In this document: positions 1-64,000 of the stretch, in pieces
How positions within the stretch are numbered: the stretch's first letter is position 1
Layout of the letters: each line of letters starts with the position of its first letter
Notes under the pieces: generated by a model
The model's input: only the letters and a program-made list of their open reading frames with translations
Told to the model about the DNA's origin: nothing
Database searches by the model: none
NCBI GenBank assembly: GCA_977018835.1
Contig: OZ361258.1
Coordinates: 1,302,001-1,366,000 of the forward strand
Direction: 5' to 3'
From: Minutocellus sp. GHC0000111
Lineage: Eukaryota
DNA: 64,000 nucleotides
Translations under genes and position numbers: made by a program

Positions 1-2762
1 GCTTTCGTTCACGTGCCGAGATACCCTTCTTGGCTGGGGCTCCTCCGCCGTTTTCCTGCTCATTGGCATCGTCGCTATCAGATGATCCAACTTCTTTCTT
101 TTCTTCTATCGAGGCGCTGGCGTTTTCGGCGTCAACGGCCTGTTGCTTCTGATTGGTGGAAGGCTCGGCCTTGGAAGATACCTTTGGATTTATCTTGGCA
201 GAACCGGGGCTTTCATCGTCGCCATCGGCCAGAGAAGTCTCCCCCTCGAGAAGAGCAAAATCACGGCGATCATTGGCGTGCCGGGCGATACTAGCTTCAT
301 CTCCCAATCGGAACAAAACGCCAATGCCCATCTCGAGTTGGGAGGCGGGTAGAAAGTTCTTTTTCCCTCTAATCATGAATGATCCGACAGTCAGATATTC
401 GCCTGTGGGTGCCGTCTTGCTCACCTGATGCGATTCGACCCACCATGCCGAGGTCACCATTTTCGAGGCCCACGCCGATGAGCGACAAATGGTGAAATTT
501 CCTGCTTCGAGTAGAGCTTGGTCGGATAGAGGGAGTACTTCGGTCTTGCCGCTGGGTGTTCTCCGACGCTTGGCTCGAAGAATGACTGACGCAGCACCAT
601 GAACATCCGCGTGGAGATATGCGTCGCCGGGACGCAGATAGCGCTTGACTAGCTGCTCATTCTGCTGCGCATCTTTGCCTCCAACCACCAGATAGTTGTC
701 GCTCGTAATCATGTAGTTGAACTTCTCAAACCAGTGCTGCTCGCGCTGAGGGGTGACGGTCGTCATTGCCTTCCGCTTCTGAGCCTCCTCGAGCTGTCGC
801 TGGGCAGTCGCCTCCGCCGCTTTGAGTGCCTTGGTAGATGCCTCAATCGTTTTCTGAGATTTCTCCTTGGCCGATCTGTATTTCTCAAACATATTGCGAG
901 CATTGCCAAATGCACTGTCCTTCAGCGATATGGTAATGTCAACAGTCGGGATGGCCTCTCCGTCACTACCGTCGTGGTTCATGATATCTGGCAGGGCAAG
1001 AACAACCGCGTCGTTGCCCAAATCCAACTTCTTGACCAGCATTGCAATGGGATTGCCATTGCGCTGCTCGACCTCGACCAGGCTTTCCAGCGCCTCCCAG
1101 TCCATGCCACTGCTCATGGCACTGTTGATGACCAGGAGGGCCTTGTCGACATCCTCGGCGTTGGCCTCGACGAGCTGAGCATTCTCCTTCATCCGCTCCA
1201 TGTCGCGTTCCAGCGCCTCGAGGCGATTGGCCTGGTCACGTCGAATTTTCTCCAGTTTCTCACGGGCCGCGGCCTCGGCGGCATCGGCCCGTAGGGCGCG
1301 CTTTTGGCCTTCAATGAGGGAAGAATTCGTCCACGGCAGTCGAGAAGGTGGGGTAGCGAATGTGCAGACGGCCGGCATGTTGGTTAAGCAAATGGGGCTG
1401 AAATTCCTCGAAAATCTTGTCCGCGTGAGGCATGGCAGGGTTGGATGCGTCCTCCTTCTTCTCGTTATCACCACCCTCCTCTTCTTCCCTCTCCTCCTTC
1501 TTAGGTCGATATAAGACATACCCCCCTCCATCTCCATTGACAAGGCTGTCCACCACGGCCAACCCTTCCTCTTGCAGGGCCGCCACGAGGCTGGACCATG
1601 CCGCGAGCGACACCACCTCCTCCAACGGCACGTCCGGCGTCAACTTGACGTTGGGTTCCAGCCCCGCACTGAGGATGCAGTGCTCAATGAGCGACGGACC
1701 AAAGTGATACACCCCGGACGTCGGCTTGAGCAGCAACGCCTTGAGGGTGATGGTCTGGTCCTTCTTCTTGCTCTTCTTGGAGCCACCCCCACCGCCTCCG
1801 CCACCCTTTTTGCCTTTTCCACTCTTGCCACTTTGTTGTTGTTGTTGCTGCTGCTGCTGCAGACGTTCCTGCTCCTCCGCCTCGACCATGCGTGCCCTCC
1901 AGGCCTCCATCTCGGATTTGGCCCATTCGCACGCCGCCAAACCGTCCATGGACAGCAGTCCCTGCCCCCCACCACCGGCAGTACCGGTATCCTCCCCACC
2001 TGCTGCCTCCTCCTTGCTACTACTACCATCCCCGCCGGCCGCCGATCCCAACGTCGTCGCATACGTGACGGGATACACGCTCCCCACCCTGACCTTGACC
2101 TGTCCCTCCTCCTCCTTGCCACCAGCACCCTTGTCCTTGCCATCCTCAGCATTGCCGTACTCGTGCGTCCGCAACAAGGCCAGTATGCGATACTCGGCAT
2201 CGCACAAAATCAAATTGCCCTGCGCATAGAGCTCCAGCAGCAGATGGTGGGCGGTCCGGCCGCTCCCGAATCGAAAGTCGACGACGCGGTCCAAATGTCC
2301 CAGTTGGGTGGCATTCTCGAGGCGAAGGTTGCGCAGGTGCTTGCGCAGCTTGGTGGCGAAGGGGGAGGGCATGGACCGGCCGTCGCCCGCGTTGGAGGCG
2401 GATGAGGTGGAGGAGGCGGCGTACGTGGTGGTGTGGAACCGGACGCCGGATTCGAGGAGGAGCATGGCCCGGTTGCCAGTCGGCTGGTGCTGCTGCTGCT
2501 GGGCGTGGGCATTGTGTGATTTGTCTTCGCCGCCGTCGTTTCCTCCTCCCTGCTTGCTGGTGGTGGCGGCGTCGGCGGAGGAGGCGTTGGGGTTGGCCAG
2601 CTTGAAGACGTAGGTGGACCGAGCCCCGCTCGTCTCGCTGGAGGCGCTGAGGGCCGTGCCGTCGTAGACGTTGGCCACCTTGAAGCCCAGGAGGGAGCGG
2701 CGGACGTGGGCCGTGGCGGCCGCCACGTCGAGGCCGTCGTATCGGACCTTTTGCTTGGGCAT
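1..2762 (-). CDS. NEMF: Ribosome quality-control subunit NEMF/Rqc2 (NFACT-N + NFACT-R); 3' end runs off the window; apparent frameshift at ~1315-1322
   Basis: N-terminus MPKQKVRYDGLDV..VANVYD, LLESGVRFH, PSPFATKLRKHLR, DRVVDFRFG, LELYAQGNLILCD. After EFF the homology continues in another frame: SLIEGQKR..SGMDWEAL..WFEKFNYMITSDNYLVVGGKDAQQNEQLVKRYLRPGDAYLHADVHGA..QVSKTAPTGEYLTVGSFMIRGKKNFLP. Confidence 0.95.
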
Positions 2763-3223
2763 TGTTTTACTCTTCTTTTGAGCGAGATGTATGTACGCAC
2801 GAGCCGAGAGCCAGTGCAGTTACCAGTCAGCAAAGTCTCACACAGAAAAAATGCGTCACAAGATGTGCTGGAAAACAAGGTACAAAGGGCAGGAATCTAA
2901 TCTGTCCGCTCAAAGTTGACAGAAGCGACAGAGAGATTGTTCAATGTATGTATACAACGATGCCGGGATGCTGTGGCAATGGTTTTGACTTGTCGATATG
3001 AGCAGGTACAGGTACGTTAGCTTTGGGGACCAGGTCAGGGACCAGCGCGATCGATCTCCATGGAAAATGACGAGGTTTGCAGAGGACGGACGACTGACGA
3101 ACAAAAAAAATGAGCTGGCGCCATTTTCGGTCCATGAGATCCAGTCCATCCAAGCGTCAGATACGGCGAAAGGTCTCCCTTACCTTCGCGCAGATTGAGA
3201 TTATCCTTCCATTCTGAATAACA

Positions 3224-4579
3224 ATGTCTTCTGTACCAGCCGGAGGCAGTAGTAGTGGGCTCAGCCTGGCAGCCCTGGTAATCGCCGGAACTTGCGTGAG
3301 CATGTCCGTATCTTTTGCTCCCATACCCATCGTCAGTCAGCATCATGCTCGCCCAACTCCCCGCAGTTCGCAAGTGCCCACCTGCACGACGACGACAAGA
3401 AGGCGATATGCCGGGAATGGCAGTGCCGCGTCAGACGATTTCGACCCGCTGCTCAGCCCGCACGAGTATCCGGCCGGCATCGACGCCGGTGCAACGAGTG
3501 CAGCTGGTACGAGCAGTAGCAGCAGTGCCGCCGCCGACAACGACGACGACAGCTTCGACCCCTTTCTGACCAGCCCTCACGACTTTCCCTCGGCCACGTC
3601 GTCGGAAAATACTGCTTCGTCCGGCGGTGGATCCTTTGGCTTTGATGTTCCGCCGCCGGCAAGCAATAATAATGGCCGCACTAATGATGACGTGAACGAT
3701 GACGACTGGTCGCCGTTGCGAGGGGCCATGAACGTGGAGAAGTTTGCAGACGACGAAGGCGGTAGTAGCATCTCGGCGGGGAGCAAGGCACGGCTGTCGT
3801 CCAACTGGGCCGTCCCCAGTGCCACGTCCAGCGTGCCTGCCGATGCCTACAGGCAGAAGCAAAGGGCTGCCGAGGCGAGTGCAAGTGCAAGTGCCAGCAG
3901 CAGTACCGGTGCCGGCGGCGGTGGTGATCCCGATGCCGACCTGTTCGATGTGTTCGATCCTCGTCTCAGCCCTCACGTCTATGCAGAGGGAATACCGGAA
4001 TGTTCCGAAGAGGAACAGGCGTCGTCCACGCACGATGTACTGTCGGCACCGGCACCAACAACAATGTCACAGGGTCCAACGACCAGCACCAAGGTGGGCG
4101 TCCTCCTCATCGATCACGGGTCGCGCCGTGCCTCGTCCAACGACCGGCTGCTGGAGCTGGCGTCGGTGTACGAGCAGCGCAGCCCGGACCACTACGTCGT
4201 CCGCGCGGCGCACATGGAGATCGCCACCCCATCCATCGAGGATGGCATCCGGGATCTGATCGAGACCGAGGGCGTCGGTCAGATCGTTTGTCATCCCTAC
4301 TTCCTAAGTCCCGGTCGGCACGTGCAGGAGGACATCCCCGAGCTGGTCGCCGAGGCCATTGAAACGCTGGGTGTGACCATCCCCATCGTGACGACCGATC
4401 CGGTGGGCAGCAGCTTGGATGTGATGATCAATGCGATCGGGACGTTGGTCGATGAATCTGTCCGTGATTTGGGTGGCCATGAGGGCAGGGGACAGCAACA
4501 AGGTGCTTCCGACAGAGAATACAAACTTGGCGGCTTCTTCGGGGAGGTTCAGAGAATGATCGACGAACAGATAGACTGA
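3224..4579 (+). CDS. sirB: Plastid-targeted CbiX-family chelatase (sirohydrochlorin ferrochelatase SirB-like) with a long disordered N-terminal region
   Basis: C-terminal VLLIDHGSRR..AHMEIATPSI..CHPYFLSPGRHVQEDIPEL; hydrophobic signal peptide followed by SVS-FAP. Confidence 0.85.
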   Translation: MSSVPAGGSSSGLSLAALVIAGTCVSMSVSFAPIPIVSQHHARPTPRSSQVPTCTTTTRRRYAGNGSAASDDFDPLLSPHEYPAGIDAGATSAAGTSSSSSAAADNDDDSFDPFLTSPHDFPSATSSENTASSGGGSFGFDVPPPASNNNGRTNDDVNDDDWSPLRGAMNVEKFADDEGGSSISAGSKARLSSNWAVPSATSSVPADAYRQKQRAAEASASASASSSTGAGGGGDPDADLFDVFDPRLSPHVYAEGIPECSEEEQASSTHDVLSAPAPTTMSQGPTTSTKVGVLLIDHGSRRASSNDRLLELASVYEQRSPDHYVVRAAHMEIATPSIEDGIRDLIETEGVGQIVCHPYFLSPGRHVQEDIPELVAEAIETLGVTIPIVTTDPVGSSLDVMINAIGTLVDESVRDLGGHEGRGQQQGASDREYKLGGFFGEVQRMIDEQID

Positions 4580-4752
4580 GCAAGTGCAAGTAGAATCAAT
4601 CCATGCTTTTGCTTTTTTAATTTTAATATGTGCACCTTTGCTTCCATAAGAAATATTGAGTGTTGGGCCTGAGCGCGTCCCCTTTTGGCTAGCGGCGTTC
4701 CCAAGTATGCGCAGGTCGGTCCTCTCAATCTTAATCTTAATTGGAAGAAAAT

Positions 4753-6474
4753 TTATTTAATCGGTGATGCGTCGATGTCAGCATCATCTTCGCTGGTATC
4801 GGCGTTGCCTTTCCCATCGTCGTTGTCGGCGGAGTTGCAATCGCCGTCGGCATCTTTACCTTTGCTGTCGCTCTTCACAGCGCCGGTGGTTGAAGGAGAT
4901 TTACCATCGACGGCAGTGTCCAGAATACCGAGAAGTGCCGTCCGCTGCTCTTCATCGAGCGAGGGGAGATGGTCGTGGTTTATAGGAAAGTCTTTCGTCC
5001 TCGAGCCGGTTGGAGGCTGAAATTGAAGAGGTAGTGGAGACACTTCGGTACCAATATCTTGCCCGGCGGGCTCTGGACCGGCTTCCAGGTTTCCGCCGTT
5101 CAAAGTAGCTCGCTGCTCAGCAGGATATTCATGATCACTTCTAGACCCGTCATGCATTTCATGTGTAGTTCCCCATGCCTGATTGTGATCATTGTCCCTA
5201 TGCTGCTGCTGCTGATGATGATGGTTGCGGTGCTGTTCCCAATCGGAATAGCTCTGCCAAGGAGGATGGGCAGCATTGTGATTTTGGTGCCCCTGCTGCT
5301 GGCCGAAGTAGTGAGTGCCACTGGACTCGTCGTGATTGTGTGAATATGACAATGGAGGAGCATTGAACGGTGCTGCTCGTGAAGACGATGGTCAGAGTAC
5401 CTCTCCTGCTCTGAATACTGGCTTGGCTGCTGCCCTTGCACTTGAATTGGTTGCGCATAATGATGCGCCGGTGGTGGATAGTAATTGCTGTACGTTGCAT
5501 CTGAAGCAGCCCATTGCTGGTATCCATTGTGGTGATGGATGTAGTGATGACCAGACTGAGGTTGCATAGGAGCACCGTTGTCTGCCGAGAGGTGACGATG
5601 CGGGTTGGCCCCGGCCTGTGATACAAACTGCTGCTGACTTTCGCCTGCTCCAGCAGTAGATACCACGTTTGATCTTATGGCACTACTAGTAGGGTCTGGA
5701 AGGGGACATGCCTTGCTCAGCTCGAAGAGATCGGGCTCACTCAAGGACGAATCGTCCTTTCTCCCGGAGTTGTTCACGCCTGACGACTTAATCTTCATCT
5801 GGCCAGTTACCTCGCGCTTCATGAACTTGACGAGATGTGGCCGACCTCGCAAGAAGAGTTCGTGGTAGTAGGACCCCCGATCTGATCCTGTACCTTTTCG
5901 GCTGAAGTTCCACCCCGTGATCTGCCTCGTGAACGAGGCATACTTGGAGAAGGAGAAGAAGAGGGGCACCACGTCCTTCATGAAGGCGTTCCGGTCGACG
6001 ACCTGTTGTATTCATTCATAGCATGGGCGCCATACAAAATGGAAGATATAATCAAGCGAGATTGAAGTGAGAAACTGAGGTTATTTCAGCTATGGGTATG
6101 TTTCAACGAAGATGGAAAAATTGATTGTGCATCGCGGGATGGTGTGATGCTGTCCATCCTATGAGCTGTCCATTCACGTTCTGATATTCTATGAATTGAA
6201 AAGTAGAACTCACCTCCCACGATCTCCCATGTGGCAACCACCGTATGACATGCTGATACTTTGGGTCGGACAAGATTTTGTGAAGCTTCGACGGGAATGT
6301 TGCGACATTGTGTGATGATAACGACGGTGGCTTCCGGCCATAACCGGAAAGCGATGGTTGTTCGCCAAACGACGTTGATCTCGACCTCTGGCCGTATGCG
6401 CCCTCCCTCACACGCACAATCTCATCTTGAGTTGCGTTTGGGGGAACTTCCGAGAAGTCTATGAATGTTTTCAT
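4753..6474 (-). CDS. Heat-shock-factor (HSF) type transcription factor; intron 6003-6213; probable 1-nt frameshift near 5366
   Basis: TFPSKLHKIL..IRWLPHGRSWE | VVDRNAFMKDVVPLFF..KYASFTRQITGWNFSR..GSYYHELFLRGRP. A GTGAGT...CAG intron joins the domain in frame. The Q/H-rich tail continues in ORF 4753-5352. Confidence 0.9.
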
Positions 6475-7624
6475 GAGTGCAAGAAAAAGATAGAAGCAAC
6501 ACGCCAGCAACAACCAGAAGCAACACTGGCCTCAAAATAAACGGTTTGTGACTTTTCCGCTCGTCTCTGGGCAACGATCGATGCCCAACCCAACGACACG
6601 AAAGGCACGCCAAAAAAAGCTGCCAGTGAGAAATCGCTGTCCTGATCCCCGGGCCCAAAGGCTCGATACCTCTCCAACGTCTCCAGCCAACTGCTGGTAT
6701 TCTCCAACTGTGTCCAGCTATGAGCCAAAGTGTGCGGGAGTGCGGCAGTTGTTCCATGTTCGGTGATGTTGGGCCGCCTGCGCGCAGGATGTGCTTCTGT
6801 TTGCGTGGAGTGCGTGGTGTTGCAGTTCTCACTGGACAAGCGGCGGAAACAGAGAGGAACAAGTTCGCCGAGAGCAAAAGAGCTTTTGCGGAGGGAAAGG
6901 CAATTGAAAATCAGACAGATGGCACATTGGACATTCTCATGGCGTGTATTGCAGTGTCGCTCGTTGCAAATACTGTATTTGTAGGCCGGATCTCGCGCCG
7001 CTGCTGCTGCTGCTCACAGCGGCGTGTGCTCTTGGCAGTCCTTGACTGGCGCGAAAATAGACATCGGCGGCAGCCGGCAGCCAATCAAGCCGCCGGCCAG
7101 GGTCGCTGGCGTGGATGATGTCCCTGACGTTGATCGAAAGTAGATGCATTGCGGCCGCATGATTCAAGTCACGTCAAATAAATGGAATCAAGAGGTTCCA
7201 GCCCATCACAAGCTGTTGGAAGCATTCGGCGTGATGGTTACACTGAAGACGCACAGTACGTGTTGTGCGGTCAACCGCTAATGTAGTGGGGGGCATGCCT
7301 TTTGCCCGTTTTGTGTTTTTGGACGAAGGGTGTCAATAATTGCTGATCCCATTGGCCAGATGGTATCCCTTTGTAAACGCATGTATGTGCATACATGTAT
7401 TCCGCATAGTACATGTATACATACACAGCACAGCCGCATCATCATGGTGTGGGTCAATGGCGGCAGCGACATGCTGTAAATGCCGGCTACTGGAACTGTA
7501 ATCAAATACTTTTTTCTATTAGGATTCCAACTTCGCTACTAGCTAGAAACTTTCTACGTAGCGTGCATGGATCTAGCTAGACTTCTAGTCTAGAGTCTCT
7601 AGATAGCTGGCTAGCTAGCATTCT

Positions 7625-8914
7625 TTATGCCGAAGAGCGAGCATCCGAAATCAGCTTCTCTGTCAATTTCCAGAGCTTGGCCGCCTTGGCATCATCTCGG
7701 GCCTCCTTGCTCACTTGGGTCACAGTAAACTGATTGCCAAAGGAATCGTCGCCATACTTTGAGGATACTGGAGGTGATGAGTAGAACAGTCCACCCTTGG
7801 AGGCAACATCCCTGTCCAGGGCCATATATTCCAGGCTTCCGCCACCCCAGTGAGGTGTCTCGCCAACTTTCAGCAGCTTTGTTGCTGCAAAGTCAAATAC
7901 CTTGGTAAATGTCGGGTTCTGGTCACGAAACAGGCCCGTCGATACAATGAGACCAGGATTGAAGCAGTTGGTTGTAATTCCCGTATCACCGGCATCGAGT
8001 CTCCGCTGAAGCTCGCGTGTGAAAAGCACGTTGCACAGCTTTGAATCCTTGTAGGCCTTGTCTGGATTGAATGGTGCACCGTCGACCATCTCGAACCGAA
8101 CTCCATCCCTCTCCAAGCCACTCAAATCCCCAAGCGTGGCCTTCTCGCCTTGAGCTCCGCCCGGCCCGTCTGGATCATGCACTCCAGACGCAGTCACAAC
8201 AATCCGACCATTGCGCTTCAGCTTTGACAGGAGCAAGCTGTTGAGGTAGAAGTGTCCAAAGTGATTCGTCCCCACCGTCAACTCAAATCCATCTGCCGTC
8301 CTCAGTACGTCCGTGGCAGCCGTATCTCTCGCCAATCCAGCGTTGAGGCAAAGCGAGTCGATACCCCCCTCACCCAATGTCGACTTGACATTCTTGGCAA
8401 AGTTGTCAATGGATTTCAGACTAGCAAGGTCGCATTCCAGGGGAATGAGATCCGAGTCCTTCACCGTGCTGCCAGATTCAGCAAGGTCGGCCTTGATCCG
8501 ATCGACGGTATCCTTTGCCTTGGTCTGGGTTCGGCAGGCGAGAACAATCTTGTGGCCTCGCGCTGCCATCCGAACAGCGGCATCGTATCCAATGCCCGAA
8601 TTCGAGCCTGTGATCAAAACGGTTCGCTTATCAGTACCATAATCGGCACCAAAAGCAGGTGAGGGCCAGGACAGGGCCGATCCACCGAGCAAGATGGACG
8701 CCAGGGCCGCTCCAGAGTTGGCCAGTGCATCTCGCCGGGACATGCCGTCGGATGAGACAGACTGTTGTTCAAAGTCATCGTCACGAGATGATTGGACGCA
8801 CGTACTTTTGAGACCGGTGGAAGTGCCGGACGGAACGACGAACGCCGATGCGGTGCGCAACAAGGCAATGGCGGCATAAAGTGCCGCTGCTACGGGGGTG
8901 GAGCGTAGCATCAT
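7625..8914 (-). CDS. Light-dependent protochlorophyllide oxidoreductase-like SDR, plastid-targeted
   Basis: ITGSNSGIG, CDLASL, RTADGFELTVGTNHFGHF, AYKDSKLCNVL..ELQRRL, TGLFRDQ; signal peptide followed by ASA-FVVP. Confidence 0.85.
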   Translation of the reverse strand: MMLRSTPVAAALYAAIALLRTASAFVVPSGTSTGLKSTCVQSSRDDDFEQQSVSSDGMSRRDALANSGAALASILLGGSALSWPSPAFGADYGTDKRTVLITGSNSGIGYDAAVRMAARGHKIVLACRTQTKAKDTVDRIKADLAESGSTVKDSDLIPLECDLASLKSIDNFAKNVKSTLGEGGIDSLCLNAGLARDTAATDVLRTADGFELTVGTNHFGHFYLNSLLLSKLKRNGRIVVTASGVHDPDGPGGAQGEKATLGDLSGLERDGVRFEMVDGAPFNPDKAYKDSKLCNVLFTRELQRRLDAGDTGITTNCFNPGLIVSTGLFRDQNPTFTKVFDFAATKLLKVGETPHWGGGSLEYMALDRDVASKGGLFYSSPPVSSKYGDDSFGNQFTVTQVSKEARDDAKAAKLWKLTEKLISDARSSA

Positions 8915-9294
8915 GGTAGCAACGGGTTGTGGATGAGTGGTATGGTAGCGAGTGACTGACGTATCAGACGAAAGTTAACGTGTACGCACAATGACCCTCA
9001 CAATGGGCAAATTGCCGGATATCGAGCGAGCCAGGAGCAGCGAGGCCGGCGAGGCCAAGCTCCATACCAGCACCGACTGAAAGTCGACCTATTGCTCTAA
9101 TACGCCGTAGGCGCACAGGTAATTCGGGCCACATTCTCTGACTAGGCGACCATTGATAGCGTGTACCGTGAAAGATGCCCCGATAGTTCAAAAATATTTG
9201 GCGCCAAAAAGTTGCGGTGTTCCTCGCAACGCAGTGTGGGCATAACAAGTGCTCTTTCGTTCATCAGTTGGGAACAGAGAGATAGTATTTAGAC

Positions 9295-10413
9295 ATGGAG
9301 GAATCCAAAAAGACAAAGAAGAAGAAGAAATCTCGCCGTTTGTTCTCGGACGAAGCCGAGGCGGCGGTGGTCAAGCGCGAGAAGAGAATACAAAATGCTG
9401 TCGACAAGGCGCGTAATAATCCGAACACCGGTGAACGTCGTGAGGTACCAATTGAGGCAATACCAAGGAGACGACGCCGTAGCAGCCGAGACCAGTCGAC
9501 GCACTCTCAAAGCTATTCACTAGATGCCGAATCTCATCTTCCACCCGCAGCACAAATATCGAATAACGATGCGCCTACCAGCAACGCCGAGCAATACAAA
9601 GAGGAAAAGAAGAAAGAGAAGAGCAAGTCGAAAACAGAGCGTCTGTTTCGTGATGAAGCAGAAGCAGCACAGGTCAAGAAGGATGAGCGGATTCGCCGCG
9701 CCATCCAAAAGGAAGAGAAGCGTCAACTGCAGCGTTCCATCAAAGAGGAGGAGCGGAGGAGGCGCGCAGAGGAAGAAATGATACAAAATAATGGTGGATC
9801 ACAGAATGATGAAGGAAAGCCTACCAAGTCAAGACGAACATTTGGAGGCGAAATAGAGCACACAAAGGCAAAGCGAGAGCGAAGGCTGCAGAAGGCTGTT
9901 GAGAAGGGAAAGAAGAAAATTGTGAAAAGGGTTGAAAAGATACAGGGGGCAGAGGCGGCTGAAGCGATCGTATTTCGAGACGACTACGAGAAGGCAATCG
10001 AAGAAGAGCAGCGAAAAGAGACTGAGCAGAAAAGTGACACTGGCAAGCAATCAGATGTTGGTAATGATATTGAAAAGTTCAGTTGCGCTGCCGATGCCTC
10101 CAACGATATGGAGGAGCCAGAAGCTTCTGCTAGTGCCCGGATAGATCTTTCGTCGGCATCTCTCAACACTCGTCGAAGCGTTGCCACCAGACGATTATTC
10201 GAGCCCTTTCCGTCAGCTACACGTGCACGAGAGCGGCGAAAGATCAAGCCATGCGCACTTGTGGATTGCATCAATGTGGCGTGCAAAAAGACGGCAGTGC
10301 TCGTCCATCCTCGACTCATGGTGAACGACTTGAGCACTGAGCAGGCAGCAGATCCAAGAGATTATGCGCGACGACAAGGCAGCAATCGTTCAATGGGGAC
10401 TTTTTGTGAGTAA
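9295..10413 (+). CDS. Hypothetical K/E/R-rich protein with three internal ~22-aa repeats; possible short 3' exon after an intron at ~10406-10453
   Basis: 372-aa ORF with ATG start; GTGAGT...TTTTTTGTAG at the 3' end. Confidence 0.6.
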   Translation: MEESKKTKKKKKSRRLFSDEAEAAVVKREKRIQNAVDKARNNPNTGERREVPIEAIPRRRRRSSRDQSTHSQSYSLDAESHLPPAAQISNNDAPTSNAEQYKEEKKKEKSKSKTERLFRDEAEAAQVKKDERIRRAIQKEEKRQLQRSIKEEERRRRAEEEMIQNNGGSQNDEGKPTKSRRTFGGEIEHTKAKRERRLQKAVEKGKKKIVKRVEKIQGAEAAEAIVFRDDYEKAIEEEQRKETEQKSDTGKQSDVGNDIEKFSCAADASNDMEEPEASASARIDLSSASLNTRRSVATRRLFEPFPSATRARERRKIKPCALVDCINVACKKTAVLVHPRLMVNDLSTEQAADPRDYARRQGSNRSMGTFCE

Positions 10414-10567
10414 CATATTTTTAAATTTAAAGATACTCTCCCATTTTTTGTAGCGTTTTTAATTGTCGATGACGATGAAGTAATGCATTGGCACTAAATA
10501 AACTGGCCAACATCATGATGGAGACCTACTATACATGTGTAAGCTGGCTAGGAGCTGGAATGAGCGC

Positions 10568-11464
10568 TCAAATGTCATCAAGTTCCATACTCAGCTTATC
10601 TTGATCTTCGGGATGCGGTGCGTGTTGATCTAGGCCATCTAGGCTTGTAGCTGGATCGGTGAGTTCCGGGAAAGGTAGAAATAAGATGCCGTTCATTGGG
10701 TCATCATCAGTGGCCGAGGAAGATCCGAAGGGAAGCAGAGACGGGACGTCACCCGTAGGGTTTGGGGTCGATTTATGCCCCTGAGCAAAGGAGTTGCCAA
10801 TGGTACTCGTAGGAGGAAGAGTGCTACCCCTTAGGGTTGGTGCCCATTCATGCCCCTGAGCAAGGGAGTCGAGGTTTGGAGGAGCAAGGAGGGAGGCCAT
10901 AGGAGCCGAGAGCCTCTCATAGGGGAGCAGAGTACATGTAATCACACTGTGAGGCGAGAACAGGTGATCAGCCCTTGAGGCAGCGGCGTCATTCACGTCA
11001 ATCGTCGCTTCGGCCATATTGTTAGGCGGTGAGAGCTGAGCATCTAACACACCATTGATGGGCGATTTGAGCAGAGCCTCGACATCGATTTCCTCCTCGG
11101 CAGCGATGCGAGCTTCTTCCTCATCGGCAGCTTCGCGCTCAGCCGCTTGCTTCTTGAGTTTACGTGTAACGTCGTTGAATCGCTGAAGAATCTTTTGTAT
11201 GGCTTCTTCTTCATTGAAGATAATCCACCCCCCTTCTTTCTTCTTCTTGGCAACAAATCTCGCCGAAAGTTCGCCAATAATATGCGCAGCAATCTCCCGT
11301 TTCCTGGGATGATGCCTGGTTTCCAGGCGGCTGTACTCGTCGAAGTATTGTTCGACGAGGACGAAGTAGCGACGCGTCCCCGTCGTCCAATCGCTTCGTT
11401 GCTTTGATATGACGACATCGTCGTCGAGAACAGGGCCGTTGAGAGGAGTTTTACTTGCTTGCAT
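10568..11464 (-). CDS. Hypothetical protein with a divergent DUF6824-like N-terminal domain
   Basis: DDVV..GTRRYFVLVEQYFDEY..KREIAAHII..ARFV..GWIIFNEEEAIQKILQRF matches the spacing pattern of the diatom-expanded DUF6824 domain. The ORF is intact (298 aa). Confidence 0.6.
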   Translation of the reverse strand: MQASKTPLNGPVLDDDVVISKQRSDWTTGTRRYFVLVEQYFDEYSRLETRHHPRKREIAAHIIGELSARFVAKKKKEGGWIIFNEEEAIQKILQRFNDVTRKLKKQAAEREAADEEEARIAAEEEIDVEALLKSPINGVLDAQLSPPNNMAEATIDVNDAAASRADHLFSPHSVITCTLLPYERLSAPMASLLAPPNLDSLAQGHEWAPTLRGSTLPPTSTIGNSFAQGHKSTPNPTGDVPSLLPFGSSSATDDDPMNGILFLPFPELTDPATSLDGLDQHAPHPEDQDKLSMELDDI

Positions 11465-12464
11465 CTTGCTTGAGTATATCTACGAGTTCGTTCAGGATTC
11501 AAAAGCTTCATATCTATTTCCATGTAGTGTGGAGTGCGGTCAAAAAAGTGAAACATCGATAACAATGGCAAGATGCAGCACGTAAGTACAATGTGAGTTG
11601 TTGGAAAATAAAGAATGCATCGTATATCTTCGCGAGGACACAGATCAGCACGCGGTGCGAGAATCCTACGTCGAGTCACGGATATGCAATTGCATGGCGA
11701 GCCTGAACCGACAAAAATATCAGGAAATGAAAGTAGGTATTCGAAATAAAGCTGGTCGTCACCAGTAGCTTCCGCACACGCCGCGGTAATATCAATCAAA
11801 ATACCATGCACTTACATTGCCATACTACGTAGTATTGCTAATACTTTTTCAAGTCGTCGGTGGGATCCGAGTTTCGTCCGAGCCGAGTGAGTCTCGTCCG
11901 ATGGCGATGGAAACTGAAAAACTGAAACTGTTGGTTGCTTTGAACGTCATTTTGAAACGTCATTTTGTCATATTACAAGTAACCACGACTCAGATTTTTC
12001 GCTTTGAAGAGCTCGCGTTCTTAATCTCACGGAAACAGGATTTCTTCGAGGTCTCAAGTCTGCAAAATAATTTTTCTCTGGTAATCAAGGTCATTTCTGC
12101 TGACTCATTTTACTTTTGACTCGCTCGACTCTACTCTGTTCAGGGATCGCTTCAACGGAAACGGATCGCTTATGACTAATTCTAGCTGTGACGGAGTCTC
12201 GGCTCCGGCATCCGGGTTACCTTGACCAAGGTTTGCAGGCACCTGCCAAAGATCCCAGCTCAAGGCAGGCTAAAATCTAAGCAAGCTGTGACAACAGAGA
12301 AGAAACTGAATGTCGCAAGTGGACGTCCTAAATGGACGTCCACATGTGACAAACAGGCCTTCCTGCTTTGAGCCTCAATCCCACTTGGGCGAACGAAACA
12401 CATCGATCGCGGCTGCAATCAACATGTGGTCGACCAAGCCACAGTCAGACCACCCTCTCCTCTG

Positions 12465-13320
12465 CTAAAAGTAAAAGCAATCAACAACCTTCGCACTAGT
12501 GCACCTGTTCGCTGTCCTCTTTTGTTTTTGGCGGCCCACAATGCGAGATGCCGAAACAACCTCCTCATGGTTTTGCACTCCGAGCTGACCGATCGACGAT
12601 CCAATGGACCCCAAGACTCTGCTGCCCGTGTCTTCTTGCAAGGAGGACACAAGCTCGTCGGACGCGACGAGAAAAAGGTGATGGAGAAAAACATCTGCAA
12701 CAATTTCCTGTTTCCTGGGATGATGTTTGGGTGTCAGACTGTTGTGCTCGTCGAAGCATTGTTCGACGAGGACGAAGCAGCGACGCGTCCCCGTCGTCCA
12801 ATCGCTTCGTTGCTTTGACATGGCGCGACGGGGGGCGTCGTCGTCGCGGCGAACAGGGCCATTTAGAGGAGTTTCACTTGCTTGCATCTCTTGATGAGCA
12901 GATCTGCGCGGATTGAATTGGTTCAGGACTCTCAGGGCCTGCATGCAGTGTCAAGTGCGGCAGCAAAAACAGAAATCGATTACGTGGGCAAACAAATGGA
13001 AAGATCCAGTGTGCATGCAGTGAGAGCAAAAAGAATGCAGCACCACAATTGTTCACGAGGGCACGGATCAGCAAGTGGCTTTTTTTCGTCGAGTCACGGA
13101 GAGATGCAATTGCATGGCGATCCTGCCTGAACCAACAAAAATAAATCAGGAAGTGGGAAAGCAAGAGAGGAAAATGCTGCGCAGAAAGCGATGGCACGCA
13201 GTTTTCCATGAGCTCCCCAGGCGCTGCTGCTGGTGACAATCTTCACTTACATGGTGGTTGTTGCTTTTTCAAGTCGGTGGATCATCGGCAAGCCCTCCGT
13301 TCTTCGTCCGATGCGATGGC
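12465..13320 (-). pseudogene. Degenerate tandem duplicate of the DUF6824-like gene 5' part and its upstream region (copy of ~11280-11910)
   Basis: MQASETPLNGPV..SKQRSDWTTGTRRCFVLVEQCFDEH..HHPRKQEI aligns with MQASKTPLNGPV..SKQRSDWTTGTRRYFVLVEQYFDEY..HHPRKREI. Upstream blocks are shared (tcgagtcacgga, atgcaattgcatggcga). Similarity is lost or frameshifted after ~12690. Confidence 0.85.
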
Positions 13321-13742
13321 GCGCGTGATGGCGTGTGCATCGCAAGGATAAAAATGAGACGGCTGAACGCGGGGGGTCGCGAGGTTTGAGACTTTTTCCT
13401 GACATTACCACAGCGTTTTCGCCGAGCTCTCCATGACGTGGTCCAAAATTGGTGGTAACACTAGTATGAGTTTCTGCCACGTCAGTTCGGGTTGTTCAGG
13501 TTCAAGGATCAGGGCAAAATAGTCGAGCGAGTCGAATAGTAAGCACAAAAAGCGCTTGACCGTTGCTTTTTCATCTGTTGTTGGCGATGCATGCGCCGAG
13601 CCGAACGCAATCATACGAAAGGTACTGACTACTACAATTGTACGTAGCTAGAAAAGGTACAAAGCATGCATGGCATTGCCAAAGCAAAAAGGGCAAGGTG
13701 AAAGTCAAAAGTAGTTTGTAGATTTAGCACCCACCCAATTTC

Positions 13743-16613
13743 ATGTATCTCTCCGATGGTGAGAACGAGGCGCCGCCGCCACCGCTTCCGGACCCATCCG
13801 GCGGCAGCCTGCGAACCAACAGCCGCGTCGGCGGGGGCAAATCGCCCCTCCTCCTCAAGCTCAAGAAGGGCGCCATCGGCAACAGCAGCGCCAGCACTCT
13901 CAGCAGCAGCCGGGGCCGGTCGGCCATGAAGTCCCCTCCAACCACGTCCACTCCCACCTCGGCCACGCAGAGGGCGGCCGCCCGCAAGGCCAGCGGCACC
14001 CGCCGCCGCAGCTCGAGCCGCACCCGTTCGGCGAGCGTCGATCCCAGCGGCAGGATCGCCACGGCGTCGTACGTTCGCCAAAGTGCCACCGCCGCTGCCG
14101 CTGCGTCTTCTAGCGCAATTAGTGCCAGTAGTGTCAGTAAGAACAAGAGCAGCAGGCGCACGTCGTCTTCCTCTGCCGGTATCCGGGCATCCTCCTCGCG
14201 GAGCATTGGCAGCAACGGCAGCGGCAGCACGTCGTCGGTGCGTTCCAGGTCTTCGTCGAGGTCCAAGACGAGATCGTCGTCGTCTCCTGCTGCTGCGCCA
14301 CCGGCACATCCATCGGCATCGGCCCGAAAGAGCGAACTGACCAATGACGTCGCTTCTACATCGAGAGGGAGCGATCCACCGGGTCCCATGGCCGCCGTCA
14401 CCCGACGACCCGGCGGGAGCAGGAGGGGCCCGTCGGCCTCGGCGTCGCCGGGCAAGGAAAGGATCAAGAAGCGGGCCGAGCGGGAAAGGCAGAGGCAGCG
14501 GCTCTCCCTCGAGGAGCGGCAGATCGTCGAGGCCGTCCAGCAGCAGAGGGTGGTGGCTGCCGTCGCCGCGTCGCTTCTGGGCACTCCGCCTCGTGCTGCG
14601 ACTGCAAGTGCAAATGCCGGTGCCAGTGCTACTCCCGGCAGTACTACTTCATCGGCACCCAAGTACGTCAATCAGTCCCCCGAATTGGCCAGGAAGCCAC
14701 CAACCACGGAGGGATCGTCGCCCGTGGTCAATGACAAGAAGACCCCCTCGCCTGTTCCCAGGTATGTGAATCAGTCTCCCGAACTGGCCAGGAGGGAGGG
14801 GTCGTCGTCGCCCGTTGCTCCGGCTGGAGAGAGGAAACCCATCGATATCGATGCGGCCGGTCACTCTCCTTCTCAATCTTTGGTCATTGGTGGCAACGAC
14901 GTAAAGGCTGAGGATGAGGTCTGCACTACAAAAACCAATACCAATGATGCTATCGGGGCTCCTAAAAAAGACGACGATGATAACATCGAAGCCACTGACA
15001 CTGGGAGGGACGATGATCAAATCGCTCGCAGCATTGAGGCGTCTCCGCGAATGGAGGAGCCCAACGACGCCATCCCACCGGCCCTCTCGAGTATGGTCGA
15101 AGAGAAGACTCCGGAGGAGGAGGCTCCGGAAGAGGCAGTTGAGAAACATGAGACGGTCAAAGGCGCCGGAGTGGGTGAAATCACTGAGGAAGTGCCCATC
15201 GATGACAAGGAGGATGGTGGTGGTGATATTATGAATGGTGTTCCTACCCAAGCCATCGATAACGATGACGATCTGGATACTCCCGAGGAGAAGGACAACA
15301 CACCTGCCGATGATAAAATTGGGCATAATGTTGATGATGATAATGATCACCAAGATGACGAATCAGCTGCTGGTATTGAGGATTCGATCGCTGCGGCCCT
15401 GTCGCTGCTCAATGCGCCGGCGTCCATTGGAAGTGATGTGGTCAAGAGCAAATCATTCGACGATGCCGATGAAGGTACCACCGAGGAAGTTGTCGCCACT
15501 GCCGATAACGGTGCTGCCCCCGTGGAGCTGGAAAATGGGTGGACTGGCACCGTTACTCTTCAGGCATCCCCTACAGACAATGAGAATAACGATGCTACGT
15601 TGCCTTCGGCTGTTACTGAATCTGAGAACGAGGGAAAAGATATCAAGAGCAAAGCTGTAGACGAAGCTATAGGTACCAATACTGAAGACATTGAGGGCAC
15701 GATAACGATGCCCACCGAAGAAACGTTTGACGATGACGTCAAGATTACCAACATCGAAGGAGCGGTGGACAGTAATCAAGAGAAGGTGGAGTCGAATGAT
15801 GATAATGATGAAGGAGAGAAGCAATCGGATTCTTCAGAGAATAGTTCATTTGATTTGCCTTCGGATTCCGTTGATGAATCGGTTCCTGAGCCTACGTCGA
15901 GTGCTGGCATGAAAAGAAAGGATGGAGCGTTGGAGAATGGAGATATTATTGCAACACCGCGGAAGAAGATGAGCGGATTGCGAATTGATGTTAGCGATAG
16001 CGCCAATAACGGCATGGCACAGCATCCCGATTCCAACGTCTCGGCTTTGGCATCTCCCAGCGCCAGTGAATTGATTGAGCACTTTGAAGCCAAAAGCCCG
16101 AAGGCTGGATCCCATGGATTTGTACCACCATCGCCGAGAAGTGCGGCAAACAAAGGCGTGCAGGGTGCCTTGTCTCCCTCGCGTGAGCCATTCCGTTTTG
16201 GAGCACCTCCGTCCAAGCCAGTACCGGCCAACCAACTTGTCGTCAAGACGCCACCTCGCCATCCACCCTCGAGGGGGGGCAATCCTGGATCCCATGCCAC
16301 CTATGACTATCCGCAGCGTGTCCAGTCGCCCAAGTGGGCCAACTCGTTGTCGCAGAGCATTGCCAAGGGTGTATGTGAGACTCAGCAATCACCGCGGAGC
16401 AACAATGAAAGCAGCGGTGATACCGAACGCATTCTATTGGAAATGAAGAAGATGGAATTGCGCATCGAGGCCCGCATTCTCCACATGGAGCAGCATCTAG
16501 AGAAGCAGATGAGGTCAAAGTTCAAATATCTTGAGGCCCGAATGGACGAGAGGATGGATGAGATCCAGGCCTCCCTTCAGGTCCTCCTGGCCAGGGACAT
16601 TACCGAGATTTGA
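13743..16613 (+). CDS. Large low-complexity protein (S/R-rich N-terminus, acidic middle, C-terminal coiled coil)
   Basis: 956-aa ORF; duplicated motif P(K/R)YVNQSPELAR; heptad pattern at the C-terminus. Confidence 0.75.
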   Translation: MYLSDGENEAPPPPLPDPSGGSLRTNSRVGGGKSPLLLKLKKGAIGNSSASTLSSSRGRSAMKSPPTTSTPTSATQRAAARKASGTRRRSSSRTRSASVDPSGRIATASYVRQSATAAAAASSSAISASSVSKNKSSRRTSSSSAGIRASSSRSIGSNGSGSTSSVRSRSSSRSKTRSSSSPAAAPPAHPSASARKSELTNDVASTSRGSDPPGPMAAVTRRPGGSRRGPSASASPGKERIKKRAERERQRQRLSLEERQIVEAVQQQRVVAAVAASLLGTPPRAATASANAGASATPGSTTSSAPKYVNQSPELARKPPTTEGSSPVVNDKKTPSPVPRYVNQSPELARREGSSSPVAPAGERKPIDIDAAGHSPSQSLVIGGNDVKAEDEVCTTKTNTNDAIGAPKKDDDDNIEATDTGRDDDQIARSIEASPRMEEPNDAIPPALSSMVEEKTPEEEAPEEAVEKHETVKGAGVGEITEEVPIDDKEDGGGDIMNGVPTQAIDNDDDLDTPEEKDNTPADDKIGHNVDDDNDHQDDESAAGIEDSIAAALSLLNAPASIGSDVVKSKSFDDADEGTTEEVVATADNGAAPVELENGWTGTVTLQASPTDNENNDATLPSAVTESENEGKDIKSKAVDEAIGTNTEDIEGTITMPTEETFDDDVKITNIEGAVDSNQEKVESNDDNDEGEKQSDSSENSSFDLPSDSVDESVPEPTSSAGMKRKDGALENGDIIATPRKKMSGLRIDVSDSANNGMAQHPDSNVSALASPSASELIEHFEAKSPKAGSHGFVPPSPRSAANKGVQGALSPSREPFRFGAPPSKPVPANQLVVKTPPRHPPSRGGNPGSHATYDYPQRVQSPKWANSLSQSIAKGVCETQQSPRSNNESSGDTERILLEMKKMELRIEARILHMEQHLEKQMRSKFKYLEARMDERMDEIQASLQVLLARDITEI

Positions 16614-16896
16614 GGCATCCTTACAACCCTCCTCTGCATCATGTGTATATTGCATGATTGAGATGAGACTTACCAAATGGTAGCTGATAATTAGTGAGTG
16701 CATTTATTAGAGAGAGCAGCGTGATTTCTCCTCAGTCTGACTGGAGCAGCGACTTTTGCTCCGCAGGAAACACCCGGAGCAACCATACCGAGCCGAACAA
16801 CCCATCTCACTTCCCGAACATTGCGAGGGCAACAACAACAACCAACGGTTCGAGCATTGCAGGGAGCGGGCAAAACTCACCACGCCGTCCCCCAAA

Positions 16897-18063
16897 ATGA
16901 TTGGCTACATCGTTGGTCAGGTTCTTGCCCTGCTGTACATGTCCTTATTTTATGTGGCATGGATAACGTCCTCACTTGCGCGGCCGGTATCACAAATTGC
17001 GCTCCTCTTCTGCCTGGCTCAACCGTCGAAGACACTGTACAAGTTGCGGCTCTTTGCTCTGACCTTTCTCTACCTGATATGCTGCAACGATAAGACGTGG
17101 AAGAAGTCGAAAGAATGCCCTTCGTCGTACTTTGCAAATGTTTCGCCGGACAAGGTGGAGAAGAAGACGGTGATCTTCGTGAGGCATGGAGAGAGCACGT
17201 GGAATGATACCTTCAATAAGGGCGATCGGTCACGGTTATCATTTGCGCTGTTCTTCATTCCGAACCTGGTCTATGCTCTCCTCGTTGAATTTTATTTGTT
17301 CGTTGGTGGTCATAGCGAGGAAAGCTGGTTCTTTGATAGTCCGCTGTCGGACAAGGGCGTGAGGCAGGCCACCGATCTCCGGCGATTCCTGGCCAAGGCA
17401 GAGCACACCACAGCTGCCGAGAAGGAGATCATTGATCTCATGACGGGAGAAAGCAAAGTCGGGGGAAATGATGCGGGGCAAAGCAGTGCTGATAACGATG
17501 CCAAGGCAAGTCCAGCTGCGCAATTATGCAGCAGTAGTCTCAGGAGGGCAATCTCAACCGTCGCCATTGGGTTCCAAGATCGCATGGACAAACAGATGGA
17601 AAAGGATTCCATCCTTATTTTGCCTTGCCTGCAGGAGATCAGTCGCAACCCCGATGCTCTTTCCATTACACCGCCTCGCGGAGAAGTCGTGCCGTCGTGG
17701 ACGGACAAGGATATACCAGGCTTTGGCTACAAGCGCATCTTTCATAATCAGGTGGATACAAAGCTGCACAATGGCAATAAAGCCGTGAATAGCAATGGGC
17801 TGAAGCGCATGAACGAGTTTTGTGCAATTGCGTTCGATCAAATCGAGAAAGACACCATCATTGCAGGGGGGCATTCGTTGTGGTTCCGAAGTTTCTTTCG
17901 GACTTTTTTGCCTCATGACTACGAGCATATTAGCAAAAAGAAGAAGCTCATCAATGGTGGTGTGGCATCCTTTACGTTATGCAAAGTCACCACTGATTCG
18001 GGTGATAAATACTACTACATTGATCCGAAGACTGTGAACGTGGTTCATGGCGGATTTTGGTGA
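16897..18063 (+). CDS. Histidine phosphatase (phosphoglycerate mutase-like) superfamily protein with hydrophobic N-terminus
   Basis: IFVRHGESTWN, DSPLSDKGVRQA, SSSLRRAIST, LQEISRN, GGHSLW. Confidence 0.85.
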   Translation: MIGYIVGQVLALLYMSLFYVAWITSSLARPVSQIALLFCLAQPSKTLYKLRLFALTFLYLICCNDKTWKKSKECPSSYFANVSPDKVEKKTVIFVRHGESTWNDTFNKGDRSRLSFALFFIPNLVYALLVEFYLFVGGHSEESWFFDSPLSDKGVRQATDLRRFLAKAEHTTAAEKEIIDLMTGESKVGGNDAGQSSADNDAKASPAAQLCSSSLRRAISTVAIGFQDRMDKQMEKDSILILPCLQEISRNPDALSITPPRGEVVPSWTDKDIPGFGYKRIFHNQVDTKLHNGNKAVNSNGLKRMNEFCAIAFDQIEKDTIIAGGHSLWFRSFFRTFLPHDYEHISKKKKLINGGVASFTLCKVTTDSGDKYYYIDPKTVNVVHGGFW

Positions 18064-18085
18064 TGTTTTAAAAAGGTATATGTAG

Positions 18086-19096
18086 CTATCCAATTGTTTC
18101 TACCTGAGTATTGTCTTGTAATCTCTTTGCGACGCCATCAACGTGTACCAAGCCAACGACGCATACAATGGCATCTCCAACTCCAGCCATATCCTCGGAC
18201 AATTCGATGACTTTCTTGCAATATCGGGCAAATCTTTCGTCTCTGTCATCGACCAAAGCCTTATTGAGTCCCGCCGACAATTCCTCTCCATGTGTGCGTG
18301 ATGCTCGAGCTGTGGCGATATCTCTCCGTCTCATCGCCCAGTCAACGACCGACTCCCCACGTCTTCGTCGGATTGGATCGACCTCCCGAAGACCAATTGT
18401 TTCTGCCGCAACATTCAAGGCCAATGACATCCAACCCACAAATGACAATGACCGAACAACAGTTCCAATCAGTTCTTCGAGCTCAACGTCACATGGAATG
18501 ACACTTGCGCCTACAGTATCGGCCGCCTCAATAGCCGCGGCAAATTCGTCAGCACGGGGAAGTGTATCCGTCTCTTCCTGTGCAGTGAACGACCGCTTCA
18601 ACAGAGAGCCCCAAATTATTGTAGTAGCAAATAATAGCCCAGCAATGCCACCAGTCGACCATCCCTTCTCTGCCAATGCTGGGAGAGATTTCAATAACAC
18701 ACCGGGATCATTGCTTTTGCTTCTTGGTGTGCTCAGTGATTCAACTTCGTCATTGTTGCTCTCATTATCACGTGCTTTCTTGGCCGCTTCGTTTCGCCTT
18801 CGTATTGTTGCAACACGAGATGTCGCCACTTCCACAACAACTGCTTTCGGCTTTACCGTATCAATCAACAGCCTGGCTTCTTCTGCTGACTCCGATCCAA
18901 TATGGACGGTCCCCAACAGGTACACGTTGGGAAGTGGACGAATGAGCAGGCCTTTATCGGATGCAGCCTGTAGCTTTGGCGGCAGTACAAGCTGAGCATG
19001 TGGGGATGGCGTTGTGGATGAGGAGAAGGCGTCTCACAAATGAAGGAGAGACGAAATGATGAGGAGGATACCAACAAAGTGCGTCCTGCACGTCAT
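18086..19096 (-). CDS. TraB/PrgY/GumN family protein, probably plastid-targeted; in-frame TGA at 19034-19036
   Basis: VYLLGTVHIG..KPKAVVVEV..R, LVDDRDERFA, VCVVGLVHVDGV. The in-frame upstream sequence MTCRTHFVGILLIISSLLHL*DAF resembles a signal peptide. Confidence 0.8.
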
Positions 19097-19284
19097 TATT
19101 CAAGAGTCGAGTCGATACCCCCTACAGCAACAGATGCGACCTACGTAGCTAGCCTATCCTTTTTGTAGTTTTCATACAGCGGTTGCACTCGTTCATCGCG
19201 AGTTGCTCCGCTCTGACCTGGCCGTGTGCTGGAAATTTGGATGAATTTCGGGTCGTTGCTGGCTCTGCAGCAGCAGCAGCTCTC

Positions 19285-19457
19285 AACTGATTTTCGATGA
19301 GGATTTTCGTTTTCCCCTTTTTCCTTGTGTGTAAAGAGACGAGAGCAACGAGATTTTCCCCTGTACATTCTACCCCCTTTTCGAAATCCGGGACGTATCC
19401 CCCAGAAGTAGAATGAACTGACTTTCGATGAGGATTTTCGTTTCCCCTTTTTCCTTT
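19285..19457. repeat. Imperfect ~42-bp direct repeat (19285-19326 and 19416-19457)
   Basis: aactga(t/c)tttcgatgaggattttcgttt(t)ccccttttt cctt occurs twice. Confidence 0.85.
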
Positions 19458-19859
19458 GGTGTGGTGGTGGTGTCGTCCCGCTAAGCATAGCTTAAATCTA
19501 TCTATCATAATGAAAAGTTAGAACCAAATCCAATTGGATAGGTAGCTGCATTTGCATCAGTAAGAACGAATATTAATGCTAAGAGGTCCTAAAACTAAGC
19601 TAGATAGACATAGCTAGTAGAGGTTAACAGGACCTATGTAGATGAAAAATGGGCCATTGGAGATGTCGTTGGCCCATGGATCAACGGTCAGGAGAGGGCA
19701 CTGAGTCAGTGGTCTGATCACCGTACGTACCGTACGTATGTATACGTACGTACGTATCCCACGGTATCAACAATTAATAACATAAAAAACAAGATCGCAA
19801 TTGTAAACTTTGTAGGGTAAGATTGAGTGAGGGTGAGGTGGGGATCAGCATTTGTAGAT

Positions 19860-20453
19860 CTACTCGAGGTCACGGTCTCTCCAAGCGTTGGGATTGTTGG
19901 CCGGTACGAAGCCTTCGAAGGTAGCTGCCAGATTAAGTCTGGCTGATTGGCTCCTGGTAGTTCTTCGCGGTGCGGGTACTTCTGTGTCGTCTTCGACCGT
20001 TGCTATTACTGATGCTACTGTAGCATTAGTAAGAGCATTGATCATGGGGGACATGGTAGCACGCTCGGTACTCTGAGTCGAACGGGGAGACAATTCGTTG
20101 ACGGCTACTTCTATGTCATCGGCAGTAAACGGCTCTGTGATGACGGTGGTATCGTTGGTAGTAATGAGGGAACATTGGGCATATGTTTGACCATGGCGGA
20201 ATTCACAACTGTTGCAGAAGGGAGGTCGGCTGAGAGGGGAGAGGCACGGCGGGCCGAGGCAATCTACGCATCGACAGTTCCCGCAGATTGCAGGGCCCTG
20301 ATCGTTGCTCGGTGTCGATGGCTCGACAGCGACGACGGTTCGAGATCGTCTCGGTGGAATCTGCCCTGGTATCGTTGGCTTGAATGTAGTATATGAGCCA
20401 GGATCGAGTCCAAGATGCTTCTCCATTATTGATGGCCAGGCCTCTGATTGCAC
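19860..20453 (-). CDS. Possible hypothetical protein or fragment with a Cys/His cluster
   Basis: CGNCRCVDC..C..FCNSCEFRH..QC; no ATG at the ORF start. Confidence 0.3.
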   Translation of the reverse strand: MQSEAWPSIMEKHLGLDPGSYTTFKPTIPGQIPPRRSRTVVAVEPSTPSNDQGPAICGNCRCVDCLGPPCLSPLSRPPFCNSCEFRHGQTYAQCSLITTNDTTVITEPFTADDIEVAVNELSPRSTQSTERATMSPMINALTNATVASVIATVEDDTEVPAPRRTTRSQSARLNLAATFEGFVPANNPNAWRDRDLE

Positions 20454-20625
20454 TAATTGGAATAGCGGGTAGATTCGAGGGGTGACGGTGATGGTGCCAG
20501 CTCGTTTGATGTTCCTTTGGTCTGTTCGTCGTTAGTAGTGAGATTTGACCGTTGGTCTTTGTAGCAACGATCACCTAACTCCTACATGTACTAGCTAGCG
20601 GCATTATTTGCTGATAATATGAAAA

Positions 20626-22038
20626 TTAATAGTATGCCACCGATTCCATTTCAATGAGATTCTTTCTCCACGGCTTGCCTCCCGGTTCCGCCTTGGCAAA
20701 TCGCTCGGGGGCAGGATTGCGATCGGCACAAATTAGTGTCTCGTCATCAAATGCCAGTCCAAGGAAGGCATCGTAGGCACTCAGCAATCGTTCTCGGACA
20801 GGAGCAGCGGCATGCATCAACTCCTTTTGCTGTCGTCGATATTCCTCCCTTCCTTCGGGAGTTTCCACCGGCACGACGCCCAAACCATACGAACGAACAT
20901 CGTATGGACTCGCTTCGATGTCCAAACGTCGAGCACGGAGAGAAATCTCCAACGTGTCGGCCACCAACGATGCATCGACGAATGGCTGGAGGCGGGTGCT
21001 AATCTTCAGTAGATCCATGTGAGCATGCACACACCCTTTCTGTTCCAGACGCAGTTGATCCGTACGCTCCAGCTGTGAGCCATGATGATTCAAAGGTGCC
21101 GCGGCGGGGGCAAAGAATCGCAGAGCGTCCACGTGAGTACAATGGATGCCGCGTCGTTCCACCGCTTCGTTGATCACCTCTCTCGACACACGGAGTGGCA
21201 TGTGAGATTGATACTTTCCAGATGGAGGAGGGTCCGCACCAGGAGGGTGATATTGCATGGCCCACTCATGCAGACCATGGCAATGAAATATCGGCTCGGA
21301 ATTCAGAGTCTTGGTGAGAATGGCACGATACCATTGGAAAGGCGCCGCGCTCTTCATTTTGCTCTTGGAAGATTCGCCGGCAGTATGTTCGCCATCCTCG
21401 TCATCATATCGATTGTAAAACAGTGATGGACTGTATACGGCACCACTGCCATCGGCGAGAGGCACTGCACCCTTGAGATGCAGCGTGCCAACAAAATCGT
21501 CCTCTGTGGCTCCCTCCAACAAGATCCCCGCGTCCAACTTGGGGCTATCATTGCCACTGGCAGCAGGATAGTTGATCTCCCTCTCTTCCATCCGCATTCC
21601 CGATGCGCCAAGCTCGTCCTCGTTGCAGAGCAGCAGCGACGGATCTGGAGACCACCGTGCAAGCCGCCGCGGCCCTTTCACGCCCTTCAGCCCGTAGTAC
21701 TCGATTAGGAAATTGTACACGGGGTTCTCCGGGTCCAGAGCCGTCCACGAACCACCCTTGGGATTGGCTCGACGCAGCTGTCTCCGTATGCCAGAGTTTA
21801 GCTGGTGGTCAATGTCGGTCATGCCCGGTGCCAGGAGGCTCCGCACCCGATCGGTATGCTCCGCTGCCTGTTGTCTCCACTGATCTTCGGGCACCGTCAC
21901 CACCTGCATCCGTCGGGCGGCGCAGGTGCGAGAAGCTGAGAGGGCCCTCGCCGACATCATGTTTGGTGAAGCAAGGGCGATGGATACGGCGGTGATGGCT
22001 CTGTAACTTTGTATCCGTGGGGTACTTCTTTCCGTCAT
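20626..22038 (-). CDS. Conserved protein of a mainly bacterial family (actinobacterial members often annotated '3-methyladenine DNA glycosylase')
   Basis: PVYNFLIEYY, CHGLHEWAMQY, PLRV, CTHVDALRFF, LEQKGCVHAHMDLLK, LDIEASPYD, VETPEGREEY. Confidence 0.75.
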   Translation of the reverse strand: MTERSTPRIQSYRAITAVSIALASPNMMSARALSASRTCAARRMQVVTVPEDQWRQQAAEHTDRVRSLLAPGMTDIDHQLNSGIRRQLRRANPKGGSWTALDPENPVYNFLIEYYGLKGVKGPRRLARWSPDPSLLLCNEDELGASGMRMEEREINYPAASGNDSPKLDAGILLEGATEDDFVGTLHLKGAVPLADGSGAVYSPSLFYNRYDDEDGEHTAGESSKSKMKSAAPFQWYRAILTKTLNSEPIFHCHGLHEWAMQYHPPGADPPPSGKYQSHMPLRVSREVINEAVERRGIHCTHVDALRFFAPAAAPLNHHGSQLERTDQLRLEQKGCVHAHMDLLKISTRLQPFVDASLVADTLEISLRARRLDIEASPYDVRSYGLGVVPVETPEGREEYRRQQKELMHAAAPVRERLLSAYDAFLGLAFDDETLICADRNPAPERFAKAEPGGKPWRKNLIEMESVAYY

Positions 22039-22454
22039 CTTCGTCAGATGAGCTGGTTTGTTTGGTTGTGTGTTGTGTGGTGGTGCGGTGATAGATAGCA
22101 TGGGCGCAAGGCGCAAGACGAACTCGTACGTAGCATTTACGTACGTACGTCGGGAAAAAATGACATTTCCCGCGGGTTTCCACGAAGAACAGAAATCAGA
22201 AACGAAACTTCAACGTGATTCCTGAACAGGAGTGAGGGCTTATGATCAGGGATATGCGAGTTTCGTACACACTTTCCTACACCATTGCCACTTGAACCTT
22301 GACATTCTGCCTGGCTGGCTGCACCGCATGGCGGCGAGAAAAATGCTTGAATTGCTTACAATTTGTAGAGAATCGATCCCTTATCCCATCTTGCATTCTC
22401 GAACCAATACTTTCCCCACGCTTCCATTCAATCAACCAAAGACCCACGAGACCA

Positions 22455-22943
22455 ATGAAATCGATGGACTATTGTCTGGACAAAGGCGAAATGCGCCAAC
22501 ATGAAGTCCTCCTCAGAATTCTAGCCCAATCCAACATTGCTCGTGACGAGAACGCCGATGGAAACTCGACCATTCGATTCGCAAGGGACGACGAACCAGC
22601 CCATCACGAGGCATCCCAGCTCAATTCTCTCGGTCTTTACCTCAGCGTCGTTCAGCGAGATCCCCACCGAGCTCTCATGTGCCACATGCATGCCCTCAAG
22701 ATCCTCTTGGCCGTCATTCCGCCCACCGAAGAGTCTCTCGTCGAGGGAGCGATAACACGGCTCGACATCGCTCGAGTTTTGGGATCGCTCGGACACGAAG
22801 ACGATGCTGCCGGTCTTATCCTCGAGGCTAGGGCAATCCTCGCGCCGCTGGGAGCGTCGGCCATTACTCAGGTTTTGCTTAGCCATAATCAGCAGCGTCA
22901 ATATCCCGAGGAACCCTTCCAAAACGACAAGGACCAACAATGA
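22455..22943 (+). CDS. Small TPR-like protein
   Basis: ASQLNSLGLYL..ALMCHMHALKI..AITRLDIARVL..GHEDDAAGLILEARAI helical-repeat pattern. Confidence 0.55.
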   Translation: MKSMDYCLDKGEMRQHEVLLRILAQSNIARDENADGNSTIRFARDDEPAHHEASQLNSLGLYLSVVQRDPHRALMCHMHALKILLAVIPPTEESLVEGAITRLDIARVLGSLGHEDDAAGLILEARAILAPLGASAITQVLLSHNQQRQYPEEPFQNDKDQQ

Positions 22944-23419
22944 AAAAGACCTTAAAACTGCTACTGATACCTGGGGACGAATTCTACTATTGACTTTCGA
23001 TTCAATTGGGCTCAATCTAAATCTTTATTAAACGCCCATCGATTGGCGCTTTGATGTCCAGATGGACTGTGAAGCGATACTGAGTTGAGTTGATCTATCG
23101 AGCATAATATATATTTGTTGTAAATTAGAGTCTAGATCTACATGCTGTACACAAATTTAGCTATATACCTGCCTCTGACAAGTTCGCTAGCTATGTAGCT
23201 AGCATCAGTGCGTATTGTTTCTCTCTTCTTTATGTTATGCTTTGTAGTTTTACGTATAATATCACGTGAGTGGGTTGATGAGGACTGTCGATGCAACATC
23301 CTTGACTTGTTATCAAGAACGCTTATTTTCATCGTCTTCCTCTTTCTACTTTTTCTTCACACTCTTTTGGCTTTCCTCGTCCCCTTATGAATTTGTTTGG
23401 TAAGGCACTCGTTGTCTCT

Positions 23420-25678
23420 TCAGACTTCACTCTGAATATTGAGGCCAGTGGTTGGTCGATGCTGTCTCCCCTTATTTTGCTGAAGGTGGCGGGGGTAGGT
23501 AATGAGATTGCCACGATCTTCCACATCGACATTCTTGGGAACTCGCGCGAGTTCCGTGTTGATCACACTCGTTGAACGATGGTTATGACTCTCCATGCCG
23601 GTGGTGATGTCAGGAATCAGCATATCTTTGCGCACGGTAATTGACTCAAAGTGTCGACGAATCTCAAATGATTCCGAAGGGCGGATACTGGTTCCCTGAC
23701 CGAGACTTGTGTCGGTGTGGCTCACCGTTGTTTCACTGATGGACATCATGTCCATATCCTGATCCAGAAGTTCGTGGAGTTGCTGCTTTTGAAGTTGCCG
23801 CTCTTCCTGCGGCATTTCCTCTTGCTTTTGTTGCTGTTGTGCTTTTGGTGGGGATCTACTTCGTACGTGTGCTACTGAGGTCAGTTCGGTAGGCGAAACA
23901 AGATCCTCGGGCTCTTCCAAATTCAGAGCCGAATTGGAAGAAGATTCGTCTGTGGCTCCAGATCCCTCCTCGTTAGCTTCGCCATCTGTTTCCTTGATGG
24001 TAGACAGTACCGGTGACGACTTGCCAAGGCTTCCGCTGGCTTCTAGGTCGGATTCACGCTGCCCCTCGAAGCCAATCAAATTGTCAGCACCGCCTTCAAT
24101 ACTAGCTTTGTTACGCTTGTGGCGGCGAAAGGCAATGACAGAAAAGACCAATCCGATGGCCAGCAAAATCATGCCAGTGACAACACCACCAATGAGAGGA
24201 GAATTGTTGGGAGGTTCCATTTCAGCGTTGGTCTTGAAGTTGATCGCCGATCCACCTTCGTCTCCTCCGACGGGTCCAAGGGGAACGCCTGGGAGGACGG
24301 TGCCACTGCTATCTGTCGGGGGGTCTCTGACTACAGGGGGGATATCTTCGATTGGGGTCTCATTGGAAGGCTCGGGCAACGTCGATGGAGGTTCTTCTCC
24401 AAATGTAGGTGCTACAGGCTCTGGTGGTTGCTCCATAGTAGTCGGTTCGGTTATAGGAAGCTCGCCCACAGACTCAGTAGGTTCGTCCGGTTCAGCAGCC
24501 ACGGGAGTATCTTTTGTGTCATCTTCATCTTGCGTCTCTTCTTCTTCGATTTCTTCTTCTTCTTCGATGTCTTCGATGCCATCGATGCCTTGGTCATCAG
24601 CAACTTCGTTTGTTTCTTTTTGATCTTCACCGTCTGCAGTTTCGTTTGTATCTTTTGGGGCACTAGCATCTACTGCTTCCTCTTCTTTTGCGTCGATCGC
24701 TTCAGTAGGTCCTTCGACTTCTGGCTCCATCTCATTCTTTTCCTCGGCAACGCCCAGGAAAGGAGCAACCGACGATGTCAGGGGAGTTGCCTCGACGTCG
24801 ACGATACCATCAAAGATTGGATCATTGAGCTCTGCCAGAGCCTTGATCAAACCCTTCTCAATTGCCTTCTCGGATAGCCTGCCCAAACGCTTCTCGTTCG
24901 GTGCCGCCGCGGGTGCAGCGACGCGGAAGTTGGCAATGCCGCCGGCAAGCTGGACGACAGTGTAGGCATCGGTGTACGCAAGATGCCTGCTCTGGGCTGG
25001 ACCTCGGATGAGCCTTCGCCGGTCGCCATCACCACCGCATGATGGAGCAATATTGGCAAAGCAAAGCTCGCCATTGGTACATGCGTCCTCCTCGGCCGTC
25101 GAGCCGTAGACGCATGTTTTGGGCTGCTTGTTGCTGCAGGCGGCGTCCCTGGCATCCTGCGCGTCGACACCACAGATCGACCGTCCGTCCAACCCCACCC
25201 ACTCATCCAACGTTACGCCGAGCAGCTTTGAATAACTAAACTTGATGCCATCCTCCAAAATGCTGCGATCGTTGTCGTCGCTGTTGAGGGAGGTGAAGTA
25301 CGCTTCGATGGTCCGTTCGGCGGCATCGTGGATGGTCCGTATCTGGGGGAAGGTGAGACGGTCTGGGGTTGGTGACAGCGTCAAAAGGAGAGGGGGGATG
25401 GTCACCCGAATGGATATGCTGGAATTTGCGTCATCGTCGCCGGAATTGTTGGTTTTGGGAATTTCTTTGTCAGCGGCAGCGGCGGCGGTATCGTCAATGA
25501 TGTCAACGTCGCGGTTCCATTCCTCATTGGTATTTGTTCCATCGTCTACTTTGGGCTTTTCGTTGGAGAGATTGTCACGATCACGCTGGACCTCGTCGGC
25601 AGCTGCGCCGTTCATCGAAGTTTGCTCTTCTTGATCCCTACGGTGGGCAGCAAGGAGAGAACGCCGTTGCTGGGCCAT
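23420..25678 (-). CDS. Single-pass membrane protein with a Cys-rich module (diatom chitin-binding-like), acidic/Pro-rich stalk and cytosolic tail
   Basis: CGVDAQDA..C..C..C..GELCFA..C; RRL motif; TM segment LIGGVVTGMILLAIGLVFSVIAF followed by RRHKR. Confidence 0.7.
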   Translation of the reverse strand: MAQQRRSLLAAHRRDQEEQTSMNGAAADEVQRDRDNLSNEKPKVDDGTNTNEEWNRDVDIIDDTAAAAADKEIPKTNNSGDDDANSSISIRVTIPPLLLTLSPTPDRLTFPQIRTIHDAAERTIEAYFTSLNSDDNDRSILEDGIKFSYSKLLGVTLDEWVGLDGRSICGVDAQDARDAACSNKQPKTCVYGSTAEEDACTNGELCFANIAPSCGGDGDRRRLIRGPAQSRHLAYTDAYTVVQLAGGIANFRVAAPAAAPNEKRLGRLSEKAIEKGLIKALAELNDPIFDGIVDVEATPLTSSVAPFLGVAEEKNEMEPEVEGPTEAIDAKEEEAVDASAPKDTNETADGEDQKETNEVADDQGIDGIEDIEEEEEIEEEETQDEDDTKDTPVAAEPDEPTESVGELPITEPTTMEQPPEPVAPTFGEEPPSTLPEPSNETPIEDIPPVVRDPPTDSSGTVLPGVPLGPVGGDEGGSAINFKTNAEMEPPNNSPLIGGVVTGMILLAIGLVFSVIAFRRHKRNKASIEGGADNLIGFEGQRESDLEASGSLGKSSPVLSTIKETDGEANEEGSGATDESSSNSALNLEEPEDLVSPTELTSVAHVRSRSPPKAQQQQKQEEMPQEERQLQKQQLHELLDQDMDMMSISETTVSHTDTSLGQGTSIRPSESFEIRRHFESITVRKDMLIPDITTGMESHNHRSTSVINTELARVPKNVDVEDRGNLITYPRHLQQNKGRQHRPTTGLNIQSEV

Positions 25679-26020
25679 GACGTGACGAGTGGACGAGTGG
25701 AGGTATCGGTGTGTGGATGTAGGAAGAGATGACCGGAGGAGGAATGAATTGATGGAAAACCAGCGCGTCTTATGCCGTCATCAAATTGAGCACATGCACT
25801 TTCTAATCGTTCCCTGGACGAAGATCAAAAGAGGAGGAGAATACTGACAGCTTCGTCGGTGGAAGGAGAGGTGCACGGCAGCAATCTCTTTGTGCTGTCT
25901 CCTATTATTTGCTTCCACTCTTTGATGCTTGGCGCAGCTCTCGGAGGCAGTTTTTCAGCTTCAGTCCCGGAAAACAAGAGATCAGAATGAGGCTGGCCGG
26001 CGCACGGTTTGCGAGAAACT

Positions 26021-27218
26021 TACGAGGTCGCGGACAGCAGTTTCAGGGACCCGGTTTTCGGGTCTATGGGCAAAATCTCATAAAAATCAGCACAAACGCA
26101 CGCAGCAAGCAGCATTTATTTGCTATCGTCCTGTCTTCAAGATGGCGGTGACGGCAGTGCCGACGGCATCCGCTTCACGCAAGGGATAAGCGTGGTATCT
26201 CCAGAACGGGTTGGTCCTTGACCTTGGACCGACTCGGAGACATCGATTTCATCTTCCCATGCCAGCGTCTGTCTGGCCGATTCACCCCATCCATCGCCCC
26301 TCCCGACTTCTGCCAGTTTTTCCGATGACAACCGGTCACCTCCTCCACCTCCCGACCCCACCACCACCTCCCAAATGCATTGATTCAAGTAGCCATATGG
26401 TTTGAGCTCCGATATCGGTCTCCATGGTCCCCATAATGGCGTGTCTCATGCGGTCCGGGTGACCCCGCGCCAAAATCGAGCGGGAGACTTGCCACGAATC
26501 GTAGAGGCATCGATGGTGCCGCTCCGATGGACAAAATAATCAAAGCATGGGATGGAGCTGCCGGACCGACGGGAGCGGCGACATGCTGGCGCATCAGCTG
26601 CGGTGGCAGCAGCAGTAACAGCCATTTGCATTAATATGGTGTTGGATGCAGTATTTTGTGGCAGTAGAGCAACAGTTTGTATGTCGGGTGGGTTGGAAAT
26701 GAGGAAGGTTTCATTGAGTGGCGGGCGCGCCGGGCGGGTGATGATTTTTTTTGGCCCGCTCGATTTTGGCGCGGGGTCACCCGGACCGCATAAGACACGC
26801 CATTGTGGGGACCATGGAGACCGATGTCGGAGCTCAAACCATGTGGCTACTTGAATCAATGCATTTGGGAGGTGGTGGTGGGGTCGGGAGGTGGAGGAGG
26901 TGACCGGTTGTCATCGGAAAAACTGGCAGAAGTCGGGAGGGGCGATGGATGGGGTGAGTCGGCCAGACAGACGCTGGCATGGGAAGATGAAATCGATATC
27001 TCCGAGTCGGTCCAAGGTCAAGGACCAACCCGTTCTGGAGACACCACGCTTATCCCTTGCGTGAAGCGGATGCCGTCGGCACTGCCGTCACCGCCATCTT
27101 GAAGACAGGACGACAGCAAATAAATGCTGCTTGCTGCGTGCGTTTGTGCTGATTTTTATGAGATTTTGCCCAAAGACCCGAAAACCGGGTCCCTGAAACT
27201 GCTGTCCGCGACCTCGTA
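26021..27218. mobile_element. Non-autonomous Tc1/mariner-type foldback element: 462-bp TIRs (26023-26484; 26755-27216), 270-bp spacer, TA target-site duplication
   Basis: TA|CGAGGTCGCGG ... CCGCGACCTCG|TA. The arms are reverse complements with 9 mismatches. No transposase ORF. Confidence 0.9.
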
Positions 27219-28330
27219 CATGTGTTATGCCGCCGCCCCCTTCGCTCTTCGCCGCCTTCGCCTTTGCTTCATCCAACACCATGATTTCCTTCTGATTCGC
27301 CTGCCGCTAACTCGATAGTCCGGCGGACATGCTGCCGGCCGGGGTCTCCGCTCGGCAGGCGTGTCTACCAGTACCAGTAAGGCCGCCTTCTTCCATGATG
27401 TCGTCTCGATCTCCAAGGCTCAACAGCAGCAGAAAAAGTGTCGTGCCTTGGCGGGCACTTGCGACCTGGAGCAGACCCTGACCAAGCTCCAGCCCACTGA
27501 CGTTACCTACTTTTCGTCCCGCTCACTTGAATTTGGATCAAGTCTCGATTTTGGCGCGGGGTCACCCGGACCGCATAAGACACGCCATTGTGGGGACCAT
27601 GGAGACCGATGTCGGAGCTCAAACCATGTGGCTACTTGAATCAATGCATTTGGGAGGTGGTGGTGGGGTCGGGAGGTGGAGGAGGTGACCGGTTGTCATC
27701 GGAAAAACTGGCAGAAGTCGGGAGGGGCGATGGATGGGGTGAGTCGGCCAGACAGACGCTGGCATGGGAAGATGAAATCGATATCTCCGAGTCGGTCCAA
27801 GGTCAAGGACCAACCCGTTCTGGAGACACCACGCTTATCCCTTGCGTGAAGCGGATGCCGTCGGCACTGCCGTCACCGCCATCTTGAAGACAGGACGACA
27901 GCAAATAAATGCTGCTTGCTGCGTGCGTTTGTGCTGATTTTTATGAGATTTTGCCCAAAGACCCGAAAACCGGGTCCCTGAAACTGCTGTCCGCGACCTC
28001 GTACATGTGTTATGCCGCCGCCCCCTTCGCTCTTCGCCGCCTTCGCCTTTGCTTCATCCAACACCATGATTTCCTTCTGATTCGCCTGCCGCTAACTCGA
28101 TAGTCCGGCGGACATGCTGCCGGCCGGGGTCTCCGCTCGGCAGGCGTGTCTACCAGTACCAGTAAGGCCGCCTTCTTCCATGATGTCGTCTCGATCTCCA
28201 AGGCTCAACAGCAGCAGAAAAAGTGTCGTGCCTTGGCGGGCACTTGCGACCTGGAGCAGACCCTGACCAAGCTCCAGCCCACTGACGTTACCTACTTTTC
28301 GTCCCGCTCACTTGAATTTGGATCAAGTCT
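26759..28330. repeat. Tandem duplication of a 785-bp unit (right TIR plus the 5' part of the FG-GAP gene)
   Basis: 26759-27545 recurs at 27544-28330 (offset 785); the copies appear identical. Confidence 0.95.
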
Positions 28331-30625
28331 TGTCATCGACGGCGATTGGATGGTAGCCGGCGCCAACCAGAACTCGACCAGCCCCCCTACGAAGCCATCT
28401 GGATCTACAAGTGGGACGGATCGGATTGGATCTTTCATCAAAAGATCGAGTTTCCCTTGGGTGACAACTGGTCTGGGTTTGGGCGCCATGTCGCCATATA
28501 AGTGGTGACACCATCGCGGTTGGTGACAACGAGAAGCATGTGACGGGGAAAGGCTCTGTGCATGTCTACCGGCTTGACACCAGCGACAACGACACCTGGA
28601 AACAGGAACAGAGAATTCAAAACACGGCTTCTACTGGAGATTGGTACGGCGATCAACTCTGTCTTGAGGGCGACACCCTGATTGTTCCCTCCAGAAACGA
28701 GGCCAGTAATCGAGGTGCGGTTTACGTTTATGAGAGAGACTGCTCCTCTAGCACTTGCTCCTGGGGTCAGACTCAAAAGTTTACTGGGGAGAACTCCAGT
28801 GATGGATTCGGAAGCGGCGCTTTCTTGTCTGGAAACACTCTCTTCCTCGGAGCACCACATGCAGATGACAACGGCCTCACGGATCCCGGGAAAGTGCACT
28901 ACTATACAAGAGCCCAGGCCGGAGGTCAGTGGACTCTCCAGCAGTCGTTCACTCCACCCAGTGCAATGGCAGATGACAGGGCCGGACAAATTCTTGCTTT
29001 CGACGGAGAGACCCTTTTCGTTCCGAGTTGGAGTCGTACAGTTGATGGAGTTTGGGGAGTCGGTTATGGCTGGATCTTCGAGCAAAACTCCAGCGGGGAG
29101 TGGGAGGTGACGCAAGAACTTGAAAATCCCTCAGGGGCGGGTGGCATCTATTATGGAGCCTGGAGACCGTCCATTCGTGGCGATACCCTTGTAATTCCCT
29201 CCAGAGCCGGAATTGACGTATGGAAGAAGACAGGTGGTATTTGGGCCCTGGAAAAGGTCCTACCAAAAAGCGGGGAGGACTGTGAAGCCACAGCATTCCA
29301 CGACGATTCTCTTGTCTTCTCTTGCGAAGCTACCGACGGAAGGAAGGGCGCCATCTACTACCTCACTTGTCCCGATGCATTTACGGCAGCTGCAGCTGAT
29401 AGTAGTAAGTTGCATTCATTTCCTTTCAATTCCATTATTCCTCTCATGTTTCTTTGGCATTCTTCTTACCCATAGTCTACCTCTCCCACTTTGCTATCAT
29501 TATTCATCTATGTCAGGTGATGCCAGTGCCGGTGGCAGTACAGGAGGTGTTGCCACAGGCCCCACCCAAGTCGGAGAGTGGTGGGATCCTACCGCCTGGG
29601 ACGTCACGCCGTACCTGACGGCCACGTGCGCCGCCAGCTTCGTCGAGTGCTGTAACGGCTTCGTCTGCGATGACGACGGCGTCACTCCGACCTCCACCAC
29701 CTGCCAGGCAGCCTGCGCCGGTGACTGCTGCGACAGTAGTGGCGACGGCAGCGGCGCCGATGCCTGCGTCCGCTTCACGGGCAGGGTGTGCAAGGACGGG
29801 TCCTGCACGGGCAATGCCGCCTGCGTCGACGCGTCCATATCGGAGATCATCAACGGCTGCCAGGGCGGCTGGGCCTGCCACTGTCTTTTCGGGAGCGATG
29901 CGCTCCATTTCACGTTTTCCAGCTGCAGCCCTCTCGGCAGCGATGCGCTCCATTTCACGTTTTTCAGCTGCAGCCCTTTCCGCATCGAGAAGTTCTATTT
30001 CCATACGAATTCTCTCGGCCTCAGCCTTCTCGGCGGCTCTACTTGCAGCAACTGATACCGATTCTTCTGCTAGGGTGTGAAGGACATCTTTTTTCCGTTG
30101 TAGCTCAGTGGTTCTATTTGAGGCTACAGATGCCGAATCCTTAGCAATGGCATGCAACATCTTCTTTTTCCTTTGTATTTCAGCGTTTCTTCTGGAAGCT
30201 ACAGACGCAGAATCCTCAGCAAGGGCCTGTAGAGTACTTTTCTTACGGTCGACTTCACGGGCAGGGTGTGCAAGGACGGGTCCTGCACGGGCAATGCCGC
30301 CTGCGTCGACGCGTCCATATCGGAGATCATCAACGGCTGCCAGGGCGGCTGGGCCTGCCACACGGTGGCGCACAACAACGGCGGTGCGCCCGTCCCTCAC
30401 GTGCACAATTCCTGCCGCAGCGTCCAGCAGGCGTGCCAGGGCATGGCCAGCAATGGCGGCAAGGTGGGCAGCGTCGTCAACAGCTGCAACGCCAACCCCG
30501 ACCCCGCGGCGACGGACCACACGACCGTGGACTGGGACGGATCCCTCGTGTACGACAAGCAGTGCTACCGCGTCGGCTGGAAGGGCCGGGTGGGCGACCT
30601 CGTCGATTCCTGCGCGGGCGACAAG
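28146..30625 (+). pseudogene. FG-GAP-repeat beta-propeller plus Cys-rich domain gene, disrupted by frameshifts at ~28385 and ~28499, an insertion at 29882-30252 and truncation at ~30625; intron ~29405-29516
   Basis: FGSSLVIDGDWMVAGA, FGRHVAI/SGDTIAVG, YGDQLCLEGDTLIV..GAVYVYER, FGSGAFLSGNTLFLGAP; then TCQAACAGDCC..ACVRFTGRVCKDGSCTGNAAC. Confidence 0.8.
29881..30257. repeat. 377-bp copy of 44814-45190 (same orientation), flanked by a 109-bp direct duplication (29773-29881 = 30253-30361)
   Basis: Direct alignment at offset 14933; only two mismatches seen, both near the left junction. Confidence 0.95.
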
Positions 30626-30656
30626 ACCATAAAGGCGCTGCGATCTCCTGACCAAC

Positions 30657-31033
30657 ATGCCGCATTATCCACCGACAAGAAAACGCAGCATGCGTCGTCT
30701 CTCAAGTAGAAGGAAGAAATATGCCACCAGCAAGAAGAACGCGAACAAGGGTATAGTTGCATCAGTCCTTGCCGATCACAGAGTTACCCACGAGCGCTCT
30801 GAGGAAAACAATGTGCCGATAGTAATGATAGAGGAGAGAGAGCCGATAGCAAACAGCGAACTGAAGAGAGGGAAGAGGCCGAAAAGTCAAACATTCAACC
30901 ACCAACTATCCTTGGACTTCCTCTTCCCGACAACGCATATGTCATGTCACTCTATTCGGAATCCACAAAGTTATGCAATGAAATATCACTTCGTTTCAAT
31001 GCATACTGCCCTGCTGCCGCTACCACCACCACC

Positions 31034-31075
<42 letters not shown>

Positions 31076-31930
31076 GAAGAAGTTGTCAACAACAATACCG
31101 ACAAGCAATCCAATAGTGAAAGCAACAACATGTCTGCCGCCGATGATGACAACGAGGCTACCAACAAGCCGCCTAGCGATTCCACCGATGATGACCTTGA
31201 GGCTACCAACGAGCTGCCTAACGACGAAACCAAAATCGACCACAGTGCTGTTACAGGAAAGGAACCAGACAAGGACGATGACGACAACAGTATGCCACCC
31301 CCAAATGTTGAAGACAATGGAAATGTTCTAGCGAGGTCGCTGGAGAGGCTCAGAGGGCTAACGTGTGTGTATTCCGAGAGCAAGTGCAATTGCGGCCACA
31401 CCGAGGCAGGAGAAACCCTGAATGAAGTAGGACGCGCCCTCGCCGAAATAGAAGTTGTAAAGTCTCTCAGCCGTTTCTTGGAGGCTGATGACAAACAATC
31501 TGAGGCGAAGGTGACGGAAGAAACCAAGATCATTGTTTGTGTAGGAGAAGAACATGATGAAGGTATCGAGATTCCCCTGGTAAGTCAGGATGATGAAGAT
31601 GAAGAAGGCATCGAGGTTCCCTTGGTAAATCAGGAAAGCCCCAAGGAAGCAGATGGCGCTGGTGTAGAAGAAGGAAAAGAAGGTATTGAGAAACCTTTCA
31701 CAAGTAAGACAGATTATACAGACCGCACCGAGGAAGTTCTCCAGAGTCAGCTGTCTTCGTTGGGTTCCGATACCAATAGTGAGCCAGAAGATAAGGAAGT
31801 GCAGCAAGAGGACCCACAGAATATTGACTCGAGTAATAGTAACGATGGTACCAGCGACGAGGACATTGCAGAAGAAGAGATGCTCGAGAAGGACATCAAG
31901 CTTTCTCATAGTAAGAGGTCACTAGAATAG
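30657..31930 (+). CDS. Hypothetical acidic low-complexity protein with a poly-Thr tract; probable frameshift near 30868
   Basis: ORF 30657 (MPHYPP..) links to the frame EEAEKSNIQPPTILGLPLPDNAYVMSLY..; (ACC)n(ACT)n at ~31021-31074. Confidence 0.55.
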
Positions 31931-32116
31931 ATACCAGTCGTCGTAATAACAAAGGGTGATATAAATGAATATATATTATAATGCAATATGCTGTTGAGTT
32001 TTGCGGTGCAACTCTACAGCAGACGATGCATAGTTGTAGAAATATGATACAAAATTTATGTAAAGTTAGTGGGCCAAATGAATAGTGGCACCACCATGTG
32101 CACGAGCAGACCGCAA

Positions 32117-32956
32117 CTAGATCTCAGACAACTTGCGCGTGTCTCCAATCCTATTGTTGAGGCTAATTTCCATTCCCTCGCCTTCGTACTCTTCCTCGTC
32201 TTCGTCATCGTCTTCTTTTCCCTCCTTCTTTTCTTCGTTGGTCTCCTGGTTGATGGCACTTTCCTCGTTGGTCTCGGCAGTCTTCTCGCTGTTGAGAAGC
32301 TCATTGATTGACTTCATGGTCTGCGTTTGAGTGATGGCAAGGCCCATGAGGCTTAGGTCTTCCTCAGCCATGACGTAGGCGGTAGTCAACCCATTGACGG
32401 TCTGGTTGTATACCTGCGAGGCGGATTCGTTGAATTTGGTGAGATGATTCGACATTTCGTTGTAGGCCTTGGAATTTTCGACAGTTTTCCACGCCTTGGC
32501 GGATTCGTCGTTGAGGGTGGTCCATGCCTTGGACGTCTCCTCGTTGACGGCAGTAAGGCAGGCATCGTCGGGGAGGGGAACGCCGTATTCCTGGAGGACC
32601 TTTTCGATGCCATCGCGCTGCTCCACGACAACCTCTGTGACGGGCTTCTCCGTGCCCCCCGAGGATATTTTGACGGCCGATGCAAGGATGGCGTTGGCGT
32701 TCTGAACCTCCTCGCTGGTGGCAGTCTTGGTGTTGGCAATGTCCTCGCTTGCCTCTCGGGATTCCTCTGCCTGAATATTCTCCTCGGGATCAGCGTCACG
32801 CTGCAGCTCGGCGGCAAGGACGGAGGTTTGCTTGTTGTTTTCGGACTTGACGGTAAAGATCTTGATGGTGCTCGGCGTCCTGGAAAGCGCCTTGGCCTCT
32901 GCAGTTGCGACGGTCACCTCCTCGGCGGAGTTGGCATTGCTGTTAATTACCTCCAT
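32117..32956 (-). CDS. Hypothetical acidic protein
   Basis: 279-aa ATG ORF with coding-like codon usage. Confidence 0.65.
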   Translation of the reverse strand: MEVINSNANSAEEVTVATAEAKALSRTPSTIKIFTVKSENNKQTSVLAAELQRDADPEENIQAEESREASEDIANTKTATSEEVQNANAILASAVKISSGGTEKPVTEVVVEQRDGIEKVLQEYGVPLPDDACLTAVNEETSKAWTTLNDESAKAWKTVENSKAYNEMSNHLTKFNESASQVYNQTVNGLTTAYVMAEEDLSLMGLAITQTQTMKSINELLNSEKTAETNEESAINQETNEEKKEGKEDDDEDEEEYEGEGMEISLNNRIGDTRKLSEI

Positions 32957-33572
32957 GGCGATAGATGGCGATGGTAGACTAGAGGCAAGTAGGAATTCCT
33001 ATCTTACTTTGCAAAGAATAGGAGATTCTTGGCTGCACAATTTTTCACGGCTGATGGGCAAAAACGAGAAGGAAGGAGCGACGGATCACTTATTTTCTCT
33101 TGATTATTGCAAAAATGAGCAGTTCAAATGCAGTATGGGTGGAACTGAAAGCGAATTTGTGCATCCTATCATGCGCCTTGGCGGGCGCGACATGGCGCAT
33201 GGAAACGTTGGCACTTCCTTCAACGCATCAAGCATGGTGCTGCTTCTTGAGTCATCAGGCGGGAGATGCAATATTTTTGGCGGGAGATGCGCCTTTGGCC
33301 CGGCCGGCTCGATGGACTGACTCCACAGCACCATCTGCCAGCCGGATGACTCGCATACTTTTGGTCGCACTATCGGTGGCCGGCCGGCGCGCGAAGCAAC
33401 CGACCGGCGCGCACAACGCGAGCCACCATGGCGGCAAAAATTCAAATTGCCGCCGCTACGTGCAGAACGAAGGCGATATCTCGCGCTGGTGTGGGAGAAT
33501 TACGGCACGAGACCAACCAGGTACTCCCGACATCCTGGTGATATTCCCGTTGGTCTCGATCCATAATTCTCC

Positions 33573-35204
33573 ATGAGCAAAAAAAAACGGCCGCAATCCC
33601 GCGGTCAACACCGCAGACAGAGTTGCGGTGCAGGACGCCCTGGCTGAACTGCTCGTCCGTCTTCGCAGAAAGGAACTTCATTACTACAATTTCATCGGCA
33701 ACAACAACGACTCCTTGATGAATGTGTTGGGATGCAGTCCCATCATGTACGGCGCCGTCATGTACACTGCGGGCATCTTGGGTTTGAAGAAGAAGAAACA
33801 CGAAGACTGCGATGTGTTTTTTTTGAGGACAGACAACCAGAATGGATGGGATGAAATGGTATCAAGACACTGCCTTGCTGACGACGTTCAGCGAACCCCA
33901 TACAAAAAGAGCATATTTGTTCGCCTCGGTTCTATCAATCCTCGTGCAGCCGACGCTCTCCATGATGATGGATGGATGGCTTTCGACATGGTCACGGTCG
34001 AGCAACAATTTCGCCTCGAAATGCCGCCGCCGCGGCTCAATTTGACGAAGGCATGCAATGCATTCCTCAAGTCGGTCGCACCACATATATCGGTGGGATA
34101 TGCGGCGATGGACTACGAAATCAACAGGCAGATGTTGCTCGAGGCCCAGAAGTTCCCTGGTGGGTGTAATGGCCAGGACGATGGGTGGGACAATGACGAC
34201 GATGTTGGGACGGTGGGCACCCTGACCACGACGGAGGCCGGCGAGATCAGTGAGGACGATGACGACGAAGACGAGGACTATGTGCCCTGTTATGAGGACG
34301 AAGCTGATATTGCAAGAGAGGACGCTACACATGAAGCATGCATGCAGCAGTGCTTTTTGAGAAGAATCGTCAGAAGCACGGTGATGGCGAGCCAGAGATG
34401 GGAGCTGTCGATGATGCCGAGGATGACGATGCCCCTCACTTCCATTTCCTGAAAAAGGCCGGCATTGAGGCGGCCGACTCAGGTAAAATAAGGGCAGTGC
34501 TGGCAGAATGCTGGTGGAGAGCTTTATCTATTAATATTTCTGATGGCAACAACAAGAAGAAACCAAGGACAATAGAGTTCATCCACCATAACACCTCCAC
34601 CAAAGGAACTCTCCTAGAGCACAATCGCGAGGAAGATGGCATGACGGATGACGACATCAAAGAGCTCTGCAAAGCTTGCTCTAATTTGCTCCACACTCTT
34701 GACGCAATGTATTCCAGGTTTCTGAAATGGCACATGAAATGGGATGATGAGGCAAAGAAGGCTGTGAGAGAGCTTGAAGCATTGATTGCAAGTGCCCTCA
34801 AGCAAGCACGGGCAATCGGTGTTAGCATGACGCCCAAGTGGCACTTACTCGAAGATCACATCTTGGACCAACACATTTGGCTAGTGAAGAATGGATGGGG
34901 CGGCATCTATTGGCTCGACGAATCGTTTGTAGAGCGAGCCCACCAAGAGGGCGTTAAGGAAGATCGTCGGACTCAGGGCGTCAAGGGATATGAGGCCCAA
35001 CAGACGGCGCAGTTCAAGGCTGAGGAGAGGGCATCCAATCCAAAGGTCGAGGAGAGGCGGGAGCGAAACTCTCGGGTGGCAAGAACAAGGAAAAGGACAA
35101 GGACCGAAGCTGTTAAAGCAGAAACTGATGACAAGCGCCAACAAATGATCATGATGGCCACCGATGGAGATGAGGATGTAGAGATGGGAGCAGGGCATGT
35201 GTAA
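33573..35204 (+). mobile_element. Internally deleted, frameshifted transposase-like gene (Transib/RAG1/Chapaev-like C-terminus)
   Basis: MTPKWHLLEDH..GGIYWLDESFVERAHQEG resembles the K-x-H-x4-H...E-x3-E-x2-H C-terminal motif. Frameshifts at A9 (~33580) and ~34345. TIRs not identified. Confidence 0.5.
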
Positions 35205-36923
35205 AATTAGAAAATGAAATTACACTACTGCTACACAATAACAAATGAATTGCATGATCCAACTTTTACAAAAACAGCATCGCGATTGAGCAAAAAAGTA
35301 AATAGTACACCCAAACAAACACATCACGTCCTTCTTAACTCACCCATTTATCTCCCAGACCAAAAAGTCCCTTTGTCGGGTTGATTGTTGCATAAACTTA
35401 TCCCAATGCTATCTGTCTCTCCTCGGGCGCAAAATTATTGTCGGAATTCCGGGAGGTCGAGTGGGGATGCGATCGGTCGGGATCAGCGAGAGTCGGTCAT
35501 GCGGGGGGTGCGGCGCCAATCCCGGCAGTTTATCATCAACAACAACGTGGGAAAGTACCAGAGGGTCTGGGGCATCACAACGGGAGCACGACGAGCACAA
35601 AGACGGAGCAATGGTGCCACCCCAGAGAAACGAACGGCCGACAGATGGAGGAAAAGCAGGCCGATGGTTCGTGGCGTTGATGCGCAGCGGAGGCCAATCT
35701 GAGGATACAGTAAGCTTCAACTATATCCAAACATGATAATGAATGCGTATTTGGTACGAAAATATAGTTATACGCCGGCGCAACGCCGACGGACCACCAT
35801 GGTGTTGGACGGTCAAAGAATGGGTGACGAACGAGATTGGGTTTTGGTGGGTTTCTTCGTGACGTGTTCGTCTTCTGCCGAAAAACGCTTCATCCGACCG
35901 GCGAAACAAGACGAGATGGGGCTGTGACTCGACACGATTATATTGACGTCCGTCCTTCGTGAGGAGAGACATTTCTGAGGCAGTTTCCTCATTCGAACAT
36001 GACGCGACGAAACGGCAGAAACATTACGAAAATCGGATGCACAATCTCTGTAAGTTGCAGACACAAAATGCAAAGCAAGCGAGCGATCGAAGGACAGGAG
36101 CCGACTGTGCTTGCTGCTTACGCTTGCATGCATAAGTTTATGTGTCGGCCCTGTTGACAACCTTTTGCTACATGTAGCACCTGCCTGCCAGCACCTGAGA
36201 CCCCCTCGCCAGGCAGCACATGTGGTGACACATGCAATAACAACACCAAGAAGACACTCCAACATGACACACAACATTTTCGAAATCAGCAAACTGCAAG
36301 AAGACATGATCGACGAGAAGGAGGCCGAGCGGCGGCATCGGCAACAACTTGCGGCAGAGATGCTGCAGAGGAGGGACAACAACCGAACGCGGCCACGACG
36401 AACAACGAAGCAAATTGCGACTCTAACACGAGCACCACGGAAGAAGATCCGATTCGGCTAGCACGACCATGGCCAGCACGAGCAGGAGTGGGGGTGCCGG
36501 ACGCACGGCTGCGGACACGCCGTCTTCGTCGTTGTCCCTGCCGTCGGCCAATCGATTGAGCGTGCCGAGGAGGAGGAAGAAGAAGAGGATGATGTTCGGT
36601 CGGTCGGTGGTCTCTCGCCTCTCTCTCTCCCTGCTCTGTCAGTGCGGGCTGGGTTGCCTGCCCCAGGCTTCCATGATCGAGCCGAATGGCACCAGGCTAA
36701 GGAAATGACGATTCCTATGCATGAGTTCCATCTTGAAATGCGATTTGAAATAGCAGTTTTCCGGGATGCCCAGCCAAAACGACAAACGTCTACGTAGAAA
36801 ATCGTCATGCTGCACAGAACAATGTACACGTAGACACATAGGCGAATTTCGTCCGTCCGTCGTCCACCGCAGAACATTCATCTTGATCTTCCCATCGCAC
36901 CGCCATCGTCTCATTTTGAGTGG

Positions 36924-39797
36924 ATGGAGGAGGCGATGGGAGACTACCAGGGGAGCGCCGTTGGCTCTGACGAAAGGCTCCGAAATGCCCGATCACCCAT
37001 GAGCTCTCCCGAAGACAATGGCGGTGAAAATGATTGTTCGTTGTCGAATTCAGAAAACGAAACGCAAGACCAGAAGCAGCCGCACCCAATGGACGCCCAG
37101 GGCCTGGCGCTGCTGCAGACCATCTTCGGTCCCGATGCATCTCGGGAGGAGCTGGAGCAGATACACCAGACCAGGTTGGTGTCGCTCAATGAAAGCTTTG
37201 CTGCCGAGGCCGAGGCTGCTGGTAGTACCGCTGCTGCTGGTCCGGATGATGGCATTGCCTTGGCTAGAGACCAAGATGCAGGAAGGTTGCGGCGTGAAAG
37301 CGATGCGGATTCTCTGAATGCGGGCAATGCACCGTCAAACCGGCGCAGAATTCGACAACGGCGGCGGAAAAGAGGGATGGACGTGGCTCTGCCGGACGAT
37401 TTCTTGACCATACCACCATCGACCATGGTCCTGCTCGAAGATGGAGAATGGCAATGCACATCCGAGTTGGAGGCCATGGTTCACTCCTCGCTGAGGATAC
37501 AGCCCAGTGAGTTTAGCCGAGAGGGAGAGTTTTATACGGCAGTTCTGGAACGCAATACAGGTAGGGCCAAGCAAAACAAAACGAATAATGTGTCAGGGGG
37601 TAGTCTGGGGATGACTCTGAGACAGTATGAGGGGGTGGTGTGCGTCCATGCTTTGTCGTCTTCCAAAACTTTGACCGACAACGTGGTATGGTCGGGACCA
37701 GCATATGACGCGGGGATACGCGTTGGAGATGAGATATTGGGGGTCAATGGGGTGGCTGTTCCAGACAGCGGGGAAGATGCTGAGGGAACTCTCCCATTTG
37801 TGGTGGAAATGCTCCGCACCACGCCGGATCCGGTGGTGATTCATTTGCGTAGAGGAGACGGTCATGAATTCAACATTGTCCAAGAGAATAGCAACGTTTC
37901 CATTGACGCAGCAGCTAATGGAGACGTTGCTACTCCCAGTGTCCTATTCGGTGAGAAGAATGGCACTTCACAGCAGGTCCAGGCGATCCATCCATTGGCT
38001 GTGCTCTTGAGGGAGAGGGGAATATTGAAGACCATCGGAGAAGAACAGAGCGTCACGAAGCAAATTGATGAGTACACCGAGCGAACAAGGCAATGGGAAG
38101 CCACTTCGACTCTGTGCGTCGACGACATTTTCAATCTCCGCGAAAATAGACATACACCAGGCATGAATAAGAGCGCCCGTACTAATACTGGGGCCTGCAC
38201 GCCGTCGACGCCGGTTCGAAGGCCGAGAAGGTCGACATCCGCGCCAGGATTTACAAGCCCTGCGTTTGTATCTCCGTCTGCCAGCGTCAAACATAACGGG
38301 ACAATGCGTCATGAAACGCCTGTTCAGACCATTCGAAATCAAGTTGCTGGTTATCCTGGTAACGCATTGTCTTTCTCCGGAACTCCAGCAAATACATCGA
38401 AAGCAAAAGCAAGATATCTGGCGATGGGAGCTGTCCGTAAGGGTTTGTGCGTTCGCATACTGAACACATTTTCAGATGGGAACGACACCGCTTATACGAT
38501 TTGGGTGTATGATTGCGAGGCAGAAATTGAATTTTATGCCCCCGTGCGCTATTTTGATGACTTTCTAGATCTCCGCGCTGCTTCCATCCGTCTATTGAAG
38601 ACTACTGAAGAATTTCCTTTTCCTCAAAAGAATTGGTTACCGATATCGGAGTCGGATGTCGTTAAGGAAACGAAACGAAAACAGCTTGAACAGTTTTTGC
38701 GATCACTGTGTGCGGTCACATACAAGTGCCCACTACACCCCAACATGGTGGAGCTTGCGATCCATGTACAGTCGTTTCTTGGCTGTGACGCAAGCGCTGG
38801 GACCACTGAAAACAGTTTGATTCTCAATCACCAAACCATATCAAACAACAGCTTGTATAGTGCCGATGGAGTAGACGACGGCCACGCAGACACCGAAAGA
38901 CTGACGCGGTCACAGCTGAAGGCTTCCATCCAGCGATATGTCTATCGCATCTTTCTCCTTCCTTGCACTGAGCAGGTTGCAGCTCAATTTGTTAACTCAG
39001 TCCAAAGCGAAGTCCCAACGTTGGACGAAATGCGTGAGCTGGAGAGACGTAGTCTGGAATTGCTGAAAGAGCGTGCGACCAAGGCATTGGCTAAAACGCA
39101 ACATTTCATTGACTCCTTACAGGATCTTGTCTTTGAAGGGTGCAAGGAAGATATGTTATCAATAGCCGACCACGACGACTATTCCTCGTTGCGAAATAGG
39201 ATTGACAGCAAGACCGGAGAGTTATACTGCGAAGAGTTGTTTCGCCAGGCAATCAGAGAGCACGTTGAGATTGAGAAATACGTTCCGCTCAGGAAAGCTA
39301 TTTCGACTGTCCTTGTGAATGCTTGGCGCCACGACGACATGTCGCTCAAACATAAAATGAATTCGCTGCAGGCAAGGCCGCAAAATTACTTCGACTTGCA
39401 TCAACAGAGTGTAAGCGGCTGGGCAAGTGTGATTCACATACTCAAAGAGGGTGTGGGCCGAAGTAGCTTGCCGTGCAAAAAAATGCGTGCAATAGTTGAT
39501 GCAGCCAAAGAGATATATCGCCTCCACGAAGAAGAACGCCAAGCAAATCTGTCTCAACAAGAAGGTGGTAGTAAGCCACTCGAGGAATCGATGGAAAAGC
39601 TTGGTGCGGATGACTTTCTCCCCATTTTTGTGTTTTGTATCATCATGACCGACCTGGAGAGACCTTGCGCTCTTTGTGCTTTGTTAGAGGAACTATGCGA
39701 CAAGCGAGCAAAAATCAGTGAAGTCGGATATTACTTGTCGAGCTTTCAGGCAGCAGTGACCTACATTCAGGAGATGTCTTTGACGGATAAAATCTAA
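36924..39797 (+). CDS. PDZ + PX + VPS9 domain protein (Rab5-type GEF)
   Basis: SLGMTL..GPAYDAGIRVGDEILGVNG (PDZ); YTIWVYD..RYFDDFLDLR..FPFPQK (PX); LGADDFLPIFVFCI..EVGYYLSSFQAAVTYI (VPS9). Confidence 0.9.
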   Translation: MEEAMGDYQGSAVGSDERLRNARSPMSSPEDNGGENDCSLSNSENETQDQKQPHPMDAQGLALLQTIFGPDASREELEQIHQTRLVSLNESFAAEAEAAGSTAAAGPDDGIALARDQDAGRLRRESDADSLNAGNAPSNRRRIRQRRRKRGMDVALPDDFLTIPPSTMVLLEDGEWQCTSELEAMVHSSLRIQPSEFSREGEFYTAVLERNTGRAKQNKTNNVSGGSLGMTLRQYEGVVCVHALSSSKTLTDNVVWSGPAYDAGIRVGDEILGVNGVAVPDSGEDAEGTLPFVVEMLRTTPDPVVIHLRRGDGHEFNIVQENSNVSIDAAANGDVATPSVLFGEKNGTSQQVQAIHPLAVLLRERGILKTIGEEQSVTKQIDEYTERTRQWEATSTLCVDDIFNLRENRHTPGMNKSARTNTGACTPSTPVRRPRRSTSAPGFTSPAFVSPSASVKHNGTMRHETPVQTIRNQVAGYPGNALSFSGTPANTSKAKARYLAMGAVRKGLCVRILNTFSDGNDTAYTIWVYDCEAEIEFYAPVRYFDDFLDLRAASIRLLKTTEEFPFPQKNWLPISESDVVKETKRKQLEQFLRSLCAVTYKCPLHPNMVELAIHVQSFLGCDASAGTTENSLILNHQTISNNSLYSADGVDDGHADTERLTRSQLKASIQRYVYRIFLLPCTEQVAAQFVNSVQSEVPTLDEMRELERRSLELLKERATKALAKTQHFIDSLQDLVFEGCKEDMLSIADHDDYSSLRNRIDSKTGELYCEELFRQAIREHVEIEKYVPLRKAISTVLVNAWRHDDMSLKHKMNSLQARPQNYFDLHQQSVSGWASVIHILKEGVGRSSLPCKKMRAIVDAAKEIYRLHEEERQANLSQQEGGSKPLEESMEKLGADDFLPIFVFCIIMTDLERPCALCALLEELCDKRAKISEVGYYLSSFQAAVTYIQEMSLTDKI

Positions 39798-39829
39798 TTT
39801 TAATACACCTGTAGTACATTCACTACCTA

Positions 39830-41949
39830 CTAGAGAGTTGTCGAGCTACGCAACCCACTCACCGGGCTTCCGGGCTCGAATTGCTGCTGCCTTTCTTTTC
39901 GCTTTATTTGGATCGACAATTCGCTCAAAAGCTTGTTCACATCTTCCTCATTCTCATTCGTATCTTCTCGAAGATAGGGGAAGGATCTGTGCAGTATTTC
40001 CAACACAATTTTCTGAGCCTTGCGATTTCGAAGATTGTAGTTTCGTTCTCTCAAAACTTTCATCAACGTATAGACGAGGAGTTCCTCATATTCGTCCATC
40101 GGCACGATATCCTCGTGAAAGGCACCGGCATCATCCTCGTAGTCTTCCGCTTTGTTCTTTTGGGGCGCATCTTCTTCTTTTTGGCGTCGCTGTATCAAAA
40201 AGCTTAATGCAATTACCACTTCCACGGCCATTACAATTGCAAAGCCAAAATAAAGCACGCGGTACGATGTTCGAAACAGTAACGTTGAGGCGGCAATTGG
40301 GGCTATGGTTTGTGCCAGGGAAGTAGCGAAATTTGGCATTGCCGTTGCCCGAGCCGTGTATGCATGTGGAACAATGAGGGTCACATAAGTGAATATAGAG
40401 GGCTGCACCTGAGAGCTACCGAGGCAGAACACACTAAATGCAAGGACCATAAAAGGGATTGAATTGGTAACCAAGAGAATAACGAAGCATCCCAACGTCA
40501 GAATGCTTCCCAAGACCATGGTTTCGACCAATCCGACTTTTGATTGGATCCGATCAAACAAAACAAATAACCCGAGAGACTTGAAGGCAGAGGCAATCCC
40601 AATTACGATGCCCGTGTAAGTCACTGCATCCTCCACACCCTCGAGACCAAAATCTGGATCTTGCAATACAAGAGGTAGGGTCGTAATAAAGCCCGACATT
40701 CCCATAGTTCGAAAGAATTCGACAAACAAACACATATAACATCTCACGTCTCTGTGAGGGCCGCGATATTCTTGAGTCCTGGCCTTTGAGACGAGTGGTG
40801 ATAGTTCCGACTGAAGACCCATGGAGTGACTTGCATACGTTGTTCTCCGATCATAGGTCATTCGACCCGTCTTGCGCTCAGGCTGAGCAGCCTCCAATCG
40901 ACGAATTTCTTCTCGTTCTGCCTTGGAGATGATATCCCTACTCTCTGGCAGGAACGAAAACATGACCGGAATGAATCCGGCCACAACAACCAATGCAAAA
41001 ACCAAAGGCGCTCGGTAGGATCCAGTTGCTTTGGAGAGATAGGCACCCATTGCTGGCCCTAGCGTGAAACATACTGAAGCGCATGCAGGCACCATACCGA
41101 TGAATCTAGGCCGTTGGGCTGGGCTGTAAATATCGGAAATGTACGCAACGGCAACTGGCTGGGTCCCACCGAACAAGCCACCCAAAAACAGACCCAATAG
41201 TAGCACCTCAAAGGTGCTCGCCGAAGCCTCGGTAACATAGGCAACGAACGACCCAATCAGTGTTCCCAGTATGATTCGTCGTCGACCAATACTGTCGGAT
41301 CGAATTGGTATCCACAAATTCGACAGAAAGTTGCTGAACGCCCCAACACTAAAGACCAGACCCGTCATGGACTGTGGCACGCCAAACGAACTGGCAAAGG
41401 GCACCAGTATGGGCAAACTTATGGATATGCCGATGAATTCCGTCGCCACGGCAATGAGAACCAAGAGCGTCGCCGCCTCCTTCCGATAGGTCATGGGCAG
41501 CCGCGATGCCGGTGAGTTGCGCTTGGCCGAAAATCGAGGAAAGGTCGTTGTGGACTTATTGCGGCGTTTCTTCCGGCTTGTGTCGGTGGTGGAGGCACTA
41601 CATCTCTCCAAAAGATGATGGAATTGCGATTCCCCACTGGGGTTGGACGTTCGTCATTGCGGGGTATCTGTTGCTGAGTTCCATCGGCATGGTCAAGCTC
41701 AGACGATAAATTCGAGTCGAAGAACATGCTGCTTTCAGCATCGTCGCCTGCATTTGCATCTCCTTCGTCGTGCTGACCATCTTGCTCATCATCGATGAGA
41801 AAGGTCGCTGAGAGACGTCGGGCCAAATTGTGCACAAGGTCCAAGGAGGCGAAGCGCACGTGCTTGGGAGAGGCTTCTGGTGCCGACGCCGACGCCGCCT
41901 CTGCTGCAGCGACAGCTACTTGGGGGTACCCGTCTGCTGGTTCGGCCAT
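39830..41949 (-). CDS. Major facilitator superfamily transporter (TetA/DHA1-like); probable frameshift in the T-run at ~41610
   Basis: SDSIGRRRI (motif A), GLFGGTQPVAVAYISD, LGPAMG, about 12 hydrophobic segments. Confidence 0.88.
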
Positions 41950-42204
41950 GGTCGGCGTGCACTGCCTGCCTGATGCTGATGGCATGTGCTGATGATGTGC
42001 TGATGCACAGTCACGCCGTCACGCCACAGCCGGGAGAATGAGCAATGAACTCCGGGTTCTTTGCTTTGGCGGGCACGCCACATTGGCGGCGCACTGACGA
42101 CTGACTCGAGTAGGTACGGTAGTAGGTCCTGCTCACCGGTTGCCGCTAAGACCTTGACTTCGTCAGGAACTACTGAAGGTTCCAAATTGTTCCAAAAGAG
42201 CACC

Positions 42205-43245
42205 ATGGCATTAGCTCTGTGTTTCCTCTTCATTTGCAGCACATCCGTATCAGCGTTTTATTCGTCTCCCGACCAGCAAAATGTAGCCCCACCAACGGTT
42301 CCGGCATCGGCAGTTGCACCGGCACAAAGCAACAAGTGCAGTCTCTTCCAGCGCTTGCCGAGGACAATGGAACTTCAGGCAACGCCATTAGAGCCGTCCG
42401 TGTCGTCAATATCTTGCACTCCATCACGCATAAACCTCGATGACGCGACTATATCATATCCGGAAACGCTCATGGGCAAACTGTTTTCCTCGGTGCCAAA
42501 ACGCACATACGCGGTCGATCACATATCAACTTCGTTTGGCATCGCTGGTGATGGTATTCAATCAAACACACCCGCAATACTGGTCGGTCGGAGTGCGAGT
42601 GGCAAATCAAGTCTTCTTCGTCTCATAAGTGGTGAGGATGTGCCGACGTCTGGTACAGTTGCCATTGAGGGATTGGCCAAGCCCATTATTATCGATCGGA
42701 AGCCACCCTTGAACTCCAAGTCAGTGCTAGATGGCATCGTTGCGTCGGCAATGCAGAGGAAGGAGGGGGAGGCTGGACAAAAAGATACATCTAAACATTA
42801 TGGTATATTGAAACAAATGACAATGGATTTTGGCACAAATTTGGGGCTGACATCTCAACAGCTCCAGTCCAAGCCATCAAGTCTGAGCCCGTCGGGATTA
42901 TTTCTTTTTGCCATGGCACGTGGATGCCTTAACAGTATGATGCCTGCTGTTGATGATATTGATTTTCAAGGAATCGATGCAGATAGTTCTACTTACATTT
43001 TCCAAGGCCCAATCCTGCTCCTTGATGAATTGTTCGATTTCGAGCATCCGGACGTTCCTGCGAAATGCTGTCCAGGTATTGATTCCCTGGTTAAAAATAT
43101 GGGCGCTGTGATAATTTTTGCAACTCATAAGCCGCACCATTGGGAAATGCTGGAAAGTCGACGAGTCGTGGCACTTTCTAGTGGGCGGATACTGGCCGAA
43201 GAAATGCTGGGGAAAGGGAAGTCAAACACAATGGTTTACAAGTGA
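42205..43245 (+). CDS. Stand-alone ABC-type ATPase, probably plastid-targeted
   Basis: Walker A GRSASGKS, degenerate signature LSPSG, Walker B ILLLDE, H-loop ATH; signal peptide followed by VSA-FY. Confidence 0.8.
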   Translation: MALALCFLFICSTSVSAFYSSPDQQNVAPPTVPASAVAPAQSNKCSLFQRLPRTMELQATPLEPSVSSISCTPSRINLDDATISYPETLMGKLFSSVPKRTYAVDHISTSFGIAGDGIQSNTPAILVGRSASGKSSLLRLISGEDVPTSGTVAIEGLAKPIIIDRKPPLNSKSVLDGIVASAMQRKEGEAGQKDTSKHYGILKQMTMDFGTNLGLTSQQLQSKPSSLSPSGLFLFAMARGCLNSMMPAVDDIDFQGIDADSSTYIFQGPILLLDELFDFEHPDVPAKCCPGIDSLVKNMGAVIIFATHKPHHWEMLESRRVVALSSGRILAEEMLGKGKSNTMVYK

Positions 43246-43270
43246 TGTGATGAGTTGTTATCAATTTATA

Positions 43271-46200
43271 CTACGAGATCACGCGACGGAAGGTAATGGT
43301 CTTCTTTTTGTTCTTCCTTCTGCCTCCTGCCTTTTTCTTGAGAAGGGATATGATGCTGGCATACGGATAATCCTTCGAGCTAACGTCAACTCCATCAATC
43401 GCGACAACAATGTCGCCAATACTGATAACGCCCAGCTCAAAGGCTTGACTTTTGCCAGATTTGGAAAAATCAGCAACGCAGCAGCCGCATTCCTTTCTAT
43501 TTCCCTTGGAGGTGCCTGTAGCTGTGACGGGATCGAGTACCATGCCGAGAGGCTTGGAAAAGTTAAACTCAACAGAATAAATTTCTTCGGCATCGTCGTC
43601 GGAGTCTTCGATATCTGATAAAGGGCGGCGGAACTTGATTAGTCTGCTCGCAGGTACCTTATCCTGGTTCGCCGTCGGTCTCTTTAGCATGGCAATAGTG
43701 TTGGCATACTCGGAGCCTTCCACGCTTTGTCCATCGATTTCAACAATAATGTCACCAGGTTGGATTTTCCTCGAGTCTCGAGCTTGATTCACCTTGCTCG
43801 CAGAAAAATTGAGCACGTGGCAACCCATTGTTTCTGTGATTGGCTCGAGAATCATGCCGAGGGGCTTTGAAGAGTTGAACTCTACGGTGTACGCTTCCTC
43901 TTCATCTTCTACGGACGATTGGTCATCGGCAGAGGAACGGCGGAACTTGATACTTCGGCCAATGGGTTCCCCATTTGAGCTCATCCTTGGCTTCTTTAAC
44001 AAAGCAATGCTTTGGGAGTACTTGCAGCCGTCTACGTTCTGCCCATCGATCTCGACGATGATATCACCGGGCTTTATTTTTCCTGAATCACGAGCTTGAT
44101 TGATCTTGCTCGCAGAAAACCCGAGCACATGGCATCCCATCTGCAGCACTGACTTTCCCTCCTGAACAAGTGTGATGGGTTCAAGCTTCATTCCCAGTGG
44201 GCCGGGAGCAAAGTGGACTTCAAAGGTCGATTCTGACGAATCATCTGGCTCTGTGATCTTTGGAGCCGATTTCGGTTTGGATCTCGCTACTGCGGCGACG
44301 ACGAATAAGGACGCGTGCACAAATCTTGCCATCGAGCCACTAACCGTATCCTCTTTCTGCTGCTGCTTCTCTACTATTGCCTCTGCCTCATTCTCGCTCG
44401 GAGCCTTTGTTGTTAATGAAGTTATAAGATAGAACAACGCCATTGGTTAGTTGGTGCGAATGAATCAGATGGAATGACAATGTCTCTGTCATAAAGACGA
44501 AATAAGATATATCATTGACTCACCTTGGCGAGGTCCTGCTTGGGTTCCTCTCTTAGTTGCACCTCGATCTCAAGGATCTCGGCATCGCCATATTTCTCGG
44601 CAGTGACGCGTTCCATTTCCAACCTATCAGCCTCTGTCTTCGCGGCAGCCACGGGCTCCATTTCAAGCCTCTTGGCTTCTGCCTCCTCGGCGGCGACGCG
44701 TTCCATTTCAAGCCTGTCAGCCTCTGCCTTCGCGGCAGCCACGCGCTCCATTTCAAGCCTCTTAGCTTCGGCTTCCTCGGCGGCGACGCGCTCCATTTCA
44801 AGCCTATCGGCTTCTGCCTTTTCGGCAGCGATGCGCTCCATTTCACGTTTTCCAGCTGCAGCCCTCTCGGCAGCGATGCGCTCCATTTCACGTTTTTCAG
44901 CTGCAGCCCTTTCCGCATCGAGAAGTTCTATTTCCATACGAATTCTCTCGGCCTCAGCCTTCTCGGCGGCTCTACTTGCAGCAACTGATACCGATTCTTC
45001 TGCTAGGGTGTGAAGGACATCTTTTTTCCGTTGTAGCTCAGTGGTTCTATTTGAGGCTACAGATGCCGAATCCTTAGCAATGGCATGCAACATCTTCTTT
45101 TTCCTTTGTATTTCAGCGTTTCTTCTGGAAGCTACAGACGCAGAATCCTCAGCAAGGGCCTGTAGAGTACTTTTCTTACGGTCGACTTCAAGCTTTGCCT
45201 CAGCTGCCACTTCCGCGGCAACAACTGCCTCCTTTGCCAAGATGTGAAGCGTCTGTCTCTTCTGCTCAAGTTCTTCCTCCTGCACTAGCTCACGTCGTTC
45301 TGCTTGTTCCTCAAGGGCCTTAAAATAAAATATAAAGAGGATTTATTTGGTGGTATGGCGATAGCAATTTGAGAAGAGAGTAAGATATTATTTCATCCAC
45401 AGGCATAAATCATGAAACATTCATCAGCAATGTTATGCGTACCTTGGCTGCTTCCTCGAACTCAGATTCTCTCAGCCGCCGCTCTTTATCTGCTTTCTTT
45501 GCGTCCTCCTCCATTTGTTTCAGCTCATTGAAAATCTGCGAGAGCACTTCCTTCTCATTCTCGATAGCAATGTCCATATCGATCTTGTCTCGGACCTCGT
45601 CTCCTTCGTCGGCCGTTTCTTCGTCATCTGCATCTTGAGACAACAAATGCAAAATACTGTCCTCGTCGATCGAATTGGAGTCCTCGGTCTGTTCAGACTT
45701 CCAATCACGAAGCGTGAGTGACTCGTCCTCGGCGTCTTCAACGTGAGCAATATGCTCCCGGACAACTTCGGGGGTAGCCACAGGCACATACGTGTAGTCG
45801 GCTTCACTCCCATTGCTCTTACATGTCGACTCGTCGGCCTCCTCTTTCGTAAACGACTTGGTGAAGGCTGAATATAGTTGCTGAAAATCATCAAACTGGG
45901 GAATACCACCGGACGCAGAGTCAGAATCACTTTCAAAGGTAATTTCTTTGACGGGTGGTCCATTAAGGATGGGATCAGGCTGAGCCGTGCCGCTGCCAAT
46001 CTTGTTGTCGATGACCAGACTCTGATTGGGATGATCTTCTTTCTTCGACGGAGGGAGTAGATGGCCGACTGACTTTTGAACAAGATGTTTGGCAATGAGC
46101 GACTGGTTCCGGCAGAGACGTGAAACCTCCTCGGCGCCTTCCTCATAGATTGCTCGAACATCGTTTATGGCGCTCTGGAGGAGGACCGGCTCGCGCTGGT

Positions 46201-47163
46201 AGGTGGATTCCATAACACTAACTTCGTCCTTCCCAAGCGGCAGGACCTCGAATGCATCCGTTGGGATATCTTCTTCGTTGTTTGCGGCGTTATCGCTTGA
46301 AGTCATGCGATCGAGAAACTCGGAATGTTCGTAGATCAGCCGGTCCATTTCGGACCTTACCCTTGACACTCCGTGGGTTGCCTCTTCGATCGATTTGCCA
46401 ACATTGTCGACGGCATCAAAAAAGCAGAAGCCAGCATTCTTCGTTGGTGCCGCGTTGGTGGACGTAGTACATGTACTCACGACAGTGGCTTCATCAGGTG
46501 CCTTCTTGCCTCCCCGGGCTAACTTCTTTTTTGCCAGTGATTTCTTCCAGCAGTCTTTTTCTTGGACGCGGTTGTCCTCTTGGTGCTTGATTTGCTGGAT
46601 GGGGCGGGACTTGGGGATACCTCTGGCAGGGCTGCGACGGGAGGACTTTTCGCCGCATCCGTTGTCGACTTGTGAATGTCGGCCGCACTTTTCGTCGTGT
46701 CGATACCAAAGATGAGTAGGTCTAGTTTCTGACCAAGGCTCATGTCTTCCTGTTGACTGATGGCAGCGACGCTGCGGTCGGGAGATTGAGCCTCGCTGGG
46801 CGCCAAAGTAGCCACTGTTTTCGTCTCGTCGAAATCTCGAGTTTCCTCTTCGGTAGGCTATCTTGCTGTACTGTCGTCGGCCTTCGTTTCTTCAGTGACA
46901 GCACCTTTCTTCTTGGAGGAGCGCGACTTCTTGAGCGATCTGGATTTCTTGAGGGATAGCTTTTTGCCGAACCGGCTCGTGGTGCGTGGCGTCTTGGTAG
47001 AAGCAGCATCGGTAAGTTCCACGTCCGTTAGCTGCGTTGTGGCGGATCCACCCATCTTTTGCTGCAGCCGATTGATCTCATTGGCCAGCCGTTTGATCTC
47101 GGCCGCATCTTCCGCGGTGAAGCTCGTGTCCTGCTGGGACCGCGACGAAGCCGTCGCCACCAT
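43271..47163 (-). CDS. Large coiled-coil protein with three C-terminal PDZ domains; introns 45319-45442 and 44405-44523; exon 1 has an in-frame TAG (46858-46860) and a frameshift (~46547)
   Basis: GT-AG introns join the ORFs in frame (AAK|ALEEQ, LAK|APSEN); 15-aa repeats AEA(D/K)RLEMERVAA; three PLGM(K/I/V)L(E/D)P..GDI(I/V)V(E/A)IDG modules. Confidence 0.8.
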
Positions 47164-47659
47164 ATTGTTTGAATTCGATCAATTAATTCGGTGGAAAGTA
47201 AATTAAATGTAGGCGCAACCTCCGATTCGTTTGTGCGATTATGTGTATTTGTAGCCTTGAGAAAGTTACTGTGCTATGCTACTGCAAAGCAACCACGAAC
47301 AAGAATGAGAGAATGTCGGACATTTGGAATAAGCTTGTCCTTCAACGCTCGTAAATACCAGCGATCCTCGGGTGAGAAGGCGAGGCATCGGGTCAACGTT
47401 TTCACTCTGGACAAAGATGAGGGAGATGTGCTCCTTTGGCACGAGGGTACTTTGGTCTGTCCTACATTATCTCTCGTGCTCTTTTTCTTTTTCCTTTTTC
47501 TGTCTGCAGATCCCTTTCTTTTCGTCAAAAACCGACGAACACGCAGACTGACTGACTGCCTGGTTTTCCGGAAGCAAGGGAACACATCACGTGTCGAAAC
47601 AGCAGCCACTCGTCGCGTCGTATCTTATTATCAACGCAACCCCCCAATACACCGCAGCA

Positions 47660-48094
47660 ATGTCCTTCAAGCGAACCCTCGCCGTCCTCTTGGTCGCCCT
47701 GGTGGCTTCGGCCTCGGCCTTTGTCCCGTCCCAAAATAGCCACAACCACCAGCAGCCGACTCCCGTATCGCAGCTCCGAACAGCCGACCTCTCGGGAACC
47801 ACCGGCGCCGTCCGGCTGGGTGCCACGGCCCTGAACGAGCGCCAATGGAACTTCAACCGCGGCCGGGGTCCGTTCGGGATGAAGAAGAATGCCGAAATTT
47901 GGAACGGCCGGGCCGCGCAGATGGGCTTCACCATTGTTCTCTTGCAGGAGCTCATCACCGGCAAGGGCGTCGTGCAGGGAATTCAGGAGGGCGATCCGTT
48001 CAACATGGTCTGCCTGGGACTTGGCGTGGCCGGCATCTTTGGCCTCACCGCCTTTTTGGCCTTCAAGGGAAAGGAGAGCGACATTACGTACTGA
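47660..48094 (+). CDS. LHC-like stress protein (two-helix SEP/HLIP family), plastid-targeted
   Basis: ASA-FVP presequence; AEIWNGRAAQMGF..QELITGKG chlorophyll-binding motif; second hydrophobic helix. Confidence 0.9.
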   Translation: MSFKRTLAVLLVALVASASAFVPSQNSHNHQQPTPVSQLRTADLSGTTGAVRLGATALNERQWNFNRGRGPFGMKKNAEIWNGRAAQMGFTIVLLQELITGKGVVQGIQEGDPFNMVCLGLGVAGIFGLTAFLAFKGKESDITY

Positions 48095-48461
48095 GCAGCG
48101 CTATTGGATGGGGGGGGGCATGAACTTGACTTGAGCCATCTGGCGGAGGTTTCTTGGAGTGCGCGCTTCGTGAGGCGCAAGCATTGCCGCAAAACGGCTG
48201 CTATGATTGGCAAAGAAGCTTGCGGATGAAAAGATGCTACAGTACAAACTATTGAAAAATATGTATATCTTATCTAAAATCATATTACTATTCAGTAAAA
48301 TGTAGGTGTGTCGTCTCTTCTTGTTTCTTTTGGTCACCAAGTACTGATGACTGATGAATCTGCATTGGTGAAAGTCTTGGATACCGGTATATATTTGAGT
48401 TGAGTTGAGTTGAATTGAGTTTTGTAGTACCTGCACGTTCAAGTTGTAAACGAGAGGTTGG

Positions 48462-50175
48462 TCAGCCACCGGCCGACGTCACAGGCATACTTGGCCCTCT
48501 TGACAATGGCGGCGGCGGCGCCCCCACGGCGTTCCCTCCTCGGCGTCCTCCGGCGGCAGCCGCGCTGCTGCTGCTGCCCCGGGGGGTAACCGATACGGTG
48601 GCGCTCAGCCGAATCTGCTTCCTCCGACCATCGATCTCCACCTTGCCGATGGAGGCCCTGTCGCCCAGATCGAGCTCGACCATGTGGACCAGGTGGAGCG
48701 GCACGATGGTCTGCAGCGGGCCGGGGTTGAGCACCACCTGCAATCCGGGGAATTGCAGGACGTGCCCGCCCCTCGCCACCTGCAGGCCGGTCCGGACGGC
48801 GAAGGGGATGGTCGAACCGAGGATGGTGGTGACCACGCCCCGGATCTGCAGCTGCGCGCTGTCGGTGACCTCGATGGTGTTGACGGAGAGGCGGGCGCCG
48901 CGGTCGATGCGGACGACGTCGAGGCTGTTGTCGCTGGCCACGACTGTGCGCAGGATGCGGTTGCCGAGGTTGGCCAGACCCAGCCGGATGCACCGGCTGG
49001 TGCGGAGGTCTTCTTGGGTCAGCACACAGTCGGTGGCCTGCAGAGTGAACGGATTGGACCACCGACGGACGAATCGGCCGAGGGCCGGTACGAACGAGGC
49101 GGTATTGAGGTTGAGACCGGTGGCGGTGATGGTGCCGCCGCCAGACAGCTTGAGGCTGGGGTAGGACAGCCGATCAAAGGTGGCTTGGACAGAGCCCAGT
49201 TCGCCTCGGAGTAGGACTGCCGAGCGAGAGGTGGCATCGGATTTAATTTTCAGGTTCATCGTGTGGAGAGCATGCCGATGGATGAAGCCATGCAGAGCCT
49301 CCTCCACCAGCCTCGAGGCGGCCTTCTGCTGCTCCTCCTCCTGCTGCCCATCATCCTCGTTATCATGCAATACGGCATTATTTATACCAGCCTTTTTTAC
49401 ATCCAATCCCTGCGCACGCTCCAAGTGCTCGGAAATCTCGTACGCGCCCACAAACAACGAGTCATCGAGGGGACACTCCTCGGCATCGATCGCGCTGCCC
49501 GGAGTCCAGCTGGGACATTGCTCGTGCAGGCTTGCCGGTGAGACGTAGTAGTATCGTGCCGTCGGACTTGCCTTGGGGGATGTTTGGGTAGAGGCATTAC
49601 TGGTGGTAGTAGTAGCTGCGGACGATCTGCGACCATCGGCGGCGGCAGTTCGGGAAGTGGAAGTGGTCGGGATTGCCTTGGAGGCTGTTTGGGTGGAGGC
49701 GGCACTAGCGGTAGCTGCGGACGATCGGGCAGTGGAAGTGGAAGTGGAAGATAAGCTTTCGGAATTTGAATTGCGTGGAGGAAGAATTCTCCTCAGAAAC
49801 GAGTTGCCGCTGCCGCCGTCTCTCTTGGATTCGTCGGGGGGGCGGGGCGTCGGTACCCCGCGCCCAAAAGGCGGCGAGGGATGTGGTGGAACTGCACGGA
49901 TTGGGTCGGATGGCCGTGGTTGGACTGGACTGGCGGATGCACTTGCTTTCTCCTGCTAACGGCATGCGATTGTTTTCACAGGGTCGCCGTTGGAAAGTTC
50001 TCGATCCATCACAGCCGGCGAAAGATACCGGATGAACGGAGGCTCGGCGGCGGATACTGGTGGGACAGCTGGTTCTGGTGGGGAAACTAAAGGCTGTGCA
50101 GCAGTGGTGGTGGACTTGGAGGCCACCGGCGGCCGTCGTCAGGGCCGCCACGGCACCGAACCGCCGCCGTTTCAT
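48462..50175 (-). CDS. DUF2993/LmeA-like protein, probably plastid-targeted; frameshift at the G-run ~49835-49842
   Basis: LLRGELGSVQATFDRL..LNL..PFTLQATDCVLTQEDL pattern; the N-terminal frame ends CTA-FSFP and a +1 shift joins the two frames. Confidence 0.6.
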
Positions 50176-50853
50176 CTTGCTGCTTGAATGAAAGAGTTCT
50201 GATGAAAAATAAAAATGAAGAAGTTTGTGCGTCTGTCGTCTGTCCTTCTCCCGGAAACACTCTCTTTTGTGTCAGATGTGCGACCGGCGCATCTCTCGAT
50301 CGATCCCGCCAGGGAAGATCAAATCGTGCCGTCGCACCGTGGACGAAGCAAAAGTAGAGAAGATGCACATAAGAGTGGCGGCAACTCCGGCGCAAGCACG
50401 AGACGTTCATATGTGCAAAGCGTGTTCTTTGCGGTATCACTCCGTGGCACATCTCGCTGGCTGGCAACTCACCGCACAAGCAGGATACGTCGGCGCCATC
50501 TCCCACCGGAACGGCGAAACAAAAAGTAGGAAACTGACATCTTGGCTGCCTACACGTAATTCGATTCAATTCATTCGGAGCGCCGCGCAACTACTTTGTG
50601 GGAAAGAAATTTCAGCTGCGCCATCACAAAGCAAAAGAGGATGCCGGGCAAATGCACGCGTTGATCGATCCAAACAAAAGCACATTATATCTCAAACCTC
50701 AAACAAAATCTGCCTGAAACGGCCCTCAGGCTGGTTGATTCGATTCCGACAAAGATAACGAGCGCAGAGCAGCATCTCCACTCGAGCATACCTACAGTAT
50801 TCGCTTCAATATAGAAAGAAGTACTCTTCCAAACGAAGGCAAACTCAGAGTAA

Positions 50854-53800
50854 ATGACACCGACCAAACCCAACAGCACGAACAAGGGCGCCGACGGAGC
50901 CGGTGGACCATCTCCCATGACTGCCGCCGCCACGCTCTTTGGAGCGTCGAATCCCACCAAGGAAAGCATATCCACGAACAAGAGCAATAGTCAAACCCAG
51001 GAATACACCGCCCGGTCCATCGATAGGGCCAAGATTGTGATTGATCATCCCAATAACTCCATGACGTCAATCGAACTCTTCAAGGAGGATGATAGTGACG
51101 ACGCCTCCTCATCATCAGACTCAGACAACGAAGAAAGTAGCAAGGATGGATTCTCCGATACCGACGGTGCTTCCACTTCATCCGATGAAGACGACGAGAA
51201 TTTTGGCATGACCAGGGACGACGATAGCGATATCAGCAGTACTATCAGCGACAATAATGGATACCTGCAAATCAACGTCGACGGCGGAACACTCCACATC
51301 CTCGATGGAACCATTACCTCTCCCACTACTACCAACAATACATGTACCAATGCGAAACCAACGCCGGCGCGTCCACGCTCAGGTGCTATTGTGGATCCCA
51401 ACACCCCCTCTCCATCCAAAACGTCAAAATCGGCAGGTCATACTCCAGATGCATCCCTCACCCCCATGACTGTCTCGTCGACTCCATCTACATCGCCTCC
51501 TCCCCCACCTCCTCCGTCTAGCAACAATGCCGTCCAGGATGGAGATAAAGGGCCAACCTTGGAGGAGTCGTCACATCAGCAGCAGGATCGAAGTCCAGCT
51601 CCGGGACCATTCCAGTATCCGCCAGGCATTCCTCGGCACAAACGAGACCGCGTCCTACGTCCCAGTCCACTACCAAGTCCAGCCAAGTCGGCTCGCCGTG
51701 CTCTCTGGAAAAGGAGCGGTACTGGCAGTCCCAGCAACGATCGCGTCGGGCCACCCGATGCTTCTTCCAGCGCAAGCAGTAAGAAGGCATCCAGCGCTGC
51801 AGCTACGATCTTGGCTGCCAATATGACCCCGGGCACACCCAAGCAATGGAAACGTCAGGTCCATGCCAGCGGTACTAGTAGTGCTGCAAATGCGAATACT
51901 CCCCACCGATCGGATTCCTCCGGGGAGAATGGCTCCTCGATGCTCATGACCGAGGAGGGCCGACGCAAGCGGGAGGAGATCCAGCTGGCACGGCTGGTCG
52001 ATATGGCCAAGCGTCAGCAGCGCTTTGCGGCCGCTTGGTTTGCGACTAGCCAGGGCCAGGATGCGCCCGATGTGGTGCCTCCTCCTCCCCCTTCGAGACA
52101 TCGGGCATCAAGAGTTGGCTCGCTTGCTCCTCCAGAGGGGGGTCTGGTTAGATCGACTAGCAAAAGCGAATTAAATTTTGCCACCGGCCCCATTGATGCT
52201 GACTCTGGTGAGGCTTGGGAGGGTCCAGGCGGCGCTCCAAGAGAATCGAGTGGAAGGAAGAGCAGTCCATCGTTTCATCTTCACTCTGCCAGCCACCAGT
52301 CGCTCGAACTGGAGCCTATTCAATCAGGTAACAAAGACAATGGCGGCGATGCAGCCAGTTATGTCTCTACATCATCGTCTAAGACGCCTAAGACATCAAA
52401 CGCATCTCCCGATAAGCGTGGGCGTGGTCGCAGTACCAGTGTTGGGGGTGATATTGAGCGAGGCATGACTGCTTCTCCCAGCCCAGAGGGCAGGTCCGAT
52501 CTTTTCATTGATTTGTCCAATGACGAATCAGAATCTAGCAAGAGAGGTAACGGCGACAGCTTCTGGACTCGAGAAATCAGAATTGGACCTTGTCGTCTTG
52601 GTGCGATGAATTGTTTTGTGATGGCAGTCCTTGCCGTTGTTGTTGCCGGGGCAGCGATTGTTGGTTTCGTAAGCACCCCTGGTAATAATGGGAGCGGTCC
52701 AGATAGCGTCGTCACCGACGTTCCAAGCAATTCCATCCCCGGCAGTGACATTGATAATGGTGCAGGGCCAAGAGATGACATTGTTCCTATTTTTCCCGGG
52801 GACAAGTCAACTATTCCCGGTGACGACTGGAGAGACGATGTAGATATCTTTCTTAGAACTTCTGAACCAACAGGGGCCATGACGACGAAGCCTACCGGTG
52901 TTCTCTCAATTATTGCTACCACTTCGAATCCAACCTCGACTCCAACCTATCGTCCATCGCCTGCGCCATCTTTGAGCCATCTACCTTCGCAAGCGCCGTC
53001 CGTTGTCCCCACTTCTTTGTATCAGGCAACATCGTTCACTCAGATCGACAAGACTTTATCTGGGAAGGAGCCCGGGTTTCAGTTTGGTTACTCGGTAGCC
53101 TTGAGCTCGGATGGCAGCGTGATGGCGGTTGGTTCTCGATATGCCGATGACAACGGTCCTCGATCTGGAGAAGTTCGAGTATTTGTTCTTTCTCCCAAGA
53201 ATAAATGGGAACAACTCGGAAAGACCATCAAGGGACGCAATGAGGCTGATCAGTTTGGATTCTCGGTAGCGCTGTCCTCAGATGGCTTGACACTGGCAGC
53301 TTCGGAGCCTGGCTTCGACGGCGAGGCCGGAGACCGCTCTGGGAATGTCCGAATCTTTCAATACGATTCTGGTGAACCAAAGGTTTATGGAACAAATGGT
53401 TCGTGGATGAAGACTGGTGATCTCAGTGGCGAGGATTCGACTGCCCTTTTTGGTGTTTCTATATCGCTAAGTGGAGATGGTTCAAGGCTGGCAGTCGGGG
53501 CACCGTATCATGATTCAGATAAGCTCGATGAGATGGGTGAGTCTCTTCGAAAGGTAGGTCGAGTGAGAGTATTTGAGTACACGAACGAATGGAAACCGTT
53601 GGGGCAGCCAATTGATGGTAAGAGCCCGAGCAGCTGGTGGGGGTGGAGCGTCGACCTATCGGTGGATGGAGATTTCTTCGCTGCCGGGGCCATTCACCAT
53701 GTGTCAGGTGGCTACGTCCAGGTGTACAGGCTAGAAAATGACGCCGGATCTATTGGCGATGCCGACTGGGCTCAGCTTGGAAATGATATTTATAGCCAAG

Positions 53801-54300
53801 ATGCGTTGGCCGATGACAATGAGGGCCGCCTTGACGATCGATTTGGTCATTCCGTATCCCTCAGCGGCGATGCCGATAGGATCATCGTCGGCAGCCCGAA
53901 TAGCGACGTGAATGGTAAGCCCAATTCAGGCATGGCCATTGTCTACGAGCAGACAATAATCGACGGTAAAGATACAGTTTGGACTGCCATCGGCAAGCCG
54001 ATTGTGGGCAAATCCAACAATGCTGAGGCCGGTTGGAGTGTAGCCATTTCTGGTAATTCTTCTCAAATCATCGTTGGTGCTCCCGGTGACTCAACCGTAA
54101 AAGATGGGGCAGGCTCGGCCACGTCCCTTCGCTGGAATGATGATATGTTGGATTGGGAACCTGCCCGGCCTCTATATGGAGAAGAAAAGGATGGAGGGTA
54201 TGGATTCAGCGTTGCCATCAGTGCCGACGGCAACATTATTGGAATTGGTGCACCTTCTGGAGACGACGACCAAGGATTTGTCGGTGCTTATGCCTATTGA
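50854..54300 (+). CDS. Type II membrane protein with disordered cytosolic N-terminus, TM helix, PT/PS stalk and C-terminal FG-GAP (integrin-alpha-like) propeller
   Basis: Repeats FGYSVALSSDGSVMAVG, FGFSVALSSDG, FGVSISLSGDGSRLAVGAP, FGHSVSLSGD; TM FVMAVLAVVVAGAAIVGFV. Confidence 0.88.
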   Translation: MTPTKPNSTNKGADGAGGPSPMTAAATLFGASNPTKESISTNKSNSQTQEYTARSIDRAKIVIDHPNNSMTSIELFKEDDSDDASSSSDSDNEESSKDGFSDTDGASTSSDEDDENFGMTRDDDSDISSTISDNNGYLQINVDGGTLHILDGTITSPTTTNNTCTNAKPTPARPRSGAIVDPNTPSPSKTSKSAGHTPDASLTPMTVSSTPSTSPPPPPPPSSNNAVQDGDKGPTLEESSHQQQDRSPAPGPFQYPPGIPRHKRDRVLRPSPLPSPAKSARRALWKRSGTGSPSNDRVGPPDASSSASSKKASSAAATILAANMTPGTPKQWKRQVHASGTSSAANANTPHRSDSSGENGSSMLMTEEGRRKREEIQLARLVDMAKRQQRFAAAWFATSQGQDAPDVVPPPPPSRHRASRVGSLAPPEGGLVRSTSKSELNFATGPIDADSGEAWEGPGGAPRESSGRKSSPSFHLHSASHQSLELEPIQSGNKDNGGDAASYVSTSSSKTPKTSNASPDKRGRGRSTSVGGDIERGMTASPSPEGRSDLFIDLSNDESESSKRGNGDSFWTREIRIGPCRLGAMNCFVMAVLAVVVAGAAIVGFVSTPGNNGSGPDSVVTDVPSNSIPGSDIDNGAGPRDDIVPIFPGDKSTIPGDDWRDDVDIFLRTSEPTGAMTTKPTGVLSIIATTSNPTSTPTYRPSPAPSLSHLPSQAPSVVPTSLYQATSFTQIDKTLSGKEPGFQFGYSVALSSDGSVMAVGSRYADDNGPRSGEVRVFVLSPKNKWEQLGKTIKGRNEADQFGFSVALSSDGLTLAASEPGFDGEAGDRSGNVRIFQYDSGEPKVYGTNGSWMKTGDLSGEDSTALFGVSISLSGDGSRLAVGAPYHDSDKLDEMGESLRKVGRVRVFEYTNEWKPLGQPIDGKSPSSWWGWSVDLSVDGDFFAAGAIHHVSGGYVQVYRLENDAGSIGDADWAQLGNDIYSQDALADDNEGRLDDRFGHSVSLSGDADRIIVGSPNSDVNGKPNSGMAIVYEQTIIDGKDTVWTAIGKPIVGKSNNAEAGWSVAISGNSSQIIVGAPGDSTVKDGAGSATSLRWNDDMLDWEPARPLYGEEKDGGYGFSVAISADGNIIGIGAPSGDDDQGFVGAYAY

Positions 54301-54446
54301 ACGAAGGCAATGGCCTTCAACATTATTTAGCCAAATCAATTGATTTGTTCACATATTGTTTCTAATGAGAGTTATTATCTAATTTGAGTCAAAAGCTTCC
54401 CGTGGCTGCTCTTGGTGAATCAAGTTGTCTTTTCATCACCTTGCAT

Positions 54447-56165
54447 TCATATCACCACGGCATAGTCCGATGGCAAATTTTTCGACGATGTCCAACCCTT
54501 CTGCCGTTTGAAGCTCGGCACAGGCACAGCCTTGGGTGATTTGCTGGCCCGAAACACGAAGGATTTCTTATTTGTATCGACGCATTGTCTGGCACTCTTT
54601 GGTGTGCGGCGTGGGGCAGTGTTTGATGTCTTGGGCGTTCTCCTGGTCTTCTTCTTACTTTCAGATCCTGATGAAGCAGCATTGGGATTCACCTTGGGCT
54701 GATATTTGCTCTTTTTCAGAATGCCAACTGGTGCTTTGGGCAGTACTTTTGTTGTCGGCCCTCCTTCTGTGAAAACCTCCTCGCCACCACCTTCACCATC
54801 TTCTCGCTTTTCGGCATCGGCTTGGCTGCTTTCTTCTTGATGAGCTGCAGCAACGATATCGTCCCTCGTCTCTCCGTTGACTTCCTCGGCGACAATGCAT
54901 TCTGCCGTAGTGGGTTGTTGTTCCTCCTCTTGTGCAATCTCTTTATTATCATATTTGATAGGATCCCTATTCACATTTTCGGGAGTATCTTCTGGATTGC
55001 TAACTTCCACAGAAGCGGTGATATCTAACGAAGTGTTGTTTTTTAATATGCTCTGTGCCTCTCTCATCGTCTTCCGTTGCTCCATCTGCGTGGTGTCGGC
55101 AAGGCGCTTCATGGCGTCACCATTCGATGATTTGGTCCGGTTCGATGGGTCGACCAGGTTTTGGTACCAAAGTCCGACGGTGTGCAGTACTCGAGTCAAC
55201 CCTCCAGGGAACACACCGCCACACTCTTGTAGCCGAGCTTGAAGCCATTGTGTCGTAGACGAAGCGAAGCAGTCGATGCCGCACAAATCGACGCACAGCG
55301 CATTGTCTTTGTTCTCTCGTTGGAAATCCTTCTTTTTGTTGGAGCTGCCGGAGAAGGCCGATGTCGACGTAGGCGACTTCATTCTATGCTCATTTTTACC
55401 ACCATCGGCCTTCTCCTCGAACGATACCCATCCATTGTCTTCGGCATCGCTCATACTCTCGGGCAGTTCGAGCAGGACGGCCTCGGTGAGGACGCTGATG
55501 TCATCCTGCTCACCCTTGATGACGCAAAGGCTGGCGGCGCTGGCCCGGCCTTCACCACCCTCCACATATCCCTCGTCGTTAGCATGATGGATGTCGACCA
55601 CCGATCGATTGCCGGCCTCCAGGGCGAACAGGTTGCCGGCGTCGTCGTGCTGGGATATTTCCACCTGACCGTCGCCACGGATGTGCATGGAATCGGCGGG
55701 CATGGATGTGCCCGTAGCCTCAACATCGGTCTCTTGGGAGAGAAAGTTCTCTAGAAAATCCTTGAGGAGGCTGCTGTGGGAGGTATCGGTGCTGGCCGAT
55801 CCATCGTCTCTGGAGGGATTGGCTGACAAGGAAACATACTGAGAAGTGACAGGACCCTCGTCGGCGGCTGCTTCACGCTCATTTGGTTGTTGCGTGGCGT
55901 TTTGAGAAGGCGATGAGTTGCTGCCTCCTTCTGGTTGTGTGCTATTATTGGCAGTTGGGGGCATTTCGACCTGCTGTTCGTCGGTGTTCTTTTCAACTTT
56001 GTTACTATCTTGGTCAGACGATGCTGAAGAGACGGCGGCAGAAGTTGGCAGATCTCCAGACGTAGTAGATGCATTTACTTCTGGCCCAGCATTTGCTGCC
56101 TCTTGAGAGCCCTCGGCAGGAACCAACATGTTCTTGTCGTCGTCACTTCCAGAAGTATCGCCCAT
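54447..56165 (-). CDS. Hypothetical, largely disordered protein
   Basis: 572-aa ATG ORF; no recognisable domain. Confidence 0.65.
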   Translation of the reverse strand: MGDTSGSDDDKNMLVPAEGSQEAANAGPEVNASTTSGDLPTSAAVSSASSDQDSNKVEKNTDEQQVEMPPTANNSTQPEGGSNSSPSQNATQQPNEREAAADEGPVTSQYVSLSANPSRDDGSASTDTSHSSLLKDFLENFLSQETDVEATGTSMPADSMHIRGDGQVEISQHDDAGNLFALEAGNRSVVDIHHANDEGYVEGGEGRASAASLCVIKGEQDDISVLTEAVLLELPESMSDAEDNGWVSFEEKADGGKNEHRMKSPTSTSAFSGSSNKKKDFQRENKDNALCVDLCGIDCFASSTTQWLQARLQECGGVFPGGLTRVLHTVGLWYQNLVDPSNRTKSSNGDAMKRLADTTQMEQRKTMREAQSILKNNTSLDITASVEVSNPEDTPENVNRDPIKYDNKEIAQEEEQQPTTAECIVAEEVNGETRDDIVAAAHQEESSQADAEKREDGEGGGEEVFTEGGPTTKVLPKAPVGILKKSKYQPKVNPNAASSGSESKKKTRRTPKTSNTAPRRTPKSARQCVDTNKKSFVFRASKSPKAVPVPSFKRQKGWTSSKNLPSDYAVVI

Positions 56166-56823
56166 CTTGGCTACCCTGCCGATTCTGCTTTGTGTGTTTC
56201 GACTCCAACTACTGCTACCCGCGGGAATTCCTCTGCTTTGACTAACGAGCTGATTGCAAATCTCTCAGCCAACTGAGCTGAACTTCTGGAAGACGACAGA
56301 AAGATCACTTTCTACTTTGAGCTCAGCCGGTGAAAACCCAACGCCTCTTCTTGGGGGCTCCTCCAATAACAACAGCACTTGGCTCACGTTGGGAGCGCTC
56401 TGCTGCGCCTCTTCAGAAGTTTCTTTGGACTCGCCATCCAGGTTTGATTGCGAAGGACAAGTGGATTGGCCATGGCCAACAAGACATGATCGCCGCCCCT
56501 GCATGGCCTCAAGTGGCGATAGCAGATTGGCGGTGCCGGCGTGCAGATGTGCGCGAAAATTCGCCAGCGGGAGTCAAGGCGTGATTTGTTCGACTCACAT
56601 GGTATTTGAGTCGAACAAGTCAGATTCATCCGATTCGATTTATGCAGTCAGGCCGTCGTCCGTCGAATGTCTTTCGTCTTTCGGTGCGGTGCCGTTTGCT
56701 TGGTTCTTCGCGATGACAGATGTCGTCGGCATTGGCTGTCTGAGGTTGCGTTGAAGAGCGGCACCACTGCTAGTCTAGCTACGATTAGTAACATCCACCA
56801 ACACGTCAATCACATAAAGCACC

Positions 56824-57783
56824 ATGACTGACGCCCTCATTCAAAGCGCGGCCGATGCGCTGGTTTCGCTCAACACCCGCCTCCTGCCCCTCCCGCCGTC
56901 CCCGACGGAACAGACCGGACACGACTTATGCTACACAAACCCCGGCCTGCTCTGCCGGGACCTGCCCGATGAGGTTGGGCTGCGCGGCGTCATCTCGTCG
57001 TGGTACCTCAGTCCGGAGCGACATGTGGTAGAGATGGCCATTGTTACCGTCATTTGTCTCGTGGTACTCTCAACGCTGCGCATGCCACGAATTTCCGCTA
57101 ACAACAAGAACGCGGACAATTTGCAGTACCCGCCCCTCCTCCGGCTCATCATTGGGGCCTGCTTCGTGCTGCAAATTGTGTACAAGCTCGCCGGCTATCC
57201 CGGCAAGCTGTACATGATGCTCATGCCTTGCAATACGATTTGGATCATGCACTTCTTGCATGCCTTTTTGCCTGGTCTTTCCGCGAACTCGCGACATGTC
57301 CTAAGTCAGCTGTCCATTACATATGTCGGTCTGCCGGTCGTGGCCATTGCCACGCCGGACCTGTCGGATTTAACCCTGCCCTTTGAGGTGGAATACTTCT
57401 TCATCAACCACGCGTTTTTGCTGGTGTTCCCCATCTACTGGGTGAGCAGTGGGCGGGTATCGTTGCTGCCCTCTACTAACAAGAATGAAACCACCCTTGG
57501 CAACTTTGCCATGTGGTACGCCTTTGCATGTGCGTGCTTTGCCCTGTTTTACTTTGCCTTGGTGACGCCCGTGGCGATATATTCGGGTATCAATCTCAAC
57601 TACATGCTCAGCCCACCGCCAAATCCGGGCGATGTGGTTAGTGGGCCGAACTTTCGACTGATGAGTATCGGCTGGTGTGCAACCCTGTTCTTCTTGTTTC
57701 GATTTGCTGCCCTCTGTGCCGAGGCGATTGCGACGGCAATTATGACCAGAGTGAGAGGCACATCCAAGAGCAAGAGCTTGTAA
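56824..57783 (+). CDS. TMEM164: TMEM164-family multi-pass membrane protein
   Basis: YMMLMPCN, PFEVEYFFINHAFLLVFPIY, INLNYMLSPP..GPNFR. Confidence 0.8.
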   Translation: MTDALIQSAADALVSLNTRLLPLPPSPTEQTGHDLCYTNPGLLCRDLPDEVGLRGVISSWYLSPERHVVEMAIVTVICLVVLSTLRMPRISANNKNADNLQYPPLLRLIIGACFVLQIVYKLAGYPGKLYMMLMPCNTIWIMHFLHAFLPGLSANSRHVLSQLSITYVGLPVVAIATPDLSDLTLPFEVEYFFINHAFLLVFPIYWVSSGRVSLLPSTNKNETTLGNFAMWYAFACACFALFYFALVTPVAIYSGINLNYMLSPPPNPGDVVSGPNFRLMSIGWCATLFFLFRFAALCAEAIATAIMTRVRGTSKSKSL

Positions 57784-57885
57784 ACAATGCGGGTGTAGGC
57801 GTAGACAATAAGTTGTGCTGTAATGCGAGTGTAAAGTAGGTATGTAATGCTGCATCTGTCTGTCACCAAGAAAACCAATTACAAT

Positions 57886-58809
57886 TTATTTATCAATAAT
57901 CGGACCAGCTACACTGCTGTAACCGCCATCCACATATAGTGTCTGTCCAGTGATCCCAGTAGCACCCGACAGAAAGACTACGGCATCTACCACCTCTTCC
58001 GCCGTGACATTGCGCCGAAGCATCGATCGATCTTCGGAATCCACCCTCATATCGGTAAAGCCCCGAATGCCCTTGGCCGCCATGGTGTTGATCGGGCCGG
58101 CACTGACGGCATTGACTCGAATCTGATGCGGCGGTGGTCCCAGCTCCAACGCCAGACCACGAATGACACTCTCCAGCGAGGCCTTGGCCGGGCCCATCAC
58201 ATTGTAGTTGGGCACTGCTCGGTTGGCCCCAAGATAGGACAGGGCTGTGATTGATGCCGATGTGTCCTCAACATTGGCATTACTCGCGCTCATCATCGGC
58301 AAAGCATGTCTGGCCATTAGAATGAGCGAATACGACGATATGTCATGTGCTAATCCAAACGATTCTCTTGATGTAGTTAGTAACGACCCATCCTTCATGG
58401 CATCTGGCGGTGCATATGCCACGCTGTGAATTAGGGCGTCAAGTCTTATTCTCTGTTGATCCGCGTTCATATCCGATAGGCACTCTGGCAGCCTCTCAGT
58501 GAACAAAGATTCCACGCTGTTGTCACAGGATACATCACAGGGTAAACATTCCATTCTCGGCACATTTGCAAAAGAGCAATCATTGGTATCCTCGGCACTT
58601 GCTTGCTGCCTTGCCATCATCTCCTCATTCTCCCGCTGTACAAGTCGTTCGACCTGCGAGGCGAAGCGTTCGGACTGGTACGTGCAAACGACGTCGTAGC
58701 CACTTTGGAGGAGGGATCGGGCCGATGCCCATGCGATCGACCGGGCGTTGGCGACTCCGCAGACCAGCGCGGTTCGTCGGGAGGCGGCACTAGCGGCGGA
58801 GACGACCAT
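57886..58809 (-). CDS. fabI: Enoyl-ACP reductase (NADH), bacterial FabI type
   Basis: GVANARSIAW, LIHSVAYAP, DISSYSL, LSYLGANRAVPNYNVMGPAKASLES, VNAVSAGPI, ITGQTLYVDGG. Confidence 0.93.
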   Translation of the reverse strand: MVVSAASAASRRTALVCGVANARSIAWASARSLLQSGYDVVCTYQSERFASQVERLVQRENEEMMARQQASAEDTNDCSFANVPRMECLPCDVSCDNSVESLFTERLPECLSDMNADQQRIRLDALIHSVAYAPPDAMKDGSLLTTSRESFGLAHDISSYSLILMARHALPMMSASNANVEDTSASITALSYLGANRAVPNYNVMGPAKASLESVIRGLALELGPPPHQIRVNAVSAGPINTMAAKGIRGFTDMRVDSEDRSMLRRNVTAEEVVDAVVFLSGATGITGQTLYVDGGYSSVAGPIIDK

Positions 58810-59239
58810 CTTCGCTTCGGCTGATTGAGTAAGGGCCCGGGCGGCCTCTATTGTTTTCCGGGTTCTGAGCCGAGGGCCGATTTAGCCGTGTTCCTGGCGA
58901 CCCGCGGCAAAATTGAAAGTAAAAATATAGGGCGATGAATGTTCATATGTTAGCAGGTTTTGATTGAGAGGGTTGATGCATGGGTAGGGTTGATGTGGCC
59001 TCTCTTTACCAACAAACACCCTTTGGCACTTTGCTGGAATGTTGTTTCTCTCCGCTGCATCTGCTGCACGGGAGTGTTGGTAACAAGTAAGTAAAAGTGA
59101 CTCTGTGAAGAGCCTGCCTGTTTGATGATTCTGTTTGTTTTGTGCCTGGCTAGCTTGCATTTTTGGCTAATAATTTAGGTCTCTGATTAGGTTTGCTCTC
59201 CATGCCGGATTGGCTATTGCTTGTTCGAGTTCTTCTTGG

Positions 59240-60870
59240 CTCATTCGGAACTTTTTACACCAGTCCAACACTGCCTCTGGCGTGTCTCCTTCCTGGCTGG
59301 AGAGAGAGCTAGCTGCATTCCCACGGTGTTTGCTTCGACTCGTGCCACCCACTTGTTCCTTAGTTGAACTTTTTCATATTCATCCCCGTTCTTTTTCAGT
59401 TTCAAGTTTGTCACTCTGTGCAAAGTCATGTTGTGCCCTGTGAAGTAGATGGCTGAGTTGAGACTTGGTGGTGGATGAACTCGGTCGGTGCGCCGGGGTG
59501 GTGGTGCTGCTGCTGCTGCTGGTGTTCTCGCCAAGTGTTGTTGCCCTTGACACTGCCATGTAGAGCAGGCCAGGGTTTCCTGACTCGAACTTTTTGTCTC
59601 CTGGGTCAACAAATACTCTGTCAACTGCGTTTGGCTGTTGGCCTTGGTTCACTGGTCCGGCTGACTGCCCCCTTCTTGGAAGGAAGGTGTGAAGCAAGTG
59701 AGTGTCATTTTGCAAAGGGGAGGGCTAGAGGGCAGAACGTAGCTTTGCAGCACTTGTTCTTGCACATCATTGTCACCATGGGAATCGGCACTACCTGTTG
59801 CATGCTCATGGGGGTGGTAGTTTGGGTGTAGGTGTTGGGAACTGTTGGGTTAGCAAATGGTTGGTGTTTTGGCACATGATGAGGGGGTTTCTGTGATGTC
59901 ACCGTGATGACGCTCATTCCAAGACAGTGGCAACATCCACTGTGATGGAACTCTCACGATTGCATGCAGTGACTTCACTAGTTGCTCACCTTTGGTTTCT
60001 GGGCATCCCATGCTGGGCCACTGTACTGTGGAGAAACTTGACTGTGCAATGTAGCAAGGTTGGTCGCCAGCATTTGGGTTGTCTCCATCGTTGAACACAA
60101 TTTCCTCAACTTCTCCTACACTGTTGTTGTTGTTGTTGTTGAAAAAACAGTCCCCCCACTCAGGCTCAAAGTTGTGGTTTGACAAGCACACCATATGGTC
60201 CCTTTGCTGAGGATTGTTGCGTTAACCGGAAGATTTGGAAAATTAGCTTTGCACACCTTCGCCTTTCCCCTTGTTGACTCCCACCTTGTCTTGATTAGAG
60301 CAACAGGGTTGTTCGCACTTGACACCTCTCTTGCAGCTTGCCCCGCGGCAGTTAAACTCGTTTTTGGACTTTTTGAATGCAAACAAGTGCATGGTTGTGC
60401 CAGTCTTTGTTATGGCATTGACTTCAGTGTTGCTGAAGTTTGCAAGATGGTAGTTCATTAGTTCACTTGCGTCGGCTGGAGTTGACTCCCCCACTCTCAT
60501 TCGACGGAGAATGTCGATGATGATGATGAGCTTTTTCTGGTCGTTTTTTTGCCTCTTGATGGTCCTTAGTGCCATGCATGTTTCTGACAAGTCTAAGAAC
60601 AGTTGTGCACCAGTGGCAGCAACCCCGGTCTTCTGCTGTGACAGGGAGGGTTTTCCACCTAGGACATCAAAGGCCACTTTTTGCGTGTTTGTTGGTGGCG
60701 CGGCAGTTGGATGATGATGATGATGATGATGACGACGTCGTCCACTGTCCCTGAGAGTTCTTCGGCACTGCATGTTTATGTGTGCATGGTGTGATTTAAG
60801 TTCAAAGTGTCGAGTAAGAGACATGGTGAGTGCCTTTGTCATGTAGCAATTTGAAAATGAGTCAAACAAA
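59240..60870 (-). pseudogene. PIF1-like SF1 helicase remnant of the Helitron
   Basis: TGVAA, DILRRMRVGE, VGEVEEIVFNDGDNP, FCPLALPFAK..HTF..GQSAG, NPGLLYMAVSRATTLG. Confidence 0.8.
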
Positions 60871-60979
60871 TGCCGCCGGCGACTATGTCACTACTAACGG
60901 TGTTTCCATAAAAGTGGCGGCGGCGTCCACTCTTCCGGAAAATGGTCCCGTTTCTTGTTGATCCCGATTTGGCACATAC

Positions 60980-62467
60980 CTCATGATGATCGTTTTCAAT
61001 GTTTCGCGCTCGACAGCGAGAGTTTCATTGCCTTTGCGGGCGTATGCAACGACGTAGTCAGTAACCTCTGCGATATCTTCTGGTGTGGGTTCCCCTTCGT
61101 GACAGTCATATAAGAGGATATTGATGTCGCAATTGCCACGCCAACCTCGCAGTGCATGAAGTGGGGTTTGTATCATCCGGAGACTATTCCGTTTCATTTC
61201 GAGCTTGAGGAAGTCGCGATCGTCTCGGGTAATAGCATGATCCGAGCGCAATTTGAAACCTGGTGTATCGCATTTGTTCTTGGTGGCTTCATATCCCGCG
61301 CCAGCTCGACAGTATCGACATTTTGCCGATGGCTTGTCGGATGAATTCGTTGTTGGTGCCGATGCGTCGCGTTGCGTTTCGTTCTTGTTTCGTCGATGAT
61401 TTCGCATGCAGTAGCTACCGCATTTGTGATGTTGGCACTCGAAGCAGAGCTGCTTTTCATCCTCGCGATAGTCAGATACATCCCCAAGCCTTCTTTTGCT
61501 TGCACCCATGTTTGGAGTTACGTCCCTTGGATTGCGATGGAGAGGAAAGCGAGGTACGTGAGAATTGCAACCTGATCATGATGCGTGTTTGATTGTAAAT
61601 ATGTTTCTCGAACTCACCCATTGTTACCATTTACCGATGATGTCATGCCGAATATTCGTTCTGCCCAATCTCCTACCAATTTGGATTGGTCAGCGTGGCT
61701 TCTACCTCCGTCATTAAGTTCGTCCTGGAGATCCTTTGTTATCTTTTTATTGAGGATAGCGAGAAGATGAAGATGGATCTGACCTCTGCCCTTGGCGAAT
61801 TCGATCCGCCCCCAGTAATGTTCTATGCCGAATACCTCTTTGCCCACGGTATTCAGGAAGTCTTCTGCCCTTTTGATAAAAAATTGCTGTATGACGAGGG
61901 CGTAATCATTGGTGGCTTTGTTTCTATCGGTTCTGTTGTTGGTGAGATCGATTTTGCGGCCATCTCGATATAACACCGTGTTCCATGGACCGTGTTTTGA
62001 CCCTCAGCGATCCATATTCGTTCCTCCAGGAGCCTCAGCATGTCTGGCCAGAAATATTCGGAACAAGAAAGGGTCATGAACAGATCTGGTGGCCCATTCC
62101 CGGCCTCGATATGATGAGATATCCAGGTGTATAATTTGGCACGTTCGGCTCTCCAAAAAGAGTCAGATCCTCGTACTCTTTTACTGTAAAAAATGAGTTT
62201 ACTGACGAAGGATGAGTCGCCGCTTTCGAGCTGTTCTTTGAGCTCGTCCAGTGATTTGGGTGGATCGTAAATGTGGGTATTCACGAAGTACTTCCCGTCG
62301 TCATTGTTTCGGTGTCGCTGAGAATAATTATATGCAAAGAAGCACCAGAGCTTATCTCTCTGAAATCGTCCATCGGACTGTCGAAGAAGATGACGAGCCC
62401 AGTTGGAGGCATCAATGTCTGCCTCGCGATCCATGTCTCGAAAATCCGCAACTCCTCCTGGAAACAT
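60980..62467 (-). pseudogene. Helitron Rep (HUH endonuclease) domain; frameshift at ~61975; intron ~61527-61617
   Basis: FPGG..WARHLL..DGRF, RVRGSDSFW, GPPDLFMTLSC..WPD, YWGRIEFAKGRGQIHLHLL, GWRGNCDI, DYVVAYARKG. Confidence 0.9.
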
Positions 62468-63158
62468 TGACGGTAAGATTCAAGCTGCACTCGTTGCATG
62501 CGGAGCATATTTCATGATGAATGTTCGTCATTCTTGACTCGAATCGAAATATCGGAACAAGTACTTTCTGTTCTGAATAAGAAGCGGATCGGAATGCCTC
62601 TCGGTTGATAGAATAGCGGTCGTCTTTTTGAGTGAACTTGTGCAATTTTTGCCTAGCCGTGGCAATTAATGTCGTTGCTCGCCCTATTAATTCCTTGTAG
62701 TTGGAATCTGACTTAGCGTAAAATGGATCACTGTCACCTAGGTCGACGTCTAGTTCAATAGATTCTTCCCATAATTTTTGGACATGAAGAGCGTCGTAGT
62801 CCCTGAGACGGTCGTGGTAGGGAGGCTTCATGTCTATCCTAGGAAGCTTTTCTCTCTCGGCAGTCCGCTTCCTGGCACTCCTGATGTTTTGTAGTCGCCT
62901 CTTTTCGCTTTTTGACACCTAAAAGGAACACAGTTGTAAATCGGCATCACATTTGTTCAGGTGAGTAATTGGTTGAGGCGACGCAATTCCGGGACAATGG
63001 CATTGGACACTATCATGGAATTAGTGCTTGATGATGCATATTAGTGGTTCACATTACAATTACCTGGTTTTTCTTCCTCTTTAGGTTGCCGGAGCAAGGC
63101 ACGCAAATGCCACCGCGAAGATGAACGTTGACAGTGACGGTGGACCCATTGTGCATGC

Positions 63159-63737
63159 CTAATTGCCAAACTTTTGCATTGGAGTACTCTCGAGGAGCTT
63201 TGAACTGCACGATGTGTACATTTCACTTGCAGGTATCGGCAATTTTTCTGACACCAGGGTGACAATCATTTTGTGAAGAGACTTGGCAGTGTCATTAATG
63301 TAGACACAGGTTTGGGTAACAGACCCATCAGGACACTTGATGAATATCACCCATTTGTGGTTCTTCTGGTTCACCACATGGATTGTGCAACCGTCATGCA
63401 TGCCCAAGCAATGCAAGGGAACATCAATGTCGCAATGGTTGCCGCGGAAAAGGGAACCAATGCACCAACAGTCCTCGTCCCAGTCGTCGTCTTTGAGCTC
63501 ACCCTCAATTTCCTTGTAAGCAGCTTCCTCAATGATCCCCCACAGATTGACACCTTTGAGTTCTCGTGAAACTTCCAATTTCAGAACGCATGGCGGTGTC
63601 CGACACCTGTAAAATGGCTGGAGTTCTTTCTCTTTCCCAAAAGGGACTAGGCCTTCGCACGTGACGTGACGAGGAATTATGACATCAATGTCCCACATGG
63701 GCTTGAGCACAGCCTGGAGATCAGTCTTGATCCACAC
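63159..63737 (-). pseudogene. Degenerate ubiquitin-like domain(s) in the Helitron 5' region
   Basis: IFIKCPDGSVTQTCVYINDTAKSLHKMI..EKLPIPASEMYTSCSSKLLE aligns by eye with the ubiquitin pattern IFVKTLTG..VEPSDT..EGIPPDQQRLIFAGKQLE. Confidence 0.5.
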
Positions 63738-64000
63738 CTACCTTGCAGGGTGACCTAAGGGTGGTTTTTGACCTCATTTTTTTGCAGTGCCTCTTGACAG
63801 GCCTCGCCTCACTGCGGCAGACAGACTTGCCATTGTCAGTGTTTCTGGCGGCACAAGTGACACCTGAAATGACTTCATCGGAACATCAAGCGGGATAAAC
63901 TTTAGTGCACACACCACATGGGGTCAGTGATGAGGGGCTCTCCTTTCACCACCACCTTGCCCTTGTTGTCTAAACTGGCACTTGGAGTCACTTCCAGAGC

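Follow-up and report, generated by a model that had tools for sequence, protein, structure and literature searches.

In Bigelowiella natans, two integrated viral regions mutate at ~1000 times the rate of the remaining DNA, by changes that are almost exclusively TpA>TpG/CpA (Mettrop et al., 2026 preprint, bioRxiv 10.64898/2026.01.13.699255). According to the portions of that preprint used here, 230 of 231 hypermutations in mutation-accumulation lines were A>G or T>C at TpA, the process was active in some lines only, the targets were integrated NCLDV and virophage DNA, TE domains were enriched among TpA-poor genes, and an ADAT2 homolog was proposed as a candidate (bioRxiv 10.64898/2026.01.13.699255). 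Fungal RIP is also a dinucleotide-specific transition hypermutation of repeated DNA that acts on both strands; it makes TpA from CpA and alters both duplicates (PMC2621366). In diatoms, 5mC and CpG decay (DNMT5) are limited to silenced mobile DNA and are unable to remove TA (PMC9998398). TadA-derived adenine editors have a 5' pyrimidine preference, with C as well as T before A, and a modelled substrate TAC (PMC7056309), and natural TadA acts on tRNA (bioRxiv 10.64898/2026.01.13.699255).

We analysed a window (i.e. the whole 64,000-nucleotide stretch of contig OZ361258.1) in which an earlier note had described a gene duplicate that lost TpA. Besides a DUF6824 protein, the window encodes a chlorophyll-binding protein as well as further proteins that carry an ASAF-type leader, all of which we take to be diatom marks; the host is likely a diatom. 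A literature search on DUF6824 gave no papers. The features of the locus are the following (strand given where assigned):

10568 to 11887, minus strand: copy A, the intact spliced DUF6824 gene (Pfam PF20710, E 3e-6), composed of an ORF at 10568-11464 (start inferred), an intron at 11514-11815 (GT..AG) and an upstream exon at 11816-11887
12110 to 12192: degenerate inverted pair enclosing the repeat and copy B, left arm (tentative)
12188 to 12681: dispersed high-copy repeat adjoining the distal end of copy B, defined by depth, loose ends and a variant table
12501 to 13400: TA-depleted domain, 5 TA where ~27 are expected at the window average and 49.9 from composition (O/E 0.10)
12687 to 13365, minus strand: copy B, a truncated, degenerate duplicate that covers the 5' part of the gene together with sequence homologous to its intron
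12743 to 12822: 80-base tract of copy B equal to 11332-11411 but for its four TA sites (ungapped alignment)
13455 to 13542: right arm (tentative) that pairs with 12110-12192

Copy A is expressed and spliced, as RNA contigs of two studies (X6, X10) skip 302 bases at 11513/11816, and its intron has the termini GTAAGT..AAATAG. Copy B lies ~750 bases from this intact parent gene and spans the upstream exon, the intron and ~60 codons; since it contains the intron, it is a DNA-level duplicate. Homology extends over 11276-11933 and 12687-13365, with ~84 % identity in trusted alignment columns and a background divergence of 15-25 %. RNA contig cover of copy B was absent in X6 and X10, a result that we did not count as silencing since such contigs are unable to prove absence. 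Sequencing depth over copy B is at the single-copy level, and an assembly error is ruled out by contigs of two data sets: those of run X2 across 12673-13771 have 0 letters different from the window, and those of a second study, X5, match 12652-12764 and 13081-13771 (~800 bases of copy B and right flank) with 0 other letters and one gap. Because the source sample may itself be X2, the independent confirmation is that of X5.

That the TA loss is linked to repeated or mobile DNA, as previously proposed, is borne out by the fusion of copy B to the high-copy repeat and by the presence of the bias in an inverted repeat and a Helitron family (see below). Repeat depth reaches ~18x baseline by bin, depth being a rough guide to copy number, and loose ends before 12188 and behind 12681 indicate that other repeat copies have different flanks. 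The repeat also contains a hairpin at 12306-12356 with 23-base arms (83 % complementary) and a 5-base loop. The inverted pair formed by 12110-12192 and 13455-13542 has a score that was reached by 3 of 500 shuffles, for intervals chosen after the seed had been seen; tentatively, copy B would then be a piece of a gene situated inside a transposon-like element.

The ten sites originally listed are indeed all TA in copy A and read CA (8) or TG (2) in copy B. We counted dinucleotides under five scoring schemes, using an anchor rule that relies on flanking bases and ignores the dinucleotide itself. At the 9-10 anchored TA sites, 0-1 were kept, 6-7 became CA/TG and 1-3 underwent another change, whereas non-TA dinucleotides were kept at 73-78 % of 231-263 anchored sites (Fisher p 3e-4 to 3e-6 vs TA). 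Transversions account for 1-3 of the 9-10 anchored TA sites, some of them adjoining gaps; the proportion of transitions to transversions (6-7 vs 1-3 at anchored copy B sites, 7 vs 1 in the arms of the inverted repeat near 26 kb) is blurred by old divergence and gaps. Changes of T to C from copy A to copy B depended on context (TA 10/36, TG 3/67, TT 5/69, TC 4/78); GA and AA contexts were not above background, CA was not raised either, and no general AT>GC bias outside TA was seen between the two copies.

In composition, copy B is the outlier of the pair, with 5 TA and O/E values of 0.13 (TA), 1.44 (CA) and 1.32 (TG). The parent copy A is spared and has no TA loss, its 36 TA giving O/E values of 0.77 (TA), 0.99 (CA) and 1.06 (TG). 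TA is under-represented over the whole window (O/E 0.54), and 12501-13400 is its lowest-TA 900-base stretch, with a Poisson p of 3e-7 vs the window-wide O/E and of 2e-5 after 71 windows, for a region originally picked by eye. TA returns to normal from 13401 (O/E 0.68-0.78 at 13401-13850), which places the domain edge near 13400. In line with the earlier note, CpG is spared in copy B, though part of the mobile DNA of the window has lost it. CpG was kept at 17-18 of 23-26 anchored sites of copy B, like other dinucleotides, and C to T changes by context (CpG 5/83, CT 5/53, CC 3/35) revealed no CpG excess of the 5mC type.

The clearest contrast between the copies comes from the tract 11332-11411 / 12743-12822, whose 4 differences per 80 bases occupy 4/4 TA sites and 0/72 other bases (p 4e-5; Fisher p 4.6e-6 for the tract vs the upstream block). 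Copy B appears mosaic-like in this region (11276-11411 / 12687-12822), as it shares residues with copy A against the homologous protein P0002 within the tract, and with P0002 or P0004 against copy A just downstream of it. The mosaic suggests gene conversion from copy A, and a conversion of the tract with TA mutation afterwards is possible.

The direction of change was assessed from homologous proteins, which keep Tyr, Ile and Lys at coding TA sites. Copy A carries K5, I19, Y33, Y40, Y44 and I62 at its six coding TA sites, where copy B has E, M, C, C, H and V, respectively. The copy-A residue is found in P0002 (67 % identical) at 6/6 of these sites and in the more distant P0004 (48 %) at 4/6 (K, I, Y, Y), the other two residues of P0004 being unlike either copy; P0004 is the safer outgroup outside the tract, where copy B may predate the A/P0002 split. 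As the homologs keep the copy-A residues, TA is ancestral, Cys/His are not, and the process is not RIP, in agreement with what had been supposed from the intact reading frame. The proposal of an A:T to G:C change on both strands is upheld as well. The TA loss of copy B is a polarised, two-strand, TpA-specific A:T to G:C change over a domain of ~1 kb, in which CpG is kept.

The same change is seen among copies of the repeat. We examined 28 variable repeat positions in X2. The repeat of the window has CA/TG where the family majority is TA at 12266 (73 %), 12354 (57 %), 12494 and 12587 (74 %), and two further majority-TA sites rest on a single contig. Site 12494 occurs as TA (61 %), TG (39 %) and CA (window), i.e. 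the three states expected if a TA is hit on either strand. The reverse pattern (TA in the window and a CA/TG family majority) was found at none of the variable positions of the repeat, and the seven TAs left in the window's repeat copy are without a variant at a frequency of at least 5 %. Separately, nine repeat positions (12234-12582) vary between CG and CA/TG among copies, so that CpG is unstable too in the repeat family.

Beyond copy B, the same TA bias recurs at two loci, i.e. an inverted repeat and copies of a Helitron:

26021 to 27218: independent inverted repeat, with arms at 26021-26484 and 26755-27218 that are 98 % identical and a 270-base spacer
59000 to 64000, minus strand: broken Helitron, with a core (61000-62900) of ordinary TA and CG and flanks poor in both

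The arms of the inverted repeat have 9 differences per 464 bases; of these, 8 lie in TA sites, which make up 26 bases, and 7 are TA vs CA/TG, though unpolarised; random placement reaches 7 such differences in at most 2.5e-4 of trials. One of the 8 TA-site differences is a transversion, and the lone non-TA difference lies in an AA/TT step. The element starts and ends with TA (TACGAGG...CCTCGTA), its arms being 464 bases long, and resembles mariner-type MITEs in this respect. Its right arm is included in a perfect 787-base tandem duplication (26759-27545 = 27544-28330) that is either very recent or an assembly artefact. Elsewhere, at 29773-30361, a 377-base piece 99.5 % identical to coding 44814-45190 lies between two identical 109-base direct repeats in another gene, as an ectopic insertion or a mis-assembly. 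Two coding tandem repeats served as a small negative control: at 43522-44140 (12 vs 9 TA) and 44563-44970 (4 vs 4 TA), no TA erasure was detected by eye.

For the Helitron family, protein copies were compared with their family consensus, using 15 listed members from each of three clusters (16, 17 and 30 members), after exclusion of four divergent-subfamily members of cluster 1 and of clusters 2 and 5 (5 and 6 members). Among 91 distinct departures from consensus we found 6 Y>C (expected 0.45-0.96), 6 I>M (0.85-0.88) and 4 I>T (0.9-1.9), with expectations taken from a relative's codon usage and records located mostly on megabase contigs, perhaps of other genomes. C>Y or H>Y numbered 0 (expected 0.7-1.6), as did Y>H, and L>S, L>P and V>A were not raised (2 vs 1.8-3.8 expected). 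The majority of the 91 events fall outside the TA type and are rich in transversions (43 vs 33), so that errors may be among them. When all members of all five clusters were considered, I>M, Y>C, I>T and M>I amounted to 7, 6, 5 and 2 of 120, respectively.

A metagenome scan for Helitron relatives returned 32 pattern matches that reduced to 2 loci. The relative L001 (~80 % identical overall) is likewise TA- and CG-poor in its upstream part (TA O/E 0.26-0.52, bases 1-1600). Polarising the Helitron flanks via an intact relative failed, both for this reason and because none of 19 proteins aligned to 59000-60900. The Helitron of the window (60800-64000) lacks ~266 codons at 62466-62476 vs P0005 and has a frameshift near 61972.

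The base that follows the adenine may also matter, as hinted by several counts that together point to a TAY preference. At sites where the two strands differ in their 3' neighbour, the adenine before a pyrimidine was changed at 10/12 informative sites (p 0.019), in a post hoc count made by hand that includes three unpolarised sites among the 12. In copy B plus repeat, with 14 hand-picked non-coding intervals as control (in brackets), the values were 0.07 (0.77) for TAT, 0.15 (0.92) for TAC, 0.20 (0.68) for TAG and 0.27 (0.51) for TAA. The Helitron flanks display the same split between TAY and TAR, and the TAs surviving in copy B are TTA or TAA in 5/5 cases.

Copy B is a broken duplicate of the host gene, joined to the high-copy repeat, and we propose that its TA steps were turned into TG or CA on both strands by a host enzyme that likely acts on TpA in silenced mobile DNA by deamination of the adenine. 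We give this overall explanation an even chance, and the deaminase step, taken by itself, seems equally apt to be right or wrong. The lesion may be an inosine formed from A and read as G at the next replication, and the enzyme may be of the ADAT2/TadA kind and TAY-preferring. Targeting could depend on the state of the transposon-like domain, in chromatin or in RNA, and not on duplicate pairing, and the function could be the inactivation of mobile DNA. As only the repeat-fused copy has changed, targeting likely follows the mobile-element domain state and not homology pairing.

Several findings count against parts of this proposal. Transversions, seen at some TA sites, are not a product of deamination; C before A is accepted by TadA editors (PMC7056309), yet CA is not raised in copy B; and the Helitron core is not TA-poor. 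The seven invariant TAs of the repeat copy and the lack of Y>H in the Helitron proteins count against it too. No deaminase was present among the 38 Pfam-scanned ORFs of the window. In the same ORFs, a match to N6-adenineMlase on the Helitron ORF was weak (E 0.08) and overlapped the Helitron domain, and it was rejected.

A>G at T[A] and T>C at [T]A are indistinguishable from sequence. Identical substitutions are predicted if a TET/JBP-type enzyme with the same targeting marked the TpA of repeats and the modified T either paired with G or was repaired to C. Modification of this type gives hydroxymethyl- or formyl-uracil, and TAY on one strand could just as well be taken as an RTA preference on the opposite one. 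We nonetheless consider a thymine-side lesion unlikely, as there is no such enzyme among the scanned ORFs of the window and the T-before-A rule matches the deaminase preferences described for TadA editors (PMC7056309). Error-prone repair synthesis of the polymerase eta type in methylated repeats, with G put opposite T, mostly at TA, would account for the few transversions at TA. The hot spot of polymerase eta is WA, and the one arm difference outside TA sites fits this motif; CpG loss is also present in mobile DNA of the window. Such repair is disfavoured by the narrow restriction to T before A with no excess at AA: the AA/TT context is at background in copy B (5/69 vs 3/67 and 4/78; small numbers), the arms near 26 kb have 8 TA changes vs 1 AA change, and the CpG of copy B has not decayed. 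We therefore regard it as distinctly unlikely.

Pairwise differences alone would fit both directions, and the inverted-repeat arms are unpolarised, so a RIP-like change of CpA/TpG to TpA in copy A was also weighed. Its probability appears close to nil, given that homologs carry the copy-A residues, that copy A is expressed, spliced and without a CA/TG deficit, copy B being the compositional outlier, and that C/H>Y is 0 in the Helitron copies. The choice of the region by eye, the divergence of 15-25 % and the window-wide TA O/E of 0.54 could all favour GC-biased conversion, pseudogene drift, chance, or an alignment or assembly artefact; we hold these to be very improbable, as there is no AT>GC bias beyond TA, the result is stable under five alignments, the pattern recurs at two other loci and independent contigs confirm the sequence. 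Deamination of the adenine of TpA in mobile DNA by an ADAT2/TadA-like enzyme fits most simply and is the reading retained below.

When compared with the systems described above, the locus is closest to that of B. natans, and the underlying process is very probably of the same kind. Both combine TpA>TpG and TpA>CpA on both strands with local domains of foreign or mobile DNA (bioRxiv 10.64898/2026.01.13.699255); here, a two-strand change of TpA to TpG/CpA with TA ancestral was found in a local domain with normal neighbours and a mobile-DNA target. The two cases differ in host (here likely a diatom), in target (here a host-gene duplicate with its repeat, small repeats and Helitron copies), in domain size (~1 kb vs 25-186 kb) and in evidence (comparative here, de novo rates there), and the portions of the preprint used here make no mention of a TAY preference (bioRxiv 10.64898/2026.01.13.699255). 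The earlier note implied novelty in finding no characterised pathway to match; the same signature had in fact already been measured in B. natans, though the enzyme is uncharacterised there also, as far as the preprint's text was available. That text gave 0 matches for diatom, Phaeodactylum or stramenopile (bioRxiv 10.64898/2026.01.13.699255), and our literature search, in which subscription journals were thinly covered, found no diatom report of TpA hypermutation.

With fungal RIP, the locus has in common a dinucleotide-specific, two-strand transition hypermutation of repeated DNA; the direction is opposite, and only the repeat-fused copy is altered here instead of both duplicates (PMC2621366). 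TA is lost, not gained, and copy A retains its TAs and an open frame. The label 'reverse RIP' is consequently a poor one, given that RIP mutates both duplicates and the parent gene here is without TA loss; the term did not occur among the matches listed in the literature search. The process is likened to RIP in purpose, yet departs from it in these defining features. RIP is further marked by a RID-type methyltransferase and premeiotic timing. The limitation of diatom 5mC and CpG decay to silenced mobile DNA (PMC9998398) is a shared trait, the Helitron flanks being CpG-poor here; such decay leaves TA in place, and copy B keeps its CpG. TadA/ADAT enzymes are similar in their A>G outcome and 5' pyrimidine preference, and differ in that the editors take CA as well as TA (PMC7056309).

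The feature is thus real and joins a kind of event that was described only recently and is mechanistically open, namely hypermutation at TpA in foreign or mobile DNA; it is not categorically new. What is new here is the likely diatom host, the targeting of a host-gene duplicate with its parent spared, the loss of TA without loss of CpG and the outgroup polarisation. With the parent gene unaltered at a distance of 750 bases, duplicate pairing as in RIP is likely not the means of targeting, and the locus adds the constraint that TA loss is possible without CpG decay. In these genomes, such a process skews GC content, the dating of repeats and the alignment of pseudogenes, and a natural DNA adenine deaminase with TAY preference would, if true, be of interest to base-editing research. 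In its widest and more speculative form, which we put forward as a possibility somewhat short of probable, diatoms may have a natural DNA adenine editor (TAY to TGY) aimed at transposon-like chromatin with roughly kilobase resolution, disabling pieces of host genes that mobile elements have captured but leaving the neighbouring parent gene intact, and sharing its ancestry with the Bigelowiella system as an A>G defence across SAR lineages. In diatoms that are genetically tractable, the enzyme could be tracked down by knockout. So far one preprint and one species represent the B. natans process, with no enzyme assigned (bioRxiv 10.64898/2026.01.13.699255, as consulted in part); that the same signature is seen in a second algal lineage, distant from the first, suggests that genome defence by A:T to G:C change is widespread.

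Follow-up and report, generated by a model that had tools for sequence, protein, structure and literature searches.

Mutation directed at TpA steps and turning A:T into G:C has so far been described in one preprint, for viral blocks of one rhizarian alga. In this organism, Bigelowiella natans, two integrated viral regions gained 231 new mutations, of which 230 were A>G/T>C changes, all at TpA, and the TpA mutation rate, measured directly, was ~1000 times background; DDE and reverse-transcriptase domains are enriched in TpA-poor coding sequences, and an ADAT2-like deaminase is proposed, not shown (Mettrop et al., bioRxiv 10.64898/2026.01.13.699255). The baseline mutation spectrum of the diatom P. 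tricornutum is biased from GC to AT (PMC6604790). Here we describe, in a window of 64,000 nucleotides (the whole stretch of DNA analysed), an inverted-repeat element whose arm differences are probably genuine TpA-to-TpG/CpA transitions running through a high-copy family; judging from sequence comparisons, the agent would likely belong to the host and mutate A:T pairs at the TpA steps of repeated sequences, with adenine deamination as its most probable chemistry.

A TA-flanked inverted-repeat element and the differences between its arms

The element spans 26023..27216 of the window, is 1194 bp long and, as read from the sequence, has TA at either side. Its parts and the duplication adjoining it are as follows:

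26021..26022, no strand, left TA target-site duplication (sequence, and family copies with other flanks at the same TA)
26023..26484, plus strand, left terminal inverted repeat, 462 bp (arm alignment; 10 TpA)
26267..26274, plus strand, 4-bp tandem duplication, present in both window arms and absent in 52-98% of family contig depth
26485..26754, no strand, interior, 270 bp, non-coding (8 TpA kept in the window copy)
26755..27216, minus strand, right terminal inverted repeat, 462 bp (arm alignment; 6 TpA)
27217..27218, no strand, right TA target-site duplication (sequence; loose ends behind 27218 in three contigs of run X16)
27544..28330, plus strand, tandem copy of 26759-27545, 787 bp, 100% identical (right arm plus flank)

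A Pfam search of the longest frame, of 154 residues and spanning the element interior, gave no match, and no transposase was recognised by it. Among public contigs aligned to the left arm, five of run X16 have loose ends before 26021, and further family copies meet new flanks at TA. Depth inside the element reaches 17443 for single contigs, compared to 169 for a flank contig (run X18), contig depth being neither an exact copy number nor an allele count; the family is clearly large and high-copy. Given the TA target, the terminal inverted repeats, the lack of coding capacity and the high copy number, the element is likely a non-autonomous Tc1/mariner-type DNA transposon with long arms. It resembles non-autonomous derivatives of Tc1/mariner elements (TA-target MITEs and foldback forms with long arms) in its TA duplication, inverted repeats, non-coding character and high copy number, and exceeds typical MITEs in its 462-bp arms and 1194-bp length. 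Exact scans with the 20-base arm end revealed no autonomous partner: they returned no match in viral contigs and two in metagenome contigs, 20 and 23 bases long, both without TA or further likeness and hence chance-like.

The element lies between a 785-residue frame (minus strand) on one side and an FG-GAP gene on the other, and with a TpA observed/expected of 0.42, compared to 0.54 for the whole window, it is mildly TpA-poor. Window genes identified by Pfam are HSF, DUF6824, FG-GAP, CbiX and FabI. Few of the 120 FabI relatives listed have eukaryote names, and those that do are from the diatoms Attheya, Cylindrotheca and a Bacillariaceae species and from the xanthophyte Heterococcus (42-58% identity), the closest hits bearing no name; DUF6824 is typical of diatoms. 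The host is likely a diatom.

A third arm copy, missed in the initial annotation of the window, lies at 27544-28001 within the 787-bp tandem duplication and is identical to the right arm; the duplication adds no independent information on the arm differences. In three runs, 948-nt contigs begin at 27195, with the duplication junction only 351 nt on, an indication that those runs lack the duplication and that it is strain-specific or an artefact, possibly of the assembly.

Aligned without gaps, 26023-26484 and the reverse-complemented 26755-27216 show exactly the nine arm differences first reported, at 26066, 26125, 26197, 26241, 26281, 26396, 26413, 26434 and 26447. Seven are indeed TpA versus TpG/CpA transitions, with TpA in the left arm at 26125, 26197, 26396, 26413 and 26434 and in the right arm at 26241 and 26447; 26066 is TA versus TT, and 26281 is the sole difference away from TpA. 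The right arm thus has TpG/CpA instead of TpA at five sites and TT at one, and the left arm is without TpA at 26241, 26447 and 26443, the loss at 26443 being common to both arms. CpGs are untouched, as had also been noted: 35 are common to the two arms and 0/35 differ.

Twelve sites are TpA in either arm, and eight of these differ. Counted by letters, 8/24 differ at TpA against 1/438 elsewhere (Fisher p 1.3e-10, a value that is partly circular because a differing site helps define the TpA set). TpA transitions make up seven of the eight arm transitions, and under a direction-neutral null free of this circularity, in which 17-18% of all possible arm transitions touch TpA either way, the probability of seven or more of eight is 3e-5 to 5e-5. 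The TpA excess among the arm differences is real and well above chance.

Polarity from the element family and a second duplicate in the window

Polarity is beyond the reach of the arm pair alone, as the initial annotation had recognised, and was supplied by public contigs. The stretch or part of it is contained in 18 of the 21 runs listed, of which six (X1, X2 and X15-X18), all of them contig sets, were compared; X2, the more distant run, was the only one used among the runs with a small word share. Family rows exist for five of the seven sites, 26197 and, outside the seven, 26066 and 26281 being without a family-wide row among the rows listed. Depths below are for contigs on the left arm, which lose rare variants, and are given as other depth over all depth in the order X18, X16, X17 and X2:

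26125, G (non-TpA): 3770/7398, 3292/10415, 0/12217, 0/12.7 (51, 32, 0 and 0%)
26241, T: 14567/14567, 7143/14170, 14239/14239, 64.3/64.3 (non-TpA letter 0, 50, 0 and 0%)
26413, C (non-TpA): 11335/34068, 14691/52203, 10055/23765, 21.5/45.4 (33, 28, 42 and 47%)
26434, C (non-TpA): 5476/46326, 6201/35015, 3365/23276, 0/33.8 (12, 18, 14 and 0%)
26447, T: 20938/35175, 27284/39658, 19252/25672, 24.7/33.8 (non-TpA letter 40, 31, 25 and 27%)

At all five sites with rows the family has TpA as its majority or tied state, in the independent run X2 as well, a majority being in itself no proof of ancestry; ties rather than majorities occur at 26125 in X18, with 51% G, and at 26241 in X16, with 50%. At 26396, T is carried by two high-depth contigs (9263 and 5605), which supports TpA indirectly. 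Both letters of a single TpA vary at 26447/26448 (seen as 26791 T>C), at 26616/26617 and, in X2, at 26632/26633, and TA lies a single step away from either CA or TG, whereas those two are two steps from each other. At 26443, TG in both window arms, the family is mostly TA (60-77% in X16-X18). The direction is therefore TpA to TpG/CpA loss, settled at five of the seven sites. The expectation that TpA is the family state thus held where there are rows, with 26197 lacking one and 26396 supported indirectly, and at those five sites the contigs revealed neither a CpA/TpG consensus nor a consensus error.

Among the 31 substitution places listed inside the element in the organism-A runs, TpA transitions account for 12 of 13 at a depth of at least 1000 compared to 2 of 18 below it (p 7.6e-6); the lone non-TpA change among the high-depth variants is within a T run, and the 18 low-depth places are at single-copy depth. 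Five of the eight interior TpAs vary by TpA transition in the family (26537, 26616/26617, 26633, 26652 and 26680), and hence arm pairing is not required. A hairpin-only (ADAR-like) mechanism is accordingly not favoured, given that interior sites vary in the family like arm sites; within the window copy, TpA loss is 9/26 in the arms versus 0/8 in the interior (p 0.08). In X2, TpA transitions are 8 of the 37 differences listed, with TA present in X2 at five and lost in X2 at three, and ordinary substitution dominates at this greater divergence. TpA changes appear to recur independently in many copies of the family.

A second internal control comes from a gene copy in the window:

12697..13155, minus strand, frameshifted copy of a DUF6824 gene (compared with the intact gene at 10571-11479)

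None of its 19 aligned TpAs is kept and nine are now CA/TG, with 21/32 CpGs kept. In the ungapped core CA/TG is found at 5/5 TpAs, compared to 15/156 other letters changed (p 0.003). Three TAC codons of the intact gene are TGC, TGC and CAC in the copy; Tyr occupies those codons in 3/3 cases in homologue P0121 and in 2/3 in P0122, P0123 being unaligned there. This copy bears out what the initial annotation had mentioned, a loss of TpA at other places in the window, and together with the family pool in the public contigs it supports the context-specific mutation claimed there.

None of the flank differences is at TpA, with 0/11 against a paralogous right-flank contig and 0/1 in the left flank, in a comparison of only ~270 flank bases with few TpA. 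The right flank at 27253-27400 is a member of a small gene family, and the paralogous contig differs from it at 18 letters plus a 9-base gap. No fully TpA-erased block was found in the window; its lowest 500-bp intervals (0.08-0.24) are at 12251-13500, with further low ones in GC-rich coding sequence. The remaining repeats examined are without the signal: 29881-30257 and 44814-45190 differ at two places, and changes of mixed type separate the PDZ repeats and the 45-bp coding repeats.

Some further features of the window were observed. A 377-bp piece that is 99.5% identical to 44814-45190 lies within 29773-30361, between 109-bp identical direct repeats (29773-29881 and 30253-30361), and breaks a Cys-rich frame, being a templated insertion or an assembly artefact. 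Charged Ala/Glu-rich runs are encoded by the 45-bp repeats (44.5-45.0 kb; 44515-45342) and by the stretch 11100-11170 of DUF6824, with a longer run in P0121 and P0122. At 59000-60800 and 63000-64000, CpG (0.43 and 0.49) and TpA (0.37 and 0.36) are both low and CpA/TpG is high (1.43-1.65), a combination of CpG decay and TpA loss that contrasts with the inverted-repeat element; a Helitron-like fragment at 61856-62479, between those stretches, has normal values.

Proposed process, arm history and rival explanations

The TpA context, the TpG and CpA products, the signature in the interior and in the broken gene copy, the direction at five of the seven sites, and the sparing of CpG and of the flank bases compared are direct observations. 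Their likely cause is a process of the host that targets A:T pairs at TpA in repeats; most likely, it would deaminate the adenine of TpA to inosine, for which the next replication would write G. By analogy with B. natans we regard this chemistry as about an even call, TpA being self-complementary, so that a lesion on T is indistinguishable from one on A and an error-prone polymerase would yield the same letters. A broader proposal, tentative and on balance doubtful, is that diatoms may possess a defence by adenine editing, a 'reverse RIP', which would be ongoing, would sense homology or copy number, and would act on single small transposon copies between active genes and on a redundant host gene copy, before and without CpG-methylation decay and sparing the flanks, with the family caught mid-process and TpA-polymorphic.

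Three other sources were considered and rejected. CpG decay as the origin of the TA, CA and TG states is at odds with the 35 intact CpGs and with the lack of any CG state listed at 26447-26448 in the contigs, which lose rare variants; by reasoning, GC-biased conversion alone leaves the TpA context unexplained, and selection against self-insertion into TA targets supplies no mutations.

The rival that survives best concerns where the mutations arose. LTRs are equalised at each insertion and the arms of cut-and-paste transposons are not, and so arm differences can be inherited. The seven changes may therefore have come with the donor, been converted in from the family pool, or resulted from recombination of two insertions, all by the same mutation process acting elsewhere; this is compatible with host mutation at TpA and alters only its place, and we lean slightly towards it. 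Many family copies have what the right arm has at 26125, 26413 and 26434, and these letters may have been inherited or brought in by conversion. All four combinations of T/C at 26413 with A/G at 26443 exist among the two arms and X2 contigs (a depth-based reading), which calls for recurrent mutation or recombination. At the locus, left-flank contigs of X18 and X16 continue beyond the TA into 28 letters that are unlike the element or the right flank and absent from the window; 25963 is G, unlike the window, in all four runs; and the flanks compared have no TpA changes. The right junction is present in 4/4 runs with only 22 element letters, below the 31-letter bridging rule, and the left junction of the window copy was not seen among the contig pieces listed. 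The locus is structurally polymorphic at 25963/26022.

Against this rival, TA is found at both element ends, and the two arms share the 4-bp duplication at 26267-26274 and G at 26443, less expected of two random arms from the pool. The duplication and the G are minority or near-minority states in the family, and the duplication looks derived, a probable marker of arm homogenisation. Since both arms share these two features, mostly absent in family depth, an ancestor of the window copy likely had its arms equalised, from which point they would have diverged almost only at TpA. The assumption that the arms started identical thus stands for the lineage, as equalisation in an ancestor, and not as an automatic consequence of insertion, given that changes may be inherited or converted in; the arm pair is a good control for the lineage, not demonstrably for the locus 26023..27216.

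Repair synthesis takes place both when transposon gaps are mended and during conversion, and there are signs that the arms have been homogenised. During such synthesis between copies, an error-prone Pol eta-like polymerase could write A>G at WA with no base modification, and TA has the WA hotspot on both strands (PMC7884765). We consider this unlikely: the left arm has 22 AA and 27 TT steps, yet all seven A:T/G:C transitions at W-A lie at TA and none is confined to AA/TT, and the changes in B. natans are likewise at TpA only.

Still less probable is symmetric N6-methyladenine at ApT decaying to A>G. It would fit the ApT context of eight of the nine differences, missed in the initial annotation, and TAT at six of the seven TpA transitions, but the TAT excess is non-significant (p 0.10), ApT letters differ at 1/50 outside TpA versus 7/14 inside, and the high-depth variants at 26616, 26617, 26652, 26680 and 26447 are in TpA, not ApT. 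P. tricornutum is, moreover, reported to contain no modified base but 5mC (PMC12695648).

RIP-like C>T at CpA/TpG, which would make TpAs and reverse the polarity, is largely refuted and very improbable. The arms offer 70 CA/TG substrate sites and by themselves carry no polarity, but the majority or tied TpA state at 5/5 sites with rows (in X2 too), the occurrence of TA, CA and TG side by side at single sites, and the conserved Tyr codons gone from the broken DUF6824 copy all oppose it, as does a left-arm TpA/ApT of 11/31 = 0.35 compared to a RIP product index above 1.15 (PMC7882544). That the nine differences are assembly consensus or base-calling errors is scarcely credible, even with an adjoining 787-bp 100% duplication that may be an artefact, as public contigs contain both letters at 26125, 26241, 26413, 26434 and 26447, in one run or more for every site and in two or more for four of them, and the TpA variants are found again in runs of three studies.

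Comparison with known systems

Like RIP in fungi (RID/DIM-2, Ascomycota), the changes in the element family are dinucleotide-specific transitions concentrated in repeats with both repeat members affected, but RIP proceeds by C>T at CpA and creates TpA, whereas the element family loses TpA by A>G/T>C (PMC7882544). They resemble WA mutagenesis by Pol eta in somatic hypermutation in affecting A:T at TA on both strands, and are unlike it in that the AA part of WA is untouched in the arms and no C>T hotspot signature lies alongside (PMC7884765). A report of TpA-directed mutation in diatoms was not found in the open-licence PMC and bioRxiv literature; the words diatom, stramenopile and inverted repeat are absent from the text available of the B. 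natans preprint (bioRxiv 10.64898/2026.01.13.699255), and a preprint on a retrotransposon adenine methyltransferase does not mention diatoms, TpA or deamination.

If the proposed host process is real, TpA-directed mutation would be known from two supergroups and from repeats other than viral ones, and eukaryotes would have a second RIP-like genome-rewriting process, of opposite chemistry. The family would be useful in this regard because the process is partial, with TpA sites still segregating in many copies and CpGs intact, and thus its rate, targeting and enzyme are open to sequencing tests. Divergence between arms or copies would be unusable as a clock for such elements. What the single locus adds is a check on polarity, not a new principle.

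With B. natans the element family shares TpA-confined A:T to G:C transitions with both TpG and CpA products (7/8 arm transitions; 12/13 high-depth variants), running against the bias from GC to AT that is usual. The targets differ: integrated NCLDV/virophage blocks, single-copy and 25-186 kb long, in a chlorarachniophyte, as opposed to a 1.2-kb, high-copy, non-coding DNA transposon among ordinary genes of a likely diatom, TA-flanked, with inverted repeats and no viral-contig match, plus a duplicated host gene; and in the present case the loss is partial and the flank bases compared are untouched. By this analogy, the process is likely of the same kind as in B. natans, and, within the reach of our literature search, both its host group and its type of target are new.
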